DNA from: Turneriella sp.
GTDB taxonomy: Bacteria; Spirochaetota; Leptospiria; Turneriellales; Turneriellaceae
Reading direction: 5' to 3'
Length of the DNA stretch: 64,000 nt
NCBI GenBank assembly: GCA_965279515.1
Contig: CBDIID010000003.1
Span: forward strand, 1,760,001-1,824,000
Each line of letters opens with the position of its first letter. The stretch's first letter is position 1. Positions 1 to 64,000 of the stretch are shown piece after piece. A program made the translations under genes and the position numbers. A model generated the notes under the pieces. The model was not told where the DNA came from and searched no databases. It saw nothing but the letters and a program-made list of their open reading frames with translations.

Positions 1-1238
1 TCGTACCGATTGCGCATGAGGCCATTTATCTGGAAGACGATCAATGGGGCTATATTGCCGCGGAAGGGGTTTCTATTTTTAATGCCGCGGGTGAACCAAT
101 CCAGGCGGCATGGCAGCCGGTTTCGATGAGCGCCGAAGATGTCGACAAAGGCGATTATGAATACCTGATGCTCAAGGAAATTTACGAGCAACCGGACGTT
201 TTCGAGCGCATTTTTAAGGAACGCCTGGATGACACCTTCATTCATTTCCCTGAACTCAAATTCGGCAAGGAATACCTGGCGCGTGTGGGCAGAATACTGA
301 TTCAGGCATGCGGCACTTCACTCAACGCGGGCATGATTGGACGCATGTATCTTGAGCAGTTCGCGCACATCAGCGCGGAAACAGACTATTCGTCTGAATG
401 GCGGTATCGCAACCCTCTCGCCAGCGGCGATTCGCTGGTCGTAGGCATTAGCCAGTCGGGAGAAACCGCGGACACCCTTGCCGGCATGCGCGAGGCGAAG
501 GCAAAATTCATGCGCGTGCTTTCATTTCTGAACAATGTCAATTCCACCATGGCGCGCGAATCCGATGCGATGATTAGCCTCATGGCCGGGCCCGAAATCG
601 GTGTTGCTTCGACCAAGGCATTCACCGCGCAGGTTTTGAATCTGCTGTTTTTCTCCCTCTACGTAGGTTCGATCAAATGGTTGCTGCCGGCCGAAGAACG
701 CACCACGGTCCTGAATGAAATCCGTGCACTGCCCGATAAGATGCGTAAAATTCTGCAGAGCCATGACCGCATTAAGGAAATTGCCCAGTTCTTAAAAGAT
801 AAGAACGACACGATTTTTCTCGGGCGAACTTACAATTATCCTTCGGCACTCGAGGGAGCGCTGAAGCTCAAGGAAATATCATATATCCACGCCTCGGGTT
901 ATGCCGGCGGCGAATTTAAGCACGGTCCTCTTGCGCTGGTGAGCGATAATGTTCCCGTGGTGATTATTGCACCGCAGGGGGATATCCGCACCAAGATGAT
1001 TTCAAACCTGAAAGAGGCGCAGTCAAGAAAAGGCAAGATTATTTCGATAATAACCGAAGGCGATGAGGAAATCAAGAAAGAGTCTGATTTTTATGTCGAA
1101 ATTCCCCCCTGCCTCGAGAGCATCTCACCGCTTTTGGTTGCCATTCCATTGCAGCTTCTGGCATACTACACAGCGATTGAGCGCGGCTGCGATGTGGATC
1201 GTCCCCGCAACCTTGCGAAATCCGTAACTGTAGAGTAG
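1..1238 (+). CDS. glmS: Glutamine--fructose-6-phosphate transaminase, 5'-truncated by window edge
   Basis: Frame open from position 3; SIS motifs ACGTS, SQSGETADT, EIGVASTKAF, KHGP and C-terminal PRNLAKSVTVE. Confidence 0.97.
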   Translation, partial: VPIAHEAIYLEDDQWGYIAAEGVSIFNAAGEPIQAAWQPVSMSAEDVDKGDYEYLMLKEIYEQPDVFERIFKERLDDTFIHFPELKFGKEYLARVGRILIQACGTSLNAGMIGRMYLEQFAHISAETDYSSEWRYRNPLASGDSLVVGISQSGETADTLAGMREAKAKFMRVLSFLNNVNSTMARESDAMISLMAGPEIGVASTKAFTAQVLNLLFFSLYVGSIKWLLPAEERTTVLNEIRALPDKMRKILQSHDRIKEIAQFLKDKNDTIFLGRTYNYPSALEGALKLKEISYIHASGYAGGEFKHGPLALVSDNVPVVIIAPQGDIRTKMISNLKEAQSRKGKIISIITEGDEEIKKESDFYVEIPPCLESISPLLVAIPLQLLAYYTAIERGCDVDRPRNLAKSVTVE

Positions 1239-1239
1239 C

Positions 1240-2346
1240 ATGCCCGAAAAAACGCGGAAAAGACCTGCCCTGAGTTCGTCGAAGGGCGGCGTCAAGAAGC
1301 GTACCAACTCAGCGGCCAAACCAAAATCCGCAGCCTTGCCGAAAACCGGCACTACCAAAGAAGAAACACCACAGCTGACTGAGATGCAGGAAGCGCGCAG
1401 CGAGCGCGATGAAAAAGTACATGCCCTGTTGCCCGATATTCAAAAGAAAAAGCCCGAGGCCCTCGCCGAATTTTTCGAAGTTTTTTCAGACGACATCTAT
1501 AACTTTCCCATGCGGATGTTCCGCTTCAATGAAGACGAGGCGAGCGAATTTTATCTCTACGCATTCGAACATTTGCGCGACGGCCGCAAAATCTCCAGCT
1601 TCCAGGGGAAGGCCAAGTTTACCACCTGGTTTTATGCGGTATTGAGGAACCTGACGATTGACTTTCTGCGTTCGCAGAAAGACAAGATGCGTTTCACGAC
1701 CTACCTCAAGGCCGATGCCTCGGGCAAGATGGTAGACGCCATCGAATCCGTTTCAGATACGCGCGATCAGAACCTTTTTGAAGAGACCTTATTCGAGCAG
1801 TTCAATACCTCGCTCACCTCGCTGGCACTGGCGCAACGCGTGCTCTTCAAACTCGCGTATGCCTGGTATTTTGAACTCAATGCCGAAGAACTGGAATACC
1901 TGACAGATTTGCATAAAAAATCTCCCGCTGAAATCTTAAGCCGCCTGCAGGAACTCAAAAAAGTAGCGCACGAACGCTCCGTCGAGGTGCGTGATCTCGA
2001 AGAAAAACTCACCAGTAACTTTCAGGGTATTTCGGTACTTGAAACCAAGGTCGAGGCTTTTTTCCGCGAGAATCCGGACATCGACAAAAGACGCGAAACA
2101 TGGAATGAAGAATTTTTCTCGACGACGATACCGCCGCAGATCACCGACATGATCCAGAGCCTGATGAAGAAGAAGAAAAAGCAGCAATCGCTGCTGCTGC
2201 ACCAGAAAAAAAGTCTGTTGTCGATCCGCGTACCCTACAAAGATCTCGGTGAATTATTGCAAAGCACGCAGGGAGTTCTCTCGGTGCAGTTAATCCGCAT
2301 CGTCGAAAAACTCAGCCAGTCGCTGACGAATCCGCTTGGCGAATAA
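1240..2346 (+). CDS. Sigma-70 family RNA polymerase sigma factor, atypical and long
   Basis: Region-2-like FQGKAKFTTWFYAVLRNLTIDFLRS; C-terminal HTH-like YKDLGELLQSTQGVLSVQL; Lys-rich N-terminal tail. Confidence 0.75.
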   Translation: MPEKTRKRPALSSSKGGVKKRTNSAAKPKSAALPKTGTTKEETPQLTEMQEARSERDEKVHALLPDIQKKKPEALAEFFEVFSDDIYNFPMRMFRFNEDEASEFYLYAFEHLRDGRKISSFQGKAKFTTWFYAVLRNLTIDFLRSQKDKMRFTTYLKADASGKMVDAIESVSDTRDQNLFEETLFEQFNTSLTSLALAQRVLFKLAYAWYFELNAEELEYLTDLHKKSPAEILSRLQELKKVAHERSVEVRDLEEKLTSNFQGISVLETKVEAFFRENPDIDKRRETWNEEFFSTTIPPQITDMIQSLMKKKKKQQSLLLHQKKSLLSIRVPYKDLGELLQSTQGVLSVQLIRIVEKLSQSLTNPLGE

Positions 2347-2354
2347 TACAGATT

Positions 2355-3233
2355 TTAAACGGGGGAAATCCCCACTGCCCGCACCCCCAGTTCTGTGACG
2401 GCGAGAGTAAAGCTCAGGCCATCACCCTTACGCGGCTGCCATTCGGCCGGAATATTTTCACGGAAAAAAGGAATATAATCGTGCGGGCCTTTGGCTTCGA
2501 TCTGGCCGCGGCCGCTATTGCGGTTAAAGAACTTCACAGTGCCGCGGATGCTGCGGCCATCGAGTTGGTAATAAGCCAGAAGGGCCTCGAGGGTATGCGC
2601 CGAAGAGATTGCGGCGTTCAGCTTTTTCAGCAACTGGTCAAAATCCTGTAAATGTTTCGCATAGTCGGCCTGCGGAATCTGCCGGTAAAGGCGGCCATCC
2701 CAGTTTTGCAGGTGCACCAGGTTGCGGATCTCATTGCGGAAAGCATCGAGTTCGTCGGCGAGCGCGGCATCGACGATCTGCATTCCGCGCAGCTGCTGCG
2801 CATGCATCGCAAAGGTGCGCTTGCGGATCAGGTTCAGCAGGTTCTGGTGCCCGGCATGGGTCGACCCTTTCGAGCGGTCTGACGCATCGGAGACAACCAG
2901 CGGATCGGCAATGAGGGCAAAGACCACTGCCTCGATGATAATTCCCTGCGTGATCAGGAGCTGAAAGAACAGCGCGCTTTCGAGCGAATACTGCGGCTTG
3001 AAAAGTTTGTATTGCCAGAGCTGGTATTCAATCAGCTGCAGCATGTAGCAGATATTTGACTTAAACTCCGAATCTTTAAGATACTTGAAGTAGGTATCCC
3101 GGTAATAATCGATGGTCTTGAGCGTGCCCTTGGGTATCGCCAACGGAATCTGCGCGCCGAATTTTTCCGAAAACTCGACGAACTCACGGATGAGATGCTG
3201 TGCCCTGTATTGAGGAGTCGTTTGGCCTTCCAT
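2355..3233 (-). CDS. Hypothetical protein with helical N-domain (possible HEPN-like RNLVH) and C-terminal cold-shock-like domain
   Basis: 292 aa; C-terminal GTVKFFNRNSGRGQI...GDGLSFTL...GVRAVGI resembles a cold-shock domain. Confidence 0.6.
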   Translation of the reverse strand: MEGQTTPQYRAQHLIREFVEFSEKFGAQIPLAIPKGTLKTIDYYRDTYFKYLKDSEFKSNICYMLQLIEYQLWQYKLFKPQYSLESALFFQLLITQGIIIEAVVFALIADPLVVSDASDRSKGSTHAGHQNLLNLIRKRTFAMHAQQLRGMQIVDAALADELDAFRNEIRNLVHLQNWDGRLYRQIPQADYAKHLQDFDQLLKKLNAAISSAHTLEALLAYYQLDGRSIRGTVKFFNRNSGRGQIEAKGPHDYIPFFRENIPAEWQPRKGDGLSFTLAVTELGVRAVGISPV

Positions 3234-3293
3234 TTTATTATGTCACTTGATATTTGCGAAGGGAACCGGGGGTATGCGCAGCGTCAATCCGGT

Positions 3294-4361
3294 TTATTTT
3301 TTCGGCCGGCGCCTTACACTGCCGGCGATCGGCGCCTTTTCCAGAATGGTAATCGCCTTCTTCTCGCCGCGGATCTCCACAAAAAGTTCTGTGCCTTTTG
3401 CGGCGGCATCAAAGCGCATCATACCCATGCCGTAATTTTTCGTAAAAGAAAAGGTTCCGGATGTGACCTCGCCGACCTTCGCGCCGCCGGCATTCACAAT
3501 GGGATATCCCTGGCGGGGCACACCTTCCGCGTTCAGCGAAAAACCATACGTCACCTGACCGATAGCTTTTTCCCGCAGCGCCTTCGGCGCGATGCAGTCG
3601 TGGTCAGCGTAGATAAAGGCAATGCCTGATTCCTGTGGCCTGAGCTCGGTGGAAAGCTCATGGCCGTAGAGCGGCATCAGTGCCTCGAGGCGCAAGACAT
3701 CGCGCGCCGCGAGGCCGCAGGGCATAACGCCCGCCGCCTGCAGGTCTTGCCAAAGCTTCACGCCCTCGGCCATCGGGCAGGCAATCTCAAAGCCGTCTTC
3801 CCCGGTATAACCCATGCGGCCGATGAAAGTTGTCTCCGCCGGCAGGCGCACTTCGTAATAATACATCTCATCGAGAAAGGAAAACTTCTTCGCAAGAAAT
3901 TCATGCGCCTTAGGTCCCTGTACGGCGATCAGGGTGTAATCCGCCCACGGAGAAACTTCGACCAGATCAGCAATGTGCTTTTTTAACAAAGCGACGTCGA
4001 CCTCGCGGTTGCCGGCATTCGCAACGATGAGCCAGTGCGTGTCGCTGATCGCCGAAACTGTAATATCATCGACGAGGCCTGCGTTTTCATTGTAGAGTGC
4101 ATTGTATTGCGCCTTACCGGCTTTCAGTTTGTCAGGAACACGCACGCAGATACGGCTGAGCGCCGTCACCAGGTCGTCGCGGCTTTTAGCCTTGAGCGAA
4201 ACCGGCAGCATGTGCGAAACATCGAACATGCCGCAGCGTTCGCGTACCGCGGTTACCTCGTCTTTGACCGCACCGTACGAAACCGGCATATTGTAACCGG
4301 CAAACGGTGTGAACTTTGCGTTCAGCTTCTTATGCTCGTCAAAGAGCGGCGTGGTATTCAT
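3294..4361 (-). CDS. gcvT: Glycine cleavage system aminomethyltransferase T
   Basis: TPLFDEH, FAGYNMPVSY, MFDVSHM, GYTGEDGFE, RDVLRLEA. Confidence 0.96.
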   Translation of the reverse strand: MNTTPLFDEHKKLNAKFTPFAGYNMPVSYGAVKDEVTAVRERCGMFDVSHMLPVSLKAKSRDDLVTALSRICVRVPDKLKAGKAQYNALYNENAGLVDDITVSAISDTHWLIVANAGNREVDVALLKKHIADLVEVSPWADYTLIAVQGPKAHEFLAKKFSFLDEMYYYEVRLPAETTFIGRMGYTGEDGFEIACPMAEGVKLWQDLQAAGVMPCGLAARDVLRLEALMPLYGHELSTELRPQESGIAFIYADHDCIAPKALREKAIGQVTYGFSLNAEGVPRQGYPIVNAGGAKVGEVTSGTFSFTKNYGMGMMRFDAAAKGTELFVEIRGEKKAITILEKAPIAGSVRRRPKK

Positions 4362-4993
4362 GCAGTCGGCGTAATTTTATGAATCAGCTTTTCAATCCGC
4401 TTTTGTTGTGAAGCCTTGGGCAGCGATTTTAACCGACTTTTGAGTATCGCCTGAAATTCGACCATGGCCTTTTCATCGAGTACCGGGGCGCACATTTCCG
4501 CGTACATACCGAACTGGTTTGCCGGGCTGTTTTTCAGCCGGCTGAAAAGCGGCGGCAATGCCTGCGCCGCATGTTTCTTAATGCCGGCAAGTTTCACAAG
4601 AATTGCTGTGGCATGATCGTTGGTAATCACCGACCCCTGATTTGCCGCAGACAAAATCGTGCCGAGCTGTTCGGCAATGAGATCGGCATCAAAAGCGGCA
4701 ATCAAATCGAGGGCCTTCATCGCGCCCCACTGCAGGCGGTTATTATCGCTCGCCAAAAGCCCGGCGAAGAAACTGACCCTGCCCGCAATGAGTTCGGGCT
4801 TCAGTGCGGCTATTTCATAGAGCACTTTGATCGCGTCATTTTGAATGCCCGGCTTATCTGTCTCCACAAGGCGGATTAACTCCGCTACGGATTCTTTGTC
4901 GCCGGCCGCGGCAATTTTCTGTGCCAGGGCAATATTCGCGGCTTCACCTCGCTGCCCTTTCGAAGAAGACAATTGGTCTGTGATACTCATCAT
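4358..4993 (-). CDS. Hypothetical alpha-helical (HEAT/ARM-like) protein
   Basis: 211 aa ORF overlapping both neighbours by 4 nt; helical repeat pattern. Confidence 0.6.
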   Translation of the reverse strand: MMSITDQLSSSKGQRGEAANIALAQKIAAAGDKESVAELIRLVETDKPGIQNDAIKVLYEIAALKPELIAGRVSFFAGLLASDNNRLQWGAMKALDLIAAFDADLIAEQLGTILSAANQGSVITNDHATAILVKLAGIKKHAAQALPPLFSRLKNSPANQFGMYAEMCAPVLDEKAMVEFQAILKSRLKSLPKASQQKRIEKLIHKITPTA

Positions 4994-7233
4994 ACGCGCT
5001 TCAGCTCCGTAAATTTCAACAGGAATTTCCGCGTCTTGCCGTCGTCAAAAAAGATATGGATGCGCGCGGAATCGCCGTCACCCTCGACCTTGAGCACCCT
5101 GCCAGGGCCGAAATTCATATGTGTAACCTTATCGCCGCTCGAATAATTTTTGCCCGTACCCTGCGGTACAACCACACTGCCAAAATCCGGTTTTTTTGCG
5201 GTATCGGCAAAGGCGGCCCGGAAGGCGGGCTTCGGCCGTGAAGGCAGAATTGAAACGCGCGACGCAGACGGGGCGCCGCTAAAACCGTACGTTTTCTGTA
5301 TGCGGATCATTTCGCCGGGAATTTCATCGAGAAACGGCGAGGCCTTGGACGCCTCATAAAACCCCTGCGACATGCGGCGTTCAGCACGCGTGAAGAAGAG
5401 ATTGGTCTTCGCCCGCGTCACTGCCACATAAAAAAGCCGGCGCTCTTCGCTGATATCGCCATCGCGCTCGGACAAATAATGCGGAAAATAATTGCGTTCG
5501 AAGCCGGCGATAATGACAGTCTCAAACTCGAGCCCCTTCGCATTGTGCACGGTCATCAGGCTCACACTGGCGGTTTCAGCGTCTTCAGGGGCTGTGGTAG
5601 TAATCAGGGAAATCTGCTGCAAATAATCGCCGAGTGTCGCGTTTTCTGTCTGCCGCTGGTAGGCCAGCAGCGAATTTTTGAGTTCGGCGATATTCTCCAT
5701 GCGGCCGCTCGAAAGCAGCCGGTCTTCCTCTTCGTACAGCTTCTGCAAACCCGTGACATCCAGAAGCTCATCCAGGAAAAAACCCAGATCTGTTTTCGCC
5801 TCGGCTTTTTTCTTGAGCGCGGCGATGTCCCGGCCCAGCTTTTCAGAGGCGCCCAGGGCTTTGCCGGAAAGGGGATTCAGATCTGCGGCAGAGAGAAGTT
5901 CGACAAAGTCTGTCTGACCGCTCTCGGCACGAACGGCAAAAACTTTCTCTACGGATTTATCGCCGATGCCGCGCGGCGGCGTATTGATAATGCGGGCAAA
6001 CGCTGCTTCGTCGCGCCCGTTAACGATCAGGCGAAAGTAGGCAAGTACATCTTTGATCTCTTTGCGGGCGAAGAATGACATGCCGCCGTAAACGCGGTAA
6101 GGAATGCGCGCGTTGAGGCAGGCCTCTTCCAAAAGGCGTGATTGCGAGTTGGTACGGTAGAGTACCGCGATTTCGGAAAGCGAAGAATCCTTCGCTGCAT
6201 TCTGGATAATACTAATCACCTGCTGCGCTTCGGCGACATCGTCGGCGGTCGCAATCAGCACCGGTGTCAGGCCGCCTTCGCGCTCGGTGAAAAGCTTTTT
6301 CGGCATGCGCTCGAAATTGTTCTGTATGACCGCATTGGCAATCGCGAGAATCGGTTTCGTCGAGCGGTAGTTTTCTTCGAGTTTAATGACCACCGCGTCC
6401 TTGAAATCCACCGAAAAATCGAGAATATTCTTCACGTCGGCGCCGCGCCAGCCATAGATTGCCTGGTCGTCGTCGCCGACCACGCAGAGATTGCGGTCGC
6501 GCGAGGCGACGTGCTGCACGAAACGGTATTGTGCAAAATTGGTATCCTGGTACTCGTCGATGAGCCAGAACGGGTAACGGTTCTGCCAGCGCGTCAGCAG
6601 TTCGGGGTACTTGTCGAACAGGTGGCAGGGCAATGAAATCAGGTCCGCAAAATCCACAGCAAAGGAGGATTGTTTTTTGACCTCATAGAGCTGATACACT
6701 TCTTGCAGCATATCGCCGAACTCGTATTCGTCTAAATCAATTTCATCGGCGAGGTTCTGCGGCGTAACCAGCTTATCTTTAAAAGAAGAGATCGTATTCG
6801 CGAAATAACGGAACTGCGTCTTGTTGTATTTGCCGTCGAATTTTTCGAGAATCTGTGACAGCGCCTGCTGCTGATCGCCGTCATCCCAGATCGAAAAGTT
6901 TTCGGGATACTCGAGGTACTGGACATTGCGGCGCAGAAGATAGAGACCCAGCGAATGGAAGGTGCGCACGGTGCATTCGCTGCCAATGGGGCCCGCTGTA
7001 TTCAAAAGCCGCTCGCGCATCTCTCCCGCAGCTTTATTCGTGAATGTAACTGCGGCAAGATTATACGCCGGAACTTTTTCGACATGGATGAGGTAAGCCA
7101 TGCGGTGTATGATCGTGCGCGTCTTACCGGAACCTGCGCCCGCGAGAATAAGAAGCGGTCCGCGTGTTGTCTGCACCGCCTGCTGCTGCGGTGCATTCAG
7201 ATTTTTAAGTATTTCATTTTTCCAGTCAGACAT
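4990..7233 (-). CDS. uvrD: ATP-dependent DNA helicase UvrD/PcrA
   Basis: AGAGSGKT, VTFTNKAA, DEYQDTN, LEENYRS, MTVHNAKGLEF, EERRLFYVA; C-terminal Tudor-like domain; start taken at ATG 7233. Confidence 0.95.
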   Translation of the reverse strand: MSDWKNEILKNLNAPQQQAVQTTRGPLLILAGAGSGKTRTIIHRMAYLIHVEKVPAYNLAAVTFTNKAAGEMRERLLNTAGPIGSECTVRTFHSLGLYLLRRNVQYLEYPENFSIWDDGDQQQALSQILEKFDGKYNKTQFRYFANTISSFKDKLVTPQNLADEIDLDEYEFGDMLQEVYQLYEVKKQSSFAVDFADLISLPCHLFDKYPELLTRWQNRYPFWLIDEYQDTNFAQYRFVQHVASRDRNLCVVGDDDQAIYGWRGADVKNILDFSVDFKDAVVIKLEENYRSTKPILAIANAVIQNNFERMPKKLFTEREGGLTPVLIATADDVAEAQQVISIIQNAAKDSSLSEIAVLYRTNSQSRLLEEACLNARIPYRVYGGMSFFARKEIKDVLAYFRLIVNGRDEAAFARIINTPPRGIGDKSVEKVFAVRAESGQTDFVELLSAADLNPLSGKALGASEKLGRDIAALKKKAEAKTDLGFFLDELLDVTGLQKLYEEEDRLLSSGRMENIAELKNSLLAYQRQTENATLGDYLQQISLITTTAPEDAETASVSLMTVHNAKGLEFETVIIAGFERNYFPHYLSERDGDISEERRLFYVAVTRAKTNLFFTRAERRMSQGFYEASKASPFLDEIPGEMIRIQKTYGFSGAPSASRVSILPSRPKPAFRAAFADTAKKPDFGSVVVPQGTGKNYSSGDKVTHMNFGPGRVLKVEGDGDSARIHIFFDDGKTRKFLLKFTELKRV

Positions 7234-7237
7234 CGCG

Positions 7238-8107
7238 TTACATGCCAAGACCGGGAAAGCTGCGCTTCAGCAGAATATCGGCGTTGAGAAGCAGCATCAC
7301 AACGAGCATATAGATGATCGATGCGAAAAAAGCCCTGCCATACTGCTCTTTTCGGTAGATACCGCGCACAGTGCGGATGACGTAGTATACGGAAGCAATC
7401 CCACTGCCGATCAGGTACACCAGGCTATAGCCGGCCGATAAGCCCACGGCGAGAGCCAGCGGCGGCAAAGACAGACCGTAGATTAAAATATAAAGACGCG
7501 TGTAATCGTTACCGTAGACCAGCGGTAACACCGGCACACCGCCTTCGGCATAGTCGTGCTGAATTTTCAGCGTGAGCGCCCAGAAGTGCGCTGGCTGCCA
7601 CAGCATCATGAAGGCAAACAACAACCAGACGTCGGGAGCGAACCGGTCAGAGATACCATAAGAACCAATGAGCACCGGTAGCGCACCGGGCAGACCGCCG
7701 ACGATCGCACCAAAAGGGCCACGGCGTTTGAGGTATAATGTATACCAGACCGCGTAGGAAAGAATCGCCGCCATCGTGAATGCTGCGGCAAACCAACGCT
7801 GGTAAAAAACCAGCGGCGCAAATGACAACGCCGCCATGAAAAGAGCGATGCCCCAGAGCGTTTTTTTACCGAAACGATCGATGAGCTGGCTGCGCCACAG
7901 CGTCCGTTTCATGTTCTTGTCCATCGCATAGTCGAGCAGGTTGTTCATAATCGCCGAAGAACCTGATGACAGTGTGAGCGACCCCAGAATCCAGCAAAGT
8001 TCAGAGAGCGGCGGAAACCAGCGTTTCGCCATCAGCATGCCGGTAAAACCGGTCACGACGACGGTGAATATGATCGAACCTTTCGCGAGGCGTATTATGT
8101 CGCGCAT
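7238..8107 (-). CDS. cyoE: Protoheme IX farnesyltransferase (heme O synthase)
   Basis: NNLLDYAMDKNMKRT, YTLYLKRR, WQPAHFWAL, DYAEGGVPVLP; multiple TM segments. Confidence 0.92.
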   Translation of the reverse strand: MRDIIRLAKGSIIFTVVVTGFTGMLMAKRWFPPLSELCWILGSLTLSSGSSAIMNNLLDYAMDKNMKRTLWRSQLIDRFGKKTLWGIALFMAALSFAPLVFYQRWFAAAFTMAAILSYAVWYTLYLKRRGPFGAIVGGLPGALPVLIGSYGISDRFAPDVWLLFAFMMLWQPAHFWALTLKIQHDYAEGGVPVLPLVYGNDYTRLYILIYGLSLPPLALAVGLSAGYSLVYLIGSGIASVYYVIRTVRGIYRKEQYGRAFFASIIYMLVVMLLLNADILLKRSFPGLGM

Positions 8108-8152
8108 TATACCGAACGTATTAAGAAGCCAGACAGGGCGGAAACTGAAACT

Positions 8153-9061
8153 TTAGGCGGGAAGTTCGGACACAATCTTATTGCGCCCGGTGTTTTTTGC
8201 GTGGTATAGACGCTTATCGGCGAGTTCCACGAGGCGTTCTATAGGGTCAACGGGTGACATTTCAGAGAGCGACGCCACGCCGCCGCTAAACGTATACCGG
8301 ATCGCATGCCCGCCAGCCTCGCAGGCGGATTGCAACAGAGCCGTGCTGATACGGTTCAGGAAATCAATGCTTTTCGTAATCGTGCAGTCGAAGAACTGGA
8401 TGACGAATTCTTCGCCGCCAAAACGCGCGAGAATATCATATTTGCGGATCTGCCCCTTGATGGTCTGTGTAAAATGCTGCAGCACGGCATCGCCCGCCTC
8501 ATGCCCGTACTGGTCGTTGACATTCTTAAAGAAATCGATGTCTAATATCGCAACGCAGAGATTGCGGCGCATACGCATCGCGTAACTCAGATTCGACTGC
8601 ACGGCCTCAAAAAAGTAGCGGCGGTTGTAAGCCCCCGTGAGGTAATCTGTCACCGAGCGGATACGCAGCTCATACTCAAGGCTTTTCAGGCGCAATGCGG
8701 CCCGCATACGCGCCTTGAGCTCGCGCTGCATGACGGGTTTTGTCACATAGTCATGCCCGCCGACTTCAAAGCCCTTTTCGATATCCGTGGCGCTGTCGAG
8801 CGATGTGACAAATATGACGGGAATAACGCCATACTCTGAATTGCGTTTAATCTGCGAACAGAGTTCGAAACCGGAGATCTCTTTCTGCATCACGTCGAGC
8901 AAAATCAGGTCGGGCGGATGTTCGGCCATATGCGCCCAGAAATCGATCAGGTTTTTTGCGAGCGCAACTTCAAATTCGTTTTTCAGCAGGGCTTCGAGGT
9001 AGAGGCTTTCGACTTCAGAATCGTCAAGAATCAGAATACGCGGCAATCCCCCGTCAGCCAT
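8153..9061 (-). CDS. Response regulator diguanylate cyclase (REC-GGDEF)
   Basis: Receiver LLDVM; DIDFFKNVND; RKYD I-site before ARFGGEEF. Confidence 0.93.
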   Translation of the reverse strand: MADGGLPRILILDDSEVESLYLEALLKNEFEVALAKNLIDFWAHMAEHPPDLILLDVMQKEISGFELCSQIKRNSEYGVIPVIFVTSLDSATDIEKGFEVGGHDYVTKPVMQRELKARMRAALRLKSLEYELRIRSVTDYLTGAYNRRYFFEAVQSNLSYAMRMRRNLCVAILDIDFFKNVNDQYGHEAGDAVLQHFTQTIKGQIRKYDILARFGGEEFVIQFFDCTITKSIDFLNRISTALLQSACEAGGHAIRYTFSGGVASLSEMSPVDPIERLVELADKRLYHAKNTGRNKIVSELPA

Positions 9062-9137
9062 TGCAACCCCGCGCTACCATCAAGAATGTATGGTTGCAAA
9101 ACAGGCTGGAATGTAAATCGGTATTTTTCAAACAGCT

Positions 9138-10256
9138 TCACCACGTCATCACAGCCGCGCCGAATGTGAATCCCGCCCCATAAGCGGTCATCAGCACGCG
9201 GTTTCCCGGTTGCAATTGCCCGGACTCCAGTGCCATATGCAGCGAAACCGGCATCACGGCTGTCGAGAGTGAACCGTGCTGTGTGAGTACATCCGGGATT
9301 TTCTCTGCCGGAAAATTCAGATGTTCGGCAAGCTTGCGGATGACGTGCTTATTGGTCTGGTGCGGCAGAAAAACATCGATGTCTCCTTTGGCAAGGCTGG
9401 CATCATTCAGCACGGTATCGATTGCCTTCGGCACGTGGGTCAGCGAAAGTTTCATGATCGCGCGGCCATTCATCTTCGTATAATAGTCGGCGCGAAGAGG
9501 CACATCGTGTGCCCCGCCGACCCCGCGCTTTCCTGCGCCAGGACCACCAGTCCTGCGCTCCGTTTCGCCCGCAAGATAATACAGAGGAGAATTCAACGCA
9601 GCAGAGAACGGCGTCGCTAAGGATATGGCATCCGAATATTCGGCACCGATATGCGTCGCCAAAAGTCCCGGTTTTTCCGAGGGTGAGAGCACGACTGCCC
9701 CTGCTCCATCGCCAAACAGAACCGCATTTCTGTCGCCGCTCCGATGCACATCCTGGCCTGCCTGCGGCAGGGCAACGCCATCGTCGACCCCGCGCTTCCC
9801 TGCGCCGGGGTCACCCCTCCACAGGAAACCGGTCGAGAGTGCATCGCTGCCGATTACCAGGACAGAAATATTCTGCGACTCAACGACTGCCTTTGCCTGC
9901 GTCAGCGCATAGAGAAAGCCCGTACACCCCGCCTGCAAATCGTAACCGGGAATATGGCCCAGCTCAAGCCCCTGCGCGATGCGGCAAGCCGTCGCAGGGT
10001 AGAGCACATCGGGCGAATTGGTGGCGCAGATCACGAGGCGGATGTCCCCCCGCCCTGATTTTTGTACCGCTTCCCGGCCTGCCTCGATACCCATACCGGC
10101 AATCGTCTGTGCGGGATCGATCACCGAGCGCGTTTTGACGCCGATATTTTCCTGGATCCAGGCATCGCTGGTATCGATTATTTTTTCCAGTTCGGTATTC
10201 GACACATGCCGTTCGGGAATGTATTTTCCGACGCCGGTTATCCGCGCATAAGTCAT
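9138..10256 (-). CDS. fabH: 3-oxoacyl-ACP synthase III (FabH family) with two in-frame insertions
   Basis: AGCTGF, LFGDGAGA, PHQTN, GAGFT; GSLSTA where GNTSAA is usual. Confidence 0.85.
   Translation of the reverse strand: MTYARITGVGKYIPERHVSNTELEKIIDTSDAWIQENIGVKTRSVIDPAQTIAGMGIEAGREAVQKSGRGDIRLVICATNSPDVLYPATACRIAQGLELGHIPGYDLQAGCTGFLYALTQAKAVVESQNISVLVIGSDALSTGFLWRGDPGAGKRGVDDGVALPQAGQDVHRSGDRNAVLFGDGAGAVVLSPSEKPGLLATHIGAEYSDAISLATPFSAALNSPLYYLAGETERRTGGPGAGKRGVGGAHDVPLRADYYTKMNGRAIMKLSLTHVPKAIDTVLNDASLAKGDIDVFLPHQTNKHVIRKLAEHLNFPAEKIPDVLTQHGSLSTAVMPVSLHMALESGQLQPGNRVLMTAYGAGFTFGAAVMTW
9499..9542. repeat. Palindromic repeat copy A inside fabH
   Basis: ggcaca-tcg-tgtgcc palindrome at 9499-9513; 25-mer at 9518-9542 matches 9785-9809 at 23/25. 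Confidence 0.7.
9746..9812. repeat. Palindromic repeat copy B inside fabH
   Basis: gcacatc...cgaccccgcgcttccctgcgccggggtc with gacccc/ggggtc stem. Confidence 0.7.
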
Positions 10257-10343
10257 CTGTAAAACTCATTTGCGAGGCACACGCGTAAACGTGTTTTACG
10301 CCGCATGACACCGACGGTGCGTGAGAAGTTGCGCACTATGCCG

Positions 10344-11696
10344 TTACGCAGCATCGTCCGCTGAATATTCGCGCAGCGGCATCCGCAGGCAAAAAACACT
10401 GCCTGTAGGCGAGCTTTCTGCCAGGCTTAGCGATCCCCCGAGCTTTCTCGCGAGACTCAGCGATACCGTAAGCCCGAGGCCGGTGCCGTGTACACGTTTG
10501 CTCATATTTGAAATTCTTGAAAACGGCAAAAACAGCGAATCCCGCTCCGCTTCCGGTATGCCGCGACCCGTATCTTTTACGGAAAATTGTACTTCGCCGG
10601 CCGGCAATTTCACAATGTGCAATTCAACGCTGCCAACCAGCGTATACTTGATGGCATTAGAAAGCAGGTTGCTCAATATCTGATCCAATCGGGCCGAATC
10701 ACTGAGAATAACCCTGGGCAACGCCGGATCAATCGCAAGAGAGAGAGAAAGCCCCTTTGCTGAAGCGGCCGTCGCAAAGGTACTCTGTAAATCCTTAGCG
10801 CATTCCGCCAAATCAACAGGGCCTTCGACGATCGACACGTCACCGACTTCTTGTGCCCGCACGACCAGCAAGTCATCAATACGTCGCAGCAACTGTAGCG
10901 CCGAACGTTCCATATGTTCCAATATTCCGTTTCGGTTAAGGCTTTCGGGACCGTCTCTGAGTAGCCGCACTCCGCTAACGACGGAAGCCAGCGGTGTACG
11001 CAACTCATGCGACATTGCCGCAAGAAAATCCGAACGCTGAACGAGCGATGCCTCGGCGGCGTTTTTCATTCGAACAAGTTCTTCGTTCAGCGCAAGAAGT
11101 TTCAGGTTTTTTTGCCTGAGCAACGTTTGCTCGGTATCGAACTGTTTCCTCAAGCCGCTGAAAAAAAGCACCTGAAAGATCAGCGTAACCGATATGCCGA
11201 CGAGCAGGTCTTGCCAATGGGCTGAAACATCGTGGTAATGGGTAATCAGTCCAGGATAAAAAAGTTGTAATACGATAAGCAACGCCAGCAGGAGTGAAAA
11301 TCCGCCGACAAACCACACATGGCGGCGTTGTTCGTGTGCGGCTAAGAGCCATGACATAACCAGGTAAAACAGATAAGGAGACGAACCGAAGATGCCGTCC
11401 GAACTAAACCAGCTGACAACAGCTACACCGGCCCCCACCAGGACGATTATTGCGAGTATGGGGTTCATATTCTGCGATTTGCGGGCATACCCATATACCA
11501 AAACAAGCAGGCCACCTGCAGCCGCCGAAGTAACCGTGATGACCCATCCCTGTCGGGTTGCCAGGTTAATTACTGTAGCGGCGATTCCCAACGCCGCGCC
11601 CCATGCGGTCAAAACCATAATTTGGCGCTTTTGGAAAGAATCACCAGGATACCCGGCGAAGAAGATACGTAAATGCGCGAAGATGTTTGCCATCAA
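10344..11696 (-). CDS. Membrane sensor histidine kinase
   Basis: About 6 TM helices; SHELRTPL H-box; NLLSNAIKYT; DTGRGI; GTGLGL. Confidence 0.93.
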   Translation of the reverse strand: MMANIFAHLRIFFAGYPGDSFQKRQIMVLTAWGAALGIAATVINLATRQGWVITVTSAAAGGLLVLVYGYARKSQNMNPILAIIVLVGAGVAVVSWFSSDGIFGSSPYLFYLVMSWLLAAHEQRRHVWFVGGFSLLLALLIVLQLFYPGLITHYHDVSAHWQDLLVGISVTLIFQVLFFSGLRKQFDTEQTLLRQKNLKLLALNEELVRMKNAAEASLVQRSDFLAAMSHELRTPLASVVSGVRLLRDGPESLNRNGILEHMERSALQLLRRIDDLLVVRAQEVGDVSIVEGPVDLAECAKDLQSTFATAASAKGLSLSLAIDPALPRVILSDSARLDQILSNLLSNAIKYTLVGSVELHIVKLPAGEVQFSVKDTGRGIPEAERDSLFLPFSRISNMSKRVHGTGLGLTVSLSLARKLGGSLSLAESSPTGSVFCLRMPLREYSADDAA

Positions 11697-11806
11697 GCCT
11701 CAAAGAAGGAAATTTTGAATAGGTCGTAAAGTGCAAGATACCGGGGACGAACTTGAAAGTTTGAAGAACCTTTTCAGACTTGCGCATGGCTGCATCCATA
11801 AGACTC

Positions 11807-12820
11807 ATGGAAAAGATTCCCCGCGTCAGCATCGTCATGCCCGTACGCAATGCGGCGCCGTGGCTCGCCGAAACCCTGGACTCCATTGCCGCACAAACCC
11901 TGGAAGATTTTGAGCTCATCGCCGTCAACGACCGCAGCACAGACGAAACGCTTTCGATGCTGACGACCGCTGCGGCGGATGACAAACGGATCCGCATTCT
12001 CGAAAATCAAGGCACGGGCCTGGTTGCTGCGCTCAACACCGGTATGGCAGCGGCGACGGCACCCTTTATCGCACGCATGGACGGCGACGATTTTATGTCT
12101 CCGCAACGCCTCTCTTTGCAGGTCCGGTATCTCGAGCGGCATGCCACAGCCGCCGCCGTGACGGGCCATGTCGAACACTGGGGCGACGCCGGTCTCACGG
12201 CGGGTTATTCGCGTTATGTCGACTTTATTAACTCGCTAAGAACACCGGAAGACTACTTCTTGAAACAGTTTGTTGAATCTCCGATGGCGCACCCGTCGGT
12301 CATGCTGCGCGCCTCGGTGTTGCCGCAGCACCCCTACCGCGACGGCGACTTCCCGGAGGATTACGATCTCTGGCTGCGGCTCTTCGCCGAAGGGAAGGAA
12401 TTCCACAGCATTCCTGAAACGGTGTTGCGCTGGCGTGACCATCCGCAGCGCACATCGCGCATCGACCCACGCTATGACATCGAAAAATTTTACCGCCACA
12501 AGGCGACATTTCTTGCCGACTGGCTTAAAAAAAAAGGCCATCACAGCGCCATTATCTGGTCAGGGGGCAGGCGTACCCGCCGCCGCATCGATGCCCTGCG
12601 GGCCACGGGAATAACAATTTCAGGCTATGTCGATGTGCATCCGCGCCGCATCGGCCAAACCATCGACGGAGTCCGGGTGATGGCGCCGGAAGAATTGCAC
12701 AGGGATACCGCGGGATTTATCGTTGTCTATGTGGGCTCTGCCGGCGTGCGGGCCATTATCACAGAACACTTGTTATCGCTTGGGTTTAAAGAAGGAAGCC
12801 ATTTTCTCTGCGCTGCCTGA
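11807..12820 (+). CDS. Glycosyltransferase family 2 with C-terminal Rossmann-like domain
   Basis: VSIVMPVRN, VNDRSTD, ARMDGDD, EDYDLW; start could be 11786 or 11807. Confidence 0.9.
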   Translation: MEKIPRVSIVMPVRNAAPWLAETLDSIAAQTLEDFELIAVNDRSTDETLSMLTTAAADDKRIRILENQGTGLVAALNTGMAAATAPFIARMDGDDFMSPQRLSLQVRYLERHATAAAVTGHVEHWGDAGLTAGYSRYVDFINSLRTPEDYFLKQFVESPMAHPSVMLRASVLPQHPYRDGDFPEDYDLWLRLFAEGKEFHSIPETVLRWRDHPQRTSRIDPRYDIEKFYRHKATFLADWLKKKGHHSAIIWSGGRRTRRRIDALRATGITISGYVDVHPRRIGQTIDGVRVMAPEELHRDTAGFIVVYVGSAGVRAIITEHLLSLGFKEGSHFLCAA

Positions 12821-12845
12821 GCAAAACTTGACGTCATAAAACCCC

Positions 12846-14753
12846 ATGCCTTTTCCACCCTCCATGAGCAAAGCACGGACATTCTATGACCTTTTCAAAA
12901 TTGCAGCGGTCGAAAGCCCAAACCTCGAATCATTCAAAATCCGTAAAAAGAACGGCAAGATCCAGGGGCGCACCTTCAAAGAAATACACGCGCTGGTGGC
13001 GGAACTCGCCGCGGGCCTGAATGCCAGCGGCATTAAAGCGGGGGATCGCATCACTCTGCTCTGCGACAGCTCACCCAACTGGATTCTCGCCGACGCGGCG
13101 ATCATAGGCGCAGGTGCTGTCTGCGTACCGCGCGGCACCGACGTCACCGACGACGACATTCTCTATATCATCGGGCACAGCGAAAGCCGCTGGGCGATCG
13201 TGCAGCAAAAAAAGGATCGTGATCGCTTGCTGGCATTCAGCAAAGACCTCCCTCTCCTTGAAAAAATAATCGTTCTGGAAGAAGGCGATTTTAATCTCGC
13301 GGCGGGAGAACACTCGGTTGCGGAACTTCTGAACGCGGGCAAAGCAGCGCTCGGGAAAGATCCCGCGCTGGTTGAAGATCTCAACCAAAAATGTAATCCC
13401 ACAGATATGGCCACAATCATCTATACGAGCGGCACCACCGGTGCACCGAAGGGAGTCATGCTCAATCAAACCGGCTGGCTGAACGCGCTCGATCGCGCGC
13501 TCGAAATGAAGATCTTCGTCAAAGGTGATTCCGCGCTGTCGCTATTGCCGCCCTGGCATGCCTTCGAGCGCGCGGTCGAATATGGTGTGATGATGGTGCA
13601 GTGCCCGTTCATGATTTCAGGCATCAATACGCTCCGGCAAGATCTCGCCGAATTCAAACCGACAAGTTTCCCTTCGGTGCCGCGCATCTGGGAGTCTCTC
13701 TACAACGGCATCATGCAGAAGCTCGAAAAGGAATCGCCTCTCAAACGCGGGATCTTCCACTTTTTCCTCGGCGTGGGTACTGAATGGGCCAAATTTGACG
13801 CGATCTTCAACGGTTATGATCTGCAGGTAAAACCCAAGCCGGCGCTCGAAGAGGCGTTGGGAAAAATGACTGCGGCCGGGGCCCTTGCATTCCTGTTTCC
13901 GCTAAAGCTCGCTTCAGGCGCAATCTTTGCGCCAATCCACAAGGCACTGGGCGGGCAGGTAAAAAAATCCGTGTCGGGCGGCTCGGCGCTGCCACAGATG
14001 GTCGACCAGTTTCTCACTGCCATCGGTGTCAAAGTCATCGAGGGTTATGGCATGACCGAGACCTCGGCGCTCATTAGCCTGCGCGATCTCGCAAAACCCG
14101 TGGGTGGCACAGTGGGCCGTCCCTTCCCGGGTTACCAGATTAAACTCAAGGATGAATCCGGGCGCGAAGTACCGCTCGAACCCGGGGCCAAGGGCACGCT
14201 CTGGGTACAGTCAAACCAATTACTTTTAGGTTACTATAAACGCCCCGAACTGAATGAGGTGGTGTTCGACAAAGACAAATTCTTCGACACGGGCGACATC
14301 ATGGTCTATACCTCGCAAGGCGATCTGATGTTCGCAGGGCGCAGCAAAGAAACTCTGGCGCTGGCGGGCGGCGAGAATATTGAACCCGTGCCCATCGAAG
14401 ACAAGCTGCTCGCCTCTGAATTCATCGATCAGGTCATGGTCGTGGGTGACGATAAAAAGACACTGGGCGCGATTATCGTTCCGCACTACGACAAGGTACG
14501 CGCGCAGACAGGATTAAATATTCCTGAAACCGAGTGGAATGCGAACGCGGCGATTCGGGAAATTTTTAAAGCAGAAATTTCAAAGCGCATCTCGGCAAAA
14601 ACCGGCTTTAAGAGTTTTGAGCTGATTCCAAAGAATATTTTTTATCTGGCGCCGAAAGCGTTCGAACCAGGCATAGAACTCACACGCACCTACAAGCTGC
14701 GGCGCACCGTCATCAAGGAAAAATTCAGCGAACAGATCGAGGCGATGTATTAA
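12846..14753 (+). CDS. Long-chain fatty acid--CoA ligase (AMP-binding)
   Basis: IIYTSGTTGAPKG, EGYGMTET, FDTGD. Confidence 0.93.
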   Translation: MPFPPSMSKARTFYDLFKIAAVESPNLESFKIRKKNGKIQGRTFKEIHALVAELAAGLNASGIKAGDRITLLCDSSPNWILADAAIIGAGAVCVPRGTDVTDDDILYIIGHSESRWAIVQQKKDRDRLLAFSKDLPLLEKIIVLEEGDFNLAAGEHSVAELLNAGKAALGKDPALVEDLNQKCNPTDMATIIYTSGTTGAPKGVMLNQTGWLNALDRALEMKIFVKGDSALSLLPPWHAFERAVEYGVMMVQCPFMISGINTLRQDLAEFKPTSFPSVPRIWESLYNGIMQKLEKESPLKRGIFHFFLGVGTEWAKFDAIFNGYDLQVKPKPALEEALGKMTAAGALAFLFPLKLASGAIFAPIHKALGGQVKKSVSGGSALPQMVDQFLTAIGVKVIEGYGMTETSALISLRDLAKPVGGTVGRPFPGYQIKLKDESGREVPLEPGAKGTLWVQSNQLLLGYYKRPELNEVVFDKDKFFDTGDIMVYTSQGDLMFAGRSKETLALAGGENIEPVPIEDKLLASEFIDQVMVVGDDKKTLGAIIVPHYDKVRAQTGLNIPETEWNANAAIREIFKAEISKRISAKTGFKSFELIPKNIFYLAPKAFEPGIELTRTYKLRRTVIKEKFSEQIEAMY

Positions 14754-14754
14754 A

Positions 14755-16221
14755 TCAGGTGCCGCAGAAAGTGCGGTAAGGCTCGCCGTCTACCGGCGCG
14801 GCCTTGCGGTAATCGGCGTTCGCGGCTGATTCGGTGAATGGGGCCGTGACGGCCTGCCAGAGATTTTGCAGAACGCTCAGGTCACCTTGCACAGCTGCGG
14901 CAAGCGCCTCTTCGACCTTGTGATTGCGCGGAATCACAGCCGGGTTCACCGCGCGCATGTTTTGTTTTGCTTCGCCCGGTGACATGCTTTGGCGCGCGAG
15001 CCGTTCGTGCCAGAGCTTTGACCAGCTGTGGAAATCCGCATCAGCGAATAGCGCTGAATCGGGCAGGTTATCTTCAGAGAGGTGACGGAAAGTATTGGTA
15101 TAATCGGCGCCGTGTTTTTCCATCAGAGCCAGCAAACCAAAGGCAAGATCGGCGTCTTTATCTTCGGTGTTAATAATCCCCAGTTTTGCGCGCATGCCAC
15201 GCAGCCAATAGTTGTTAAAGCTCTCGCCAAATTCGGCGAGCGCCTGTTGCGCAAGTTCAATCGCCTTCGCATCGTCTGCGTCTATCAGCGGCAGCAACGT
15301 CTCTGCAAGGCGGGCGAGATTCCACGAGGCGATGCGCGGCTGGTTGGCGTATGCGTAGCGGCCATGCTGGTCGATAGAACTGAATACCGTCGCGGGATTA
15401 TACGCGTCCATAAACGCGCAGGGACCGAAGTCGATCGACTCGCCCGATAGGGCCATGTTATCGGTGTTCATCACGCCATGGATAAAACCGACAAGCTGCC
15501 ACTGGGCGATGAGCTTTGCCTGGTTCCCGGCAATCGCCTGGAAGAATGCGAGGTAGATATTTTCCTTCTGCAGAACTTCAGGGTAATGCCGGCGGATTGT
15601 GTAATCGGCCAAGGCCTTCACCGTGCCGATGTCTCCCTGAGCCGCAGCGAATTCGAATGTGCCAACCCGAATATGACTCGCCGCCACGCGCGTCAGAATC
15701 GCGCCCGGCAAAACATTTTCACGGTACACGGGTTCACCTGTCGCCACGACCGCCAGGCTTTGCGTCGTGGGGATTCCCAACGCATGCAGCGCTTCGCTGA
15801 TGATATATTCGCGCAGCATCGGCCCCAGCGCCGCACGGCCGTCGCCGCGGCGCGAATACGGCGTCTGCCCCGAGCCCTTCAGTTGAATGTCGAAGCGTTT
15901 ACCGTCAGGCGTCACCTGCTCGCACAAAAGAATCGCGCGCCCGTCGCCCAGCACCGTAAAATGGCCGAACTGGTGTCCCGCGTATGCCTGCGCGAGCGGT
16001 TCTGCGCCCAAGGGTAAATCATTGCCTGAAAAAAGTGCCGCGAGTTTTTCGGGCGCCTCACCGGCAAGGTCAAGGCCAAGCTCGCGCGCGAGGCGATGGT
16101 TAAAAATCACCAGGGTGGGCTCTGCGATCGTGGCCGGTTTTGCCGCGGCGAATAAAATGCCGGGCAGCGTTCGGTAACTATTGTCTAAATTCCAGCCGGC
16201 TGTTTGTGTAGAAGTTGTCAC
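14755..16221 (-). CDS. selO: Protein adenylyltransferase SelO/YdiU family
   Basis: YAGHQFG, LGDGRA, QLKGSG, RRGDGRA, HGVMNTDN, C-terminal FCGT; start inferred at GTG 16221. Confidence 0.93.
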   Translation of the reverse strand: MTTSTQTAGWNLDNSYRTLPGILFAAAKPATIAEPTLVIFNHRLARELGLDLAGEAPEKLAALFSGNDLPLGAEPLAQAYAGHQFGHFTVLGDGRAILLCEQVTPDGKRFDIQLKGSGQTPYSRRGDGRAALGPMLREYIISEALHALGIPTTQSLAVVATGEPVYRENVLPGAILTRVAASHIRVGTFEFAAAQGDIGTVKALADYTIRRHYPEVLQKENIYLAFFQAIAGNQAKLIAQWQLVGFIHGVMNTDNMALSGESIDFGPCAFMDAYNPATVFSSIDQHGRYAYANQPRIASWNLARLAETLLPLIDADDAKAIELAQQALAEFGESFNNYWLRGMRAKLGIINTEDKDADLAFGLLALMEKHGADYTNTFRHLSEDNLPDSALFADADFHSWSKLWHERLARQSMSPGEAKQNMRAVNPAVIPRNHKVEEALAAAVQGDLSVLQNLWQAVTAPFTESAANADYRKAAPVDGEPYRTFCGT

Positions 16222-16321
16222 AGATGCATGCAAGTTAAGGAGGATGGCCAGCGGCGGCGAATAAAAACCTCGCCACGCCACATTTGCTTGACGATGAAAA
16301 GCTACACAAAACTGCAACAGC

Positions 16322-16795
16322 ATGACCTTGCCAACCCTTCTCGCAGGCCTGCACTTTCTGGGGCTCGGCCTCGCCTTTCTTGGCAGCGGCAGCCGTATCG
16401 CAGCCCTCGATAGGGTGGCGCAAGGCGATCGTGGCCAACTGAAAGCCGTATTTGCAGCCGACAATATCTGGGGAATTTCCGCCCTGTTGCTGCTGGCGAC
16501 GGGGCTGGTGAGGGCATTCGCCGGCTATGAAAAGGGCAGCACGTTTTATCTGAACAATGCGGCGTTTTTTGTAAAGCTGGGGTTATTCCTTCTCGTATTT
16601 GCGCTAGAGATTCTGCCGATGATCACGCTCATCCAGTGGCGCATTGCCGGGGCAAAGGGTCAAACACCGCCCATGGAACAGCTGGTAAAAAAATCACGCA
16701 AGCTGCGCGGGATTTCCATAGTGCAGATGTTCCTGCTGGTGGTTTTGGTTCTCACCGCCTCGACCATGGCGCGCGGCCTCTGGATGCTGCATTGA
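16322..16795 (+). CDS. DUF2214-like membrane protein
   Basis: ADNIWGISA, EKGSTFY, LEILPMITLIQWR, MARG; 4 TM helices. Confidence 0.75.
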   Translation: MTLPTLLAGLHFLGLGLAFLGSGSRIAALDRVAQGDRGQLKAVFAADNIWGISALLLLATGLVRAFAGYEKGSTFYLNNAAFFVKLGLFLLVFALEILPMITLIQWRIAGAKGQTPPMEQLVKKSRKLRGISIVQMFLLVVLVLTASTMARGLWMLH

Positions 16796-17445
16796 TACCG
16801 CGGATAAAAATCTGCTGCATCGGCTCGGTCGCCGAGGCGCGCCTCGCGATCGAACACGGTGCCGCAGCTGTTGGCCTCGTCGGCCATATGCCCAGCGGGC
16901 CAGGTATCATTACCGATGAAGCAATCCGTGAAATCGCCCTGAGCGTGCCGCCCGGTATTTCAAGTTTTCTTTTGACCAGCGAGACGACGGTTCAGGCCAT
17001 CGTCGCCCACCATAAAAAAGTACGCACCTCGACGATACAGCTCGTCGATGCACTGAGTTCGGGAAGTTATGCAGACCTGAGAGCAGAGCTCCCCGGGGTT
17101 AAACTCGTTCAGGTGATTCATGTTCTGGATAAGAAAAACGTCGATGAGGCTCTGAGCATTGCGCGTGAAGTCGACGCATTGCTGCTCGACAGTGGTAATC
17201 CTAATCTCGCCGTCAAAGAACTCGGCGGCACGGGCCGCACGCACAACTGGCAGATCAGCCGGCAGATTGTGGATGCCTCGCCGGTACCGGTCTATCTCGC
17301 CGGTGGACTCAATGCCGCGAATGTGCGTGAAGCGATCGAAACCGTGAGGCCGTTTGGTCTCGACCTGTGCAGCAGTGTGCGCACGAATGGAAAACTTGAC
17401 GCAGAAAAGCTAAGCACCTTCGCGCAAGCGGTGCGCAGCAGTTAG
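16792..17445 (+). CDS. trpF: Phosphoribosylanthranilate isomerase family protein
   Basis: RIKICCI, LLLDSG, GGTGRTHNW, LAGGL; TTG start overlapping the upstream stop. Confidence 0.85.
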   Translation: MIPRIKICCIGSVAEARLAIEHGAAAVGLVGHMPSGPGIITDEAIREIALSVPPGISSFLLTSETTVQAIVAHHKKVRTSTIQLVDALSSGSYADLRAELPGVKLVQVIHVLDKKNVDEALSIAREVDALLLDSGNPNLAVKELGGTGRTHNWQISRQIVDASPVPVYLAGGLNAANVREAIETVRPFGLDLCSSVRTNGKLDAEKLSTFAQAVRSS

Positions 17446-18551
17446 CCGTTATTCAGGCGAATCTTGCCACCAGCGATAATAAATCCGCCGGCAGTATCAT
17501 AGAGCACGCCCGCCTGCCCCGGCGTCACAGCCCATGCGGGTTCAGTGAGTTCAACGCGCAATAAATCCCCTTCCCTATAAGCAGTCGCTGCGAGGGGCTT
17601 GCCATTATAACGGATCTGTGCAAGGCAGGGCACACCCTCGCTCCAGGCGCGATCATCAGCTGCCACGCCCTGGAAAATGACATCGCGGATATAAAATGTT
17701 TTGCGTTCAAGTTCTTCGCGCGGCCCTAAAATGACATCGCCATTGGAGAGCACATCGAGCACAAATTGCGCTTCGGCAAAACCCGCCACGCCCAAACCCT
17801 TGCGCTGGCCGATGGTAAATCCCACTGAGCCATCGTGTTTACCTAAAATTGCGCCGAGTCGGTTGCGAAAATAACCCGGCCGCATATCGACGCCCTCGCG
17901 CTTCAGGAAAGCGCGGTGGTCGTTGTCGGGAATAAAACAAATCTCTTGCGAGTCGGGTTTGCGCGCGACGGGAATGTTATTTTCTTCGGCGATGCGGCGC
18001 GCATCGTCTTTGACGATTTTCGCCAAAGGAAAAACCGTGCGCGCGAGCGAGTCCTGCGACATGCCATAGAGATAATAGCTCTGGTCCTTTTTTTTATCCG
18101 CCGCAGGCGCAACCGCGTAGCGGCCATTGGGCAGGTGCACAATGTCGGCATAGTGGCCGGTCGCGATCTGGTCAAAACCCAACGCCGTGGCCTTGGTATA
18201 AAACTCACCGAACTTGATATAAGTATTGCAATGCACGCAGGGGTTGGGCGTCAGCCCGTTCTGGTAATCGGCAACAAAGGGGTCGATCACGTTCTCGCGG
18301 AAGTCGGCTTCCATCTTCAAAGCATAGAAGGGGATGCCCATACCGCGCGCCGATTTTTCCGCATCGGCCATGTCTTCAGGCGAGCAGCACGAGGTGATAC
18401 GCGATTTCTTGGTGACGTCGGTTTCACACTCGGTTTTGTATTCCCAAAACCGCATGTTGGCACCAATGACCTCATGCCCCTGCTCTTTTAAGAGGTAGGC
18501 AGAGACGGCCGAATCGACACCGCCTGACATCGCACAGAGAACGCGCGCCAT
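17442..18551 (-). CDS. mnmA: tRNA 2-thiouridine(34) synthase
   Basis: SGGVDS, PNPCVHCN, ATGHY, KDQSY, DSQEICF, TIGQRKG, TPGQ. Confidence 0.97.
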   Translation of the reverse strand: MARVLCAMSGGVDSAVSAYLLKEQGHEVIGANMRFWEYKTECETDVTKKSRITSCCSPEDMADAEKSARGMGIPFYALKMEADFRENVIDPFVADYQNGLTPNPCVHCNTYIKFGEFYTKATALGFDQIATGHYADIVHLPNGRYAVAPAADKKKDQSYYLYGMSQDSLARTVFPLAKIVKDDARRIAEENNIPVARKPDSQEICFIPDNDHRAFLKREGVDMRPGYFRNRLGAILGKHDGSVGFTIGQRKGLGVAGFAEAQFVLDVLSNGDVILGPREELERKTFYIRDVIFQGVAADDRAWSEGVPCLAQIRYNGKPLAATAYREGDLLRVELTEPAWAVTPGQAGVLYDTAGGFIIAGGKIRLNNG

Positions 18552-18555
18552 AGGG

Positions 18556-18876
18556 CTAGTACCGGGCCATATTGGGGTCTATACGTACTGCCCAATCTTC
18601 GATGCCGCCCGCCAGGTTTGAAACATTTTTGAAGCCCTGAGACAGTAAATACTCGGCCGCGCGCTGTGAGCGCCCGCCGTGGTGGCATTGGATAACAAGT
18701 TCGTCTTGGGGGTCGAGCTCGCCGGCACGCTGCGTCAGCTCATGGAGCGGAATATGCACCGCGCCCTCGATTTTACAGATATCGAGTTCGTTCGCCTGGC
18801 GCACGTCGACTAGGACAAATTTTTCCCCGGCGTCGAATTTTGCCTTGAGCTGTTCTACGGAAAGCTGATCGATCAT
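18556..18876 (-). CDS. Single-domain rhodanese (sulfurtransferase)
   Basis: LVDVR, active-site CHHGGRS, NLAGGIEDW; ends 4 nt before the mnmA start. Confidence 0.9.
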   Translation of the reverse strand: MIDQLSVEQLKAKFDAGEKFVLVDVRQANELDICKIEGAVHIPLHELTQRAGELDPQDELVIQCHHGGRSQRAAEYLLSQGFKNVSNLAGGIEDWAVRIDPNMARY

Positions 18877-18945
18877 CGAGCAAAATATACAACCGAAACA
18901 TGCCGTAAGCCAGAAAAGACTCCGCACTGCTCAGGCACCCGCATC

Positions 18946-19007
18946 AGCTTTTTAGGATAGAACTCCCAAAAAGTCTTGACTATTTGGGAGTAAGAGTCCA
19001 AATAGTC
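18946..19007 (+). promoter_or_regulatory. Tandem palindromes over the putative promoter of the AAA/DUF4143 gene
   Basis: gactatttgg-N10-ccaaatagtc at 18978-19007; actcccaaa/tttgggagt at 18962-18991; TTGACT at 18976. Confidence 0.55.
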
Positions 19008-19009
19008 GA

Positions 19010-20182
19010 ATGCCATCTGATGGTCGCTATCTTACAGAAATCATCCGGACCGACGCGGCCAGCAAAATGGTTATCCTGGCTGGCCCCCGCCAGGCAGGCA
19101 AAACGACACTCTGCCGCCACCTGGATGCAGACCATGAATATCTGAATTTCGACGTCGACCGGCACCGCAAAATCATGCGCGAACGCACATGGGACCGGTC
19201 AAAAAAGTATCTGATTTTCGATGAGCTGCATAAAATGCCAAAATGGAAGAACTGGCTCAAAGGCATTATCGATGACGACGAGGAAAACCAGCGCATTCTC
19301 GTCACGGGCAGTGCGCGGCTTGAAACTTTCAGAAAAACCGGCGACTCCCTGGCGGGGCGTTTTTTCCAATACCGGCTGCACCCCTTTGACCTGAAGGAGA
19401 TTTCAACCTGGGAAAAAAAAACTCCCGGTGATGAAATTATCACCCGCATGCTGACCTGCGGTAACTTCCCGGAGCCATATCTTAAGGGATCGCTCGCGTT
19501 CTACAACAAATGGAAAACGGCGCACATCGACATCATTCTGCGGCAGGATCTCATCGATCTCGAACCGGTGCGCGACCTGAAGGGCGTCGAACTGCTTATA
19601 GATCTCCTGCGTGAACGCGTCGGCTCCCCCCTGTCTGCAAACTCGCTGGCGCGCGACTTGCAGAAAGACCACAAAACAATTCAGCACTGGCTGACCATCC
19701 TGGAAAATCTCTACGTCATTTTCACGGTCCGACCTTACCACCGCAATGTCGCACGCGCGATTCTGAAAGAACCCAAAATCTACTTCTTCGATACGGCACA
19801 GGTTGAAGGTGACGACGGCGTAAAATTTGAAAATCTCGTTGCCTGCGCGCTTTTTAAAGAAGTACAGTATTGCACCGACGCGCTGGGGCAAAAGCTCGAC
19901 CTGCACTATGTCCGCAATAAAGACGGTAAAGAGGTGGATTTCCTCGTGACGCGCGATAAAAAACCCGAACGCCTTATCGAAACGAAGCTCGGCGATGAAA
20001 ACATTTCACCGCACCTCAAAACCTTTGCGGCGATGCTCGGAACAAAACTCAACACCCAGGTCAACAGAACAGCGGCAAGGGAGCAGACGTTACGCGGCGG
20101 TTTTGAGCTGAGGCGCGCCGCTGATTGGCTCGCCCGACTGGACCTTTCAGCGCATAAAGAATTCGAGCGCAAACCAGAATAG
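19010..20182 (+). CDS. AAA_14 ATPase with DUF4143 domain
   Basis: GPRQAGKT, FDELHK, TGSA, SLAGR, PKIYFFD, EVDF...LIETK. Confidence 0.88.
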   Translation: MPSDGRYLTEIIRTDAASKMVILAGPRQAGKTTLCRHLDADHEYLNFDVDRHRKIMRERTWDRSKKYLIFDELHKMPKWKNWLKGIIDDDEENQRILVTGSARLETFRKTGDSLAGRFFQYRLHPFDLKEISTWEKKTPGDEIITRMLTCGNFPEPYLKGSLAFYNKWKTAHIDIILRQDLIDLEPVRDLKGVELLIDLLRERVGSPLSANSLARDLQKDHKTIQHWLTILENLYVIFTVRPYHRNVARAILKEPKIYFFDTAQVEGDDGVKFENLVACALFKEVQYCTDALGQKLDLHYVRNKDGKEVDFLVTRDKKPERLIETKLGDENISPHLKTFAAMLGTKLNTQVNRTAAREQTLRGGFELRRAADWLARLDLSAHKEFERKPE

Positions 20183-21301
20183 ATCCATCGCGCCGGGGCT
20201 GGTGACGGTGCCGAAGAAGGCGCGGCGCGGCAGGCCGAATTTCAGATTCAGCTCTTTGAGTTCATGCATCTGCTCGCCGTCAAGGACCAACTTCTTAAAT
20301 TCCTTTTGTGAGCTATCGGAAAAATTCTGCGCGAGCAATGTCTTCACCGCGGCGCCGGCTGAGAGATGCCCCATTATAAAGGAAGAACGGATGCCCGAAC
20401 CGCCGCGCGCCTCGACCTGCCCCACGGCGTCGCCTGCCAGAATCAGATTCGGTGCGGGCAGAATATCTGCCCCGACATCGCCCATCGGTATTAGCGTATT
20501 CGTCTCGTAATAACGCTCCGAGCCCTTGAGTTTCTCGCCGAACACCGGGTGCAGGGTTTCAAAGTTGTCGATGATTTCGGCGATCTTTTTGAAATTGAGC
20601 GGCACTTCAGGCTTTTGTGCCGCGTCGGTGATAAACATCACCAAAACCTCGGCTTCTTGATTACCGCGCGGGAAAATTGCCGCGATCGCAGGGTATGTCT
20701 CATCGACATGGAAAAAATATTCGAGATGGTCGTCGCGGCCCTGGTAATTGCGGACGAGATATTTCCGCAAGGGGATATCCAACCGGCTCTTCGCTCTTTT
20801 GTCGCGGTCGATTGTCGGGTCACTGTGACCGCCCGTGGCGAAAAACAGATCGGCTTCAAAGCGGCGCTCGCTACCCGCCACATCGGCGACGGCTGCGGCA
20901 ATACGGCTGCCGGTCTTATCGTAACGCAAAACATTTGCACCAGTGATAATCTCGGCGCCCGCCTCGCGCGCGACGCGTGCGAGAGTCTGCACAAAACGCG
21001 GGTATTCGATGATGAGATTCCACGTCGAGATCTGGCGGTCGGCCTTTTTTTTCCCGGTGTGAGAATAGTACGTGCGCTTGTTGATGCGGTGGATGGTCTG
21101 CTCGGCAAAAAAGCCTTTGTACAGCAGGTCTTCCATGCCCTGGTGGAAACGGATGGTTTCGCCGCGGCGGTTAATCCCCACTTCTTTTTCTTTTTCGAGA
21201 ACAGTGACTTTGACGCCTGAGCGCGCAAGGCTGAGCGCAGCCCCTAGACCGGCGGGGCCGGCGCCAACAATGACGGCTGTCTTACCTGACATCACTGTCA
21301 T
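20147..21301 (-). CDS. FAD-dependent oxidoreductase (geranylgeranyl reductase-like)
   Basis: IVGAGPAG Rossmann motif; LAGDAVGQV...GSGI. Confidence 0.8.
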   Translation of the reverse strand: MTVMSGKTAVIVGAGPAGLGAALSLARSGVKVTVLEKEKEVGINRRGETIRFHQGMEDLLYKGFFAEQTIHRINKRTYYSHTGKKKADRQISTWNLIIEYPRFVQTLARVAREAGAEIITGANVLRYDKTGSRIAAAVADVAGSERRFEADLFFATGGHSDPTIDRDKRAKSRLDIPLRKYLVRNYQGRDDHLEYFFHVDETYPAIAAIFPRGNQEAEVLVMFITDAAQKPEVPLNFKKIAEIIDNFETLHPVFGEKLKGSERYYETNTLIPMGDVGADILPAPNLILAGDAVGQVEARGGSGIRSSFIMGHLSAGAAVKTLLAQNFSDSSQKEFKKLVLDGEQMHELKELNLKFGLPRRAFFGTVTSPGAMDLFWFALEFFMR

Positions 21302-21348
21302 TATTTATTGGGATTCAGGACGACAAGCAGATCGTTGCCGTATGCCCA

Positions 21349-21840
21349 TCAATTTTCGGAAATTTTCTGCAGCGCTGCGGCCGTCAACTGACGCCAATAC
21401 TCTGCGCAGCCGTCAGAGCCTTCAGCGGGCGCCCAGGGCGCAAATTCCTTATCATTCGTAACAATGTATGGCCCGGGCTTAACCTCATAACAGACAGCGG
21501 TGTCGCTAAGAACAATAATCGTGTGCCAGATGCCGGCGCCGACATCGACACCATAGTTTGCCCCAGCGCCCAAACGGTGCACTGCGCGGATTTCCCCGGT
21601 ATTTTCAAAGATCACACAGGCAACACTGCCCTCGAGCACCAGAAAGGACTCGGGTTTAGGCGGGTTGGCGTGGCGGTGAGGCGTAAAATAAGCGTCTTTC
21701 AGCATCACGTTCAGAAAACGATTGGGATTTTCCCCGAGACTGGCGTGGAAATTGTGATTCACACGGCGCCGTGGTGCGGTTTTGGCTTTTTTGACGAGCT
21801 CACCCACAAGACCGGGTGAAATCAGCTGAACTTCTGGCAT
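21349..21840 (-). CDS. WbuC family cupin-fold metalloprotein
   Basis: PRRRVNHNFH, PHRH, WHT, EVKPGPY, FAPWAP. Confidence 0.85.
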   Translation of the reverse strand: MPEVQLISPGLVGELVKKAKTAPRRRVNHNFHASLGENPNRFLNVMLKDAYFTPHRHANPPKPESFLVLEGSVACVIFENTGEIRAVHRLGAGANYGVDVGAGIWHTIIVLSDTAVCYEVKPGPYIVTNDKEFAPWAPAEGSDGCAEYWRQLTAAALQKISEN

Positions 21841-21940
21841 CTATAGCACTTCAAAAAGCTGCAACCGCCCGCCAAGCCGAATCGCCTGCCCTTGAAGCGA
21901 AAATCTCTTGCAGCACCAAGCGCCGCTCTTAACGTGTTTC

Positions 21941-22273
21941 ATGCAGGTGATGGTTTCTCAGCTTTGGGACAATTTTATGTTCTTTCTTGTTGTCGGCGTA
22001 TTTATTGAACTTGCTGTTTCTGCTATTTTTTCGATCCGCATTATCGACGATTTCCTCAATACAACGTTATTGCGTTCCATTAAAAATGCCCTCGTCATCA
22101 TCGCCTCCTTCGGCATCTGCGCGAAAATCGATTCGCTGCGTTTCTTTTACGGAACCAAACTGGCAATGCCTGAAATGATCCATTTTATACTCTCCAGTCT
22201 CGTGCTCGCGCGTATGGCCAATCTCGTGCACGAGTTGATCAACTACATCAAGGCGCGAAGCAAGGCCATGTGA
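21941..22273 (+). CDS. Small hypothetical membrane protein
   Basis: Three hydrophobic segments; lies directly upstream of the cyclase gene; start uncertain. Confidence 0.6.
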   Translation: MQVMVSQLWDNFMFFLVVGVFIELAVSAIFSIRIIDDFLNTTLLRSIKNALVIIASFGICAKIDSLRFFYGTKLAMPEMIHFILSSLVLARMANLVHELINYIKARSKAM

Positions 22274-22298
22274 TACGCGGCGACGGGCGGGCAGCACG

Positions 22299-24188
22299 AT
22301 GAAAAATTTATCGTTGCGCTACAAACTGATGGTGATCACCTCGGGGTTGATTATCGTCAGCCTCGTTGTGCTTTCGGTCATTTCGATCCGGTATTTTTCC
22401 CAGGACAAAACCGATCTCATCAAAAGCCAGATGAACGATACGGTTAAACTGATCGCAGAAAAACTCAAAACTGAAATCTCCACCAAAATGGATACCCTGG
22501 CGCTCTTTGATCGCCTCGGTGGCGGTGCAGCGAATGCCGCCGCTCCTAAGCGACGCGGCCGCATCGTGAAGAAAGCGGCGCCACAGAATACGACGGCAAA
22601 CAGCGACCTGATTCCTGAAAGTGCGGGAATCCTCCGCGTCAGCCGTTATGTCTACACTGCCCAGGGAGTGACACGCACCGCGAAACGCGATGTCGCCGCA
22701 CTTCTGCAAAAGGCCGAGATTGACGCTGATTCCCTCGACCGCGATGAGACGCGCCTCGCCGAAAAACTGGTTCCTGTTTTCAAGGGGCAATCGCTGCTGC
22801 TGACACGCACACAATCATTCGGCAAACCGGTCTGGTTTCTCGCGTTCCCCATCGTACAAAACCTGGTCGCGACAAAAGTCATCGCGGCGTATCTGCAAAC
22901 AGAGCTGCTGGATTCAGCATTCAAATCGCAGCTCTATACTTCTTTCTTCATCGACAGCGAACGCGGCATCGTTGTCCATACAGACAAACAGGAAACTCTC
23001 GCGGGCCGCAACGCCAAAGACCACCCTGCCGTCACATTTCTGACGGGACAACCTGCGCGCACCGCTTTCTCGATCTATAGAGCCCCCGATGGTGCAGGTG
23101 AGAACTTCGGCGCCTATTCAAAACTCGACATCGGCAATACTGCCGTGGTCGTTGAAATATCCAAAGACAAAGCGCTCGAATCGGTGAACCGGCTGCGCAC
23201 AACAGCGGCGCTCATCGCCGGCATCATCATTCTTATCGCATTGCTGCTGGTTTATTTTTTCGCCAAAACAATTTCAGAACCGATCCGTGAATTGAAGCTT
23301 GCAGCTGACCGCATCAAAAGCGGCGATTACAGCACCCACCTCACACCGCGCAGCGGCGACGAAGTCGGCGCGCTGACGCAGGCCTTCAATGACATGGCTG
23401 TGGGTTTAGAGGAGCGCGAAAAGCTCAAGGGTGCGCTCGGTAAATTTGTGAACCCTGAGATCGCCGAGAAGGCGATGAAGGGCGAACTCAAACTCGGCGG
23501 CGAGCGCCGGGTCGCCACGATCTTCTTTTCGGATATTCGTTCTTTCACGGCGATCTCTGAGAAACTCGAACCCGAAGAGGTTGTCGAGTTCCTGAACGCC
23601 TACATGACGATCATGGTCAAGATCATCGGGCAGTACAACGGCATCGTCGATAAATTCATCGGTGATGCGATTATGGCCGTCTGGGGAGTACCCGAATCGA
23701 AGGGCAATGACGCGCTGAACGCCGTGAATGCCACGATTGAAATGCGCACAGCGCTTCTCGAATTTAACAAGGGCCGTGGCTCGGACAAAAAACCTGTCAT
23801 CAAAATCGGCTGCGGCCTCAACACGGGGCCCGTACTCGCCGGGCAAATCGGCTCCGACGACCGCCTCGATTATACCGTGATCGGCGATGCGGTGAATCTC
23901 GCATCGCGCGTCGAAACGCTCAATAAACCTTTCGGCACCGACATTCTGATTTCAGAAGATACTTACCAAATCGTCAAAAACGAATTCGACTGCGAGGCGA
24001 TGCAAAAGATCAAGGTCAAGGGAAAATCCGAACCGCAGCAGATCTATGCCGTGATACGGAAGAAATCCGACAAGTCGGGACCCAAGAACCTTAAAGAGCT
24101 GCGTGCGCTGCTCGGCATCGACATGAAGGGCAAACCCGCAAAATCGGGTGACGACGAAGAAGTGAAATATGAAATTCTCGAAGGGTGA
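22299..24188 (+). CDS. Class III adenylate/guanylate cyclase with periplasmic sensor and HAMP
   Basis: 2 TM helices; HAMP (DEVGALTQAFNDM); FSDIRSFT, DKFIGDA, DYTVIGDAVNLASR. Confidence 0.93.
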   Translation: MKNLSLRYKLMVITSGLIIVSLVVLSVISIRYFSQDKTDLIKSQMNDTVKLIAEKLKTEISTKMDTLALFDRLGGGAANAAAPKRRGRIVKKAAPQNTTANSDLIPESAGILRVSRYVYTAQGVTRTAKRDVAALLQKAEIDADSLDRDETRLAEKLVPVFKGQSLLLTRTQSFGKPVWFLAFPIVQNLVATKVIAAYLQTELLDSAFKSQLYTSFFIDSERGIVVHTDKQETLAGRNAKDHPAVTFLTGQPARTAFSIYRAPDGAGENFGAYSKLDIGNTAVVVEISKDKALESVNRLRTTAALIAGIIILIALLLVYFFAKTISEPIRELKLAADRIKSGDYSTHLTPRSGDEVGALTQAFNDMAVGLEEREKLKGALGKFVNPEIAEKAMKGELKLGGERRVATIFFSDIRSFTAISEKLEPEEVVEFLNAYMTIMVKIIGQYNGIVDKFIGDAIMAVWGVPESKGNDALNAVNATIEMRTALLEFNKGRGSDKKPVIKIGCGLNTGPVLAGQIGSDDRLDYTVIGDAVNLASRVETLNKPFGTDILISEDTYQIVKNEFDCEAMQKIKVKGKSEPQQIYAVIRKKSDKSGPKNLKELRALLGIDMKGKPAKSGDDEEVKYEILEG

Positions 24189-26208
24189 TAGTCTCTTCAC
24201 AGCCGGCATTCTTATCGGCGTCGCGGTCTTAGCTGGCCTGCTCTATCTGCATGGCCGCGAACGCGGCGCAGGCAGCGGTAAAACCATCGGCAAAGTTTTC
24301 TTTAAGCGTGAAGTTGCCATGCGCAAGTTTTCAAACCGCATGGTCTGGGAAGATGTCGAAAACGGCAGCCCGCTCTACTCGCACGACGCTGTGATGACCG
24401 GTAACCTGTCCGATGCAGAACTCGCGCTCGATTCGGGGCTGAAACTACGCCTCGAGGCAAATACCCTTGTCGAACTCGACCTCGAAGACTCGGGTCTCAA
24501 CCTGCGCCTCTCGGGCGGCGGCATCAAAACCGCAGGGGTGCAGACCTCGCAAACCTTAGTGACGACCAGCAACGGTCAGGTCATGAATGTCACCGATGGT
24601 TCAGCCGCCATACGTACGCAAGGGAACCAGGTCGCCGTCGAAGTTAAAGAGGGCAAGGTCGAGGTGACTGGCAAAGATGGCAAAAAAGAGACTGTCGCCA
24701 AAAATGAAATTCTCTCTGCCGGAAAAAAATCCCGCGCGGCGCTCGAGGTTTTGTCGCCGGCAGAAGACGCCCTGACACTTTCTGCGGGGGCAACCGGCAA
24801 CGTCAAAGTGAAATGCAGCCCGGGCGAGGCTGCGAAAACCGTTGAGCTCTCGCAAGGTTCCGGTAACGCAACGAAGAGTTATGCGCTAAAGAGCGGTGAA
24901 GCTCTGCTTTCGCTCGGCGCCGGTGACTGGCTCATGCGTTGCGTGGGTGACAATGCACAATCGTCTGCACGCCGTTTCCGCGTCGTGAATGCCGGCGGTT
25001 ATAAACTCTACCGGCCTGAAAAGGCGGATATCCCCTTTGACGACAAGCCGGTACTGCGCCTCGAATACAAGCCGCCGCAAAACGTCACGACGACACAGGT
25101 CGAGGTCGCAGATAATGCACAATTTACCCAGCCGCTGTATTCGCAGACACGTGCTGATACTGCTTTGCAAATTGCGCTCCCCAAAGCGGGCAAATATTAT
25201 TACCGCTTGAAACCCGTTGCCGAGACGGGAAAACTCGACCTGCAGATGCCGGCGCTCACCGGCATTGTGAACCTGATCCAAAGCACGAAACGCATACCGC
25301 TGGCATTCGTGGCGCTGAATGCGCCGGTTTTTTCGCAGGCGCAGGTAGAGGCGGGTAAAGCCGTTGTCAGCTTCGAAGGCGCGGGCAAATATACGGTGCA
25401 GATTCAGAAAAAGGGTGAAAACAAACCGGTGATGAGCGCCGAGACCCAACCCGGACCAATCAAAATACCCGAGAACCTCGGCGCCGGTAAATATGAAATC
25501 CGCCTGACCTCGGCCGCAGAGAAAGTCACACTGCCCTTCGAAGTCAGGGACAAGATCAAAGTCGACCTTCTCACGCCGGCGAACGGTGCCGTGATTTCCC
25601 TGGCGCCCGGCGAAAAAGGCGCGGCATTGCCACTCAGCTGGCGTGGCAGCGAAGAGGTTGTGCTCTACCAATTGGTGCTGGCCGACGACCCGGGCTTCAA
25701 AAATATTCTCAAAAAGATCAACGTCGAGGGGAGTGACTTCCGTTTCACCGGGCTTTCCGCGCGCAAATATTACCTGCGCGTGCTGGCGCTCGAGAACGGT
25801 GTGCCGCGCGCCGAGAGTGCGGTTCATACAGTTACAGTGGAAGAAAAATTGGCAGAGGTCTCGGGGCTTTATCCCAAGCCGGAGCAAAAGATCGACATCA
25901 CCAAGGCAGCAGGGCTCAACCTCAAATGGCAGCCCGTAACCGGTGCGACATCGTATGAGGTGAAAATTTTTCAGAAACGTAAGGGTACGCTGACACTCGT
26001 CGATGCCCGCACGACGAAAAACCCAAACCTCACCGTTTCTGATTTTAAGAAGCTCAAAGAAGGCGATGTCGTGTGGGAAGTGCGTGCACAGCAGAGCAAT
26101 GCCGAAGGGCGTATTGTACAGAAGAGCGAACCGGTACGCAGCCACGTGAATTTATCGTTCGGACCAAACCTGCCTGCACCCGAAATTGTTCCTGTTGTCG
26201 AAGAATGA
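24169..26208 (+). CDS. FecR-domain protein with Ig/FN3-like repeats
   Basis: N-terminal TM; AELALDSGLKLRLEANT, VEVKEGKVEV; repeated beta-rich segments ending GKYYYRL/GKYEIRL/KYYLRV. Confidence 0.72.
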   Translation: MKFSKGDSLFTAGILIGVAVLAGLLYLHGRERGAGSGKTIGKVFFKREVAMRKFSNRMVWEDVENGSPLYSHDAVMTGNLSDAELALDSGLKLRLEANTLVELDLEDSGLNLRLSGGGIKTAGVQTSQTLVTTSNGQVMNVTDGSAAIRTQGNQVAVEVKEGKVEVTGKDGKKETVAKNEILSAGKKSRAALEVLSPAEDALTLSAGATGNVKVKCSPGEAAKTVELSQGSGNATKSYALKSGEALLSLGAGDWLMRCVGDNAQSSARRFRVVNAGGYKLYRPEKADIPFDDKPVLRLEYKPPQNVTTTQVEVADNAQFTQPLYSQTRADTALQIALPKAGKYYYRLKPVAETGKLDLQMPALTGIVNLIQSTKRIPLAFVALNAPVFSQAQVEAGKAVVSFEGAGKYTVQIQKKGENKPVMSAETQPGPIKIPENLGAGKYEIRLTSAAEKVTLPFEVRDKIKVDLLTPANGAVISLAPGEKGAALPLSWRGSEEVVLYQLVLADDPGFKNILKKINVEGSDFRFTGLSARKYYLRVLALENGVPRAESAVHTVTVEEKLAEVSGLYPKPEQKIDITKAAGLNLKWQPVTGATSYEVKIFQKRKGTLTLVDARTTKNPNLTVSDFKKLKEGDVVWEVRAQQSNAEGRIVQKSEPVRSHVNLSFGPNLPAPEIVPVVEE

Positions 26209-26233
26209 CGTAAATCCCCGTCAGTTAAAGAAT

Positions 26234-27292
26234 ATGCTTCCGGAAAATGCGCTTGCGGGTGCTCACCTGCTCATCGTCGACGATTCGCCCGCAAACCTGA
26301 TGATACTGGAAAAAATACTCAGCCGCCAAAACTGCCGGGTCAGCCAGGCAACGAGTGGTGAGCAAGCCCTCGAAATTGTGTACGCCGATAAACCTGAGCT
26401 CATCTTACTCGACGTTATGATGCCCGGTATGAACGGTTTTGAAGTCTGTCGCTCACTGAAGTCTGCTCCGGACACGGCTCATATTCCGGTGATCTTTGTT
26501 ACGGCCGCAGACGAAATCGACCAGGTTAAGGAAGGCTTTGCCTCGGGTGGTGCCGACTTTATCCGCAAGCCATTTCAGCCCGACGAGCTCGTCGCACGCG
26601 GCCGCCTGCACATTGAAAATATCCGCTTACGCGGCCACCTCGAAGCCCAGGTCAGGGCGCGCACTGCCGAATTATCGGGAGCCCTCAAAAATCTGCACGG
26701 GGCAAACCAGGAATTAATCCGGCGGTTAAGCCAGGCCGCAGAGTTACGCGACAATGAGACCGCCAACCACCTGCACCGTATGAGTCATTATTCGGTTGCG
26801 ATCGCGCGGGCCATCGGCCTCGATGAAGAAGTCCTGGCGATGCTGGCACAGGCCAGCCCGATGCATGACATTGGTAAAATTGGGATTCCCGACCGCATTC
26901 TTCTAAAACCGGGCAAACTGACACCGGAAGAGTTTGCCGAGATGAAAAAACATCCCCAAATCGGCGCAGACCTGTTGTCGGGACTCGAAGCGCCGATTAT
27001 CCGCATGGCCGCAACGATTGCCCTCACACACCACGAAAAATTTGACGGCTCCGGATATCCCCACGGCCTCAAGGGCAAGGAAATTCCGATCGAAGGCCGC
27101 ATTGTCGCCATCGCCGATGTCTTCGATGCACTGACGACCAGCCGCCCCTACAAAGAGCCGTGGCCCGTGGAGAAAGCTGTTGCCTTTATGCGTGAGCAAT
27201 CGGGCAAACATTTTGATCCGCAGCTGATCGCCCGATTCGATGAGGTGCACGATGAGATCATGGCTATCTTTTCGAAGCTCTCGGATGCTTAG
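26234..27292 (+). CDS. Response regulator with HD-GYP c-di-GMP phosphodiesterase domain
   Basis: LLDVMMP; MHDIGK; HHEKFDGSGYP; ADVFDAL. Confidence 0.93.
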   Translation: MLPENALAGAHLLIVDDSPANLMILEKILSRQNCRVSQATSGEQALEIVYADKPELILLDVMMPGMNGFEVCRSLKSAPDTAHIPVIFVTAADEIDQVKEGFASGGADFIRKPFQPDELVARGRLHIENIRLRGHLEAQVRARTAELSGALKNLHGANQELIRRLSQAAELRDNETANHLHRMSHYSVAIARAIGLDEEVLAMLAQASPMHDIGKIGIPDRILLKPGKLTPEEFAEMKKHPQIGADLLSGLEAPIIRMAATIALTHHEKFDGSGYPHGLKGKEIPIEGRIVAIADVFDALTTSRPYKEPWPVEKAVAFMREQSGKHFDPQLIARFDEVHDEIMAIFSKLSDA

Positions 27293-29727
27293 CCTATCTC
27301 AAGCGGCTTGCGGAAAGGTATCTCGACGGTAAACACTGTACCTTCGGAAAGTTTACTTTCCACGGTGATGTGACCGCCCATAGCCTGTACGATTTGTTGG
27401 CTGATCGTGAGGCCAAGGCCGGTGCCGCCGAACCGGCGCGTTGTCGACTGGTCTGCCTGGCGGAACGGTTCAAAAATGATTTCCAGGTTCCCGGGATCGA
27501 TGCCAATGCCCGTATCACGGATCCGGAAAACATAGGGCACCATGCCATTCTGCCCGGCTTTGCTCGCGATTTCCAGTGTGATATTTCCGCGCTCTGTGAA
27601 TTTCAGCGCATTCCCTAACAGATTCAGCAGCACCTGCCGCAACCGCGTCGGATCGCCCAAGACAATCGTATCGAGCGACTCAGGCATTATCATCTCAATC
27701 ACCACAGGCTTCGCGCGTGCCTGTGTTCTGATGATAGGCATCATTTCAGCCGCGAGATGACGCAGGTCGAATTCAATATTTTCGAGTTCTAACTTACCCG
27801 ATTCAACCTTAGCCAGGTCGAGAATGCTGTTTATCTGGCGCAGCAAAACCTGCCCGGAATCTTCAATGATGCCAGCCAGGTCGGTCTGCTCGGCATTGAG
27901 ACCTGAATCTTTCAGCACGGCCGCCATCCCCAGAATGCCGTGCAGGGGTGTGCGCAGCTCATGGCTCATGCTTGCCAGAAACTGGCTCTTTGCCTGATTT
28001 GCAGCCTCAGCCCGGTCACGGGCATCGACGAGTTCGATCTCGGTCTGCTTCAGTGCTGTGATATCAATCATGACGCCGTCCAGCCAGAGCAGCTCTCCGG
28101 TATCGTCGTAAATGCGCTGGCCGCGGTCCTCGATCCAGACCGTACCGCCGTATTTTGTGATGATGCGGTAATTGTGACGGTAACGATCCGGGGTTCCCGC
28201 GAGTTCCTGCTGCATCATCGCATCGAGATCGCCCGGTTCCATGATACTGGCGAAAGTCCGGCCTGCATCATTGATAAATTCTGAAGCGGCATAGCCCGTG
28301 AGTTTTTCAACCTCGTTGCTGATGAAGAACATCGTCCAGGGAAACTCCGGGGCACAACGGTAGGCCATACCGGGGATATTGTTGATAACGTTGGTGAGTT
28401 GCTGCTGGCTCAGCTGTGACATGACGCGCGCGTTCGCCAGTTCGCGCGTGCGCAGCCGGATGACCTCCTGGAGCTGGTCGTTGAGCTGTAATTGCAGCCT
28501 CTCCTTTTCTGCAAAGACAGTCATCGATCGCCGCGATGTCACTATAGCCTGGCAGAGAATAAAAACAACCATGCCGAAGGGGCCCAGCTGGCCGATGCGG
28601 ATGAACTCCAGGTTGAAGAGTATGTCATTCAGGGTAAACAGCGCCAGGACTAAGGCGCCTGCGAGAAAAAGCCGGACACCCTTCGAATCGCTGCGCAGCA
28701 GGCGCGCGAGCTCCACGAGGCTCCAGATCATAAATCCGAAAAACAGCAAGTTAGATGGCAGAACGGTGTAGCTGTAGAGACGCGCGGGAAGCAGTAGTGT
28801 CAGGGCAAAGAGGATTGCCAGAGTATAACAGATCGGTACGAGTTTCTTAAACCGCAGGTTCCCGAAAACCTCTTCCACAAAATGAATACCGAGCGGCACG
28901 CTGAGAAACCAGGAAAGATATTCGAGCCGTGAATAAACTCCGAACGGTATGGCTGGCAGGTACTCGGGCAGAACGCGCGCGCTCGTTGTGACGAGGCGGA
29001 TAAAAAGCGTAAAGCAGAAGAGCGCAAAGAGCAGGGAGCTGTTGCCGCGGCGGTAATAAAAATGCACGCCGAGGTGGTACATGAACATGATGAGCAGACA
29101 TCCTGATGCGAAAACCTCGAGCCATTGCCGGCGCATGAGGCCGCTGCGGATCACAGGGTCTGTCCCGAGCTTTACGACATTCCACATGCCGCCTTTACGG
29201 TAATGTTGATTTGCAATCTGCAGATCGAGCCGCAGCTCAGGCCCTGCCGCGGGTAACGTCAGCACAAGAGGTTTGGTATCCGGGACGGTCGAAATTTCGT
29301 CAACGCCGACCCTTCCCCTCTCACCCATCAATTTGCCATTGGCAAATACGCGCACCGCAGTCCCCTGCTCAAACATCGAAAGCGCCAGTGGCGCGTTAAG
29401 TTCAGGAAGAAGAATAACCAGGGAATACGTGGCATACCCGCGCCCGGGTAATGGCCCGACAGCTGTCTGCATTCCCGTCCATGACCGCGGAGCATCAGCA
29501 AAGGTTGTTGCCTTGTCGCCGCGATTGTCTGAGACGCGCAGCTCATTCCAATAAAACGCCCACTCGCCCTTAAGCTCAGCCGCTTCAACACTAAAGTCAT
29601 GCTGGCGCAGGTCGATCACACCATGCGTAGCGCGCGGCGGCTGCATGCTGGCCGCAAAGAGAGCCAGCGGCCCGCAAAGGATATAAACCCAGAAGAGATT
29701 CTGTAGCATCCCTTTCACCCCAAACAC
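27289..29727 (-). CDS. 7TM-DISM/PAS sensor histidine kinase
   Basis: LKGEWAFYW extracellular domain; about 7 TM helices; PAS (IPGMAYRC); SHELRTP; NLLGNALKFT; GGTGLGL. Confidence 0.9.
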   Translation of the reverse strand: MFGVKGMLQNLFWVYILCGPLALFAASMQPPRATHGVIDLRQHDFSVEAAELKGEWAFYWNELRVSDNRGDKATTFADAPRSWTGMQTAVGPLPGRGYATYSLVILLPELNAPLALSMFEQGTAVRVFANGKLMGERGRVGVDEISTVPDTKPLVLTLPAAGPELRLDLQIANQHYRKGGMWNVVKLGTDPVIRSGLMRRQWLEVFASGCLLIMFMYHLGVHFYYRRGNSSLLFALFCFTLFIRLVTTSARVLPEYLPAIPFGVYSRLEYLSWFLSVPLGIHFVEEVFGNLRFKKLVPICYTLAILFALTLLLPARLYSYTVLPSNLLFFGFMIWSLVELARLLRSDSKGVRLFLAGALVLALFTLNDILFNLEFIRIGQLGPFGMVVFILCQAIVTSRRSMTVFAEKERLQLQLNDQLQEVIRLRTRELANARVMSQLSQQQLTNVINNIPGMAYRCAPEFPWTMFFISNEVEKLTGYAASEFINDAGRTFASIMEPGDLDAMMQQELAGTPDRYRHNYRIITKYGGTVWIEDRGQRIYDDTGELLWLDGVMIDITALKQTEIELVDARDRAEAANQAKSQFLASMSHELRTPLHGILGMAAVLKDSGLNAEQTDLAGIIEDSGQVLLRQINSILDLAKVESGKLELENIEFDLRHLAAEMMPIIRTQARAKPVVIEMIMPESLDTIVLGDPTRLRQVLLNLLGNALKFTERGNITLEIASKAGQNGMVPYVFRIRDTGIGIDPGNLEIIFEPFRQADQSTTRRFGGTGLGLTISQQIVQAMGGHITVESKLSEGTVFTVEIPFRKPLEIG

Positions 29728-29819
29728 GTCGAAGCAGACAATGGAGAGGTCAAGTGCAAAGTCCGGATTGTGAACAAAGATTCACTTTTCCCCATATCGC
29801 CTTTTAACAATTTAATCCC

Positions 29820-31040
29820 ATGGAATGGCTCTCTAAAAATGCGGAACTCATCGGTATTCTGTTCATGCCGGTGACGTACGGGTTTATCGGCTGGCTCACC
29901 AACGTCGTCGCACTGAAGATGATGTTTTACCCGATGAAGTTCTGGGGCATTCCACCATACCTCGGCTGGCAGGGTATTGTGCCGAGAAAATCCACCGGGC
30001 TGGCGCTGAAGGCCGTCAGTATGCTGACGGAAAAACTCGTGAAGGTCGAAGATTTTTTCGAAAAAATTCCCGCGGATAAACTCGGTGAATCGTACAAGCC
30101 TCTTCTGAAGGAGAACATCCCCGCGATGACACACCGCGTGATGGAACTTCTGCCTGCAGACCTCAAGGAAAAGATCAGCCCGAAAGAAGAACAGATCGTT
30201 GCAAAGGCGACGCGCGAATCAGAGCAGAAGCTCGAACAGATCACCGCACACCTCAAAGACGATGTGGGCAAGGTTTTCAGTTTCAAGGCGCTGGTGTTGC
30301 GTTGCCTCACCGGCGAGAACACGCACCTCATTGTCGATCTCTTCCAGAAAATCGGCCACAAGGAATTCAAATTCATCGGCGCTTCGGGTTGGTATTTCGG
30401 TATTCTTTTCGGCCTGATACAGATGGTGATCTGGTGGCTCTACCCCGGCCTGTGGACATTGCCGGTGCAGGGCGTCATCGTCGGTTATGTGACAAACTGG
30501 CTCGCGCTCATCATGATTTTCCGGCCGATGGTCGAGAAGCGTTACCTGTTCTTTAAATACCAGGGCCTGTTCCACCGCCGCCAGCAAGAAGTTTCCGAAG
30601 AATACGCATCGATGTTTGCGGATCATGTTCTCAACGGTAAGAATATTCTCGACGAAGTTCTCTACCGCCGTATCAGCCGCACGGTGGTTGAAACCATCGC
30701 CGAAGATATCGTGCTCGAACTGAAAAGTTCGGGTACCGACCAGAAGGCGATCGAAGCCTTTTCGCGGGCCAGCGACGGCATACGCACACAGGTCGCCGCC
30801 GAAATGGCGGCGAAGTTTTCAGAGACGTCGCAGACGATTGAAAAACTCATCAGCCGTTCCATGAACGTGAAAGCAACCATCTACAACCGCATGAAAGACC
30901 TGCCGGGTGAGGAATTCGAGACGATTTTGCGTTCGGCTTTCCAGGAAGACGAGTGGATTCTCATCATTCTGGGCGCGGTACTCGGAGCCCTCGTGGGCCT
31001 CGGGCAGATGTTCTACATGCTGGCGTTTGCCGCAGGTTGA
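29820..31040 (+). CDS. DUF445 family membrane protein
   Basis: Duplicated IGWLTNVVALKMMFYP / VGYVTNWLALIMIFRP motif; WQGIVP. Confidence 0.8.
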   Translation: MEWLSKNAELIGILFMPVTYGFIGWLTNVVALKMMFYPMKFWGIPPYLGWQGIVPRKSTGLALKAVSMLTEKLVKVEDFFEKIPADKLGESYKPLLKENIPAMTHRVMELLPADLKEKISPKEEQIVAKATRESEQKLEQITAHLKDDVGKVFSFKALVLRCLTGENTHLIVDLFQKIGHKEFKFIGASGWYFGILFGLIQMVIWWLYPGLWTLPVQGVIVGYVTNWLALIMIFRPMVEKRYLFFKYQGLFHRRQQEVSEEYASMFADHVLNGKNILDEVLYRRISRTVVETIAEDIVLELKSSGTDQKAIEAFSRASDGIRTQVAAEMAAKFSETSQTIEKLISRSMNVKATIYNRMKDLPGEEFETILRSAFQEDEWILIILGAVLGALVGLGQMFYMLAFAAG

Positions 31041-31092
31041 TGGGATTAAAATAAAAAATATACGTCGATGTCCTCTGTTTGAGCGAAGGCTA

Positions 31093-31149
31093 TCAAGCCC
31101 GGCGAGTTTCTTTGAAACGCCGCGAAAAATTCTGCGCGTGAATTTTCAT
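31093..31149 (-). pseudogene. Possible remnant of a DUF5615 PIN-like toxin
   Basis: ATGA-coupled 18-codon ORF MKIHAQNFSRRFKETRRA after the DUF433 gene. Confidence 0.4.
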
Positions 31150-31367
31150 GCCCGATCAAAGTTGCGATTCTCTTTGGCTGCAGTATAGGCAAGAGCCGCC
31201 TGAATATCTTCTCTTGTAAGATCAGGAAAATCTGCCAGAATTTCATCGTACGTCATGCCTGATGCAAGCCAGCCAAGGATATCGCCAACGCTGATTCGCA
31301 TACCGCGGATACAAGGGCGCCCAAAACGTTTATCGGGCTCGACGGTAATAATCTGCCGGTAATCCAT
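31146..31367 (-). CDS. DUF433 domain protein (antitoxin-like)
   Basis: GRPCIRGMRISV, EILADFPDLTREDIQAALAY. Confidence 0.9.
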   Translation of the reverse strand: MDYRQIITVEPDKRFGRPCIRGMRISVGDILGWLASGMTYDEILADFPDLTREDIQAALAYTAAKENRNFDRA

Positions 31368-31482
31368 CGACGTATGGTTAACAAAAACTACAAGGTACGG
31401 CAAGAAAAAATGCACTGGCCCTTACCAAACCCAATTTACGAAAATATCTTGCTTCTTTGACTCCCCCGGCTCCGCTGGGTGC

Positions 31483-34400
31483 GTGAGGCGGAGTCACCCC
31501 ATTGTCGTCTGTGCGCTTTTGGCGGTCGTGTTTGCGTGCCGTTCGAACCCCTTTGGCGGTACGGGCAACTCCATTGAAGAATTTACCGTCTATACAACCG
31601 ACTTCAGCGCGCAAAATGATGGCGGCGCGAAGACAGCGTTGCTCGAAGTCATTGGCGGCGCGAAGGCGACGCTGCATTGCGCTTTCTCTGCGCTGACGCT
31701 GACCGATGTCAGTAATGCCCTGATCGGCAAAGCAATATCCGGTGTGCAGGTCAAAGTGGCGTTCGACGCCGACGTTAAGACCACCGATGCAGGGTCCGTA
31801 GCGCTTCAGGCGAGCGGCGCATTTGTCGTGGTGACGGCTCCCGTCGATTCGAAACAAAGCCAGTTGCTCTACGGTAACGGCGGCACCGCATTTATGCGCC
31901 ACAACTTCTGCCTCGCCGACGAACGTTATATCTATGTCTCCACCGCGGGCGCTGACGATACGCAGATGCGTAAAACGCCGAACGTGGCGCTCAAGATCGG
32001 CAGCCCGCAGTTCGGCATTGCGCGCGACTTCCTGCGCGAATCCAATATGTTTTCGCAGCTGTTGTTTGGCAATGGCAAAGCGAAGACCGACTTCACAACA
32101 AAGTTCACGGCCTTAAACCAGGTGATCGGCGCGTACTGGGGTCCGCAGGAATCTCCGCTCGACATTCTCGGCATCAATCTTTCCGAAGCAACAACGCGGG
32201 TTGACTTTTATTCGACGGCCTTCCAAACCACAAACTCCAGCAAATCGGATCTCGATGTGCCGCAGGTGTTGCAACGACTGGAGTCGGCGAAAGGTATTCC
32301 ACTAAAGAAATATTTTTCGAGCCAGGCGCTTTTTGACGGGTCTTCAAAAGCCTATACACTAAATAATCCCTACCAGTATTTGAACAACAGCGTCGCGATC
32401 GGCGCAAATATTTTCGTCGTCGACCGGGGATTATCTTCGGCGAAAACACTGATCTACACGGGCTCGCTGCGCTCGCAGGCCAATTCTTCTGACGATGGAG
32501 TGCTATTAGAGCTGAGAGGCAAGTACGCCGCGGAAATTGTTGGGGCGTATCTGGATAAAATCGGCACCGTTTCCACGATCGTCAGCAATAGCGGCGATAC
32601 TGGAGCAGATAAGGATGTTGTTATCAGCGAGTTGCACTGGATGGGTTCCTATTCCAATGCTCTGACTTCCGATTCAACGGATGAGTTTGTTGAATTCTAT
32701 AACAATAAATCCGTTGCCGTAAATGTGAGTGGCTGGAAATTTGTATGTACGACAGACGGCTCAACAGCTAACACCTCTATTACACTGCCTTCAGGTGCGC
32801 TCATCGCCCCCGGAGGATTCTTCGTTGTCGCCAGCAAATCGACGGGCGCCTTCCCAACCGCCAATTATTATGACAATAAAGTAAACACGACGAATGGCTC
32901 GATACAATGCCGGCTCGGGGACGGAAAAACCCCGGCGGCAATGTACGCAGTGGCGAATTTTGGTACCCTTATCGATACCGCAGGGGCTGGAACAGCATTT
33001 GATACAGTCGCGAATATGGGAACTAATGATAGTACCAACAAGATCAGGCGGAGTATGGAGCGTGTAAACACGACCACTGACGGCAATAACACAACCAACT
33101 GGCAGGCCAATGTATACAGCGCTAGCCAGAACACCGGCGTCGCAGCATCGTTCCGCGACCAGACCTTCGCCTCACCCGGCGCTGGTCTTTCAACCGTTCT
33201 CGTCGCGCCCGGCACCTTTAAGATCACGGAGATCAGCATCGACGGCAGCGGAGACAGCGTAGAGCTGCGCTGCATTGCGGGCGGCAGCATCGCCGGTTTC
33301 AAACTCAATTTATCCAATAGCCTGCGCTATACTTTCCCATCGGCAACCTTTGTTGCTGGCGACATCATTGTCTTCCATGCACAGGCGGCGGGCACAGACG
33401 AAACCGGGGGAAATCCCACGGCAAGCGGCGATGTCGGCGCCACGGCGGGCTATGATTTCTGGCAGGCCGGCTCTTCGATCACATCAACCGACGCCGAGGT
33501 GGAACTCACCACCAGCGGCAGTGTGAGTCAGGACTATGTCGCATGGACCGACGGTGTCTTCGGTTCAGGGCAGTCGGCGCGGGTGGATGCGCATATTTCC
33601 AGCTCGCACTGGACCAAGGCAACGGGCACCCTAGCCGAAACCGACCTCATTGATTCGGCGATTGACGATAGCAGCCTCTGCCTGCAACGCGTGAACACCG
33701 GGGCCGGCACTGCACATACAGATACAGACTCGCGCAGCGACTGGATCGGCGGCACCTGCAATCTCGGCACAAACCAAAGCACGACAGCCCCTGCTTTCAA
33801 CGTCGCGTCGGCCATCGCGAACGTCGACAACACCCATGTCACCGTTACCTTCGGCAGCGCACCAAACGCCACTCAATCTCAGGTCGCGGGAAATTACTGT
33901 ATTTCTTTTTCCGCCGAAGCGGATTGCAGCGGCCCCGATCTGACCATTTCCGGCGCCACGCTTTCAGGCAACACCGTCACACTGACGACTTCGGCGCAGG
34001 GCGCCGGCACGGGATACCGCGTCTATGTGACGGGAGTTATAGCAGCTGCGGGTGCTGCCAGCCTGACGACAAGCTCAGCGGCATTTACAGGTTTTCTGAC
34101 TCCGGCCACGCTCGTTATTAATGAAGTTGCGCCCAACGAAGCCTCGAGTCGCGATCTCATTGAACTCTATGCGGTGACGGCTGGCACGGTCAACGGGCTC
34201 GAGATTTTCGAGGGTGGTACTTCCGTCAAAGTATTACCGAATACAGTTGTAGCAGCCGGCGATTATCTCGTGGTTCATATCAACGCAGCGGGCACCGACG
34301 AGACCACAACAAAGACCCAGTCTGCGGACGCAGGTAACATCGCCGGCGCCTGGGATTTCTGGTCAGCAGATACCGGCCTTACAGGTACGGATAATGCAAT

Positions 34401-34686
34401 CATTCTGAAAAACTCCGGCGGCACGATCTTAGATGCCTGCATCTTCGGGAATACTTCCGCTACCTGGACAGGACCAACAATCAGCACAGTAATCGACCCC
34501 GTTATTACTGCGGGTCAGTGGACCAAGGCGGGCGGAACATTCATCGAAAGCGATGCCGTAAACCATGCGACATCGATACCTGCAGGTTCTTCGTTTAGAA
34601 GATCACCCAACGCGAGTGATACCAACAACTCGCGTCTCGACTGGACCTCGGCTGCCGGGCTAACGATCGGTTCGGCGAACCCCTAA
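31483..34686 (+). CDS. Large lipoprotein with degenerate PLD-like region and three lamin-tail-like domains
   Basis: Lipobox-like AVVFAC; VVISEL...EFVEFYN, FKITEI...SVELR, LVINEV...LIELY; Ig-like segment. Confidence 0.75.
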   Translation: MRRSHPIVVCALLAVVFACRSNPFGGTGNSIEEFTVYTTDFSAQNDGGAKTALLEVIGGAKATLHCAFSALTLTDVSNALIGKAISGVQVKVAFDADVKTTDAGSVALQASGAFVVVTAPVDSKQSQLLYGNGGTAFMRHNFCLADERYIYVSTAGADDTQMRKTPNVALKIGSPQFGIARDFLRESNMFSQLLFGNGKAKTDFTTKFTALNQVIGAYWGPQESPLDILGINLSEATTRVDFYSTAFQTTNSSKSDLDVPQVLQRLESAKGIPLKKYFSSQALFDGSSKAYTLNNPYQYLNNSVAIGANIFVVDRGLSSAKTLIYTGSLRSQANSSDDGVLLELRGKYAAEIVGAYLDKIGTVSTIVSNSGDTGADKDVVISELHWMGSYSNALTSDSTDEFVEFYNNKSVAVNVSGWKFVCTTDGSTANTSITLPSGALIAPGGFFVVASKSTGAFPTANYYDNKVNTTNGSIQCRLGDGKTPAAMYAVANFGTLIDTAGAGTAFDTVANMGTNDSTNKIRRSMERVNTTTDGNNTTNWQANVYSASQNTGVAASFRDQTFASPGAGLSTVLVAPGTFKITEISIDGSGDSVELRCIAGGSIAGFKLNLSNSLRYTFPSATFVAGDIIVFHAQAAGTDETGGNPTASGDVGATAGYDFWQAGSSITSTDAEVELTTSGSVSQDYVAWTDGVFGSGQSARVDAHISSSHWTKATGTLAETDLIDSAIDDSSLCLQRVNTGAGTAHTDTDSRSDWIGGTCNLGTNQSTTAPAFNVASAIANVDNTHVTVTFGSAPNATQSQVAGNYCISFSAEADCSGPDLTISGATLSGNTVTLTTSAQGAGTGYRVYVTGVIAAAGAASLTTSSAAFTGFLTPATLVINEVAPNEASSRDLIELYAVTAGTVNGLEIFEGGTSVKVLPNTVVAAGDYLVVHINAAGTDETTTKTQSADAGNIAGAWDFWSADTGLTGTDNAIILKNSGGTILDACIFGNTSATWTGPTISTVIDPVITAGQWTKAGGTFIESDAVNHATSIPAGSSFRRSPNASDTNNSRLDWTSAAGLTIGSANP

Positions 34687-35465
34687 AAGCCGCGGCCCCA
34701 GAACATCACCAGAAAGATAATACCCACGACGATGCGGTAGATCCCAAACGCGAAAAATCCGCGTTTGGAAATAAAACCGACGAAAAACCGGACGGCGATG
34801 AGGGCGCAGGCAAACGCGACGATTGCGCCGATCGCCAAAAGGTCCAGGTGCGATGCATTCAGCGAACCGCGGTTCTTATAGAGATCATAACCCGTCGCCA
34901 CAACCATCGTCGGTACCGCGAGTAAGAACGAGAACTCGACCGCGCGCACGCGGTTAAGCCCCATCACCAGGCCGCCGCCAATCGTCGCCGCCGCGCGCGA
35001 CACGCCAGGAATCATCGAGATGGTCTGGAAGATACCAATGATAAACGCACTTTTAGGCGAGACCTCGGTCTCATGGCCACCCGCCTGGTGTTCGTTCTTT
35101 GCCGCGAGACGATCGAAAAACAATAACACAACGCCGCCAACAATCAGCGCAACCGAGACCGAAACGGGGTTAAAGAGCAGGGCCTTGATATATTTATAAA
35201 GAAGCAAACCAGCGACGCCTGTGGGCACGAACGCGATCGCGAGAATGAAGTAGAGCCGGGGTTCTTTCAGGAAGCGGCGGATATAGAGCAGCATGACCGC
35301 GGCAATCGCGCCCAGCTGGATGGCAATTTCAAAGGTCTTGACAAACTCATTGTCCTGGATTTTCATCAGGGAACCGGCAAGAATCATGTGGCCGGTGGAA
35401 GATACGGGTAAAAACTCGGTAATACCCTCGACAATGCCGAGGATTACCGCTTGAAAAGCTGTCAT
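34683..35465 (-). CDS. uppP: Undecaprenyl-diphosphate phosphatase
   Basis: EGITEFLPVSSTGH, IQLGA, PGVSR, EFSFLL. Confidence 0.95.
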   Translation of the reverse strand: MTAFQAVILGIVEGITEFLPVSSTGHMILAGSLMKIQDNEFVKTFEIAIQLGAIAAVMLLYIRRFLKEPRLYFILAIAFVPTGVAGLLLYKYIKALLFNPVSVSVALIVGGVVLLFFDRLAAKNEHQAGGHETEVSPKSAFIIGIFQTISMIPGVSRAAATIGGGLVMGLNRVRAVEFSFLLAVPTMVVATGYDLYKNRGSLNASHLDLLAIGAIVAFACALIAVRFFVGFISKRGFFAFGIYRIVVGIIFLVMFWGRGF

Positions 35466-35611
35466 CTAAGGGCGGTCAGGCCCGGGAAACGCCGGGTCAA
35501 GCTGCAATGCGCACCCGGATATTCGCACCGCAAGACATCCAAATCGCTTGTCAACCTGTCTGATTTCGGCAATTTGCCCCAAACACAAGGGAAAGTTAAA
35601 TAAAGGAAATT

Positions 35612-35878
35612 ATGCTCGCAACCGCAGATAAACAGGCTCTCATTGCCTCACACCAGAAAAGTTCAAAGGACACAGGTAGTGTCGAGGTACAGGTTGCGCT
35701 TCTGACCGAAAAGATTAACCGTCTGACCGGTCATTTTCAGGCACACGTCAAAGACCACCACTCACGCGTGGGTCTCTTGAAGATGGTCGGCAAGCGCCGC
35801 CGTCTGCTCGATTATCTGCGCCGTAACAGCGTCGACCGCTACAAGGCGATCATCGGCAAACTGAATCTCCGTAAGTAA
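35612..35878 (+). CDS. rpsO: 30S ribosomal protein S15
   Basis: [30 protein letters not shown]. Confidence 0.98.
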
Positions 35879-35888
35879 CACCTTTGGG

Positions 35889-35911
35889 TTTGGGCTTCGG
35901 CCCAAAAATTT
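35889..35911 (+). terminator. Hairpin after rpsO (probable terminator or attenuator)
   Basis: tttgggc-TTCG-gcccaaa followed by aattt. Confidence 0.6.
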
Positions 35912-35912
35912 C

Positions 35913-35961
35913 GCAGCAATAAGATCAGGCGAGGTATATCCTCCCTTTATCTTATTGCTGC
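35913..35961 (+). promoter_or_regulatory. Long stem-loop in the pnp leader (candidate RNase III site)
   Basis: Perfect 13-bp gcagcaataagat/atcttattgctgc plus inner agg-c-gagg/cctc-cct stem. Confidence 0.6.
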
Positions 35962-35979
35962 ACTATTAAAGAAGGAAAC

Positions 35980-38091
35980 ATGCAACACGACTTCAAAGTT
36001 CACAAAGAAACCGTCGACGTTCAGGGTAAAACCTTTGAACTCGAAACCGGTAAATGGGCGCGCCAGGCCGACGGCAGCGTACTCCTCAAGTGGGGCAACA
36101 TGGTGCTCATGGCGAATGCCACGGGCGCTAAAAAAGCGGCGGAGAATCTCGACTTTTTCCCGATGACCGTCGAATACCGCGAGAAATATTATGCCGGCGG
36201 CCGTTTTCCCGGCGGCTTTATCAAGCGCGAAAACCGCCTTTCAGAAAAAGAAATTCTCACCTCACGCGTTATCGACCGCCCGATTCGCCCGCTGTTCCCC
36301 GAAAATTTTACCAACGAAGTGCAGATCTTCATCACGCTCTTGAGCGCGCAGAAGAACTACAGCGCCGACGTGCACGCAATCACGGCGGCATCCGCGGCAC
36401 TCTCGATATCAGGCCTGCCCTTTGACGGCCCGGTTGCCGGTGTGCGGATTGCCCGCGTTGCCGGTAAATTTATCCTGTTCCCTAACCGCGACGAAATCAA
36501 GGCCTCAGACATCAACCTCGCGCTCGCGGGTACGATCAAGGCCGTAACGATGATCGAAGGGCTCGCCGACGAAGCCTCTGAAGAAGACATGATCGCCGCG
36601 GTAAAATTCGGCCACCAGGAAATCATCCGCCTGTGCGAAATGCAGGTCAAATTCAAAGAAAAAGCCGGCAAACCCCGCATGGCAGTTGCAGAACCCGAAA
36701 ACCACGCGGCGCTGATTGAAAAAATCCGTGGTATCGGTCTTGCCGACATGAAAGCCGCAAACGAGAAAAAAGGCAAGTTCGACCGCCAGACAGCGATCGA
36801 CGAAACGAAAAAAGCCCTCAACGAAAAGATGAAGGCGGAGTTTGCTGCGCTCGAAAAAGCCGAAGCCGAGAAAAAGGAAAAAATCGCAAAAACGATCATC
36901 AGCGACCTCGAAGTTGACGTCGTGCGCGACCAGATTTTCCACGACGGCATCCGTGCTGACGGCCGCAAACTCGACGAGATCCGCGCGATTTCGATCGAAG
37001 TCGGTGTACTGCCTTCAGCTCACGGTTCAGCACTCTTCACACGCGGTGAAACCCAGTCGCTGGGTGTTCTGACTCTGGGTACAGAATCGAATGCACAGGA
37101 TACTGATGACGTTGAAGGCGAAAGCTCTTCACGCTTCTACCTCCATTACAACTTTCCCCCTTACTCAGTGGGTGAAGTCCGCCGTTTTGGCGCGCCGGGC
37201 CGCCGCGAAATCGGTCACGGTAAACTCGCCGAAAACTCAATCGCTCCGATTGTTCCCGATGCAGGTCGCTTCCCTTACGTAATGCGCCTTGTTTCTGAAA
37301 TTACCGAATCGAACGGCTCGTCTTCGATGGCATCGGTGTGCTCCGGCGCGCTGGCGCTCATGGACGGCGGCGTGCCGATCAAGGCACCCGTTGCAGGTAT
37401 TGCGATGGGTCTCATCACCAGCGGCGATAAATTCGCTGTCCTGTCTGATATCGCGGGTCTCGAAGACCACTTCGGTGACATGGACTTCAAAATCGCCGGT
37501 TCGACCAAAGGCATCACAGGCTTCCAGCTCGATACCAAAGTACAGGGCATCAGCTATGAGATCATGGAAAAGGCGATCCACCAGGCAAAAGCCGGCCGCC
37601 TCCATATCCTGAAACTCATGAATGAAGTGATCGAGAAGCCGCGCGGCGACCTGAAAGACAGCGCGCCACGCATTACAACGCTCACGATCGACCGTGACCG
37701 CATCGGCGAACTCATCGGGCCAGGTGGTAAAAACATCCGCGGCATCATTGAGAAGACCGGCGCTGAAATCAACGTCGACGACAATGGTCTCGTACAGATC
37801 GCATCGAACGACGGCGAATCTGCGCGCAAGGCACGCGCGATGATCGAAGGCCAGTTTGCCGATGCCGAAATCGGCAAGATCTACGAAGGCACAGTGCGCA
37901 AGATCACTGACTTCGGCGCCTTCATCGAAATCATGCCGGGCCGCGATGGTCTCTGCCACATCAGCAAGGTGTCGGCGCAGCGCATCGCCAATGTCGCTGA
38001 TGTGCTGAAAGAAGGCCAAGCGGTGAAGGTAAAAGTCCTCGCGATCGACCGCCAGGGCAAAATCTCCCTGTCTATCCGGGACGCGGAATAA
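35980..38091 (+). CDS. pnp: Polyribonucleotide nucleotidyltransferase
   Basis: PGGFIKRE, FTRGETQ, RREIGHG, SNGSSSMAS, GDMDFK; KH and S1 domains. Confidence 0.98.
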   Translation: MQHDFKVHKETVDVQGKTFELETGKWARQADGSVLLKWGNMVLMANATGAKKAAENLDFFPMTVEYREKYYAGGRFPGGFIKRENRLSEKEILTSRVIDRPIRPLFPENFTNEVQIFITLLSAQKNYSADVHAITAASAALSISGLPFDGPVAGVRIARVAGKFILFPNRDEIKASDINLALAGTIKAVTMIEGLADEASEEDMIAAVKFGHQEIIRLCEMQVKFKEKAGKPRMAVAEPENHAALIEKIRGIGLADMKAANEKKGKFDRQTAIDETKKALNEKMKAEFAALEKAEAEKKEKIAKTIISDLEVDVVRDQIFHDGIRADGRKLDEIRAISIEVGVLPSAHGSALFTRGETQSLGVLTLGTESNAQDTDDVEGESSSRFYLHYNFPPYSVGEVRRFGAPGRREIGHGKLAENSIAPIVPDAGRFPYVMRLVSEITESNGSSSMASVCSGALALMDGGVPIKAPVAGIAMGLITSGDKFAVLSDIAGLEDHFGDMDFKIAGSTKGITGFQLDTKVQGISYEIMEKAIHQAKAGRLHILKLMNEVIEKPRGDLKDSAPRITTLTIDRDRIGELIGPGGKNIRGIIEKTGAEINVDDNGLVQIASNDGESARKARAMIEGQFADAEIGKIYEGTVRKITDFGAFIEIMPGRDGLCHISKVSAQRIANVADVLKEGQAVKVKVLAIDRQGKISLSIRDAE

Positions 38092-38122
38092 TCCGCCGTC
38101 GCCGGATAGGTTAGCGTCAGCC

Positions 38123-39481
38123 ATGCGTTGGATGAGCATCAAACCTAAACCGGCGGTGGAAAAAATCCGCCTCGGCAACGGGCTAACCGTTCTTCTCGAG
38201 AATATTCCGCACCGCACGAGCGCGACCGTTGGCATCTGGCTGCCGGTCGGCTCGCGTTTTGAAACCCAGCGCGAATCGGGGTATTCTCACTTTGTGGAGC
38301 ACATGCTCTTCAAGGGCACCAAAAAGCGCCACTACACCGAACTTTCGCGCGCGATTGACCGTCTGGGCGGGCATCTGAATGCCTCGACGAGCAAAGAAAT
38401 CACCGACTACTATATCAGCCTCAGCGGGCGGCACTTGCCGGTCGCGCTCGATGTGCTCGCCGACATGTTCTTCGATTCGCTGTTCAGCAAAGAGGAATTT
38501 GAATCTGAGAAAAAGGTGATTGTCGAAGAGCTCAAGATGGGCGAAGACCAGCCGGATGATTTTCTGTTCGACCTGTTCTACCAGCATCAGATCGGCGACA
38601 ACTCGCTGGGCCGCCCGATCGCCGGCACACCGCGCGGCATCAGCCGCACCTCGCGTGACGATCTCTATAACTATTACCGCGGGCATTATGGTCCCGAAGG
38701 CGCCGTGCTTTCGCTGGCGGGCGCGCTCTATAGCTCAAGCGCAGAGAAGAAGGCGCTTTTGCTGGAAATTTCTGCACACTTTGACCGCAAAGACCATGGC
38801 CTCGAAGGCAAACCTGGATTCAAAGGCGAAAGATTTTCAACCCCCGAGTTTCAATCCCCGCGCCTGATGAAGCAGAAGAATCTCACGCACCAGGCGAAAA
38901 AGCTCGAACAGGTCAGCTTTGTCATTTCACTGCCCGGCACTAAAACCGAACTCGACCAGGCTGCAGACCTGCCTGTGCTCACACATTATCTCGGCGGCAC
39001 AATGTCGTCACGGCTCTTTGTCGAGCTGCGTGAGAAAAAAGGCCTCTGCTATTCGGTCAGCACATTCCATTCGCAATTTTTACACGAAGGCATCTGGGGT
39101 ATTTTTTGTGCCACCTCACCCGATAAATATGCCACAGCTGTCGAAACCGCGATGGGTGAAATCAATGCGCTTGCATCGGGCATCGACGGCGGCGACATCG
39201 AAGAAAGTAAGTCGGGTCTCAAAGGTTCCATCGAACTGTCCATGGAAAGTGCTCACCGGCGCGCGAGTTATAATGCGCGGATGCACCTCTACCACGATGT
39301 GCAACGCGACTGGCGGGAATATCTGTCGAACATCGATCGCGTCACACCCGCGACATTCTTAACAGCAATCCGCCGGCTTTGGAAAGGTGCCTCGCCCGGC
39401 ATCACCAGTCTAGGCCCTAAGATTAGCGGCACGACGAAGAACCGGCTGCGCCGTTTGATTAATAGTCCGGTTTTGAACTGA
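38123..39481 (+). CDS. M16 (pitrilysin) family zinc peptidase
   Basis: HFVEHMLFKGT inverted zinc motif; SSRLFVELREKKGLCY. Confidence 0.93.
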   Translation: MRWMSIKPKPAVEKIRLGNGLTVLLENIPHRTSATVGIWLPVGSRFETQRESGYSHFVEHMLFKGTKKRHYTELSRAIDRLGGHLNASTSKEITDYYISLSGRHLPVALDVLADMFFDSLFSKEEFESEKKVIVEELKMGEDQPDDFLFDLFYQHQIGDNSLGRPIAGTPRGISRTSRDDLYNYYRGHYGPEGAVLSLAGALYSSSAEKKALLLEISAHFDRKDHGLEGKPGFKGERFSTPEFQSPRLMKQKNLTHQAKKLEQVSFVISLPGTKTELDQAADLPVLTHYLGGTMSSRLFVELREKKGLCYSVSTFHSQFLHEGIWGIFCATSPDKYATAVETAMGEINALASGIDGGDIEESKSGLKGSIELSMESAHRRASYNARMHLYHDVQRDWREYLSNIDRVTPATFLTAIRRLWKGASPGITSLGPKISGTTKNRLRRLINSPVLN

Positions 39482-39483
39482 CG

Positions 39484-39521
39484 AGTTCGCGCTTAGAGCG
39501 ACCTCGTGTCGCGCGCGAACT
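39484..39521. terminator. Hairpin between convergent genes
   Basis: agttcgcgc/gcgcgaact outer stem with gcgac/gtcgc inner stem. Confidence 0.45.
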
Positions 39522-39537
39522 TTGCACCTCGTGTGCT

Positions 39538-40605
39538 TCACTCACTCCGCGCACATCTGAATCCCGCGCGCCGGTCTTTCGCCAAACTTGGTATACCGCC
39601 CGCAAGGCGCGCATAACTTTTCGCCAGTTCCAGCGGCAACTCGTACGAACCGCCGCGGATTACCTTATAGCGTTTACCGAAACGTTCGTCACGACGCGTG
39701 TTGCCGCGGTAGGGCAAAAGCCAGCTCGACGTCCACTCCGCGGCGTTACCGCACATACCCGTAAGACCGAAGGCATTACCGTCCCTGAGTTTATCGACTT
39801 CGACGGGTACGGCGCCATTATCGCTGCTCACGCAGAGCTGTGATGCCTGCGCTTCCGGCACCGGAAAACTCTGCGCAGTCGAATACGTCTCATCCGCGGC
39901 GCTGACGATTTGTGTACCGCGAGCGGCCTTCTCCCACTCGAGTTCGGTCGGCAGCCGCTTGCCCGTCCAGGCGCAATAACCCTCGGCTTCGCGGTACGTC
40001 ATGTGCGTCAGCGGCAGGGCCGGGTTCATTTCAACCATACTGTCGGGAATTCTCTGCCGCGTCTCTTCGAGGTAACGTGTGTATTGGCCCACCGTCACTT
40101 CGTGCCGATCAATAAAAAAAGCAGCGACATCGATGCGGTTTCCCGGACGGCCTTCACGGTCGGCGGGGATAAAATGCAGTGCGGCAGTATCAGAGCTACC
40201 CAGGATAAACAGCCCCTCGGGAATGAACTGCATCGCGACCTTGTCGCGCAGGTTATACCCCACACCCGGCTCTTTAGCTGCCCGTGGCCGGTCGACGAGC
40301 GCACTGAACGAAGATTCTGCCGCCGAAAGCACGATACGGCGCCCGGCCGAAAGCGCGCGCCGCTTGCCTTCAAATGTAAAACTATAACGGATGCCCGAAT
40401 GTTTTTTCAGGTCTTTCGCCCACCCCATCATTTCACCAGCCTCGTTGAGCACGCGGTATTCGCGGTCAGCCGGCAGGCTTTCCTTTGCCTCAATCTCGGC
40501 CGTCTGCGTGACGGGATCAATGCGGTCGACGCGGGCAACGGTGCTGAACGATTTCGCGTTAAGGGTAAGGGTAAAAACAAGGCTGATAATCAGGGCGGAG
40601 CGCAC
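39538..40605 (-). CDS. Exported FGE-sulfatase (SUMF1/PvdO-like) domain protein
   Basis: Signal peptide; FFIDRHEVT, RLPTELEWEKAARG, GNAAEW, RGGS, GFRC. Confidence 0.88.
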   Translation of the reverse strand: MRSALIISLVFTLTLNAKSFSTVARVDRIDPVTQTAEIEAKESLPADREYRVLNEAGEMMGWAKDLKKHSGIRYSFTFEGKRRALSAGRRIVLSAAESSFSALVDRPRAAKEPGVGYNLRDKVAMQFIPEGLFILGSSDTAALHFIPADREGRPGNRIDVAAFFIDRHEVTVGQYTRYLEETRQRIPDSMVEMNPALPLTHMTYREAEGYCAWTGKRLPTELEWEKAARGTQIVSAADETYSTAQSFPVPEAQASQLCVSSDNGAVPVEVDKLRDGNAFGLTGMCGNAAEWTSSWLLPYRGNTRRDERFGKRYKVIRGGSYELPLELAKSYARLAGGIPSLAKDRRAGFRCARSE

Positions 40606-40641
40606 CCTTAATTATCGGCAATTTAGGCCCGGGGGTCGAGA

Positions 40642-41055
40642 TTAACACTTTAGGCCGTTTCCAAGCCGCAGGCGTACCCTGGTTCCGTGTAACGGCTTTG
40701 GGTAGGGATAGTCGCTGAGAAATTTAAGGAAATCCGCTTCCAGGCTCGTGGGAAATTCGCCCCCGCAGGCTTTCTTGCGGTTGATGCTCCCAATCTGCAC
40801 GGCACCCTGCTCATTCACCGCAAATGAAATATCCATAAAAAGTGAAGTACAGCTGGCGCAACTCAACGCGAGATGATGCTTCTTCAGAATTGCCGGAAAC
40901 CGGTGCCGCAGGAAACTGTCTTTGAGATCGCGCCACAACCGGCGTTCGCCTTGCGCTTTGGCATAATCGCTTTCATAGGGAGCTTGCGTGAGATCGGTTT
41001 CGACGCCGAGCAACGCCGTTGTTAAGAATAGAATCGCCGCGGCTTTCGCAGCCAT
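40642..41055 (-). CDS. Exported hypothetical protein with four Cys
   Basis: Signal peptide; CASC, KACG and terminal LKC; starts 1 nt after the argJ stop. Confidence 0.6.
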   Translation of the reverse strand: MAAKAAAILFLTTALLGVETDLTQAPYESDYAKAQGERRLWRDLKDSFLRHRFPAILKKHHLALSCASCTSLFMDISFAVNEQGAVQIGSINRKKACGGEFPTSLEADFLKFLSDYPYPKPLHGTRVRLRLGNGLKC

Positions 41056-41056
41056 T

Positions 41057-42241
41057 TCACGTCGTATAATACGCGTTGATCTTGACGTAGTCTTCGGTAT
41101 AGTCGCAGCCGAAGACGGTCCAGGCTTTTTTGCCGGTACCCATGGAAATTTCGAGGTGGAGCTCCTCGTTCTGCTTCAGGTATTTCGAGAGCGCGGCCAG
41201 CTGGTCGTTGGTGTAAGATTTACCCCCCCAGCGGATTTTGATCTTTTCAGGCACGACTTTAACTCCCGGCGTCTTGCCGACTGCCATGAAGATACGCCCC
41301 CAGTTGGGATCACCTTTGTAGATCGCGGTTTTCACCAGCGGCGAATTGATGATGCTCTTGCCGATTGCCTTTGCGTGGTTCTCATTCGTACAATCTTTCA
41401 CAGTAACCTTAAAGAGTTTTGTCGCGCCCTCGCCGTCCCGCGCCAGCATGCGCGTCAGGTCAAGGGCCGCCTCTTGCAGGGCCTTGGCAAAAGCCGTCTC
41501 AGCCACCTTGCCCGCAAGCCCGTTCGCCATAATCAGCACGGTATCGGAGGTTGAGGTATCGGTGTCGACCGAGAGCGAATTGAAACTCGGTTCGATAGCT
41601 GCCTTGAGCAAACGGCGCAGCGTTGAAATCGGCAGTTCTGCGTCAGTGAAAAAATACGAGAGCATTGTCGCCATATTGGGTTCGATCATCCCCGAACCCT
41701 TGGCGACACCCACGAGCGTCGCCTTGCCGATCTTTTTCACAACGAATTTCGGAAAGGTATCGGTCGTCATGATCGCTTCGGCAAAACCTTCGAAGTCGGC
41801 GGGGTTCTTCAGTTTCCGGTGAAACCCTTTGATTGCAGTAATAATTTTATCCACGGGAATTCTGCGGCCGATGACGCCGGTCGATGACGGGAACACACGC
41901 GTGGGAAGAAAACCTGCCTCGGCGGCGATCGCCTTGCAGATATTGAGACAATCCTCATAACCCTGTTTGCCAGTGGCGACATTCGAATTTTTGGAGTTCA
42001 CGACGACGGCGCTGATTCTGCCACCCTTGATGTGTTTCATGCCGACGAGCACGGGGTTGCCCTTCACCTGGTTTTTCGTAAACACGGCGGCGGCAGATGC
42101 CGGCACGTCGGAGACCACGATACCGAGATCGAGGGAAGCGTCTTTGATACCGGCGTTGGTAATAAACGTACGAAAACCTTTGGGTGCGCCGGTTAGCTTT
42201 TTCGATTTAAATGCGGCAGTGATGGTCTTATTTTCTGTCAT
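41057..42241 (-). CDS. argJ: Bifunctional ornithine acetyltransferase/N-acetylglutamate synthase
   Basis: STGVIG, IMTTDT, KGSGMIEPNMATML, DTSTSD, DGEGATK, DPNWGR. Confidence 0.96.
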   Translation of the reverse strand: MTENKTITAAFKSKKLTGAPKGFRTFITNAGIKDASLDLGIVVSDVPASAAAVFTKNQVKGNPVLVGMKHIKGGRISAVVVNSKNSNVATGKQGYEDCLNICKAIAAEAGFLPTRVFPSSTGVIGRRIPVDKIITAIKGFHRKLKNPADFEGFAEAIMTTDTFPKFVVKKIGKATLVGVAKGSGMIEPNMATMLSYFFTDAELPISTLRRLLKAAIEPSFNSLSVDTDTSTSDTVLIMANGLAGKVAETAFAKALQEAALDLTRMLARDGEGATKLFKVTVKDCTNENHAKAIGKSIINSPLVKTAIYKGDPNWGRIFMAVGKTPGVKVVPEKIKIRWGGKSYTNDQLAALSKYLKQNEELHLEISMGTGKKAWTVFGCDYTEDYVKINAYYTT

Positions 42242-42307
42242 ACGTTTTCCCCAAGGCTAGGCCCGAGGACAACTTCGACACTGGCTGAAAATCACAAACC
42301 CAATTAG

Positions 42308-42372
42308 CGGTTCACGCGAAGACGCACCCGCCTCGCTATCGCTCAGCGCCCCAGGGTGTGCGGCGTGAACCG
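42308..42372. repeat. Intergenic inverted repeat between yajQ and argJ
   Basis: Perfect 10-bp cggttcacgc/gcgtgaaccg plus inner gcaccc/gggtgt. Confidence 0.55.
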
Positions 42373-42384
42373 AAAACATCCTGT

Positions 42385-42876
42385 TTACCGGTAATTGGTA
42401 TACTGCAAGGGAATGGCGAGGTCAGCGCCGTTGAGGAGTTTCATGACTTCCTGCAGGTCGTCCTTCGACTTCGCGGTGACGCGCAGCTTCTCGCCTTCGA
42501 TCTGCGAGCGTACCTTGAGCTTCGAATCGCGGATCAGCACGTTGATTTTCTTAGCGTGTTCCTGCGCAATGCCGTTGATAAACAGGGCCTTTTGCCGCAC
42601 CGTGCCGCCGAACGCGGCTTCGATTTTCTGGTAGTCGACGGATTTCAGCGCAATACCGCGCTTAATCAGTTTCGAATCGATGACATCTTTGAGTTGTTTT
42701 AGCTTGCCTTCGTCGTCGGCGATCAGCGTCAGTTCTTTATTTTCGAACTTGATTTCGCATTTCGTGCCTTTGAAGTCGAAACGCGTGCTGATCTCGCGCT
42801 GCGCCTGGTCGATGGCGTTCGCGACTTCTTGCCAGTTCGTCTCGGAGACGACGTCGAAGGACGATTCAGATGCCAT
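42385..42876 (-). CDS. yajQ: YajQ family cyclic di-GMP-binding protein
   Basis: SFDVVS, RFDFKG, KLIKRG, LRVTAKSKDDLQ, LQYTNYR. Confidence 0.95.
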   Translation of the reverse strand: MASESSFDVVSETNWQEVANAIDQAQREISTRFDFKGTKCEIKFENKELTLIADDEGKLKQLKDVIDSKLIKRGIALKSVDYQKIEAAFGGTVRQKALFINGIAQEHAKKINVLIRDSKLKVRSQIEGEKLRVTAKSKDDLQEVMKLLNGADLAIPLQYTNYR

Positions 42877-43763
42877 TAAGCAGCGGCGTGTTTTGTCTTC
42901 GCGCCTTTCAGCGCCATACGTTCCAGACGCATTGATTTGCTGCGCAGTGATGGCACAAATGGTGCAATCAGGTATGTCTCGATAACGTACCAGCCCAGCG
43001 AGCGGCGGTTGAGCGAAGGATCAATCAGGTGAGCGATCTTGGCGTGAGCCGCGGGCAGCTGGCTCCAGTGCAGGCCCATCTGGTCGTGGTGAGCGGTGTG
43101 CAGGCCATTGTTCAGAAGGAACTTATTATAAAAACCGGTGAAGTTCCGTGAATGGTTGTACTGCGACTCTTCGTCGGTGTGCACGTGTTGGATATAGTTA
43201 ATGATCAGAACGAACTGTGTCGCCACAATCATCGGAATCGCGACATAAAGCCACGCCTTCCATGCGTTCAGGTAAAATGCACCGGCGATCCAGAGACCCC
43301 AGACAACATATTGTGAGATATAATAGAAGAAACGCACCTTGTTGGTACGCCAGTAGTGCTTAAGAAAGTTCTCCGTGGGCTTCTGTTGGTAGATGGCGCT
43401 GATGATCGGGAAGGTAATCATCGTGAAAAGGTTGTTCTTCTCTGACAGGCGCCAGGTGATCGTATAATCGCCTTCACGGTTATTGAGCTGGTGGTGGTTC
43501 ATGTTATGCGTGGGAATCCATGCATAGACGGGAAAACCATAGAACAGCGTCAGCCAGTAGTCGGTCAGCTTATTCATGAAATCGCTGCGCCACATCGGCA
43601 GGTGGTTATGGTTGTGCGCCATCGCAAAGCAGCTTGTCGCCATCAGAATCGAGGCCCCGAACAGGAACGGGTTGAACTCGGGCATGTTCCAGTTCGCGAT
43701 CAGCAAACCTGTCGTGATAATCATGTAGAAAACCGATAGAATATCCGCTTTGAATCTAAGCAT
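42876..43763 (-). CDS. Fatty acid desaturase family protein
   Basis: His boxes HNHNH, HNMNHH, HTAHH; TM segments. Confidence 0.88.
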   Translation of the reverse strand: MLRFKADILSVFYMIITTGLLIANWNMPEFNPFLFGASILMATSCFAMAHNHNHLPMWRSDFMNKLTDYWLTLFYGFPVYAWIPTHNMNHHQLNNREGDYTITWRLSEKNNLFTMITFPIISAIYQQKPTENFLKHYWRTNKVRFFYYISQYVVWGLWIAGAFYLNAWKAWLYVAIPMIVATQFVLIINYIQHVHTDEESQYNHSRNFTGFYNKFLLNNGLHTAHHDQMGLHWSQLPAAHAKIAHLIDPSLNRRSLGWYVIETYLIAPFVPSLRSKSMRLERMALKGAKTKHAAA

Positions 43764-43838
43764 AGTGCACTGCGTTATAAACAGATGTGCCGTCAAGTCC
43801 TTTGACAACCGAGTCTATAGTTAATAACCAATTATTAA

Positions 43839-44420
43839 CTATAGATCAGCGCGCTTGATCATGCGATAACTCCCCAATCCGGGCAAAAAAATGGTCTTTT
43901 TCGAGGCGATACTGAACCCCAGCCGCTCATAGAGGGCCCGCGCCTGATGGTTTCCGAGCTCGACGTCGAGAAAGGCATCACGCCGATCCAGCGCACAAAA
44001 ATGGCGGATTAACAACGAACCTATGCCCTTACCCCTGTCTTCCGCGGCGACACAGACGTTCTGGATATAAACGCCTGTCACATCGCTTTTATCCATAAAC
44101 GGTTTCAGAACCAGATATTTAAAGAAGAGAGTGATCTGGTCGAAGACCGGCAGTACCGCGCGGAAATCCGCCGCCTCGGCGTTTTCGTCAATCGTGCGGT
44201 GGTCATAACCGATGAGAATGCCACGCACGCGATCTTTTTCAACCTCGCACCAAATATGGCGGTGTGAGAACGAATTCCCGTCGCGCAAAACCAGATTTTT
44301 CAAAATGGGCAAAGCCTTCGCACGCGCACCAAAGAGAAACGGAAAAAGATACTTATCGGTATCGTAGATGAGGCCAGCGACCGTGTCAAGATCGGTCGCG
44401 ATGTCCATTTTGCGGATCAA
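43839..44420 (-). CDS. GNAT family N-acetyltransferase
   Basis: RGKGIGS, NHQARALYERLGF. Confidence 0.88.
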   Translation of the reverse strand: MIRKMDIATDLDTVAGLIYDTDKYLFPFLFGARAKALPILKNLVLRDGNSFSHRHIWCEVEKDRVRGILIGYDHRTIDENAEAADFRAVLPVFDQITLFFKYLVLKPFMDKSDVTGVYIQNVCVAAEDRGKGIGSLLIRHFCALDRRDAFLDVELGNHQARALYERLGFSIASKKTIFLPGLGSYRMIKRADL

Positions 44421-45589
44421 CGCAGTTCAATGCTGAGCATGAGACTCTGCTCGGCGATATTGCCGGCTATGCCATAGGGAGAACATTCGAATGCGAGATC
44501 ACGATCGCCCAGATAGCGCTCAACCACAAGCTTGCCGGCGATGAGCCGAGCGCTGTGCGCACCTTCAATTTCACCCGTGCGGTCGAGCGAGAGCACCGTA
44601 TACGTGCCGGGTGAAGAGGCATTCACCACGAAGCGCATATTCCCCGAACTTTTGAAATCCCCCTTTTGCGTCGCCTGGTAGGCAAAACTCTGTTTCAATG
44701 GAATTTTGCAGGAAGCCAGGGGAATGGCGTCTGTCGCCACAGCCGGCGTAACAGGAGCAGTCTCTTTCGCATAGGGCTCGAGCCGCTGCGCAAACTGCGG
44801 CGCTCCGGGCGCTCCCATCCATTTTTGCAGGATCTTGCCTTCGGGTGAAATGATAAAATAATAGGGGATGCCAAAACTGCCGCTGATTTCGGCTTTTGAG
44901 TACTCATTCTGCGGTACGCGGTAGGTTACAAAACGCGTCTTCAGCATCTTATTCACCGACGCATCGGGTAAGACCTTGCTTTCGAGATAGGCGCAGGCGC
45001 CGCAACTGCTGGGCTGAGAGATCAGGGCAAAGATATTGACCTTTTTCAGTTTTGCCGCATCGAGCGCGGCGGCGTGGCTATTTACCCACGGCAATGTCGC
45101 GTCAGGCAGATCACGCGTCTGCAGCTGCGGCCCCGCGATCGAAACCTTGAGTTGTTTTGTCACAGTCACCGGCATGTAGCAGATGCCCGCCTCACCTTCA
45201 GCGCAGATCTGCACACGTATTTGCAGCGGCACGGTCAGGGTTTTTCCGTCTGCGTTCATCGCGAGCTCTGAGAGCTCGAAAAGAAACATACCCTTATCAC
45301 GCAACACAAACTCATTCTCAACTTTGACGCCCGCCGGCCGCCGTGTTTCGCGCAGCTGAAAGCCGGTTTCGCCCGGCACGGAGAAATTTGTGAGTATCGC
45401 ATGGCCGTTCTTATTCGCATGTTTGAGATAAATGTGGTGGTTTTTCGGTACAACCGCCGTCAGGTAAAATTCAGCGGAGCGGCCTTTAGGCATCGAAACG
45501 GCGTCGGGTAAGTTAAATTGAATCTGTTCTGCAGGATGGTCTGATGCCGTAACTGCTGTCAGGAGTGCCAAAAAAATTAAGCTGCGCAT
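44417..45589 (-). CDS. Exported thioredoxin-family protein with DsbD-N-like domain
   Basis: Signal peptide; HHIY...QIC...ICYMP; CGAC thioredoxin motif; GIPYY. Confidence 0.72.
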   Translation of the reverse strand: MRSLIFLALLTAVTASDHPAEQIQFNLPDAVSMPKGRSAEFYLTAVVPKNHHIYLKHANKNGHAILTNFSVPGETGFQLRETRRPAGVKVENEFVLRDKGMFLFELSELAMNADGKTLTVPLQIRVQICAEGEAGICYMPVTVTKQLKVSIAGPQLQTRDLPDATLPWVNSHAAALDAAKLKKVNIFALISQPSSCGACAYLESKVLPDASVNKMLKTRFVTYRVPQNEYSKAEISGSFGIPYYFIISPEGKILQKWMGAPGAPQFAQRLEPYAKETAPVTPAVATDAIPLASCKIPLKQSFAYQATQKGDFKSSGNMRFVVNASSPGTYTVLSLDRTGEIEGAHSARLIAGKLVVERYLGDRDLAFECSPYGIAGNIAEQSLMLSIELR

Positions 45590-45660
45590 TCAGGTAAAAG
45601 CATCGGCTCCACAGCCCTGTAAATCAGTTTTTCCTGCGAGCGCGAAATGAATTCTGCCTT

Positions 45661-46299
45661 GTGAGCGCAGAAAATCATAACGGCTGGTACAACAAAGTAT
45701 TCAGTGCGGCATACGATCCGCTGATGGGCCTTGTCGAAAAGAATGCTCTCGCCGCGCGCCGGCAGGCATTGCTCTCTCCGCTGAAAGGCAAAATTCTCGA
45801 ACTGGGTTGCGGAACCGGCATCAACTTTGAATTTTACGGCGCCGGTGCGAATGTGCTGGCACTCGAACCTTCAGACTCGATGCGTGCACAGGCCGAAGAC
45901 CGCATCATTACCGGTGGCATCACCGCACGTGTTCGTGTTGTGCCGTGGCTACTCGAAGACGCGCGTCTGGCAGCCGCAGTGCCCGATGCGAGCCTGGACA
46001 CGGTCGTCTGCACGCTTGTGCTCTGTACCGTATCTGACCCGGTGGCAACTCTCACCCACTTGCGCCGCCTGCTCAAACCCGAAGGCAGGCTGATCGCACT
46101 GGAGCATGTGCGGGCGAAATCGGAAATCGGCGCGATGGCACAGAACTTCTTCAACCCCGTCTGGCGGCATCTCGCCGAAGGCTGCCAGTTAAACCGCGAT
46201 ACCCATGCCGCCATTCTCAGCGCGGGATTTTCAGCGCAGGAGAAATCTGACTTCGAATACGGGCTGCCCTTTATCAGCGGTATTTACGCACCCGCATAA
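45661..46299 (+). CDS. Class I SAM-dependent methyltransferase
   Basis: LELGCGTG, VLCTV, LEHV, GCQLNRD. Confidence 0.9.
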   Translation: MSAENHNGWYNKVFSAAYDPLMGLVEKNALAARRQALLSPLKGKILELGCGTGINFEFYGAGANVLALEPSDSMRAQAEDRIITGGITARVRVVPWLLEDARLAAAVPDASLDTVVCTLVLCTVSDPVATLTHLRRLLKPEGRLIALEHVRAKSEIGAMAQNFFNPVWRHLAEGCQLNRDTHAAILSAGFSAQEKSDFEYGLPFISGIYAPA

Positions 46300-46339
46300 T
46301 TCAGTTGCCGACGAGGCTGTGCTGTAATATGCTGCCGCT

Positions 46340-47029
46340 ATGAAAGTTATTCTCGTCACCGGCGCCAACCGCGGCATCGGCAAAGAAACGGTGCGCCAGC
46401 TGGCGCGCGCCGGGCATAAAACCATACTCACTGGCCGCCATGCGGATCATGTGCGCGATACACAAGACGCTCTCGCTGCCGAAGGTATCATCACCGATGC
46501 CTGCCCGCTCGACGTGCGCGACGACAATTCTGTCAAACACCTGGTTAAATTTGTCACCGACCGGTACGGCAAACTCGACGTGCTGGTGAATAATGCCGGT
46601 ATCTTTCTCGACGGCAAAGACAGCACCCGGGCCGACATCGAGGTAATCCGCGACACTTTTGACACCAACGTTCTGGGCCCTTACCGGCTCATCGAGGGCC
46701 TGTTGCCGCTGCTCAAGGAATCAGGTGATGCGCGCATCATCAATGTTTCCAGCGGCATGGGTGGCCTCACAGAGATGAACGGGGGTTATCCGGGGTACCG
46801 TATCTCGAAGACGGCCCTGAATGCCGTGACGAAGATTTTCGCCAACGACCTCGCCGCCGACAAGATCAGCGTCAATTCCATCTGCCCGGGTTGGGTTAAA
46901 ACCGACATGGGCGGCGAGCGGGCAACACGCGAAGTGGAGCAAGGTGCTGAGACGATCGTCTGGCTCGCGACCGCAGATAAGGTGCCGACTGGCAAATTTC
47001 TGCGCGATAAAAAAGAAATTCCCTGGTAG
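46340..47029 (+). CDS. SDR family oxidoreductase
   Basis: TGANRGIG, NNAG, YRISK, PGWVKTDMG. Confidence 0.93.
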   Translation: MKVILVTGANRGIGKETVRQLARAGHKTILTGRHADHVRDTQDALAAEGIITDACPLDVRDDNSVKHLVKFVTDRYGKLDVLVNNAGIFLDGKDSTRADIEVIRDTFDTNVLGPYRLIEGLLPLLKESGDARIINVSSGMGGLTEMNGGYPGYRISKTALNAVTKIFANDLAADKISVNSICPGWVKTDMGGERATREVEQGAETIVWLATADKVPTGKFLRDKKEIPW

Positions 47030-47032
47030 GTT

Positions 47033-48250
47033 TTAGCCGGCTTTTTTCGAAAACAATTCGATAATTCCCGCAACGGGTACGGGGCGTGAATAGAGATACC
47101 CCTGCCCGCGCGTGCAGCCGAGTTCGCGCAAAGCCTTGGCCTGCTCCTCTGTTTCAATACCCTCGGCGATCACGCCGATGTTCATGGCATTCGCCAGATC
47201 GATGATTGCCTTACAGATACTGCGGCTTTCTTTATTTTGCGGCAGGCCGCTGATAAAGGAGCGGTCGATCTTGAGCGAGGCAGGCTGAAACTGCTGCAGG
47301 TATAAGAGACTCGAATACCCGGTGCCGAAATCATCGAGCAAGACCGGGAAACCATGCTTCGCGCATTCTGCGATCCAGTCTTCCATTTTGCTGCGTAAGA
47401 AGAGATTTCTTTCGAGAATTTCGAGATGCACCTGCTGCGGATTAATGTTTTCCGTGCGCACAGTTTCGGCGAGGCCGGGCAGAAAATCTGAGTGTTCCAT
47501 CTGCCGGCGTGCAACATTGAAACTCATCGAGAGGTCAGAATGCGTGTGATTCTGAATTTGTTTTAACGCAGCCAACCCCTCGGCGACGACCCATCGCCCG
47601 ATCGGTAAGATCAGGTTTGTCGCCTCGGCAATTTCAATAAATTCCAGCGGTGACAGAAGCCCGCGCTTGGGGTTCTCCCAGCGGATGAGCGCTTCAAGGC
47701 TCACCATCGCCCCTGACTTCAAATCGATCACCGGCTGATAGTAGAGCCTGAAATGATCTTCTTTGATCGCGGTGCGCAGATCGGCTTCGAGGCGGGCCAT
47801 GCCCACCGCTTCGAGAATGCGCATCTGGTTAAAGGTCTCTGCGTCTTCGGTAATATCTTTTCGCGTGAAGGTGGAGTACTGGGTGCGCGCGCGTTTTACT
47901 TCCTGGCGGAAGTGTTTCATGACAACATAAAGCAGCATGCGCAAAATCGGATCAGCGTCGCTGAGGCGCGCGTCGACTTGCTGTTGCGTCACCAGCGTCA
48001 GCGTGGTACGCTTCGTCGCCAGCGCTGAGGCACTGCGGGGCTGGCGGTCGACGAGTGCCAGCTCGCCAAACAGGTTTCCAGGTGTAAGAATATTCAGCAC
48101 CTTGCGCTCGGCGCCGATATGCGTGAAAATCTCTACTTCACCGTCTTCAATAATATAGGCGTAATTGGAAATATCGCCTTCGGCGAAGATAACTTCGCCT
48201 TCAGCAAAGATGCGCGTGTCGACGTGTTGAATCATAGCGCGGGGGATCAT
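47033..48250 (-). CDS. cNMP-binding domain plus EAL phosphodiesterase
   Basis: FGELAL...PRSASA; LEALIRW; DDFGTGYSSL; AEGIE; QGY. Confidence 0.92.
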   Translation of the reverse strand: MIPRAMIQHVDTRIFAEGEVIFAEGDISNYAYIIEDGEVEIFTHIGAERKVLNILTPGNLFGELALVDRQPRSASALATKRTTLTLVTQQQVDARLSDADPILRMLLYVVMKHFRQEVKRARTQYSTFTRKDITEDAETFNQMRILEAVGMARLEADLRTAIKEDHFRLYYQPVIDLKSGAMVSLEALIRWENPKRGLLSPLEFIEIAEATNLILPIGRWVVAEGLAALKQIQNHTHSDLSMSFNVARRQMEHSDFLPGLAETVRTENINPQQVHLEILERNLFLRSKMEDWIAECAKHGFPVLLDDFGTGYSSLLYLQQFQPASLKIDRSFISGLPQNKESRSICKAIIDLANAMNIGVIAEGIETEEQAKALRELGCTRGQGYLYSRPVPVAGIIELFSKKAG

Positions 48251-48294
48251 TCGGCCGCATGGCGGAGCGATGTAAACCGGAATTAGGGAAAATC

Positions 48295-48329
48295 AAAAAA
48301 CCGGGAAAACGCCTTTGGCGTTTCCCGGT
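48295..48329 (-). terminator. Rho-independent terminator of the ECF operon
   Basis: accgggaaa(a)cgcc-ttt-ggcgtttcccggt; A-run 48295-48300 gives a U-tract on the minus strand. Confidence 0.75.
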
Positions 48330-48350
48330 AGAGTGCCGGAGTCATTAAAA

Positions 48351-48713
48351 TCAGGTCGCGGGTTTTGTGTCAGGGGTCTTTTCGTGGGTATAGGGGCAGC
48401 ATCCCCATGCTCCCCACGAGCCCCATTTCTCCATGAACTTATCACGCTCTTCGGGCGTCATACCTTCCATCTTCTTTTCCATCTTGTAGCGCCATTTCTG
48501 CGCATTCCAGCCGTGGCCATGCTTAAAGCCGCCACCCCGGAACAGGATATGGGATAGGATAATCAGCCCACAAGCCTGCCAGAAGTTGACATAGGGACCG
48601 TGGAAGAGCTCCGGTACGAGTTTGTTCCAGAGCAGCATGGTTAGCCCGCCGAAGGCGGCGATGAAGATCGGTGCCAAAACCAGGAATTTAAGAATCTTTT
48701 TTGCCTTGTGCAT
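48351..48713 (-). CDS. Small membrane protein downstream of ECF sigma
   Basis: 2 TM helices; LLWNKLVPELF, FWQA, MTPEERDKF. Confidence 0.75.
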   Translation of the reverse strand: MHKAKKILKFLVLAPIFIAAFGGLTMLLWNKLVPELFHGPYVNFWQACGLIILSHILFRGGGFKHGHGWNAQKWRYKMEKKMEGMTPEERDKFMEKWGSWGAWGCCPYTHEKTPDTKPAT

Positions 48714-48749
48714 AGTTGTTACCTCACTTTTCCGCTAACGCGGGTTTTA

Positions 48750-49256
48750 TTAATCATTAATATCCTCGAACAAATCATTCAGCCGCGCCCGCAAATACAT
48801 CACGGCATAGCGTTTGCGCGAGAGTAGCGTGTTGATACTCTCGCCGGTCTCCGCAGAAATCTCGCGGAATGTCTTGCCCGAAAGCTCGTTGAGCTCAAAC
48901 ACCTGGCGCTGCTCGGCAGGCAGCTCAGAAAGAGCCTGCTCGAACTTTTCCCAGAACGCCGCATTGCCCTGCGTCGCCGCCAGTTGCACCGCCTCGCTCG
49001 AGTCGAGGCTCGTGGCATGACGGCGCCGCCGGTAGAAATCCACAATTTTGTTGCGCGCAGCGCGGTAGAGCCACGCTGTCATATCTTCGATGCTCTCGAT
49101 GAGATTACCCTCAAGCAGGCGCGAAAAGATATCCTGTACGATATCTTCTGCGTCTTCCTCAGAATTGACACGGTTTTTGACGAAGGAGATTAATCCCTTC
49201 TTTTCGTTTGTAACCGTTTCTTCGAACCGCATCAGGGGCAAGGCCTCTGCATCCAT
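48750..49256 (-). CDS. ECF-type RNA polymerase sigma factor
   Basis: DAEDIVQD, WLYRAARNKIVD, LPAEQR, FREIS...INTLLSRKRYA. Confidence 0.92.
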   Translation of the reverse strand: MDAEALPLMRFEETVTNEKKGLISFVKNRVNSEEDAEDIVQDIFSRLLEGNLIESIEDMTAWLYRAARNKIVDFYRRRRHATSLDSSEAVQLAATQGNAAFWEKFEQALSELPAEQRQVFELNELSGKTFREISAETGESINTLLSRKRYAVMYLRARLNDLFEDIND

Positions 49257-49333
49257 ATGCCAGTATAGACGCAGGCTGAACCGGATTATTGTATTTTTTT
49301 CCTTTAACTTGACGCAGAGTCGATCGAACCTCC

Positions 49334-50068
49334 GTGGAGCCAGTGATTGGCCTGAATGAACAGGTGGCAAAAGCTCTCCAGGACCTGAAAGACCGGTTCT
49401 GTGAGACACTCGGTCCCGATCTTGTCTCACTGGTGCTCTTCGGCAGCGCCGCCGAAGGCAGGTTGCGGCTAACATCCGACGTAAATCTTATTGTTGTAGT
49501 CAGTGATTTCAGGTCTGAACGCTTCGAACCTTTACAGCCCCATATTCTGGCAGCCGAATCTTCCATCGCGCTACGGTTGATGATTTTAAGGGAAGAAGAA
49601 ATATCCCCGGCGGCAGAGCTTTTCTCGGTCAAATTTCAGGATATTCTGCACAGGCACCGCCTGCTTTTCGGTAAAGATGTTTTTGCCGGACTCAAGGTTC
49701 CGCGTGATGCGCTCTTAAACCGTGCGCGGCAGACCCTCCTCAACCAGATGATCCGGCTACGAACTCTTTCTATCACTCGTATCGCCCATAGCGAACAATT
49801 GGTACCACTCATCGCAGATACGGCCGGTCCGCTACGCGCGTCAGCGGCAACGCTTTGCGAGCTCCGTGGAGAAGCGGTTACCGGTGGCAAGGCCGCCCTC
49901 GAAAAAATTATGGCTGAGATTTTAGGCTCCGAAGGCACTGCGCTGGCGAGCAGGATATCTTATGCACGCGAATATGGCATCTTATCTTTTCAGGAAGCGA
50001 AAGAGGTTCTGAACGAACTATCGCGGGTCATCGAGGCCATGTACCGCGAAGCGCAGCATATGCGATGA
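49334..50068 (+). CDS. Nucleotidyltransferase-domain protein
   Basis: LFGSAA...SDVN Pol-beta-type motif followed by a helical C-domain; start uncertain. Confidence 0.75.
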   Translation: MEPVIGLNEQVAKALQDLKDRFCETLGPDLVSLVLFGSAAEGRLRLTSDVNLIVVVSDFRSERFEPLQPHILAAESSIALRLMILREEEISPAAELFSVKFQDILHRHRLLFGKDVFAGLKVPRDALLNRARQTLLNQMIRLRTLSITRIAHSEQLVPLIADTAGPLRASAATLCELRGEAVTGGKAALEKIMAEILGSEGTALASRISYAREYGILSFQEAKEVLNELSRVIEAMYREAQHMR

Positions 50069-51030
50069 ATGTCTTCGATTGGAACGGCCCCGACTTTCTG
50101 ATTTTCTATGCTAGCCTAGGCGGCCTTTGCTGCGTGCTCATTTCTTTTTGGCGGCGGTTTGCTGAATATAGCCCAATTCCCAAAATCGACTTAAAAGACC
50201 CTTACCTGATCGCCTACCTGTCCGGCGGCCCGTCGCTTTGCCTGCAGGCAGTAGTCATGTCACTGGTCGACCGTGGTTTAATGGAATCCAGAAGCAATAC
50301 GGTCGTCACAAAGAAAAACCAGGCTCTGGACCTCGCGTTGCCGGAAATCGAACGAGCTTTGCTGAATTATTTTTCTACGGTCCGCAGCACCAAAGAGCTA
50401 GAGACCAACGACGGTTTGCGCCGAAATGCAGAAGCTTATGGCAAAAAGCTGAGAGCCTTACGCTTGTTGCCTGACGAAAAAATCACACGCAACAGAAATA
50501 GGATGCTCAACGCGCTCATGGGTATATTCCTTATCATTGGTTTCATAAAGCTGGGTATCGCGATGGGGCGCGGCAGACACAATGTTTTTTTCTTGATCAT
50601 CATCGGTTTCATATTCTCGTTCGGAATGGTCAAATTATTTGATCCGCGCCTTACAGTGCTCGGCAAAAAAGTCCTGTCCGATTTCAAAGATATGTTTTAC
50701 ACGCTTTATCTCAAGCGGAAATATCTGAAAACTCTCGGTACGAGCATGGACCTGGCTTGGCTTGTGGCACTCTATGGAATGGACTCCGTCCCACTCGGAG
50801 TTTATCCGTTTGCGGGACATATTTTTTATGAATTTAAGCCGATGCAGCAGAGAGTCAACTATCTTTCATACATAGGTAATAGTGGCAAACGCAGCTCTTC
50901 GGATAAATCATCTCGGAACTCATCAAATTGTTCGTCATGCGGATCTTCCGGCATTACATCCTGTGGTTCATCGGGCGGGTCATCTTGCGGCGGAGGCTGC
51001 GGTGGCGGGTGTGGTGGCTGCGGCAGTTGA
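50065..51030 (+). CDS. TIGR04222-like membrane protein with Cys/Gly/Ser-rich C-terminal tail
   Basis: GPDFLIFY, DPYLIAYLSGG, 3 TM helices, tail CSSCGSSGITSCGSSGGSSCGGGCGGGCGGCGS. Confidence 0.82.
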   Translation: MNVFDWNGPDFLIFYASLGGLCCVLISFWRRFAEYSPIPKIDLKDPYLIAYLSGGPSLCLQAVVMSLVDRGLMESRSNTVVTKKNQALDLALPEIERALLNYFSTVRSTKELETNDGLRRNAEAYGKKLRALRLLPDEKITRNRNRMLNALMGIFLIIGFIKLGIAMGRGRHNVFFLIIIGFIFSFGMVKLFDPRLTVLGKKVLSDFKDMFYTLYLKRKYLKTLGTSMDLAWLVALYGMDSVPLGVYPFAGHIFYEFKPMQQRVNYLSYIGNSGKRSSSDKSSRNSSNCSSCGSSGITSCGSSGGSSCGGGCGGGCGGCGS

Positions 51031-51862
51031 CATACAAGATAAAGTGGGTCTCGGTTGGCGACCTGAGATCGGCCTGGATATACTAAAGCACGCCGATCAG
51101 ATCGACCTCGTCGAAGTGATCGCCGATGATTTTTTCACAAAACCCAAAGCATTGCTGACGCTTAAGGCACAGCTGCCCATCGCCCTGCACGGGGTAACAA
51201 TGGGTCCGGCTTCGACATTTCCCGTAGAGAAAAAACGCATCGAGAATCTCGCACGCCTCGTGGATAAAGTAGAACCCGTTTTCTGGTCAGAGCACCTCGC
51301 CTTCGTACGAGCGGGTAAAATTGAAATCGGCCATCTCGCCGCCCCCCCGCGCAACGAGACAACTGTCGAAGGCACATGTCGAAACCTCGCGCAGATGCGG
51401 CGTATCATCGGCTCCATAGGGCTGCTGGAAAATGTGGCAAGCCTGATCGAACCACCTGCCAGCGATCTCAAGGAAGACGAATTCATTTCTGCTATTCTCG
51501 GGTCTTCCGATGGCATGCTGCTGCTGGATCTCCACAATCTTTATGCAAACTCGGTTAATTTCGGCTTCGATCCCTTCGTTTTTCTCGAGAAGATTTCGCA
51601 TGAAAAAATCGCGGCGATTCACCTTTCGGGGGGCCGAGTCCTACCCAACGGCAAAATCCTCGACGATCACATACACGACGTTCCCGATATTGTCTTCGCT
51701 CTTCTCGAAAAAACTGCTTCGCTCAAAAGAACACCGCTTACCGTCATCATCGAACGCGATGGTCGATATCCGAAGTTTACGGATTTATTGGCTCAAATCG
51801 GACGGGCGCGCCAGGCTCTACAGGCCGGGAGGGAGCAACTTGCGCACAACGCAGCAGTTTGA
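51002..51862 (+). CDS. DUF692 family multinuclear non-heme iron oxidative enzyme (MNIO)
   Basis: VGLGWR, LHG, SEHL, LENV, LDLHNL, IHLSGG, DDH, IERD; in-frame GTG at 51002 (GGAGG 5 nt upstream), 51011 or 51014. Confidence 0.9.
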   Translation: MAGVVAAAVDIQDKVGLGWRPEIGLDILKHADQIDLVEVIADDFFTKPKALLTLKAQLPIALHGVTMGPASTFPVEKKRIENLARLVDKVEPVFWSEHLAFVRAGKIEIGHLAAPPRNETTVEGTCRNLAQMRRIIGSIGLLENVASLIEPPASDLKEDEFISAILGSSDGMLLLDLHNLYANSVNFGFDPFVFLEKISHEKIAAIHLSGGRVLPNGKILDDHIHDVPDIVFALLEKTASLKRTPLTVIIERDGRYPKFTDLLAQIGRARQALQAGREQLAHNAAV

Positions 51863-52058
51863 ACTTTTTTTAGCACAGCTTTACACCGACGAGACCCTGC
51901 TCGCGCGATTTGTCATGAATCCGGCAGCAGAACTGGAAAGAACGGAGCTAAATCCCGTCGAAATCGCAGCATTAATGAAAGTCAATGCTGCGGATTTACA
52001 AGGCGCCGCGCAAAGCTTTCAAGCTAAAAGAAAAAAACGGGGCGGGCACCACATCTAG
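51840..52058 (+). CDS. Small putative MNIO partner protein (72 aa)
   Basis: GGAG then TTG start overlapping the MNIO end; FELFLAQLYTD...RF..NP...A.SF..KR. Confidence 0.65.
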   Translation: MRTTQQFELFLAQLYTDETLLARFVMNPAAELERTELNPVEIAALMKVNAADLQGAAQSFQAKRKKRGGHHI

Positions 52059-52062
52059 CGCC

Positions 52063-54141
52063 TCAGCTTTTTTTCGCTGGCAGGGTTCGCATCACCCGTA
52101 AGAGCTCTTTCTCGAGGTAGGGCACGAGCGTCGTGACAAAGGTTTCGGTCAAATGGTGGGCATCGCGGTAAACCACGACATTGCCGATGATCGGCGGGCA
52201 TTGATCTTTGGTGCACATATACTCAGTCAGGTTAATAGTACCGACACCCGGAAACCCCTGCGCCGCAGTGACCAGGTTATCGCTCTGGCCGTCGAGGGTG
52301 ATATAGCGGGATTTCCAGCAGTGCGGCGATGCGACCCCGTTCCACATTAAACACTTCGGAATCTCTATCCAGCCGCCCTTCACATTGGTGAGCATGACCG
52401 GGTTGTCAGCCATGACAATGATGCGCGAACCATTCGCCTGTAGGCGGCGGAAAGTCTCGCGGTAACCTTCGATCTGTTTCTCGGCCGCGGGAAAACCGCC
52501 GTAGACACCCGTGCGGCCACCCGTGGAGACAACGTAGTCGGGTTTAGTCTCTGCTAGCCATTTATGAAAACGCATGCGAAAGCCGTCGCAGTCGCCGCGG
52601 TAACCGAACTCCGATGACCAGGTCGGAAACTCGCCGATCGTGCAGGCGATCTTTACCATCATCAAAAGCTTCCACTTCTGGCGTTTCGCGATAATGTCAA
52701 AGGCGGGGCCATACGACATGGTATGCGAGTCGCCGATGAGCGCCACGGTTACCTTGCCGTTTGGGTCTCCCAGCTCGCAGCGCTTACCCAGATTCATGCA
52801 CTCGAAGAAGCGATACCTGGTATCGCGCTCGGCGATGCGCAGGTTGGGTTTTAAGGGCACACCTTCAGGCACCGGTGCGGGATTCACTTTGTCGAGAGCT
52901 GCGGCGCCGGGATAACGCGGGTCTTTACCGTAGCTCTTTTCATTTTCTGCCTCGAGAATTTTCTGGCTACGCTCTTCTAAGACACGCACCGTCAGCGAGG
53001 CAACGGCGGAAAAAACCAACATCGCAAAAACCGTGGTGAATGCGCCACGGATAAACTGGCGGCGCGTGAGCTCGGGTGCCCGGAAACTGAAGCGGCCGTG
53101 GCGGAAGGGATCTTCGACAAGATATTTACTCAGCACAGCGAGCACGACGGTGGCAGCGATAATGATCGCCGGATCGTAAGGACGCGCGAAATCCTCACCG
53201 AAGGGTTTGAAGAAGACAATCAGCGGCCAATGCCAGAGGTAGAGTGAGTACGAAATATCACCGATATACTGCATCGGTTTGAGCGCGAGAATACGGTATG
53301 GAGAAAATGGCGCATCACCAGACAGAATGAGAAGAGCCGTACCCACGGTTGGAATCAAAGCCACCCAACCCGGAAAACGCATCTTCTCATTGATGAGAGC
53401 AATGGCCGCGATCACAGCCGCGAGCCCAATCCAGCCCATCGCGGTGCGTAAGCCTGGCGCGAGATTAATTTTTGTCGAGGCTACTGCAATGAATGCACCG
53501 AGGGCGAGTTCCCATGCGCGCGTGACGGTCGTGAAATATTCGGTGCCGGCCCAGCGCTGCGGCACGAGCGAACAATAAAGAGAAAAGCCGAAAATCGCCA
53601 CAATCAAAACGCCGGCATAGACGCGCACAGAGCCGCGGCCGAGCCGGCCAAAGAAGCCGGCGAGCGCGAGTAGTGGCGGCCAGATGACATAGAACTGTTC
53701 TTCGATCGAAAGCGACCAGTAGTGCTGCACGGGTGAGGGCGCGACGCCCTGTGCCCAGTAGTCGACAGCCTGCGCCACGAGCGCCCAGTTTTCGAGATAG
53801 AGCGCTGAGGCCATGATGTGGTGTGCCGACCCCACCCATTCGGTGCGCGCGAGAAAAAGCAAAGTGCCCACGAGCGCCACGAGAAGCACGAGCGTTGCGG
53901 CGGGCAATAGGCGGAGCATCCGCCTGCCCCAAAAACGCAAAAGGTCGAGCCTGCCCTCTTGCTCGATTTCACCGACGATGAGGCTGGTGATCAAATAACC
54001 CGAGATAACAAAGAACACGTCGACGCCGACAAAGCCGCCCTTGAAGATTTTTGGCCAAACATGGAAGATGAGAACGGCGACGACGGCGATCGCGCGCAGG
54101 CCCTGTAAATCGGGGCGAAAACTCAGACGGGCAACAGACAT
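52063..54141 (-). CDS. Acyltransferase-3/SGNH fusion (OafA/OatA-like O-acetyltransferase)
   Basis: GLRAIAV, GGFVGVDVFFVISG, WSLSIEEQFY, SYSLYLWHWP; SGNH motifs GDSH and DAHH. Confidence 0.92.
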   Translation of the reverse strand: MSVARLSFRPDLQGLRAIAVVAVLIFHVWPKIFKGGFVGVDVFFVISGYLITSLIVGEIEQEGRLDLLRFWGRRMLRLLPAATLVLLVALVGTLLFLARTEWVGSAHHIMASALYLENWALVAQAVDYWAQGVAPSPVQHYWSLSIEEQFYVIWPPLLALAGFFGRLGRGSVRVYAGVLIVAIFGFSLYCSLVPQRWAGTEYFTTVTRAWELALGAFIAVASTKINLAPGLRTAMGWIGLAAVIAAIALINEKMRFPGWVALIPTVGTALLILSGDAPFSPYRILALKPMQYIGDISYSLYLWHWPLIVFFKPFGEDFARPYDPAIIIAATVVLAVLSKYLVEDPFRHGRFSFRAPELTRRQFIRGAFTTVFAMLVFSAVASLTVRVLEERSQKILEAENEKSYGKDPRYPGAAALDKVNPAPVPEGVPLKPNLRIAERDTRYRFFECMNLGKRCELGDPNGKVTVALIGDSHTMSYGPAFDIIAKRQKWKLLMMVKIACTIGEFPTWSSEFGYRGDCDGFRMRFHKWLAETKPDYVVSTGGRTGVYGGFPAAEKQIEGYRETFRRLQANGSRIIVMADNPVMLTNVKGGWIEIPKCLMWNGVASPHCWKSRYITLDGQSDNLVTAAQGFPGVGTINLTEYMCTKDQCPPIIGNVVVYRDAHHLTETFVTTLVPYLEKELLRVMRTLPAKKS

Positions 54142-54221
54142 TGAGGGTTAAGCGAGGCCGCTTGTTCAAGCGTAAACTCTGTTTCCGGCGGATGGCTCCC
54201 GGCAGCGAGTTCTGGTTAAAT

Positions 54222-54287
54222 TATTCAACTAATTAGTTTAATAGTTGACGGACCATGGGCGCCAGTTTATTCAACCACATGGTTGAA
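54222..54287 (+). promoter_or_regulatory. Promoter with two ArsR-type palindromic operators
   Basis: tattcaactaa/ttagtttaata at 54222-54243; ttcaacca-ca-tggttgaa at 54270-54287; TTGACG-17 nt-TATTCA. Confidence 0.7.
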
Positions 54288-54659
54288 CTAAATAAAGCCC
54301 AGCAAAATCTCGACCTGGTCTTTGCCGCGCTGGCCGACCATTCGCGCCGGCAGATGCTTGTGCAGCTGCGCCAGAAGAGTCTCAGCATCTCTGAGCTGGC
54401 AGCGCCTTTCAAGATGTCTTTCGCCGGCGTAGCGAAACATGTCGAAGTGCTGAGTACAGCTGGCCTCGTACGCAAGGTGCGCGCGGCCGACGATGGCCGC
54501 AGTTACCGCATCGAACTGCAGAACAGCACCTTAAACGAGGCATCCGACTGGATCACCTACCACAAGCAGTTCTGGATGAACAAACTGGATCAATTAGAAG
54601 CATTCATTGAGGAGGAAAACAATGGAAACAGAAGTTCTAAAAGTAGAAAAAAAAATTAA
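54279..54659 (+). CDS. ArsR/SmtB family transcriptional regulator
   Basis: VFAALADHSRR, ISELAAPF.MS...KH..VL..AGLV; start 54279 preferred over 54255. Confidence 0.9.
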   Translation: MVELNKAQQNLDLVFAALADHSRRQMLVQLRQKSLSISELAAPFKMSFAGVAKHVEVLSTAGLVRKVRAADDGRSYRIELQNSTLNEASDWITYHKQFWMNKLDQLEAFIEEENNGNRSSKSRKKN

Positions 54660-55539
54660 CGCAGAGCCCGCGCGGCTCTTTCGCGCCTGGACCACGGCGA
54701 AGGATTTTTCGCGCTGGTTTTTGCCGGGCGCGCCGGTGAGTATCGGCGCCGTAACGCTCGATGCGCGCCCGGGTGGGCGTTTTCGTATCGACATGGTAGT
54801 CGACGGCGTCTTGCGCCCGCACGAGGGCGAGTACCAGGTCGTCGAGGAAGCGAAAAAGCTCGTCTTCACCTGGCGCTCGTTCATGACCGAAGGCCGCGAC
54901 TCGCTCGTCACCATTGACTTCGCTGCCGAAGGGAGCGGCACGCTCCTGACTCTCATCCATGAAAAACTGCCGGGCGACGCGGCGACGATTCAGGCGCACC
55001 GTGAAGGCTGGACGAGTATCCTGGGCGGCCTCGACGCATACATTACCACAGCGTTAACAAACAAAAAACAAGGGGAACAAATGAAAAATAACACAACAAC
55101 GGAAGTTGAGGATTTTACAATGGTACTGTCCACGGACAAAAGCGCGGAGGAAGTCTTCGATGCGGTCACGAACGTACGCGGCTGGTGGTCAGCGAAACTC
55201 AAGGGAAATTCAAAAAAGCAAGGCGATGAATTTGAATTCCAGTATGAGGACATGCATTATTCGACGCAGAAACTCATCGAGGTGATACCCAACAAAAAAG
55301 TCGTCTGGCTCGTCACTGACAGCCGCCTCACCTTTCTCAAAAAAGATCAGGATGAATGGACGGGTACCAAAGTCAGCTTTGAAATCAGCGCAAAGGGTAA
55401 AAAAACCGAAGTGCGGTTCACGCATTTCGGCCTCGTACCTGAAATCGAATGTTTCGAAGCGTGCTCCGAAGGCTGGACCCACTATCTGAAAAACAGCCTG
55501 CTGAAGCTCATCAACACAGGCAAAGGCAAGCCGGACTAA
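54622..55539 (+). CDS. Tandem SRPBCC (AHSA1-like) domain protein
   Basis: Two domains ending HREGWTSIL and CSEGWTHYL; GAGGA upstream of ATG 54622. Confidence 0.85.
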   Translation: METEVLKVEKKINAEPARLFRAWTTAKDFSRWFLPGAPVSIGAVTLDARPGGRFRIDMVVDGVLRPHEGEYQVVEEAKKLVFTWRSFMTEGRDSLVTIDFAAEGSGTLLTLIHEKLPGDAATIQAHREGWTSILGGLDAYITTALTNKKQGEQMKNNTTTEVEDFTMVLSTDKSAEEVFDAVTNVRGWWSAKLKGNSKKQGDEFEFQYEDMHYSTQKLIEVIPNKKVVWLVTDSRLTFLKKDQDEWTGTKVSFEISAKGKKTEVRFTHFGLVPEIECFEACSEGWTHYLKNSLLKLINTGKGKPD

Positions 55540-55555
55540 GAGAGAGGGCCAGGCT

Positions 55556-55598
55556 CGCCCCTAACCCCGGCCCTTCCCCCAAGTCTGGGGGAAGGGAG
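55556..55598 (+). repeat. GC-rich hairpin repeat between convergent genes
   Basis: ccctaacccc then cccttccccca-agtc-tgggggaaggg; related to 56705-56750 and 57656-57762. Confidence 0.7.
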
Positions 55599-55599
55599 C

Positions 55600-56124
55600 C
55601 TACAAATGAAATCCCAAACCAAAACTCAGGCGGATTTCACTCATACTCACCGCGCCGACCGTCGGATACAGCAATTCACCATACACGTACCGGATATTAA
55701 TCGTGAAGTGAAACAACGCTTCGGAAAAATAATGCACGCCGGCAAAGGGCGAAAACACAGGCATCAATCGCAGGCTCGAATATGCCGGGCTGTCCATCTG
55801 CGCGAGGCCGAAGCCCGGCTGGAATCCCACATAGGGCGAAAGCTGCCAGAGCTTATCGAAGTTATAGACAATACCGAGAAAACCCTGGTAGTTCTGTTTT
55901 AATCCGCCGGCATCGCCCTTGCCCAATAGCACAAAGCCGTCGGACCGGAGCGAAATTTTCCCCGATGGATAAATCTCGAACTCGCCACCAAGACCGTAGG
56001 TTGTGGTTTTTTGCGCGGTGAGATAGCCCGGCGTGAATGTCAGCAGCGCGCGGACTGTTGCGGGTTTTGTTTCTGCTGCAAGGGCCGTTACCGCCAGAAG
56101 CAGAATTACAAAATATCTTACCAT
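55600..56124 (-). CDS. Putative outer-membrane beta-barrel protein
   Basis: Signal peptide; alternating hydrophobic strands; C-terminal LSFGLGFHL. Confidence 0.65.
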   Translation of the reverse strand: MVRYFVILLLAVTALAAETKPATVRALLTFTPGYLTAQKTTTYGLGGEFEIYPSGKISLRSDGFVLLGKGDAGGLKQNYQGFLGIVYNFDKLWQLSPYVGFQPGFGLAQMDSPAYSSLRLMPVFSPFAGVHYFSEALFHFTINIRYVYGELLYPTVGAVSMSEIRLSFGLGFHL

Positions 56125-56765
56125 ATGTTCCCCACGCGGTAATTGAGGCTGAATGTGAAAAGCAGGTGGCCTTCGAAGGAATGATCTGCTTTGCTGATTG
56201 TCAGAACGTTGTTGTCGATCGACGTGTGTAAATCTTTGCCCAGGTGCAGCATATACTGCGCCGAAAGCGAAAGATTGAAACGATCGCTGAGATGATAGTG
56301 TGTACCGAGCCCCGCCTGCACAGCAGAACTGAAACGCTCTTCGCCGCTATTATCCGAATAACGCGCGACGCGTGTGTAGTCGAAACAGTGGCCGGCAATG
56401 AGATAGGGAGTGAATGCCTGCGGCGTGTAGGGATTCGCAAACGGATAAAAGAGCACCGACCAGCCAACGTGCGCATCCTGGCGATAGCCCTGCGAACCGA
56501 TATCGGCGGTGATATAGTCGGCAAACCATTCCGTGCCCAAAGATTCAAGCAAGCGAATCCGGAACTGCCCGCCGGTGCCGTAGCTGGTACTCGCATGATC
56601 GCCGAAAAAACTCGCGCTGGTACGCGCGCCGAGCTCGAATTGGCCGGCGGGTTTCTCTTCGGCGAAGAGACTAACGTTCATGAGAAGCATGCACCCGAGC
56701 AGTAGCCCAACCCCACCCCACTGACGTGGAGAGGCGGTTAGGGGGTGGGGCCTAGTAGAAGTCAA
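56118..56765 (-). CDS. Putative outer-membrane beta-barrel protein
   Basis: FTPYLIAG, VQAGLGTHY, FTFSLNY; start TTG 56765 or ATG 56690. Confidence 0.65.
   Translation of the reverse strand: MTSTRPHPLTASPRQWGGVGLLLGCMLLMNVSLFAEEKPAGQFELGARTSASFFGDHASTSYGTGGQFRIRLLESLGTEWFADYITADIGSQGYRQDAHVGWSVLFYPFANPYTPQAFTPYLIAGHCFDYTRVARYSDNSGEERFSSAVQAGLGTHYHLSDRFNLSLSAQYMLHLGKDLHTSIDNNVLTISKADHSFEGHLLFTFSLNYRVGNIW
56705..56750 (-). repeat. GC-rich repeat in the 5' end of the middle OMP gene
   Basis: Minus strand ccccaccccctaaccgcctctccacgtcagtggggtggggttgggc. Confidence 0.65.
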
Positions 56766-57771
56766 ACCAGATTCCTATGATCGCCTGCGCGTAGGGACCA
56801 GTGAGCGGTGTTTTGGGCCCGCCGCTGACCGGAACGAAATCATTGATACCACCCATCGCCCAATTGGATTGTGCAAATGCCACATCGTAACCAGCCTTAG
56901 CACCGAGCGCCAGACCGAAAACTCCTTTATCTGTGGTGAGTACAGGCAGACGGTATGTGACCTGCACACCGCCGGTCATAAGAAACGAGAGTGAACTGAG
57001 CACCGCTCCACGCTGACCTGTGGAGACGATATTTCCGAAACTGTCGCCCATTGTGTTTGTCATGATGAGATTGTAACCAGCGAGACCACCACCGATATAG
57101 GGGAAGACATCCAAGCGATCGCTGGTATAAATCAGATAACCCAGTATGCCTAAACCGCGGAAGGCGGAGAAAGAATTGCGTATCGAATTACCGCCGACAT
57201 TCGCCTCGCGCCCCGCGCCCCAAAGCCAGGTGCCCTCGAGCCCCAGCACAACGCGGCTGATTGTCACTTGCGCCACGCCGCCCAGGGTGAAAAAATTTTC
57301 CGGTACAGCCTGGTAGCCGCGCGGCGTCAGTGTATCATTGAGATCGGTCAGTGAAAGTTTTTGCCAACCGAGGGTCACTCCACCGGTAAAATTGCGTAAT
57401 GTGAGAACGTTGAAGAGCGTAATGCCGGGCGTGCCCTGCGCGGGCTTTCCCGAGACCGCCGCGGCCCGCGCGGCGCCGGAATCATAGACCACCTCGCTGA
57501 TTTCGGATCGCTTGATCTTTTTCAGCGCATCGCCTTTGCCGGAGAGAATGACATATTCAGGGTTATCGGACTCGATTTTACCTTCTTCAAACGTGTTGTT
57601 TTTGAGGAGGACTTTGTCGGGGAAAAGTGAAGTTGAAAATATGAATAGGGCCAAACCCCACCCCGACGCAAGAGCGCCGACCCGCCCCACTGCGGGGAGA
57701 GGATGTTTTGGGATTTCTTTTTCCCCCTCTCCACATCGTGGGGAGGGGGTTAGGGGGTGGGGTGTATTCAT
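56752..57771 (-). CDS. Putative outer-membrane protein (small N-domain plus beta-barrel)
   Basis: DKVLLKN..EGKI domain; beta-strands; C-terminal IGIWFDFY; ATG 57771 just downstream of the promoter motif. Confidence 0.65.
   Translation of the reverse strand: MNTPHPLTPSPRCGEGEKEIPKHPLPAVGRVGALASGWGLALFIFSTSLFPDKVLLKNNTFEEGKIESDNPEYVILSGKGDALKKIKRSEISEVVYDSGAARAAAVSGKPAQGTPGITLFNVLTLRNFTGGVTLGWQKLSLTDLNDTLTPRGYQAVPENFFTLGGVAQVTISRVVLGLEGTWLWGAGREANVGGNSIRNSFSAFRGLGILGYLIYTSDRLDVFPYIGGGLAGYNLIMTNTMGDSFGNIVSTGQRGAVLSSLSFLMTGGVQVTYRLPVLTTDKGVFGLALGAKAGYDVAFAQSNWAMGGINDFVPVSGGPKTPLTGPYAQAIIGIWFDFY
57656..57762. repeat. Two oppositely oriented GC-rich repeat units inside the gene 5' end
   Basis: ccccacccc...ggggagagg at 57656-57702; ccccctctccacatcgtggggagggggttagggggtgggg at 57723-57762. 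Confidence 0.7.
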
Positions 57772-57776
57772 ACCTG

Positions 57777-57810
57777 TATCGTGACACCAAATTGCAAAAA
57801 CCGTCAGATT
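57777..57810 (-). promoter_or_regulatory. Putative ECF-dependent promoter, copy 1
   Basis: aatctgacgg-N14-tgtcacgata, identical in boxes and spacing to 61690-61723. Confidence 0.75.
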
Positions 57811-57828
57811 TTCGAAAAAAATACTCCT

Positions 57829-57843
57829 GTAAGGTTCCGTTAA
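57829..57843 (+). promoter_or_regulatory. CpxR-like direct-repeat box upstream of the spy/cpxP-like gene
   Basis: GTAAG-N5-GTTAA, compared with consensus GTAAA-N5-GTAAA. Confidence 0.45.
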
Positions 57844-57888
57844 CAATCACCCGGTAGATTGCTATCAATAGTTCTTTAGGAGGACACA

Positions 57889-58341
57889 ATGATTTTAGGA
57901 AGAATTCTCATGTTTGTAGCGGGGGCAGGCCTCATCGCCATGTCACTCGGCGCCTGCCGCAGGCATTGCGGGCACGGTTTTGGACAGCTGAAGGAAAAAC
58001 ACTTCAACTATATCAGCAAAAAACTTGCGAGCAAGCTCGATCTTGACGACGCCCAAAAGGCAAAACTCGAAACGATCAAAAACGAGCTGGTAGCCAAAAT
58101 GGGCAGCTTCAAGTCGATGCGCAAGGATGTGCAATTGGAGCTCGTCAACCAGCTGAACGCCGATAAGTTCGACGACCAGAAGGTGAACAAACTTTTTGAA
58201 AGCAAAGAAAAGGAATGGGCAGAAACGCGTAAATTTCTGACAGCAAAAATGTCGGAGTTCCACGCCATGCTGAAACCGGAACAAAGAAAGAAACTTGCAG
58301 CTTTGATCGAAGATCGTATCAAATCCTGCGATAAAGAATAA
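57889..58341 (+). CDS. Spy/CpxP family periplasmic chaperone (possible lipoprotein)
   Basis: LDLDDAQK and LKPEQR (LTxxQ-like); SLGAC lipobox-like; AGGAGG RBS. Confidence 0.8.
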   Translation: MILGRILMFVAGAGLIAMSLGACRRHCGHGFGQLKEKHFNYISKKLASKLDLDDAQKAKLETIKNELVAKMGSFKSMRKDVQLELVNQLNADKFDDQKVNKLFESKEKEWAETRKFLTAKMSEFHAMLKPEQRKKLAALIEDRIKSCDKE

Positions 58342-58347
58342 CCGAAA

Positions 58348-58369
58348 GGCCTGCCCGCAAGGGCAGGCC
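58348..58369 (+). terminator. GC hairpin between spy-like gene and response regulator
   Basis: ggcctgccc-GCAA-gggcaggcc with a weak U-tract. Confidence 0.55.
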
Positions 58370-58377
58370 GATTATTA

Positions 58378-59049
58378 ATGAAGAAAATCCTGCTGATTGA
58401 TGACGACGAAAAACTCGGTAAACTCCTTTCTGAGTACCTTCGCAATTTTAACTTTGAAATCATTTCGGCGCTGAATGCGTCCAGTGGGCTCGGTAAGGTC
58501 AGGGGACAAAATCCGGAGCTCATCTTAATCGACATCATGCTGCCCGGCAAATCGGGTCTCGAATTACTCAAAGATATTCGCCAGATCAGCTCTGTGCCGA
58601 TTCTGATGCTGACCGCCCGCGGCGACGTCGCCGACAAGGTGCTCGGCCTCGAGAATGGCGCCGACGACTACCTGGCAAAACCCTTCGAGCCGCGCGAATT
58701 GGCGGCGCGAATGCAGTCCCTGCTGCGCCGTAGCGCGCAGCAATTCAAGGCGATGCGCGCGGGTGAACTCGAAATTAAAACAGAGGAACGCCGTGTACTT
58801 CTTGCCGGCGCTGAAATCGAGACAACGGCATTTGAATTTATCTTGCTGAAAACCCTGGCACAAAGCCCCGGCAAAGTTTTTTCCCGCGACGAACTCGTCG
58901 CCGCTATGCACGGCGAGGAATTTTCTGTTTTAAACCGATCGCTCGACGTCATTATCAAACGCCTGCGTGACAAGCTCAAGGACGACGCGCAAAATCCGCG
59001 TTTCATCAAGACTGTCAGGGGAATGGGGTATGCCTTTGTCGCTCGTTAA
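58378..59049 (+). CDS. OmpR/CpxR family response regulator
   Basis: LIDDD, DIMLP, GADDYLAKPF, KTVRGMGY. Confidence 0.95.
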   Translation: MKKILLIDDDEKLGKLLSEYLRNFNFEIISALNASSGLGKVRGQNPELILIDIMLPGKSGLELLKDIRQISSVPILMLTARGDVADKVLGLENGADDYLAKPFEPRELAARMQSLLRRSAQQFKAMRAGELEIKTEERRVLLAGAEIETTAFEFILLKTLAQSPGKVFSRDELVAAMHGEEFSVLNRSLDVIIKRLRDKLKDDAQNPRFIKTVRGMGYAFVAR

Positions 59050-60271
59050 AAAATTCACTCCGGGAATTTTCGGCAAGTTTCTGATTCTCATGCTCGCAAC
59101 GGGTGCCGTCATCTCTGCGCTGCTCGGTCTCTACTGGCGCAACATCGCCCAGCCGCAGTACCGCAGCGAATTCCACAGCCATATTGAATATTACCAGCAG
59201 CTGCTCGTCAGGGACCTGGGCTCTCCACCCGACAGGAAAAAAGCCGAGGACATCGGCCAGAGATTGCATATCGGCATTCGTTATGAGAGCGGTGCCGACG
59301 CTGAAGAAAACTGGCAGACTTCCCTGTTTCCGCAAACCTTTGAGGAAAAAAACACCAATAAAATCCGCCGCGGTCAATCCCTGGCTGCAATGCCGATACC
59401 CGGCGGCAGATTACTGCTGTATATGCGTTTCAGACAAGAAATCGAAACTTCGCATATTCTCGCCGTCATCGGCATCGTGACCATGGCTCTTTTTATCGCC
59501 TGGTTGATTTCGCGCTACTTGCTACGGCCGGTGCGCGAACTCAGGGCCGGAATGGCGGCCATCGAAAAGGGCCGGCTCGACCTGCGCCTTCAAATCCGCG
59601 GCAACGACGAGCTTGCTGATCTCCAGCGTAATTTCAACAGTATGACGCAGAATCTCGAAAGCATGTTGCGCGACCGCGATCGTTTGCTCGCGGATGTCAG
59701 CCATGAACTGCGCTCGCCTCTCACGCGCATGAAGGTGGCGCTCGAATTTAATAGCGATAAAAAAACCAGCAAAAGGCTGCGCGATGAAATTTCAGGGATG
59801 CAGACCATCATCACGGCGCTACTCGATACTGAACGTTTGGCCGCGGGAGAGAACACAGACACTGTTTCCGTCAGAGATATTCTGTCGGAACTTTGCCGTG
59901 AACACAAAATACAATTTAACGGTAATCAGACCGCAGCGAATGTCACTGGCAGCCGTGAAAAACTGAAGATTGCAATCCGCAACGTCATCGAAAATGCGAA
60001 GAAACACGGCTCAAAACCGATGGCTGTCTCCTGTGAGACCGATGGCAGCTATGCCATCATCCGCGTCACCGACTCAGGCAAGGGAATTGCCGAAGCCGAA
60101 CGCGAAAAAATATTTCGGCCGTTTTACCGCGCCCCCGGTGCTGCAAAAAGCGGCTATGGCCTGGGTCTCTATATGGCGATGAAAATTACCGAAAGCATGC
60201 GCGGACAGATATATGTTTCGCAAGCCGGCAAAGGAACGGCGATAGAAATTCGCCTGCCCCTGTCGCCCTGA
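59030..60271 (+). CDS. HAMP sensor histidine kinase (CpxA-like)
   Basis: 2 TM helices; HAMP; DVSHELRSPLTR; NVIENA; GYGLGL. Confidence 0.93.
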   Translation: MPLSLVKKFTPGIFGKFLILMLATGAVISALLGLYWRNIAQPQYRSEFHSHIEYYQQLLVRDLGSPPDRKKAEDIGQRLHIGIRYESGADAEENWQTSLFPQTFEEKNTNKIRRGQSLAAMPIPGGRLLLYMRFRQEIETSHILAVIGIVTMALFIAWLISRYLLRPVRELRAGMAAIEKGRLDLRLQIRGNDELADLQRNFNSMTQNLESMLRDRDRLLADVSHELRSPLTRMKVALEFNSDKKTSKRLRDEISGMQTIITALLDTERLAAGENTDTVSVRDILSELCREHKIQFNGNQTAANVTGSREKLKIAIRNVIENAKKHGSKPMAVSCETDGSYAIIRVTDSGKGIAEAEREKIFRPFYRAPGAAKSGYGLGLYMAMKITESMRGQIYVSQAGKGTAIEIRLPLSP

Positions 60272-60272
60272 C

Positions 60273-61094
60273 CTACGGCGCCTCTACGGGCGCAAAGCGT
60301 ACAATATCTTCCGTCGCAATCTGCGCCACCTTGCCGCCCAGAATTTCCACTTTATGTATGCGTGCATCGCGGCTTATCGGGTGTGCGAAAAACACTTCAC
60401 CGTTTTGCAACTCATAGCGGTAAAGCAGCCTCTCCGCTTTCGCTTGCGCTTTTTTTATCTGGTGGGATGTCTCGCTGAACTCAAAGCGCGCGGGTGCGAC
60501 GAGCAGAACTGGCTCCGCCCCCGGAGAAGATTTCATATCGATGCGCAGCCTGCCTTCCGTCAGGTTGATACTGCCGCGCTTCGCCGAGGTATCGAACGTG
60601 AACTCGGTGCCCGTGATCGTCACCGTCACGAGTGGGTGCTCAATCTGCATATCGACTTTTTGCCGCAGCCGGAAATCCGCCTTGAGCTTGCTGGTAAGAA
60701 TACGAATCTTGCCGCCCTCTTCTTTCAGCGTCGCAGCACCGCTGAGAAACCGGATCTCGCGCTTTTCGGTTTTGTAGACATCGCCCTGCCTGAAGGAACG
60801 CTCAGCTTTCACGACCGGCACGTCGGGCTGTTTCACCGGATCACTTTGCCGCAGGTAAAGCACGACAGCAAAAATAAGCAGCGCAAAAACCGGCGTCAGC
60901 CGCCAGGCCCAAAAACCCGAAGTGCGCGCAGGCTTCTGGATTTGCAAGCGTGGCGGCTTTGCTGCGGAAAACTCGCCGCGGATCTGTTTTTTAAAATCGT
61001 CCCAGGGTTTTGATGCCTGCGGCGCTTTCCCCCGCACGAGGCCTTCGGCCGCCAGCATTTCACGGATGCGCCGTTTGCGCTCTGCGGAACTCAT
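60273..61094 (-). CDS. FecR-like anti-sigma factor
   Basis: Single TM; VTITGTEF, LTEGRL; ATGA-coupled to the ECF sigma gene. Confidence 0.7.
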   Translation of the reverse strand: MSSAERKRRIREMLAAEGLVRGKAPQASKPWDDFKKQIRGEFSAAKPPRLQIQKPARTSGFWAWRLTPVFALLIFAVVLYLRQSDPVKQPDVPVVKAERSFRQGDVYKTEKREIRFLSGAATLKEEGGKIRILTSKLKADFRLRQKVDMQIEHPLVTVTITGTEFTFDTSAKRGSINLTEGRLRIDMKSSPGAEPVLLVAPARFEFSETSHQIKKAQAKAERLLYRYELQNGEVFFAHPISRDARIHKVEILGGKVAQIATEDIVRFAPVEAP

Positions 61095-61681
61095 GCGCGG
61101 CCCTCCTTAAATTCTGCATACAGTGGCTCGAGTTTCACGATGGCGCGCCGCATACGACTTTCCACAGCCTCGACGCTGAGACCCAGCGTGTCGGCGATTT
61201 CTTTATAGCTGAAATCCTGAAAGCGCAATAGCGCGACCTCGCGGTACTTTTCGGGTAGAGCCCCGAGCACGCGGTTGAGTAAGGTCTGTTCTTCACTCTG
61301 CAATAACAACTCTTCGGGGGTCGGTGTGGCGCGAGGCACAGGCATGGTTCGACTACGCTCACCAACCAATGCACTATATTCCTGGGCGCGCTTGCGCAAG
61401 AAATAAGAGGCGCTGTTACGGATGATGCCGAAAAACCAGTAACGCGGGTTATGGCTCGTGAGATACTCGTCAAACCGCGCCAGCGCCAGTTCAAAACTGT
61501 GGATTAACACGTCGTAGGCGTCGTCGGCATTGCGGATCACGCGCGTCAGGTAGCCATGCGCCATGCCATAATGCTCGGTATAGAATTTCTCAAATTCACG
61601 GTTTTTTTCCGCGCTCAGGGGTGCTGTTGCCGTGCTTTGCAAAATGATTTTCCCGCGGCCCACGATCGGTGATGGCTGCAT
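61091..61681 (-). CDS. ECF-type RNA polymerase sigma factor
   Basis: DDAYDV, WFFGIIRN, LPEKYR, SYKEIADTLGLSVEAVESRMRRA. Confidence 0.92.
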   Translation of the reverse strand: MQPSPIVGRGKIILQSTATAPLSAEKNREFEKFYTEHYGMAHGYLTRVIRNADDAYDVLIHSFELALARFDEYLTSHNPRYWFFGIIRNSASYFLRKRAQEYSALVGERSRTMPVPRATPTPEELLLQSEEQTLLNRVLGALPEKYREVALLRFQDFSYKEIADTLGLSVEAVESRMRRAIVKLEPLYAEFKEGRA

Positions 61682-61689
61682 GCTCGATA

Positions 61690-61723
61690 TATCGTGACAA
61701 CAAAAGAGGAAATCCGTCAGATT
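61690..61723 (-). promoter_or_regulatory. Putative ECF autoregulatory promoter, copy 2
   Basis: aatctgacgg-N14-tgtcacgata ending 8 nt before the ECF start codon. Confidence 0.75.
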
Positions 61724-61817
61724 ACCCGGATTTTATTGTCGAAAAAAACCGGGGACAACCGTCTAAAATAGTATTGCCGGCCTGTAATTCCGGGAACATC
61801 GTGCCGCTCGCATTCAT

Positions 61818-62297
61818 ATGAGAACCTACATTTTTCCTTCGCTCTGCTTCCTTTTACTCTTCACAGGCTACTGCCGCACGCCGCGCGAACAGGTTTTAAA
61901 GATTGGTGTCGATGAAGGCTGGGTGGATGACACGCGTTATGTCGTCGTCGTTCTCGGCTCGCAAACTTACAACAATGAAGCTGCCAAAGTTGCCTCGCAG
62001 GGCGCCTGCACTCTTGCCGCGGGCCAGATTCAGCAGCGCTTTTCAGAAGCTATCCTCGGTGGCGATATGGAAAAACGCTGCAAGGGCGTTGACCCGGCCG
62101 CAGATTCGTATTGCGACTGGAATTTTCGCCTCGACCCGAAGGTCTTCACCTTCAAGGGTGTTGACGTGAAGCGGCGCCACGATTTCAGCTCGCAGGGCGC
62201 AGTCTGCGAAATAGCCCATGAATTCCGGCATCCCGACCTGAAAAACAAGACCGTGGAATACGCGGCCAAGTTTAGCATAACGCCAGCCGCGCAGTAA
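61818..62297 (+). CDS. Putative lipoprotein
   Basis: Hydrophobic N-terminus ending FTGYC; four further Cys. Confidence 0.6.
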   Translation: MRTYIFPSLCFLLLFTGYCRTPREQVLKIGVDEGWVDDTRYVVVVLGSQTYNNEAAKVASQGACTLAAGQIQQRFSEAILGGDMEKRCKGVDPAADSYCDWNFRLDPKVFTFKGVDVKRRHDFSSQGAVCEIAHEFRHPDLKNKTVEYAAKFSITPAAQ

Positions 62298-62335
62298 GCC
62301 GATAATAATTCAGATTCAAATAAGGTTGGAAACCC

Positions 62336-62833
62336 ATGACCCGATTCATAGTATCCCTTTTTCCGATCCTGTCACTGCTTATCTTCATCCATTGCAAATC
62401 GACTCCTAAAATAGAGGAGAAACCGCCCGAGCCGCCGCCGGTCGTGATACCTGAACCTGTCGTAGAAAAACGCGCAGCGCCGGAAATCAAAGAAGAAGAA
62501 ATGGAAGTCGCAGTTCGGCCTTCCCTGAACCTGCGCAGCGCTGCCGGTCTCAGGGGGCGCATTCTCGACAGCATTCCTTACGGTAAAAAGATCACCGTTC
62601 TTGACCGCCTCGACGACGACGAAGACAAAAAAACCAAAAACAAATGGTACAAGGTGAAGTACGAAGGCGAAACCGGTTACGTCAATGCCAAATATCTACG
62701 CGAGACGGGTGATGACCTCGTGGTTAAAGCGCCCAAACGCGTGAAGCGCCGCCGCAAGGCGCGCAAATCCGCGAAGAAAAAGATGACACCGATTCAAGGC
62801 GAAACTGTTGAAGCAACAAAGAAAAAATCTTAG
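62336..62833 (+). CDS. SH3 domain lipoprotein
   Basis: IFIHC lipobox-like; Pro-rich linker; LNLRS...WYKVKY..GYV; basic tail. Confidence 0.8.
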   Translation: MTRFIVSLFPILSLLIFIHCKSTPKIEEKPPEPPPVVIPEPVVEKRAAPEIKEEEMEVAVRPSLNLRSAAGLRGRILDSIPYGKKITVLDRLDDDEDKKTKNKWYKVKYEGETGYVNAKYLRETGDDLVVKAPKRVKRRRKARKSAKKKMTPIQGETVEATKKKS

Positions 62834-62837
62834 CCTT

Positions 62838-63278
62838 ATGCTTAAGGCGACAGGCTGTTTTTTATTCGGGCTTGGGTTTTTAACTTCAGGCCTTGCTGCT
62901 GCCGAGAGGGGCGAGCTCGTCACTGCCGTAAAAAAACTCAAGGCAGCTTGCAGCCAGCCTGATTTTGCCCACGCGCCTGCGATTTACCCCAAAGCGGCGG
63001 CGCTGATTGCTTACATGGGGCCTGACAAGGCCAAAAAATATCAGGTGCCGGTAAATTATTCAGTCGCAGAAGAACAAAAGGCAGTGGATTCGGTCTGCAA
63101 CCGCATCAACAACCGCATCGGCGATATTCACACCTGGGCCGAAGTGCAGACGCGAAAAAAGCGCGGCGTCACTTGGCATGCCATTAGCTTTAGGCATACC
63201 ATCAGGAACAAAGAAAAAGAAAACCTGTTCGCCTTCGTCGAGATCGGCGGCAAGCTCTATCTCGGCGATATCGATTGA
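62838..63278 (+). CDS. Exported hypothetical protein
   Basis: Signal peptide; ends YLGDID; starts 4 nt after the SH3 gene. Confidence 0.6.
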   Translation: MLKATGCFLFGLGFLTSGLAAAERGELVTAVKKLKAACSQPDFAHAPAIYPKAAALIAYMGPDKAKKYQVPVNYSVAEEQKAVDSVCNRINNRIGDIHTWAEVQTRKKRGVTWHAISFRHTIRNKEKENLFAFVEIGGKLYLGDID

Positions 63279-63285
63279 CGGCGCT

Positions 63286-63525
63286 TCACGTTTGCAGACG
63301 GGTAAGCTGCTCACCCAGCCGTTTTAAATCATCCAGAAGTCCCGTAGGCACAGGTTTAATCGCATGCCCCAGTGTATTGGCATCGTCGATGAGATCGAGA
63401 ATGAGTTTTTTATTGGCAAAGCGCTTCGACTGCGGCCAGCGCATAAATTCATTTTTAAATTCGGCCGCTTTGGAATCGACTAAAGCAACGATTTTATTGA
63501 GCGCCGAAATCTGTTCTGATGACAT
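63286..63525 (-). CDS. Hypothetical protein (79 aa)
   Basis: Fills the gap downstream of the TrmH-family gene on the same strand. Confidence 0.5.
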   Translation of the reverse strand: MSSEQISALNKIVALVDSKAAEFKNEFMRWPQSKRFANKKLILDLIDDANTLGHAIKPVPTGLLDDLKRLGEQLTRLQT

Positions 63526-63548
63526 AGTATAACTAAAGCCCCGCTCAG

Positions 63549-64000
63549 TTACGCTGTCAAGGTTAAGTCCTGCCGCGTCCCGCGTTGCTGCGTCGCTTCA
63601 TAAAGAAACACGGCCGTCGCCGCTGCCACATTTAAGGAATTCATATGCGTCGGCATCACAATCTGCGCGGCATCATTGCAGGCTGAAATGACCGCGGCGC
63701 TGAGCCCCGGTCCCTCGGCGCCGAAGACGAGGCAAGAATCGCCGCGCAGATCCACATCGGACAATTTCGCCGCATCCGGGTTGAGGTGAGCCGCCACGCA
63801 GCGCACGCCGTCCGCGCGCAGCTTTGTCAGTGTTGCCACCAGATTATCCGCGCGCACAACCTTTTGTTCGAAAATGCTGCCCATCGAGCCCGAAACCGCG
63901 CGGCGCTGAAAAGGACTCACGCAGGTTTCGCCGACGATCAGAAAATGCACTCCAAACGCGGCGCATCCTCTCACAATGGCACCCAGATTCTCCGCGCTCG
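63549..64000 (-). CDS. TrmH/SpoU family RNA methyltransferase, 5'-truncated by window edge
   Basis: ENLGAIVR at the edge, VSGSMG, FGAEGPGL, SLNVAAA. Confidence 0.9.
   Translation of the reverse strand, partial: SAENLGAIVRGCAAFGVHFLIVGETCVSPFQRRAVSGSMGSIFEQKVVRADNLVATLTKLRADGVRCVAAHLNPDAAKLSDVDLRGDSCLVFGAEGPGLSAAVISACNDAAQIVMPTHMNSLNVAAATAVFLYEATQQRGTRQDLTLTA

Follow-up and report, generated by a model that had tools for sequence, protein, structure and literature searches.

A four-gene cassette in Turneriella linking a cysteine-tailed TIGR04222 membrane protein to a BufB-related MNIO

Layout and conservation of the cassette

Four + strand genes lie in series, overlapping or abutting, in the window, the 64,000-nt stretch of Turneriella DNA that was analysed (open reading frames 49334-50068, 50065-51030 and 50882-51862, and the frame of 51510-52058). 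They encode a nucleotidyltransferase (NTase)-like protein of 244 aa (49334..50068), a TIGR04222 membrane protein of 321 aa (50065..51030), an MNIO (DUF692) of a BufB/HvfB-like branch (51002..51862, with an uncertain start), and a 72-aa helical protein of the NHLP/LigA clan (51840..52058). The preliminary description of this DNA placed the stop codon of the NTase and the start codon of the membrane protein on a shared ATGA at 50065-50068, and this is confirmed. A divergent ECF sigma gene abuts the cassette on one side and a convergent AT3-SGNH acyltransferase gene abuts it on the other. These neighbors leave no space for a short precursor gene, which bears out the earlier remark that no short soluble precursor is found nearby. 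A scan of 48900-52400 returned four promoter-like sites against 2.3 expected and two terminator-like sites against 4.1 expected, neither count being informative.

The same description took the four genes as one system, and gene neighborhoods indicate that they are indeed a genuine conserved module. When synteny was seeded with the NTase, keeping the best 80 of 193 relatives, the next gene encoded a TIGR04222 protein in 76/76 loci, followed by an MNIO in 46/47 and then by the small protein in 34/35. Seeding with the MNIO (13 loci) recovered the small protein in 13, the TIGR04222 protein in 12 and the NTase in 10, with two of the NTase misses attributable to contig-end cuts. Chance adjacency of the four genes is ruled out by these counts, which are far above chance. 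The conservation stops at the cassette boundary: no flanking gene is conserved (the largest cluster is present at 10/57 loci), and the flanks of these 57 loci hold no conserved protease or transporter/exporter.

The full-length NTase family was found in 1/34 genomes of the order, namely the Turneriella genome examined here, and TIGR04222 scores above its cut-off in 5/401 genomes of the phylum. This distribution suggests that the cassette was acquired horizontally. In five congeneric genomes, where an empty insertion site was sought, the orthologues of the AT3-SGNH and EAL flanking genes lie 30-50 kb apart, so that such a site is not definable.

The TIGR04222 membrane protein and its cysteine tail

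The membrane protein matches TIGR04222 at 91.3 bits (cut-off 43) over profile positions 1-228 of 229, and alignment reveals a DPYxIAYLxGG domain. It has three clear transmembrane segments, at about residues 11-29, 148-166 and 173-191, and a fourth, weak hydrophobic segment at 228-248, which is borderline by its maximal 19-residue KD hydropathy (1.28 in the Turneriella protein, 1.71 as the family mean). The charge bias favors an N-terminus on the outside in 61/61 homologues. PMC12452194 predicts a periplasmic tail, whereas in the Turneriella family the charge bias and the borderline fourth segment would allow either side of the membrane.

The tail is encoded by 50929..51027 on the + strand, or 50929-51030 with the stop codon, and reads CSSCGSSGITSCGSSGGSSCGGGCGGGCGGCGS, with the terminus CGGGCGGGCGGCGS. 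Translation confirms the earlier description of a low-complexity tail with seven Cys: these lie within the last 33 residues, and the whole protein has ten. Homologous tails carry 3-8 Cys in their last 45 residues (median 6), and at least three are present in 50/52 complete tails from the NTase-seeded loci. Among 58 unique tails, Cys is followed by Gly in 285/324 cases, and the last 30 residues are 47% Gly, 27% Ser and 18% Cys. Such a Gly/Ser/Cys tail is a candidate substrate for the MNIO encoded immediately downstream.

The idea that an MNIO acts on a tail of this kind is already in print. PMC12452194 (2025) pairs a bufferin-like MNIO with a TIGR04222 membrane protein whose C-terminus is a Cys-rich tail, and proposes that tail as the substrate; the preliminary description had named the TIGR04222/DUF692 association as one with no defined chemistry, which is accurate.

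More distant relatives of the membrane protein complicate the picture. The four other TIGR04222 loci in the phylum sample of 401 genomes all have radical SAM/SPASM in place of the MNIO and its partner. At L098-L101 the gene right after the TIGR04222 Cys-tail gene encodes a radical SAM/SPASM enzyme, at L138 and L139 it encodes a radical SAM enzyme, and L099 and L100 have NTase-like genes upstream. These enzymes recall the radical SAM/SPASM enzymes of the SCIFF/ranthipeptide type, which mature Cys-rich peptides; the Turneriella window has no radical SAM gene. In a random sample of 400 genomes from a second phylum, which yielded 12 complete TIGR04222 ORFs, a Cys-bearing tail (2-5 Cys in the last 45 residues) was present in 10/12. 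Not one of these ten loci has an adjacent MNIO: two have a radical SAM gene, seven have nothing recognizable within about three genes, and one is cut by a contig end. The co-occurrence of tail and MNIO, on which the preliminary description had staked its proposal, thus holds within the subfamily (46/47 loci) but not among the distant TIGR04222 proteins sampled, which goes part of the way towards refuting the proposal on its own terms. Another locus, L025, has lost the MNIO and partner while keeping the Cys tail.

These orphan tails could mean that the Cys-Gly tail works unmodified, for example as a thiol ligand for a metal or an Fe-S cluster, and that the target of the MNIO with its partner, or of the radical SAM enzyme, is a different molecule or lies elsewhere in the protein. 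The seven loci with no nearby maturase speak for this, as does the statement in PMC12452194 that one third of TIGR04222 genomes have no MNIO. We nevertheless consider it unlikely. Two unrelated classes of enzyme that modify peptide Cys sit directly after the same tail gene, maturase-linked tails are richer in Cys (median 6) than unlinked ones (2-5), and the overlapping genes of the cassette are tightly coupled. The tail of the TIGR04222 protein is therefore, in our reading of the sequences, the likely substrate of the MNIO. We go no further than likely because a radical SAM/SPASM enzyme replaces the MNIO and partner in relatives and because many distant Cys tails have no maturase nearby. The latter also cautions against taking a tail alone as a sign of modification: a terminal CGGCG motif by itself is no proof of it.

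The MNIO and its probable 72-aa partner

The MNIO matches PF05114 at 206.6 bits (cut-off 25) over profile positions 2-262 of 263. Its best NCBIfam models are BufB (NF050167, 171.9 bits) and HvfB (133.7 bits), and the former score falls short of the BufB equivalog cut-off of 310; judged by these scores, the enzyme is a branch related to BufB and not BufB proper. Twelve residues, H49, E83, H84, E129, N130, D162, N165, H193, D208, H209, H211 and E237, are invariant in 34/34 aligned MNIOs, and these positions we take, from work on MbnB and TglH, to be the iron-ligand sites. The ligand motifs listed in the preliminary description (LHG, SEH, LEN, DLHN, IHL, DDH and IER) are all present in the translation, and the enzyme looks catalytically intact.

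Where the MNIO begins is less clear. The earlier placement of its start within the tail codons has three candidates to support it, GTG 51002 (with GGAGG 5 nt upstream), 51011 and 51014, but GTG 51044, 14 nt past the TIGR04222 stop, is equally possible. Homologous MNIOs begin about four residues before a G-L-G-W-R motif, often just past the TIGR04222 stop, and in the Turneriella gene that position is occupied by ATA.

The 72-aa protein starts at TTG 51840, inside the end of the MNIO gene as previously described; this codon lies 23 nt from that end, has GGGAGG 6 nt upstream and aligns with the Met start of homologues. The protein had been suggested to be the partner of the MNIO, and two lines of evidence now make this very probable: the two proteins are fused in four other loci, and the complex of MNIO and 72-aa protein was predicted with a score of 0.92 in three runs, against 0.01 for the best control. 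In these runs the partner pLDDT was at least 88 and the contact agreement at least 88%, a mark that 116/157 solved complexes and 2/215 mismatched pairs reached. In the predicted heterodimer the partner sits at the entrance to the active site, against the loops that come after the ligand-bearing strands, and the invariant partner residues E8, L11, A12, Y15, L53, S59 and K63 fall in the predicted interface.

The kinship of this partner is with RiPP leader or docking domains. The Turneriella protein scores 30.0 bits (E 4e-7) against NF038399, below the cut-off of 40, and 33/34 members of its family match the same model at E <=0.01 (best 8e-11), which shows likeness at the level of the NHLP clan and not membership of the Os1348 family. 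Profile matches in the PDB are to SonA/LigA (E 0.003), the top Foldseek match is Os1348 (6lk7, TMq 0.63), with SonA at 0.51-0.56, and no Pfam family is matched at E <=0.01. Homology to DUF2063 was considered and rejected, the hhalign probability being 0.3% against 29 DUF2063 domains from one class. The protein thus lacks the DUF2063 signature of PME-type 1 (DUF2063 + RRE); its position just after the MNIO and the lack of that signature agree with PME-type 2, to which the Fig6A sheet of PMC12452194 assigns the homologue MBI3230925.1. That paper calls PME-type 2 DUF2063-like, whereas the small protein here has no profile similarity to DUF2063 and belongs with the NHLP/LigA clan. NGO1945 (3dee) and TglI (8hi7), to which PME-type 2 partners are structurally related, are absent among the Foldseek matches listed (of 79, E <=10), a weak or absent match being no proof of a differing fold.

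Because members of the NHLP/LigA clan are RiPP precursors or docking domains, it might be argued that the 72-aa protein is itself the true precursor, its leader-like domain binding to the MNIO, with the TIGR04222 protein in an accessory role such as export, immunity or scaffolding. The matches to SonA, Os1348, Frankia_peptide and TIGR04509 and the high-confidence predicted binding to the MNIO are what such a precursor would lead one to expect, and even the fusions have a counterpart, as enzyme-precursor fusions exist in borosins. In the split borosin SonM-SonA (PDB 7ltc) and in Os1348 (6lk7), a small LigA/NHLP-like helical domain likewise docks on the modifying enzyme. However, SonA and Os1348 are known or presumed precursors, each with a core of its own, and the 72-aa protein has no conserved core: no residue is conserved beyond the S-x3-K-R at the end of the domain, Cys occurs in 5/46 unique extensions, and the Turneriella protein and several others end 2-8 residues past the domain. 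Its gene follows the MNIO and does not precede it, a conserved protease or exporter was not found at 57 loci, and the MNIO is nearest the models of the Cys-modifying BufB and HvfB. We regard a precursor role as very unlikely. With no conserved core and an occasional fusion to the enzyme, the 72-aa protein looks instead like a docking domain in the role of a subunit.

A C-terminal extension of at least 15 aa is present in 34/46 unique partner homologues, with on average 7.1 basic, 7.5 hydrophobic and 0.6 acidic residues; in Turneriella this stretch is short. Judging from its composition, the basic, aromatic, amphipathic terminus of most homologues would keep the complex attached to the membrane on its cytoplasmic side.

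The nucleotidyltransferase-like protein and a proposed mechanism

The NTase-like protein matches NTP_transf_2 at 23.3 bits, just above the cut-off of 21. Its AF2 model (pLDDT 88.5) shows a two-domain ANT fold, for which Foldseek returns AAD(9)/AadA/ANT(4') (E 1e-7 to 1e-5, TMq 0.5-0.62); the best match, to AAD(9)/AadA, has a probability of 1.00 and places the protein in the pol-beta superfamily fold. It shares with ANT-type NTases (AadA, AAD(9), ANT(4')) and with protein-AMPylating NTases (MntA, GlnE) a pol-beta NTase domain followed by a helical C-terminal domain, and its G-S motif, first Asp and third Glu align with those of AadA. It differs from the ANT enzymes in having D-V-N where they have D-I-D, in an equivalog score of 26.5 against a cut-off of 340, and in the lack of any resistance context for its gene.

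The catalytic motif of pol-beta nucleotidyltransferases is hG[GS]-x9-13-Dh[DE]h plus a third carboxylate. The site here is G-S-x10-D-V-N plus Glu89, which departs from that motif in its second acid, an Asn, and retains the third carboxylate. D49, N51 and E89 are conserved in 91/91 homologues, all with D-x-N in place of the canonical D-x-D/E, and Asn stands at the second catalytic Asp in 147/150 top representatives. The distant member at L100 has G-P and S-G-V-N, so that both G-S and the first Asp are lost. The loss at L100, together with the absence of the second carboxylate everywhere, argues against NTase catalysis. The NTase-like protein is a fixed component of the cassette, and its D-x-N site is unusual; it would either nucleotidylate a hydroxyl of the TIGR04222 protein or serve that protein as a nucleotide-binding chaperone or adaptor.

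A rival view makes the NTase-like protein a pseudoenzyme with no catalysis of its own, which would bind the TIGR04222 protein as an adaptor or chaperone and hand it to the maturase of the locus, of whichever kind. To this view we give somewhat less than an even chance. Besides the altered site, it would account for the presence of the NTase-like gene with TIGR04222 in MNIO cassettes and in some radical SAM cassettes alike, and for a lineage of three loci in which NTase and TIGR04222 share one ORF. Against it, G37, S38, D49, E89, R143 and R168 are almost invariant, as fits a working nucleotide site, and Asn can act as a Mg ligand. The fusion lineage is a frameshift relative to its unfused sisters, which could reflect an error or a dead allele. 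We had also considered this fusion as a guide to topology and set it aside, since the three fused contigs represent one lineage and the frameshift lies near the end of the NTase.

On balance we favor the hypothesis that the cassette is a self-contained, horizontally acquired operon that modifies the tail of a membrane protein. The MNIO and its partner would use O2 to oxidize the Cys of the C-G repeats in the TIGR04222 tail, yielding heterocycles of the bufferin (thiooxazole) or the oxazolin/methanobactin (oxazolone-thioamide) type. The cassette has no protease or exporter conserved alongside it, so the product would stay tethered to the membrane protein, where, we infer, it would probably bind metal. 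In some relatives a radical SAM/SPASM enzyme would do the same job. Such a system departs from a strict RiPP, in which a short leader + core precursor is released by a protease or exporter, since the candidate substrate here is a 321-aa membrane protein.

A broader reading joins these elements, and we advance it tentatively, as rather improbable in its entirety. The membrane protein, with its (Ser-Ser-Cys-Gly)n tail, would be the constant element and would be matured in place, without release, by interchangeable enzymes. In aerobes the enzyme would be an O2-dependent MNIO whose partner, a former RiPP leader/docking domain of the NHLP/LigA fold, acts in trans and tethers it to the membrane, and in other lineages a radical SAM/SPASM enzyme, while the dedicated ANT-fold D-x-N protein would add a nucleotide to the membrane protein or gate it.

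To our knowledge, the substrate of every characterized MNIO is a short peptide that is released. Should the tail prove to be the substrate here, MNIO chemistry would extend to an appendage that a polytopic membrane protein keeps permanently, and the four genes would offer a compact system for testing it. Were in-place maturation by the joint scheme also true, this would be the first MNIO whose substrate is a full-size membrane protein and the first time that a leader-like domain has been taken over as a subunit of an enzyme. New here are the resemblance of the small partner to a RiPP leader/docking domain with a membrane-binding tail, and not to DUF2063; the NTase-like D-x-N protein as a constant member of the cassette; and the radical SAM/SPASM substitution in relatives. 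We found no link between the NTase and the cassette in print: the terms ‘nucleotidyltransferase’ and ‘NTP_transf_2’ are absent from the main text and both spreadsheets of PMC12452194, the figures and supplementary Figs S2-S4 of which may still draw such a gene.

Among the nearest known systems are the bufferins/oxazolins (BufA/BufB/BufC; Buf_EGKCG + MNIO + DUF2063). They resemble the cassette in that BufB and HvfB are the closest models for its MNIO and in that their Cys targets are often in a C-G context. They differ in that the candidate substrate in the cassette is the tail of a polytopic membrane protein of 321 aa that has neither signal peptide nor leader, in that the partner is not DUF2063/RRE, and in that an NTase-like gene is present. 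The same Turneriella genome also holds a separate locus of the bufferin/oxazolin type, in which an 87-aa precursor with a signal peptide is followed by an MNIO-DUF2063 fusion.

A conserved four-gene cassette

The four genes of the preliminary description, tightly packed on the + strand at 49334-52058, are a real and strongly conserved unit. They encode a nucleotidyltransferase (NTase)-like protein, a TIGR04222 membrane protein (91.3 bits, cut-off 43), an MNIO (PF05114, 206.6 bits) and a 72-aa protein. Among 13 loci found with the MNIO as seed, in MAGs of proteobacterial and Bdellovibrionota type (48-55% identity), the small protein is encoded at 13/13, although one copy is truncated by the contig end (E 0.004) and another is in the same ORF as the MNIO. 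TIGR04222 is present at 12/13 and the NTase at 10/13; two of the NTase misses are cut upstream and the third, L014, is without NTase and TIGR04222 alike. An independent seed, an NTase alignment searched against metagenomes, gave the same arrangement. Among the best 80 of 193 relatives, TIGR04222 lies downstream in 76/76 loci with at least 150 nt of downstream sequence, the MNIO in 46/47 with at least 1300 nt, and the small protein in 34/35 with at least 2100 nt. The lone exception, L025, has lost MNIO and partner, and its TIGR04222 frame continues into a TrkA-N/ion-channel gene. Across the flanks of 57 loci, no flanking gene is common to more than 10, and no conserved protease or exporter was found.

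The gene overlaps are also as first described, with one exception. ATGA at 50065-50068 is both the stop of the NTase-like gene and the start of the TIGR04222 gene, and the 72-aa protein starts at TTG 51840, 23 nt within the MNIO gene, with GGGAGG 6 nt upstream. The MNIO start is the sole layout detail in doubt: GTG codons at 51002 (preceded by GGAGG), 51011 and 51014 do lie within the tail codons, as had been claimed, but GTG 51044, 14 nt past the TIGR04222 stop, is a further candidate. Homologues begin M-x-D-R/L-V/F-G-L-G-W-R, often right behind the TIGR04222 stop, where the window has ATA. The metal ligands reported as intact (H49, E83, H84, E129, N130, D162, N165, H193, D208, H209, H211 and E237) are invariant in 34/34 homologues. 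The best NCBIfam models for the MNIO are BufB, at 171.9 bits and so below its cut-off of 310, and HvfB (133.7 bits).

On one side of the cassette lie a divergent ECF sigma gene and the genes for a 120-aa membrane protein and an EAL/cNMP protein, on the other a convergent AT3-SGNH acyltransferase gene. The 120-aa protein, encoded behind the sigma gene (48351-48713, - strand), has a His/Gly-rich stretch (GGGFKHGHGW) and WGCCPYTHE at its C-terminus; no family model matches it, and it is not kept beside the cassette at other loci. The genome of locus L008 (G443) carries two complete cassettes, at C278:4275-4964 and C197:13614-14318 (L145), the latter with 7 Cys in its tail. At L014 (3846-6152), on an Azospirillaceae contig, MNIO and partner are fused in a 390-aa protein. 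The gene before it encodes a 230-aa protein with Cys_rich_FGFR repeats, possibly another kind of Cys-rich substrate, and the gene after it a methyltransferase.

The Cys tail and its side of the membrane

The tail of the membrane protein, CSSCGSSGITSCGSSGGSSCGGGCGGGCGGCGS, holds the 7 Cys first noted there. In the NTase-seeded set, 50/52 complete TIGR04222 ORFs carry 3 or more Cys among their final 45 residues; L025 and L043, the latter with a frame problem, fall below this number. In 58 unique tails, Gly comes directly after Cys in 285/324 cases, with a median of 6 Cys and a commonest Cys-Cys spacing of 4. We regard the tail as substrate of the MNIO as the best reading and somewhat probable. 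This hypothesis is already published: PMC12452194 proposes that MNIOs act on subsets of TIGR04222 proteins, with a PME-type 2 partner or without any, and leaves the modifications and their roles to future work. It bears out the association without defined chemistry given in the preliminary description. Besides this paper and its preprint, one unrelated genome paper in the literature searched mentions TIGR04222. The main text and spreadsheets of PMC12452194 contain neither "nucleotidyltransferase" nor "NHLP", and the two papers listed by a literature search for "MNIO" with "nucleotidyltransferase" are unrelated.

In 61 TIGR04222 homologues, three transmembrane segments are clear and a fourth is borderline. 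Lys+Arg counts within 15 residues of the segments favour an external N-terminus and a cytoplasmic DPYxxAxLRGG domain in 61/61, and the side of the tail is then decided by whether the fourth segment, with a maximal 19-residue KD hydropathy of 1.71 in the family mean and 1.28 in the window, spans the membrane. PMC12452194 gives TIGR04222 proteins extracytoplasmic domains and a periplasmic tail. Single NTase-TIGR04222 ORFs in L028, L070 and L079 would imply an internal N-terminus; we set this aside, as they represent one lineage and are separated by a frameshift from the unfused sisters L067 and L076. MNIOs and radical SAM enzymes are both cytoplasmic, so any modification must take place on the cytoplasmic side, whichever side the tail ends up on.

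The predicted MNIO partner and the NTase-like protein

The pairing of the MNIO with the 72-aa protein, proposed earlier, is well supported as a predicted complex. The two are one ORF in L014, L057, L075 and L078, and co-folding scored 0.92 in 3/3 runs (best control 0.01), with partner pLDDT at least 88 and at least 88% of contacts agreeing between runs. The benchmark mark for this score was reached by 116/157 solved complexes and 2/215 mismatched pairs, counts that hold only roughly here because our own alignments were used. The predicted interface comprises MNIO residues 57-59, 87-107, 133-141, 202 and 206 (numbered from 51044), in the loops that follow the ligand-bearing strands, and includes invariant residues of the partner.

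The 72-aa protein itself matches no Pfam family, and NF038399 (Os1348 family, NHLP clan) only at 30.0 bits, under its cut-off of 40. Within its family, NF038399 matches 33/34 members, TIGR04509 14/34, Pfam LigA 8/12 and Frankia_peptide 6/12. A PDB profile search with 12 homologues found the LigA-like domain of SonA, a split-borosin precursor (E 0.003), and nitrile hydratase alpha (E 0.008). The AF2 model (pLDDT 81.3, five helices) is nearest, among the matches listed, to Os1348 (6lk7; TMq 0.63, E 0.03) and next to SonA; 3dee and 8hi7 are both absent from those matches. According to PMC7726476, Os1348 is a putative precursor whose neighbours are GNAT, peptidase and SagB-like genes, with no MNIO. 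DUF2063 homology was rejected at the sensitivity of hhalign (probability 0.3% against 29 DUF2063 domains), and the L006 homologue, MBI3230925.1, is an entry of the PME-type 2 list of PMC12452194. A C-terminal extension of at least 15 aa past the conserved S-x3-K-R occurs in 34/46 unique homologues, with means of 7.1 basic, 7.5 hydrophobic/aromatic and 0.6 acidic residues and any Cys in only 5/46; the window's is KKRGGHHI only. We take the extension for a putative amphipathic membrane anchor rather than a core peptide.

The NTase-like protein matches NTP_transf_2 (23.3 bits) and, weakly at its N-terminus, ANT and MntA models. Its AF2 model (pLDDT 88.5) has a two-domain ANT fold, and Foldseek places AAD(9), AadA and ANT(4') (E 1e-7 to 1e-5, TMq 0.5-0.62) above the protein-AMPylating MntA, GlnE and DrrA. 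Where AadA has D-I-D, this protein has D-V-N. Asp49, Asn51 and Glu89 are invariant in 91/91 homologues. Of 297 representative clusters (E up to 1e-30), the top 150 keep G37 in 149 cases, S38 in 143, D49 in 149, N51 in 147 and E89 in 149. The radical-SAM-linked member L099 keeps G-S...D-I-N, and the distant member L100 has G-P...S-G-V-N. The D-x-N site, together with the motif of L100, leaves catalysis uncertain.

Distribution and other maturases

A full-length NTase-family member occurs in 1/34 genomes of the order, that of the window; four other matches are partial (20-25 bits). TIGR04222 exceeds its cut-off in 5 genomes of a 401-genome sample of the phylum. This sparse occurrence contrasts with the second MNIO locus of the genome, and the cassette was most likely acquired horizontally; we looked for an empty insertion site and none could be defined. 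The second locus, outside the window (G000:C3:3894169-3896934; L097:3612-5934, - strand), encodes a Cys-Gly-rich precursor of 87 aa with a signal peptide and EGECHG.../C-G motifs (oxazolin/Buf_EGKCG-like), a 501-aa MNIO-DUF2063 fusion and an ECF sigma factor. Its DUF2063 signature is present in 13/13 other genomes of the genus.

At 4/4 other TIGR04222 loci of the phylum sample, a radical SAM/SPASM gene lies 1-2 genes downstream in place of MNIO and partner. L099 (239 bits) and L100 (57 bits) have an NTase-like gene upstream, L098 has DUF3592 in its position, and L101 is cut. A TrkA-N/Ion_trans_2 potassium-channel-like gene recurs beside the cassette at L019:6750-8408, L025:4730-7366 (the in-frame fusion to the TIGR04222 tail), L099:3912-5393 and L101:2194-3942; in the last two it separates the TIGR04222 gene from that of the radical SAM enzyme.

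A random sample of 400 genomes from the phylum to which locus L005 belongs added 13 TIGR04222 loci; 10 of the 12 complete ORFs carry 2-5 Cys among their final 45 residues. Co-occurrence of tail and MNIO holds among the NTase-seeded loci but not here, as none of these 10 has an adjacent MNIO or NTase. In two of them (L138, L139) the next gene downstream is a radical SAM gene, one is truncated by the contig end, and the other seven have nothing recognisable within about 3 genes (Pfam E up to 1e-4). Since Cys-bearing tails also occur at loci without a maturase, the terminal CGGCG motif is a family trait. Longer (S-S-C-G)n tails accompany maturases, an association in the tail sequences that supports the substrate idea, short of proof. 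The maturase-less L132 and L134 genes have housekeeping neighbours (ffh, rimM, trmD, rplS), which hints that the TIGR04222 family in its unmodified form has a core function.
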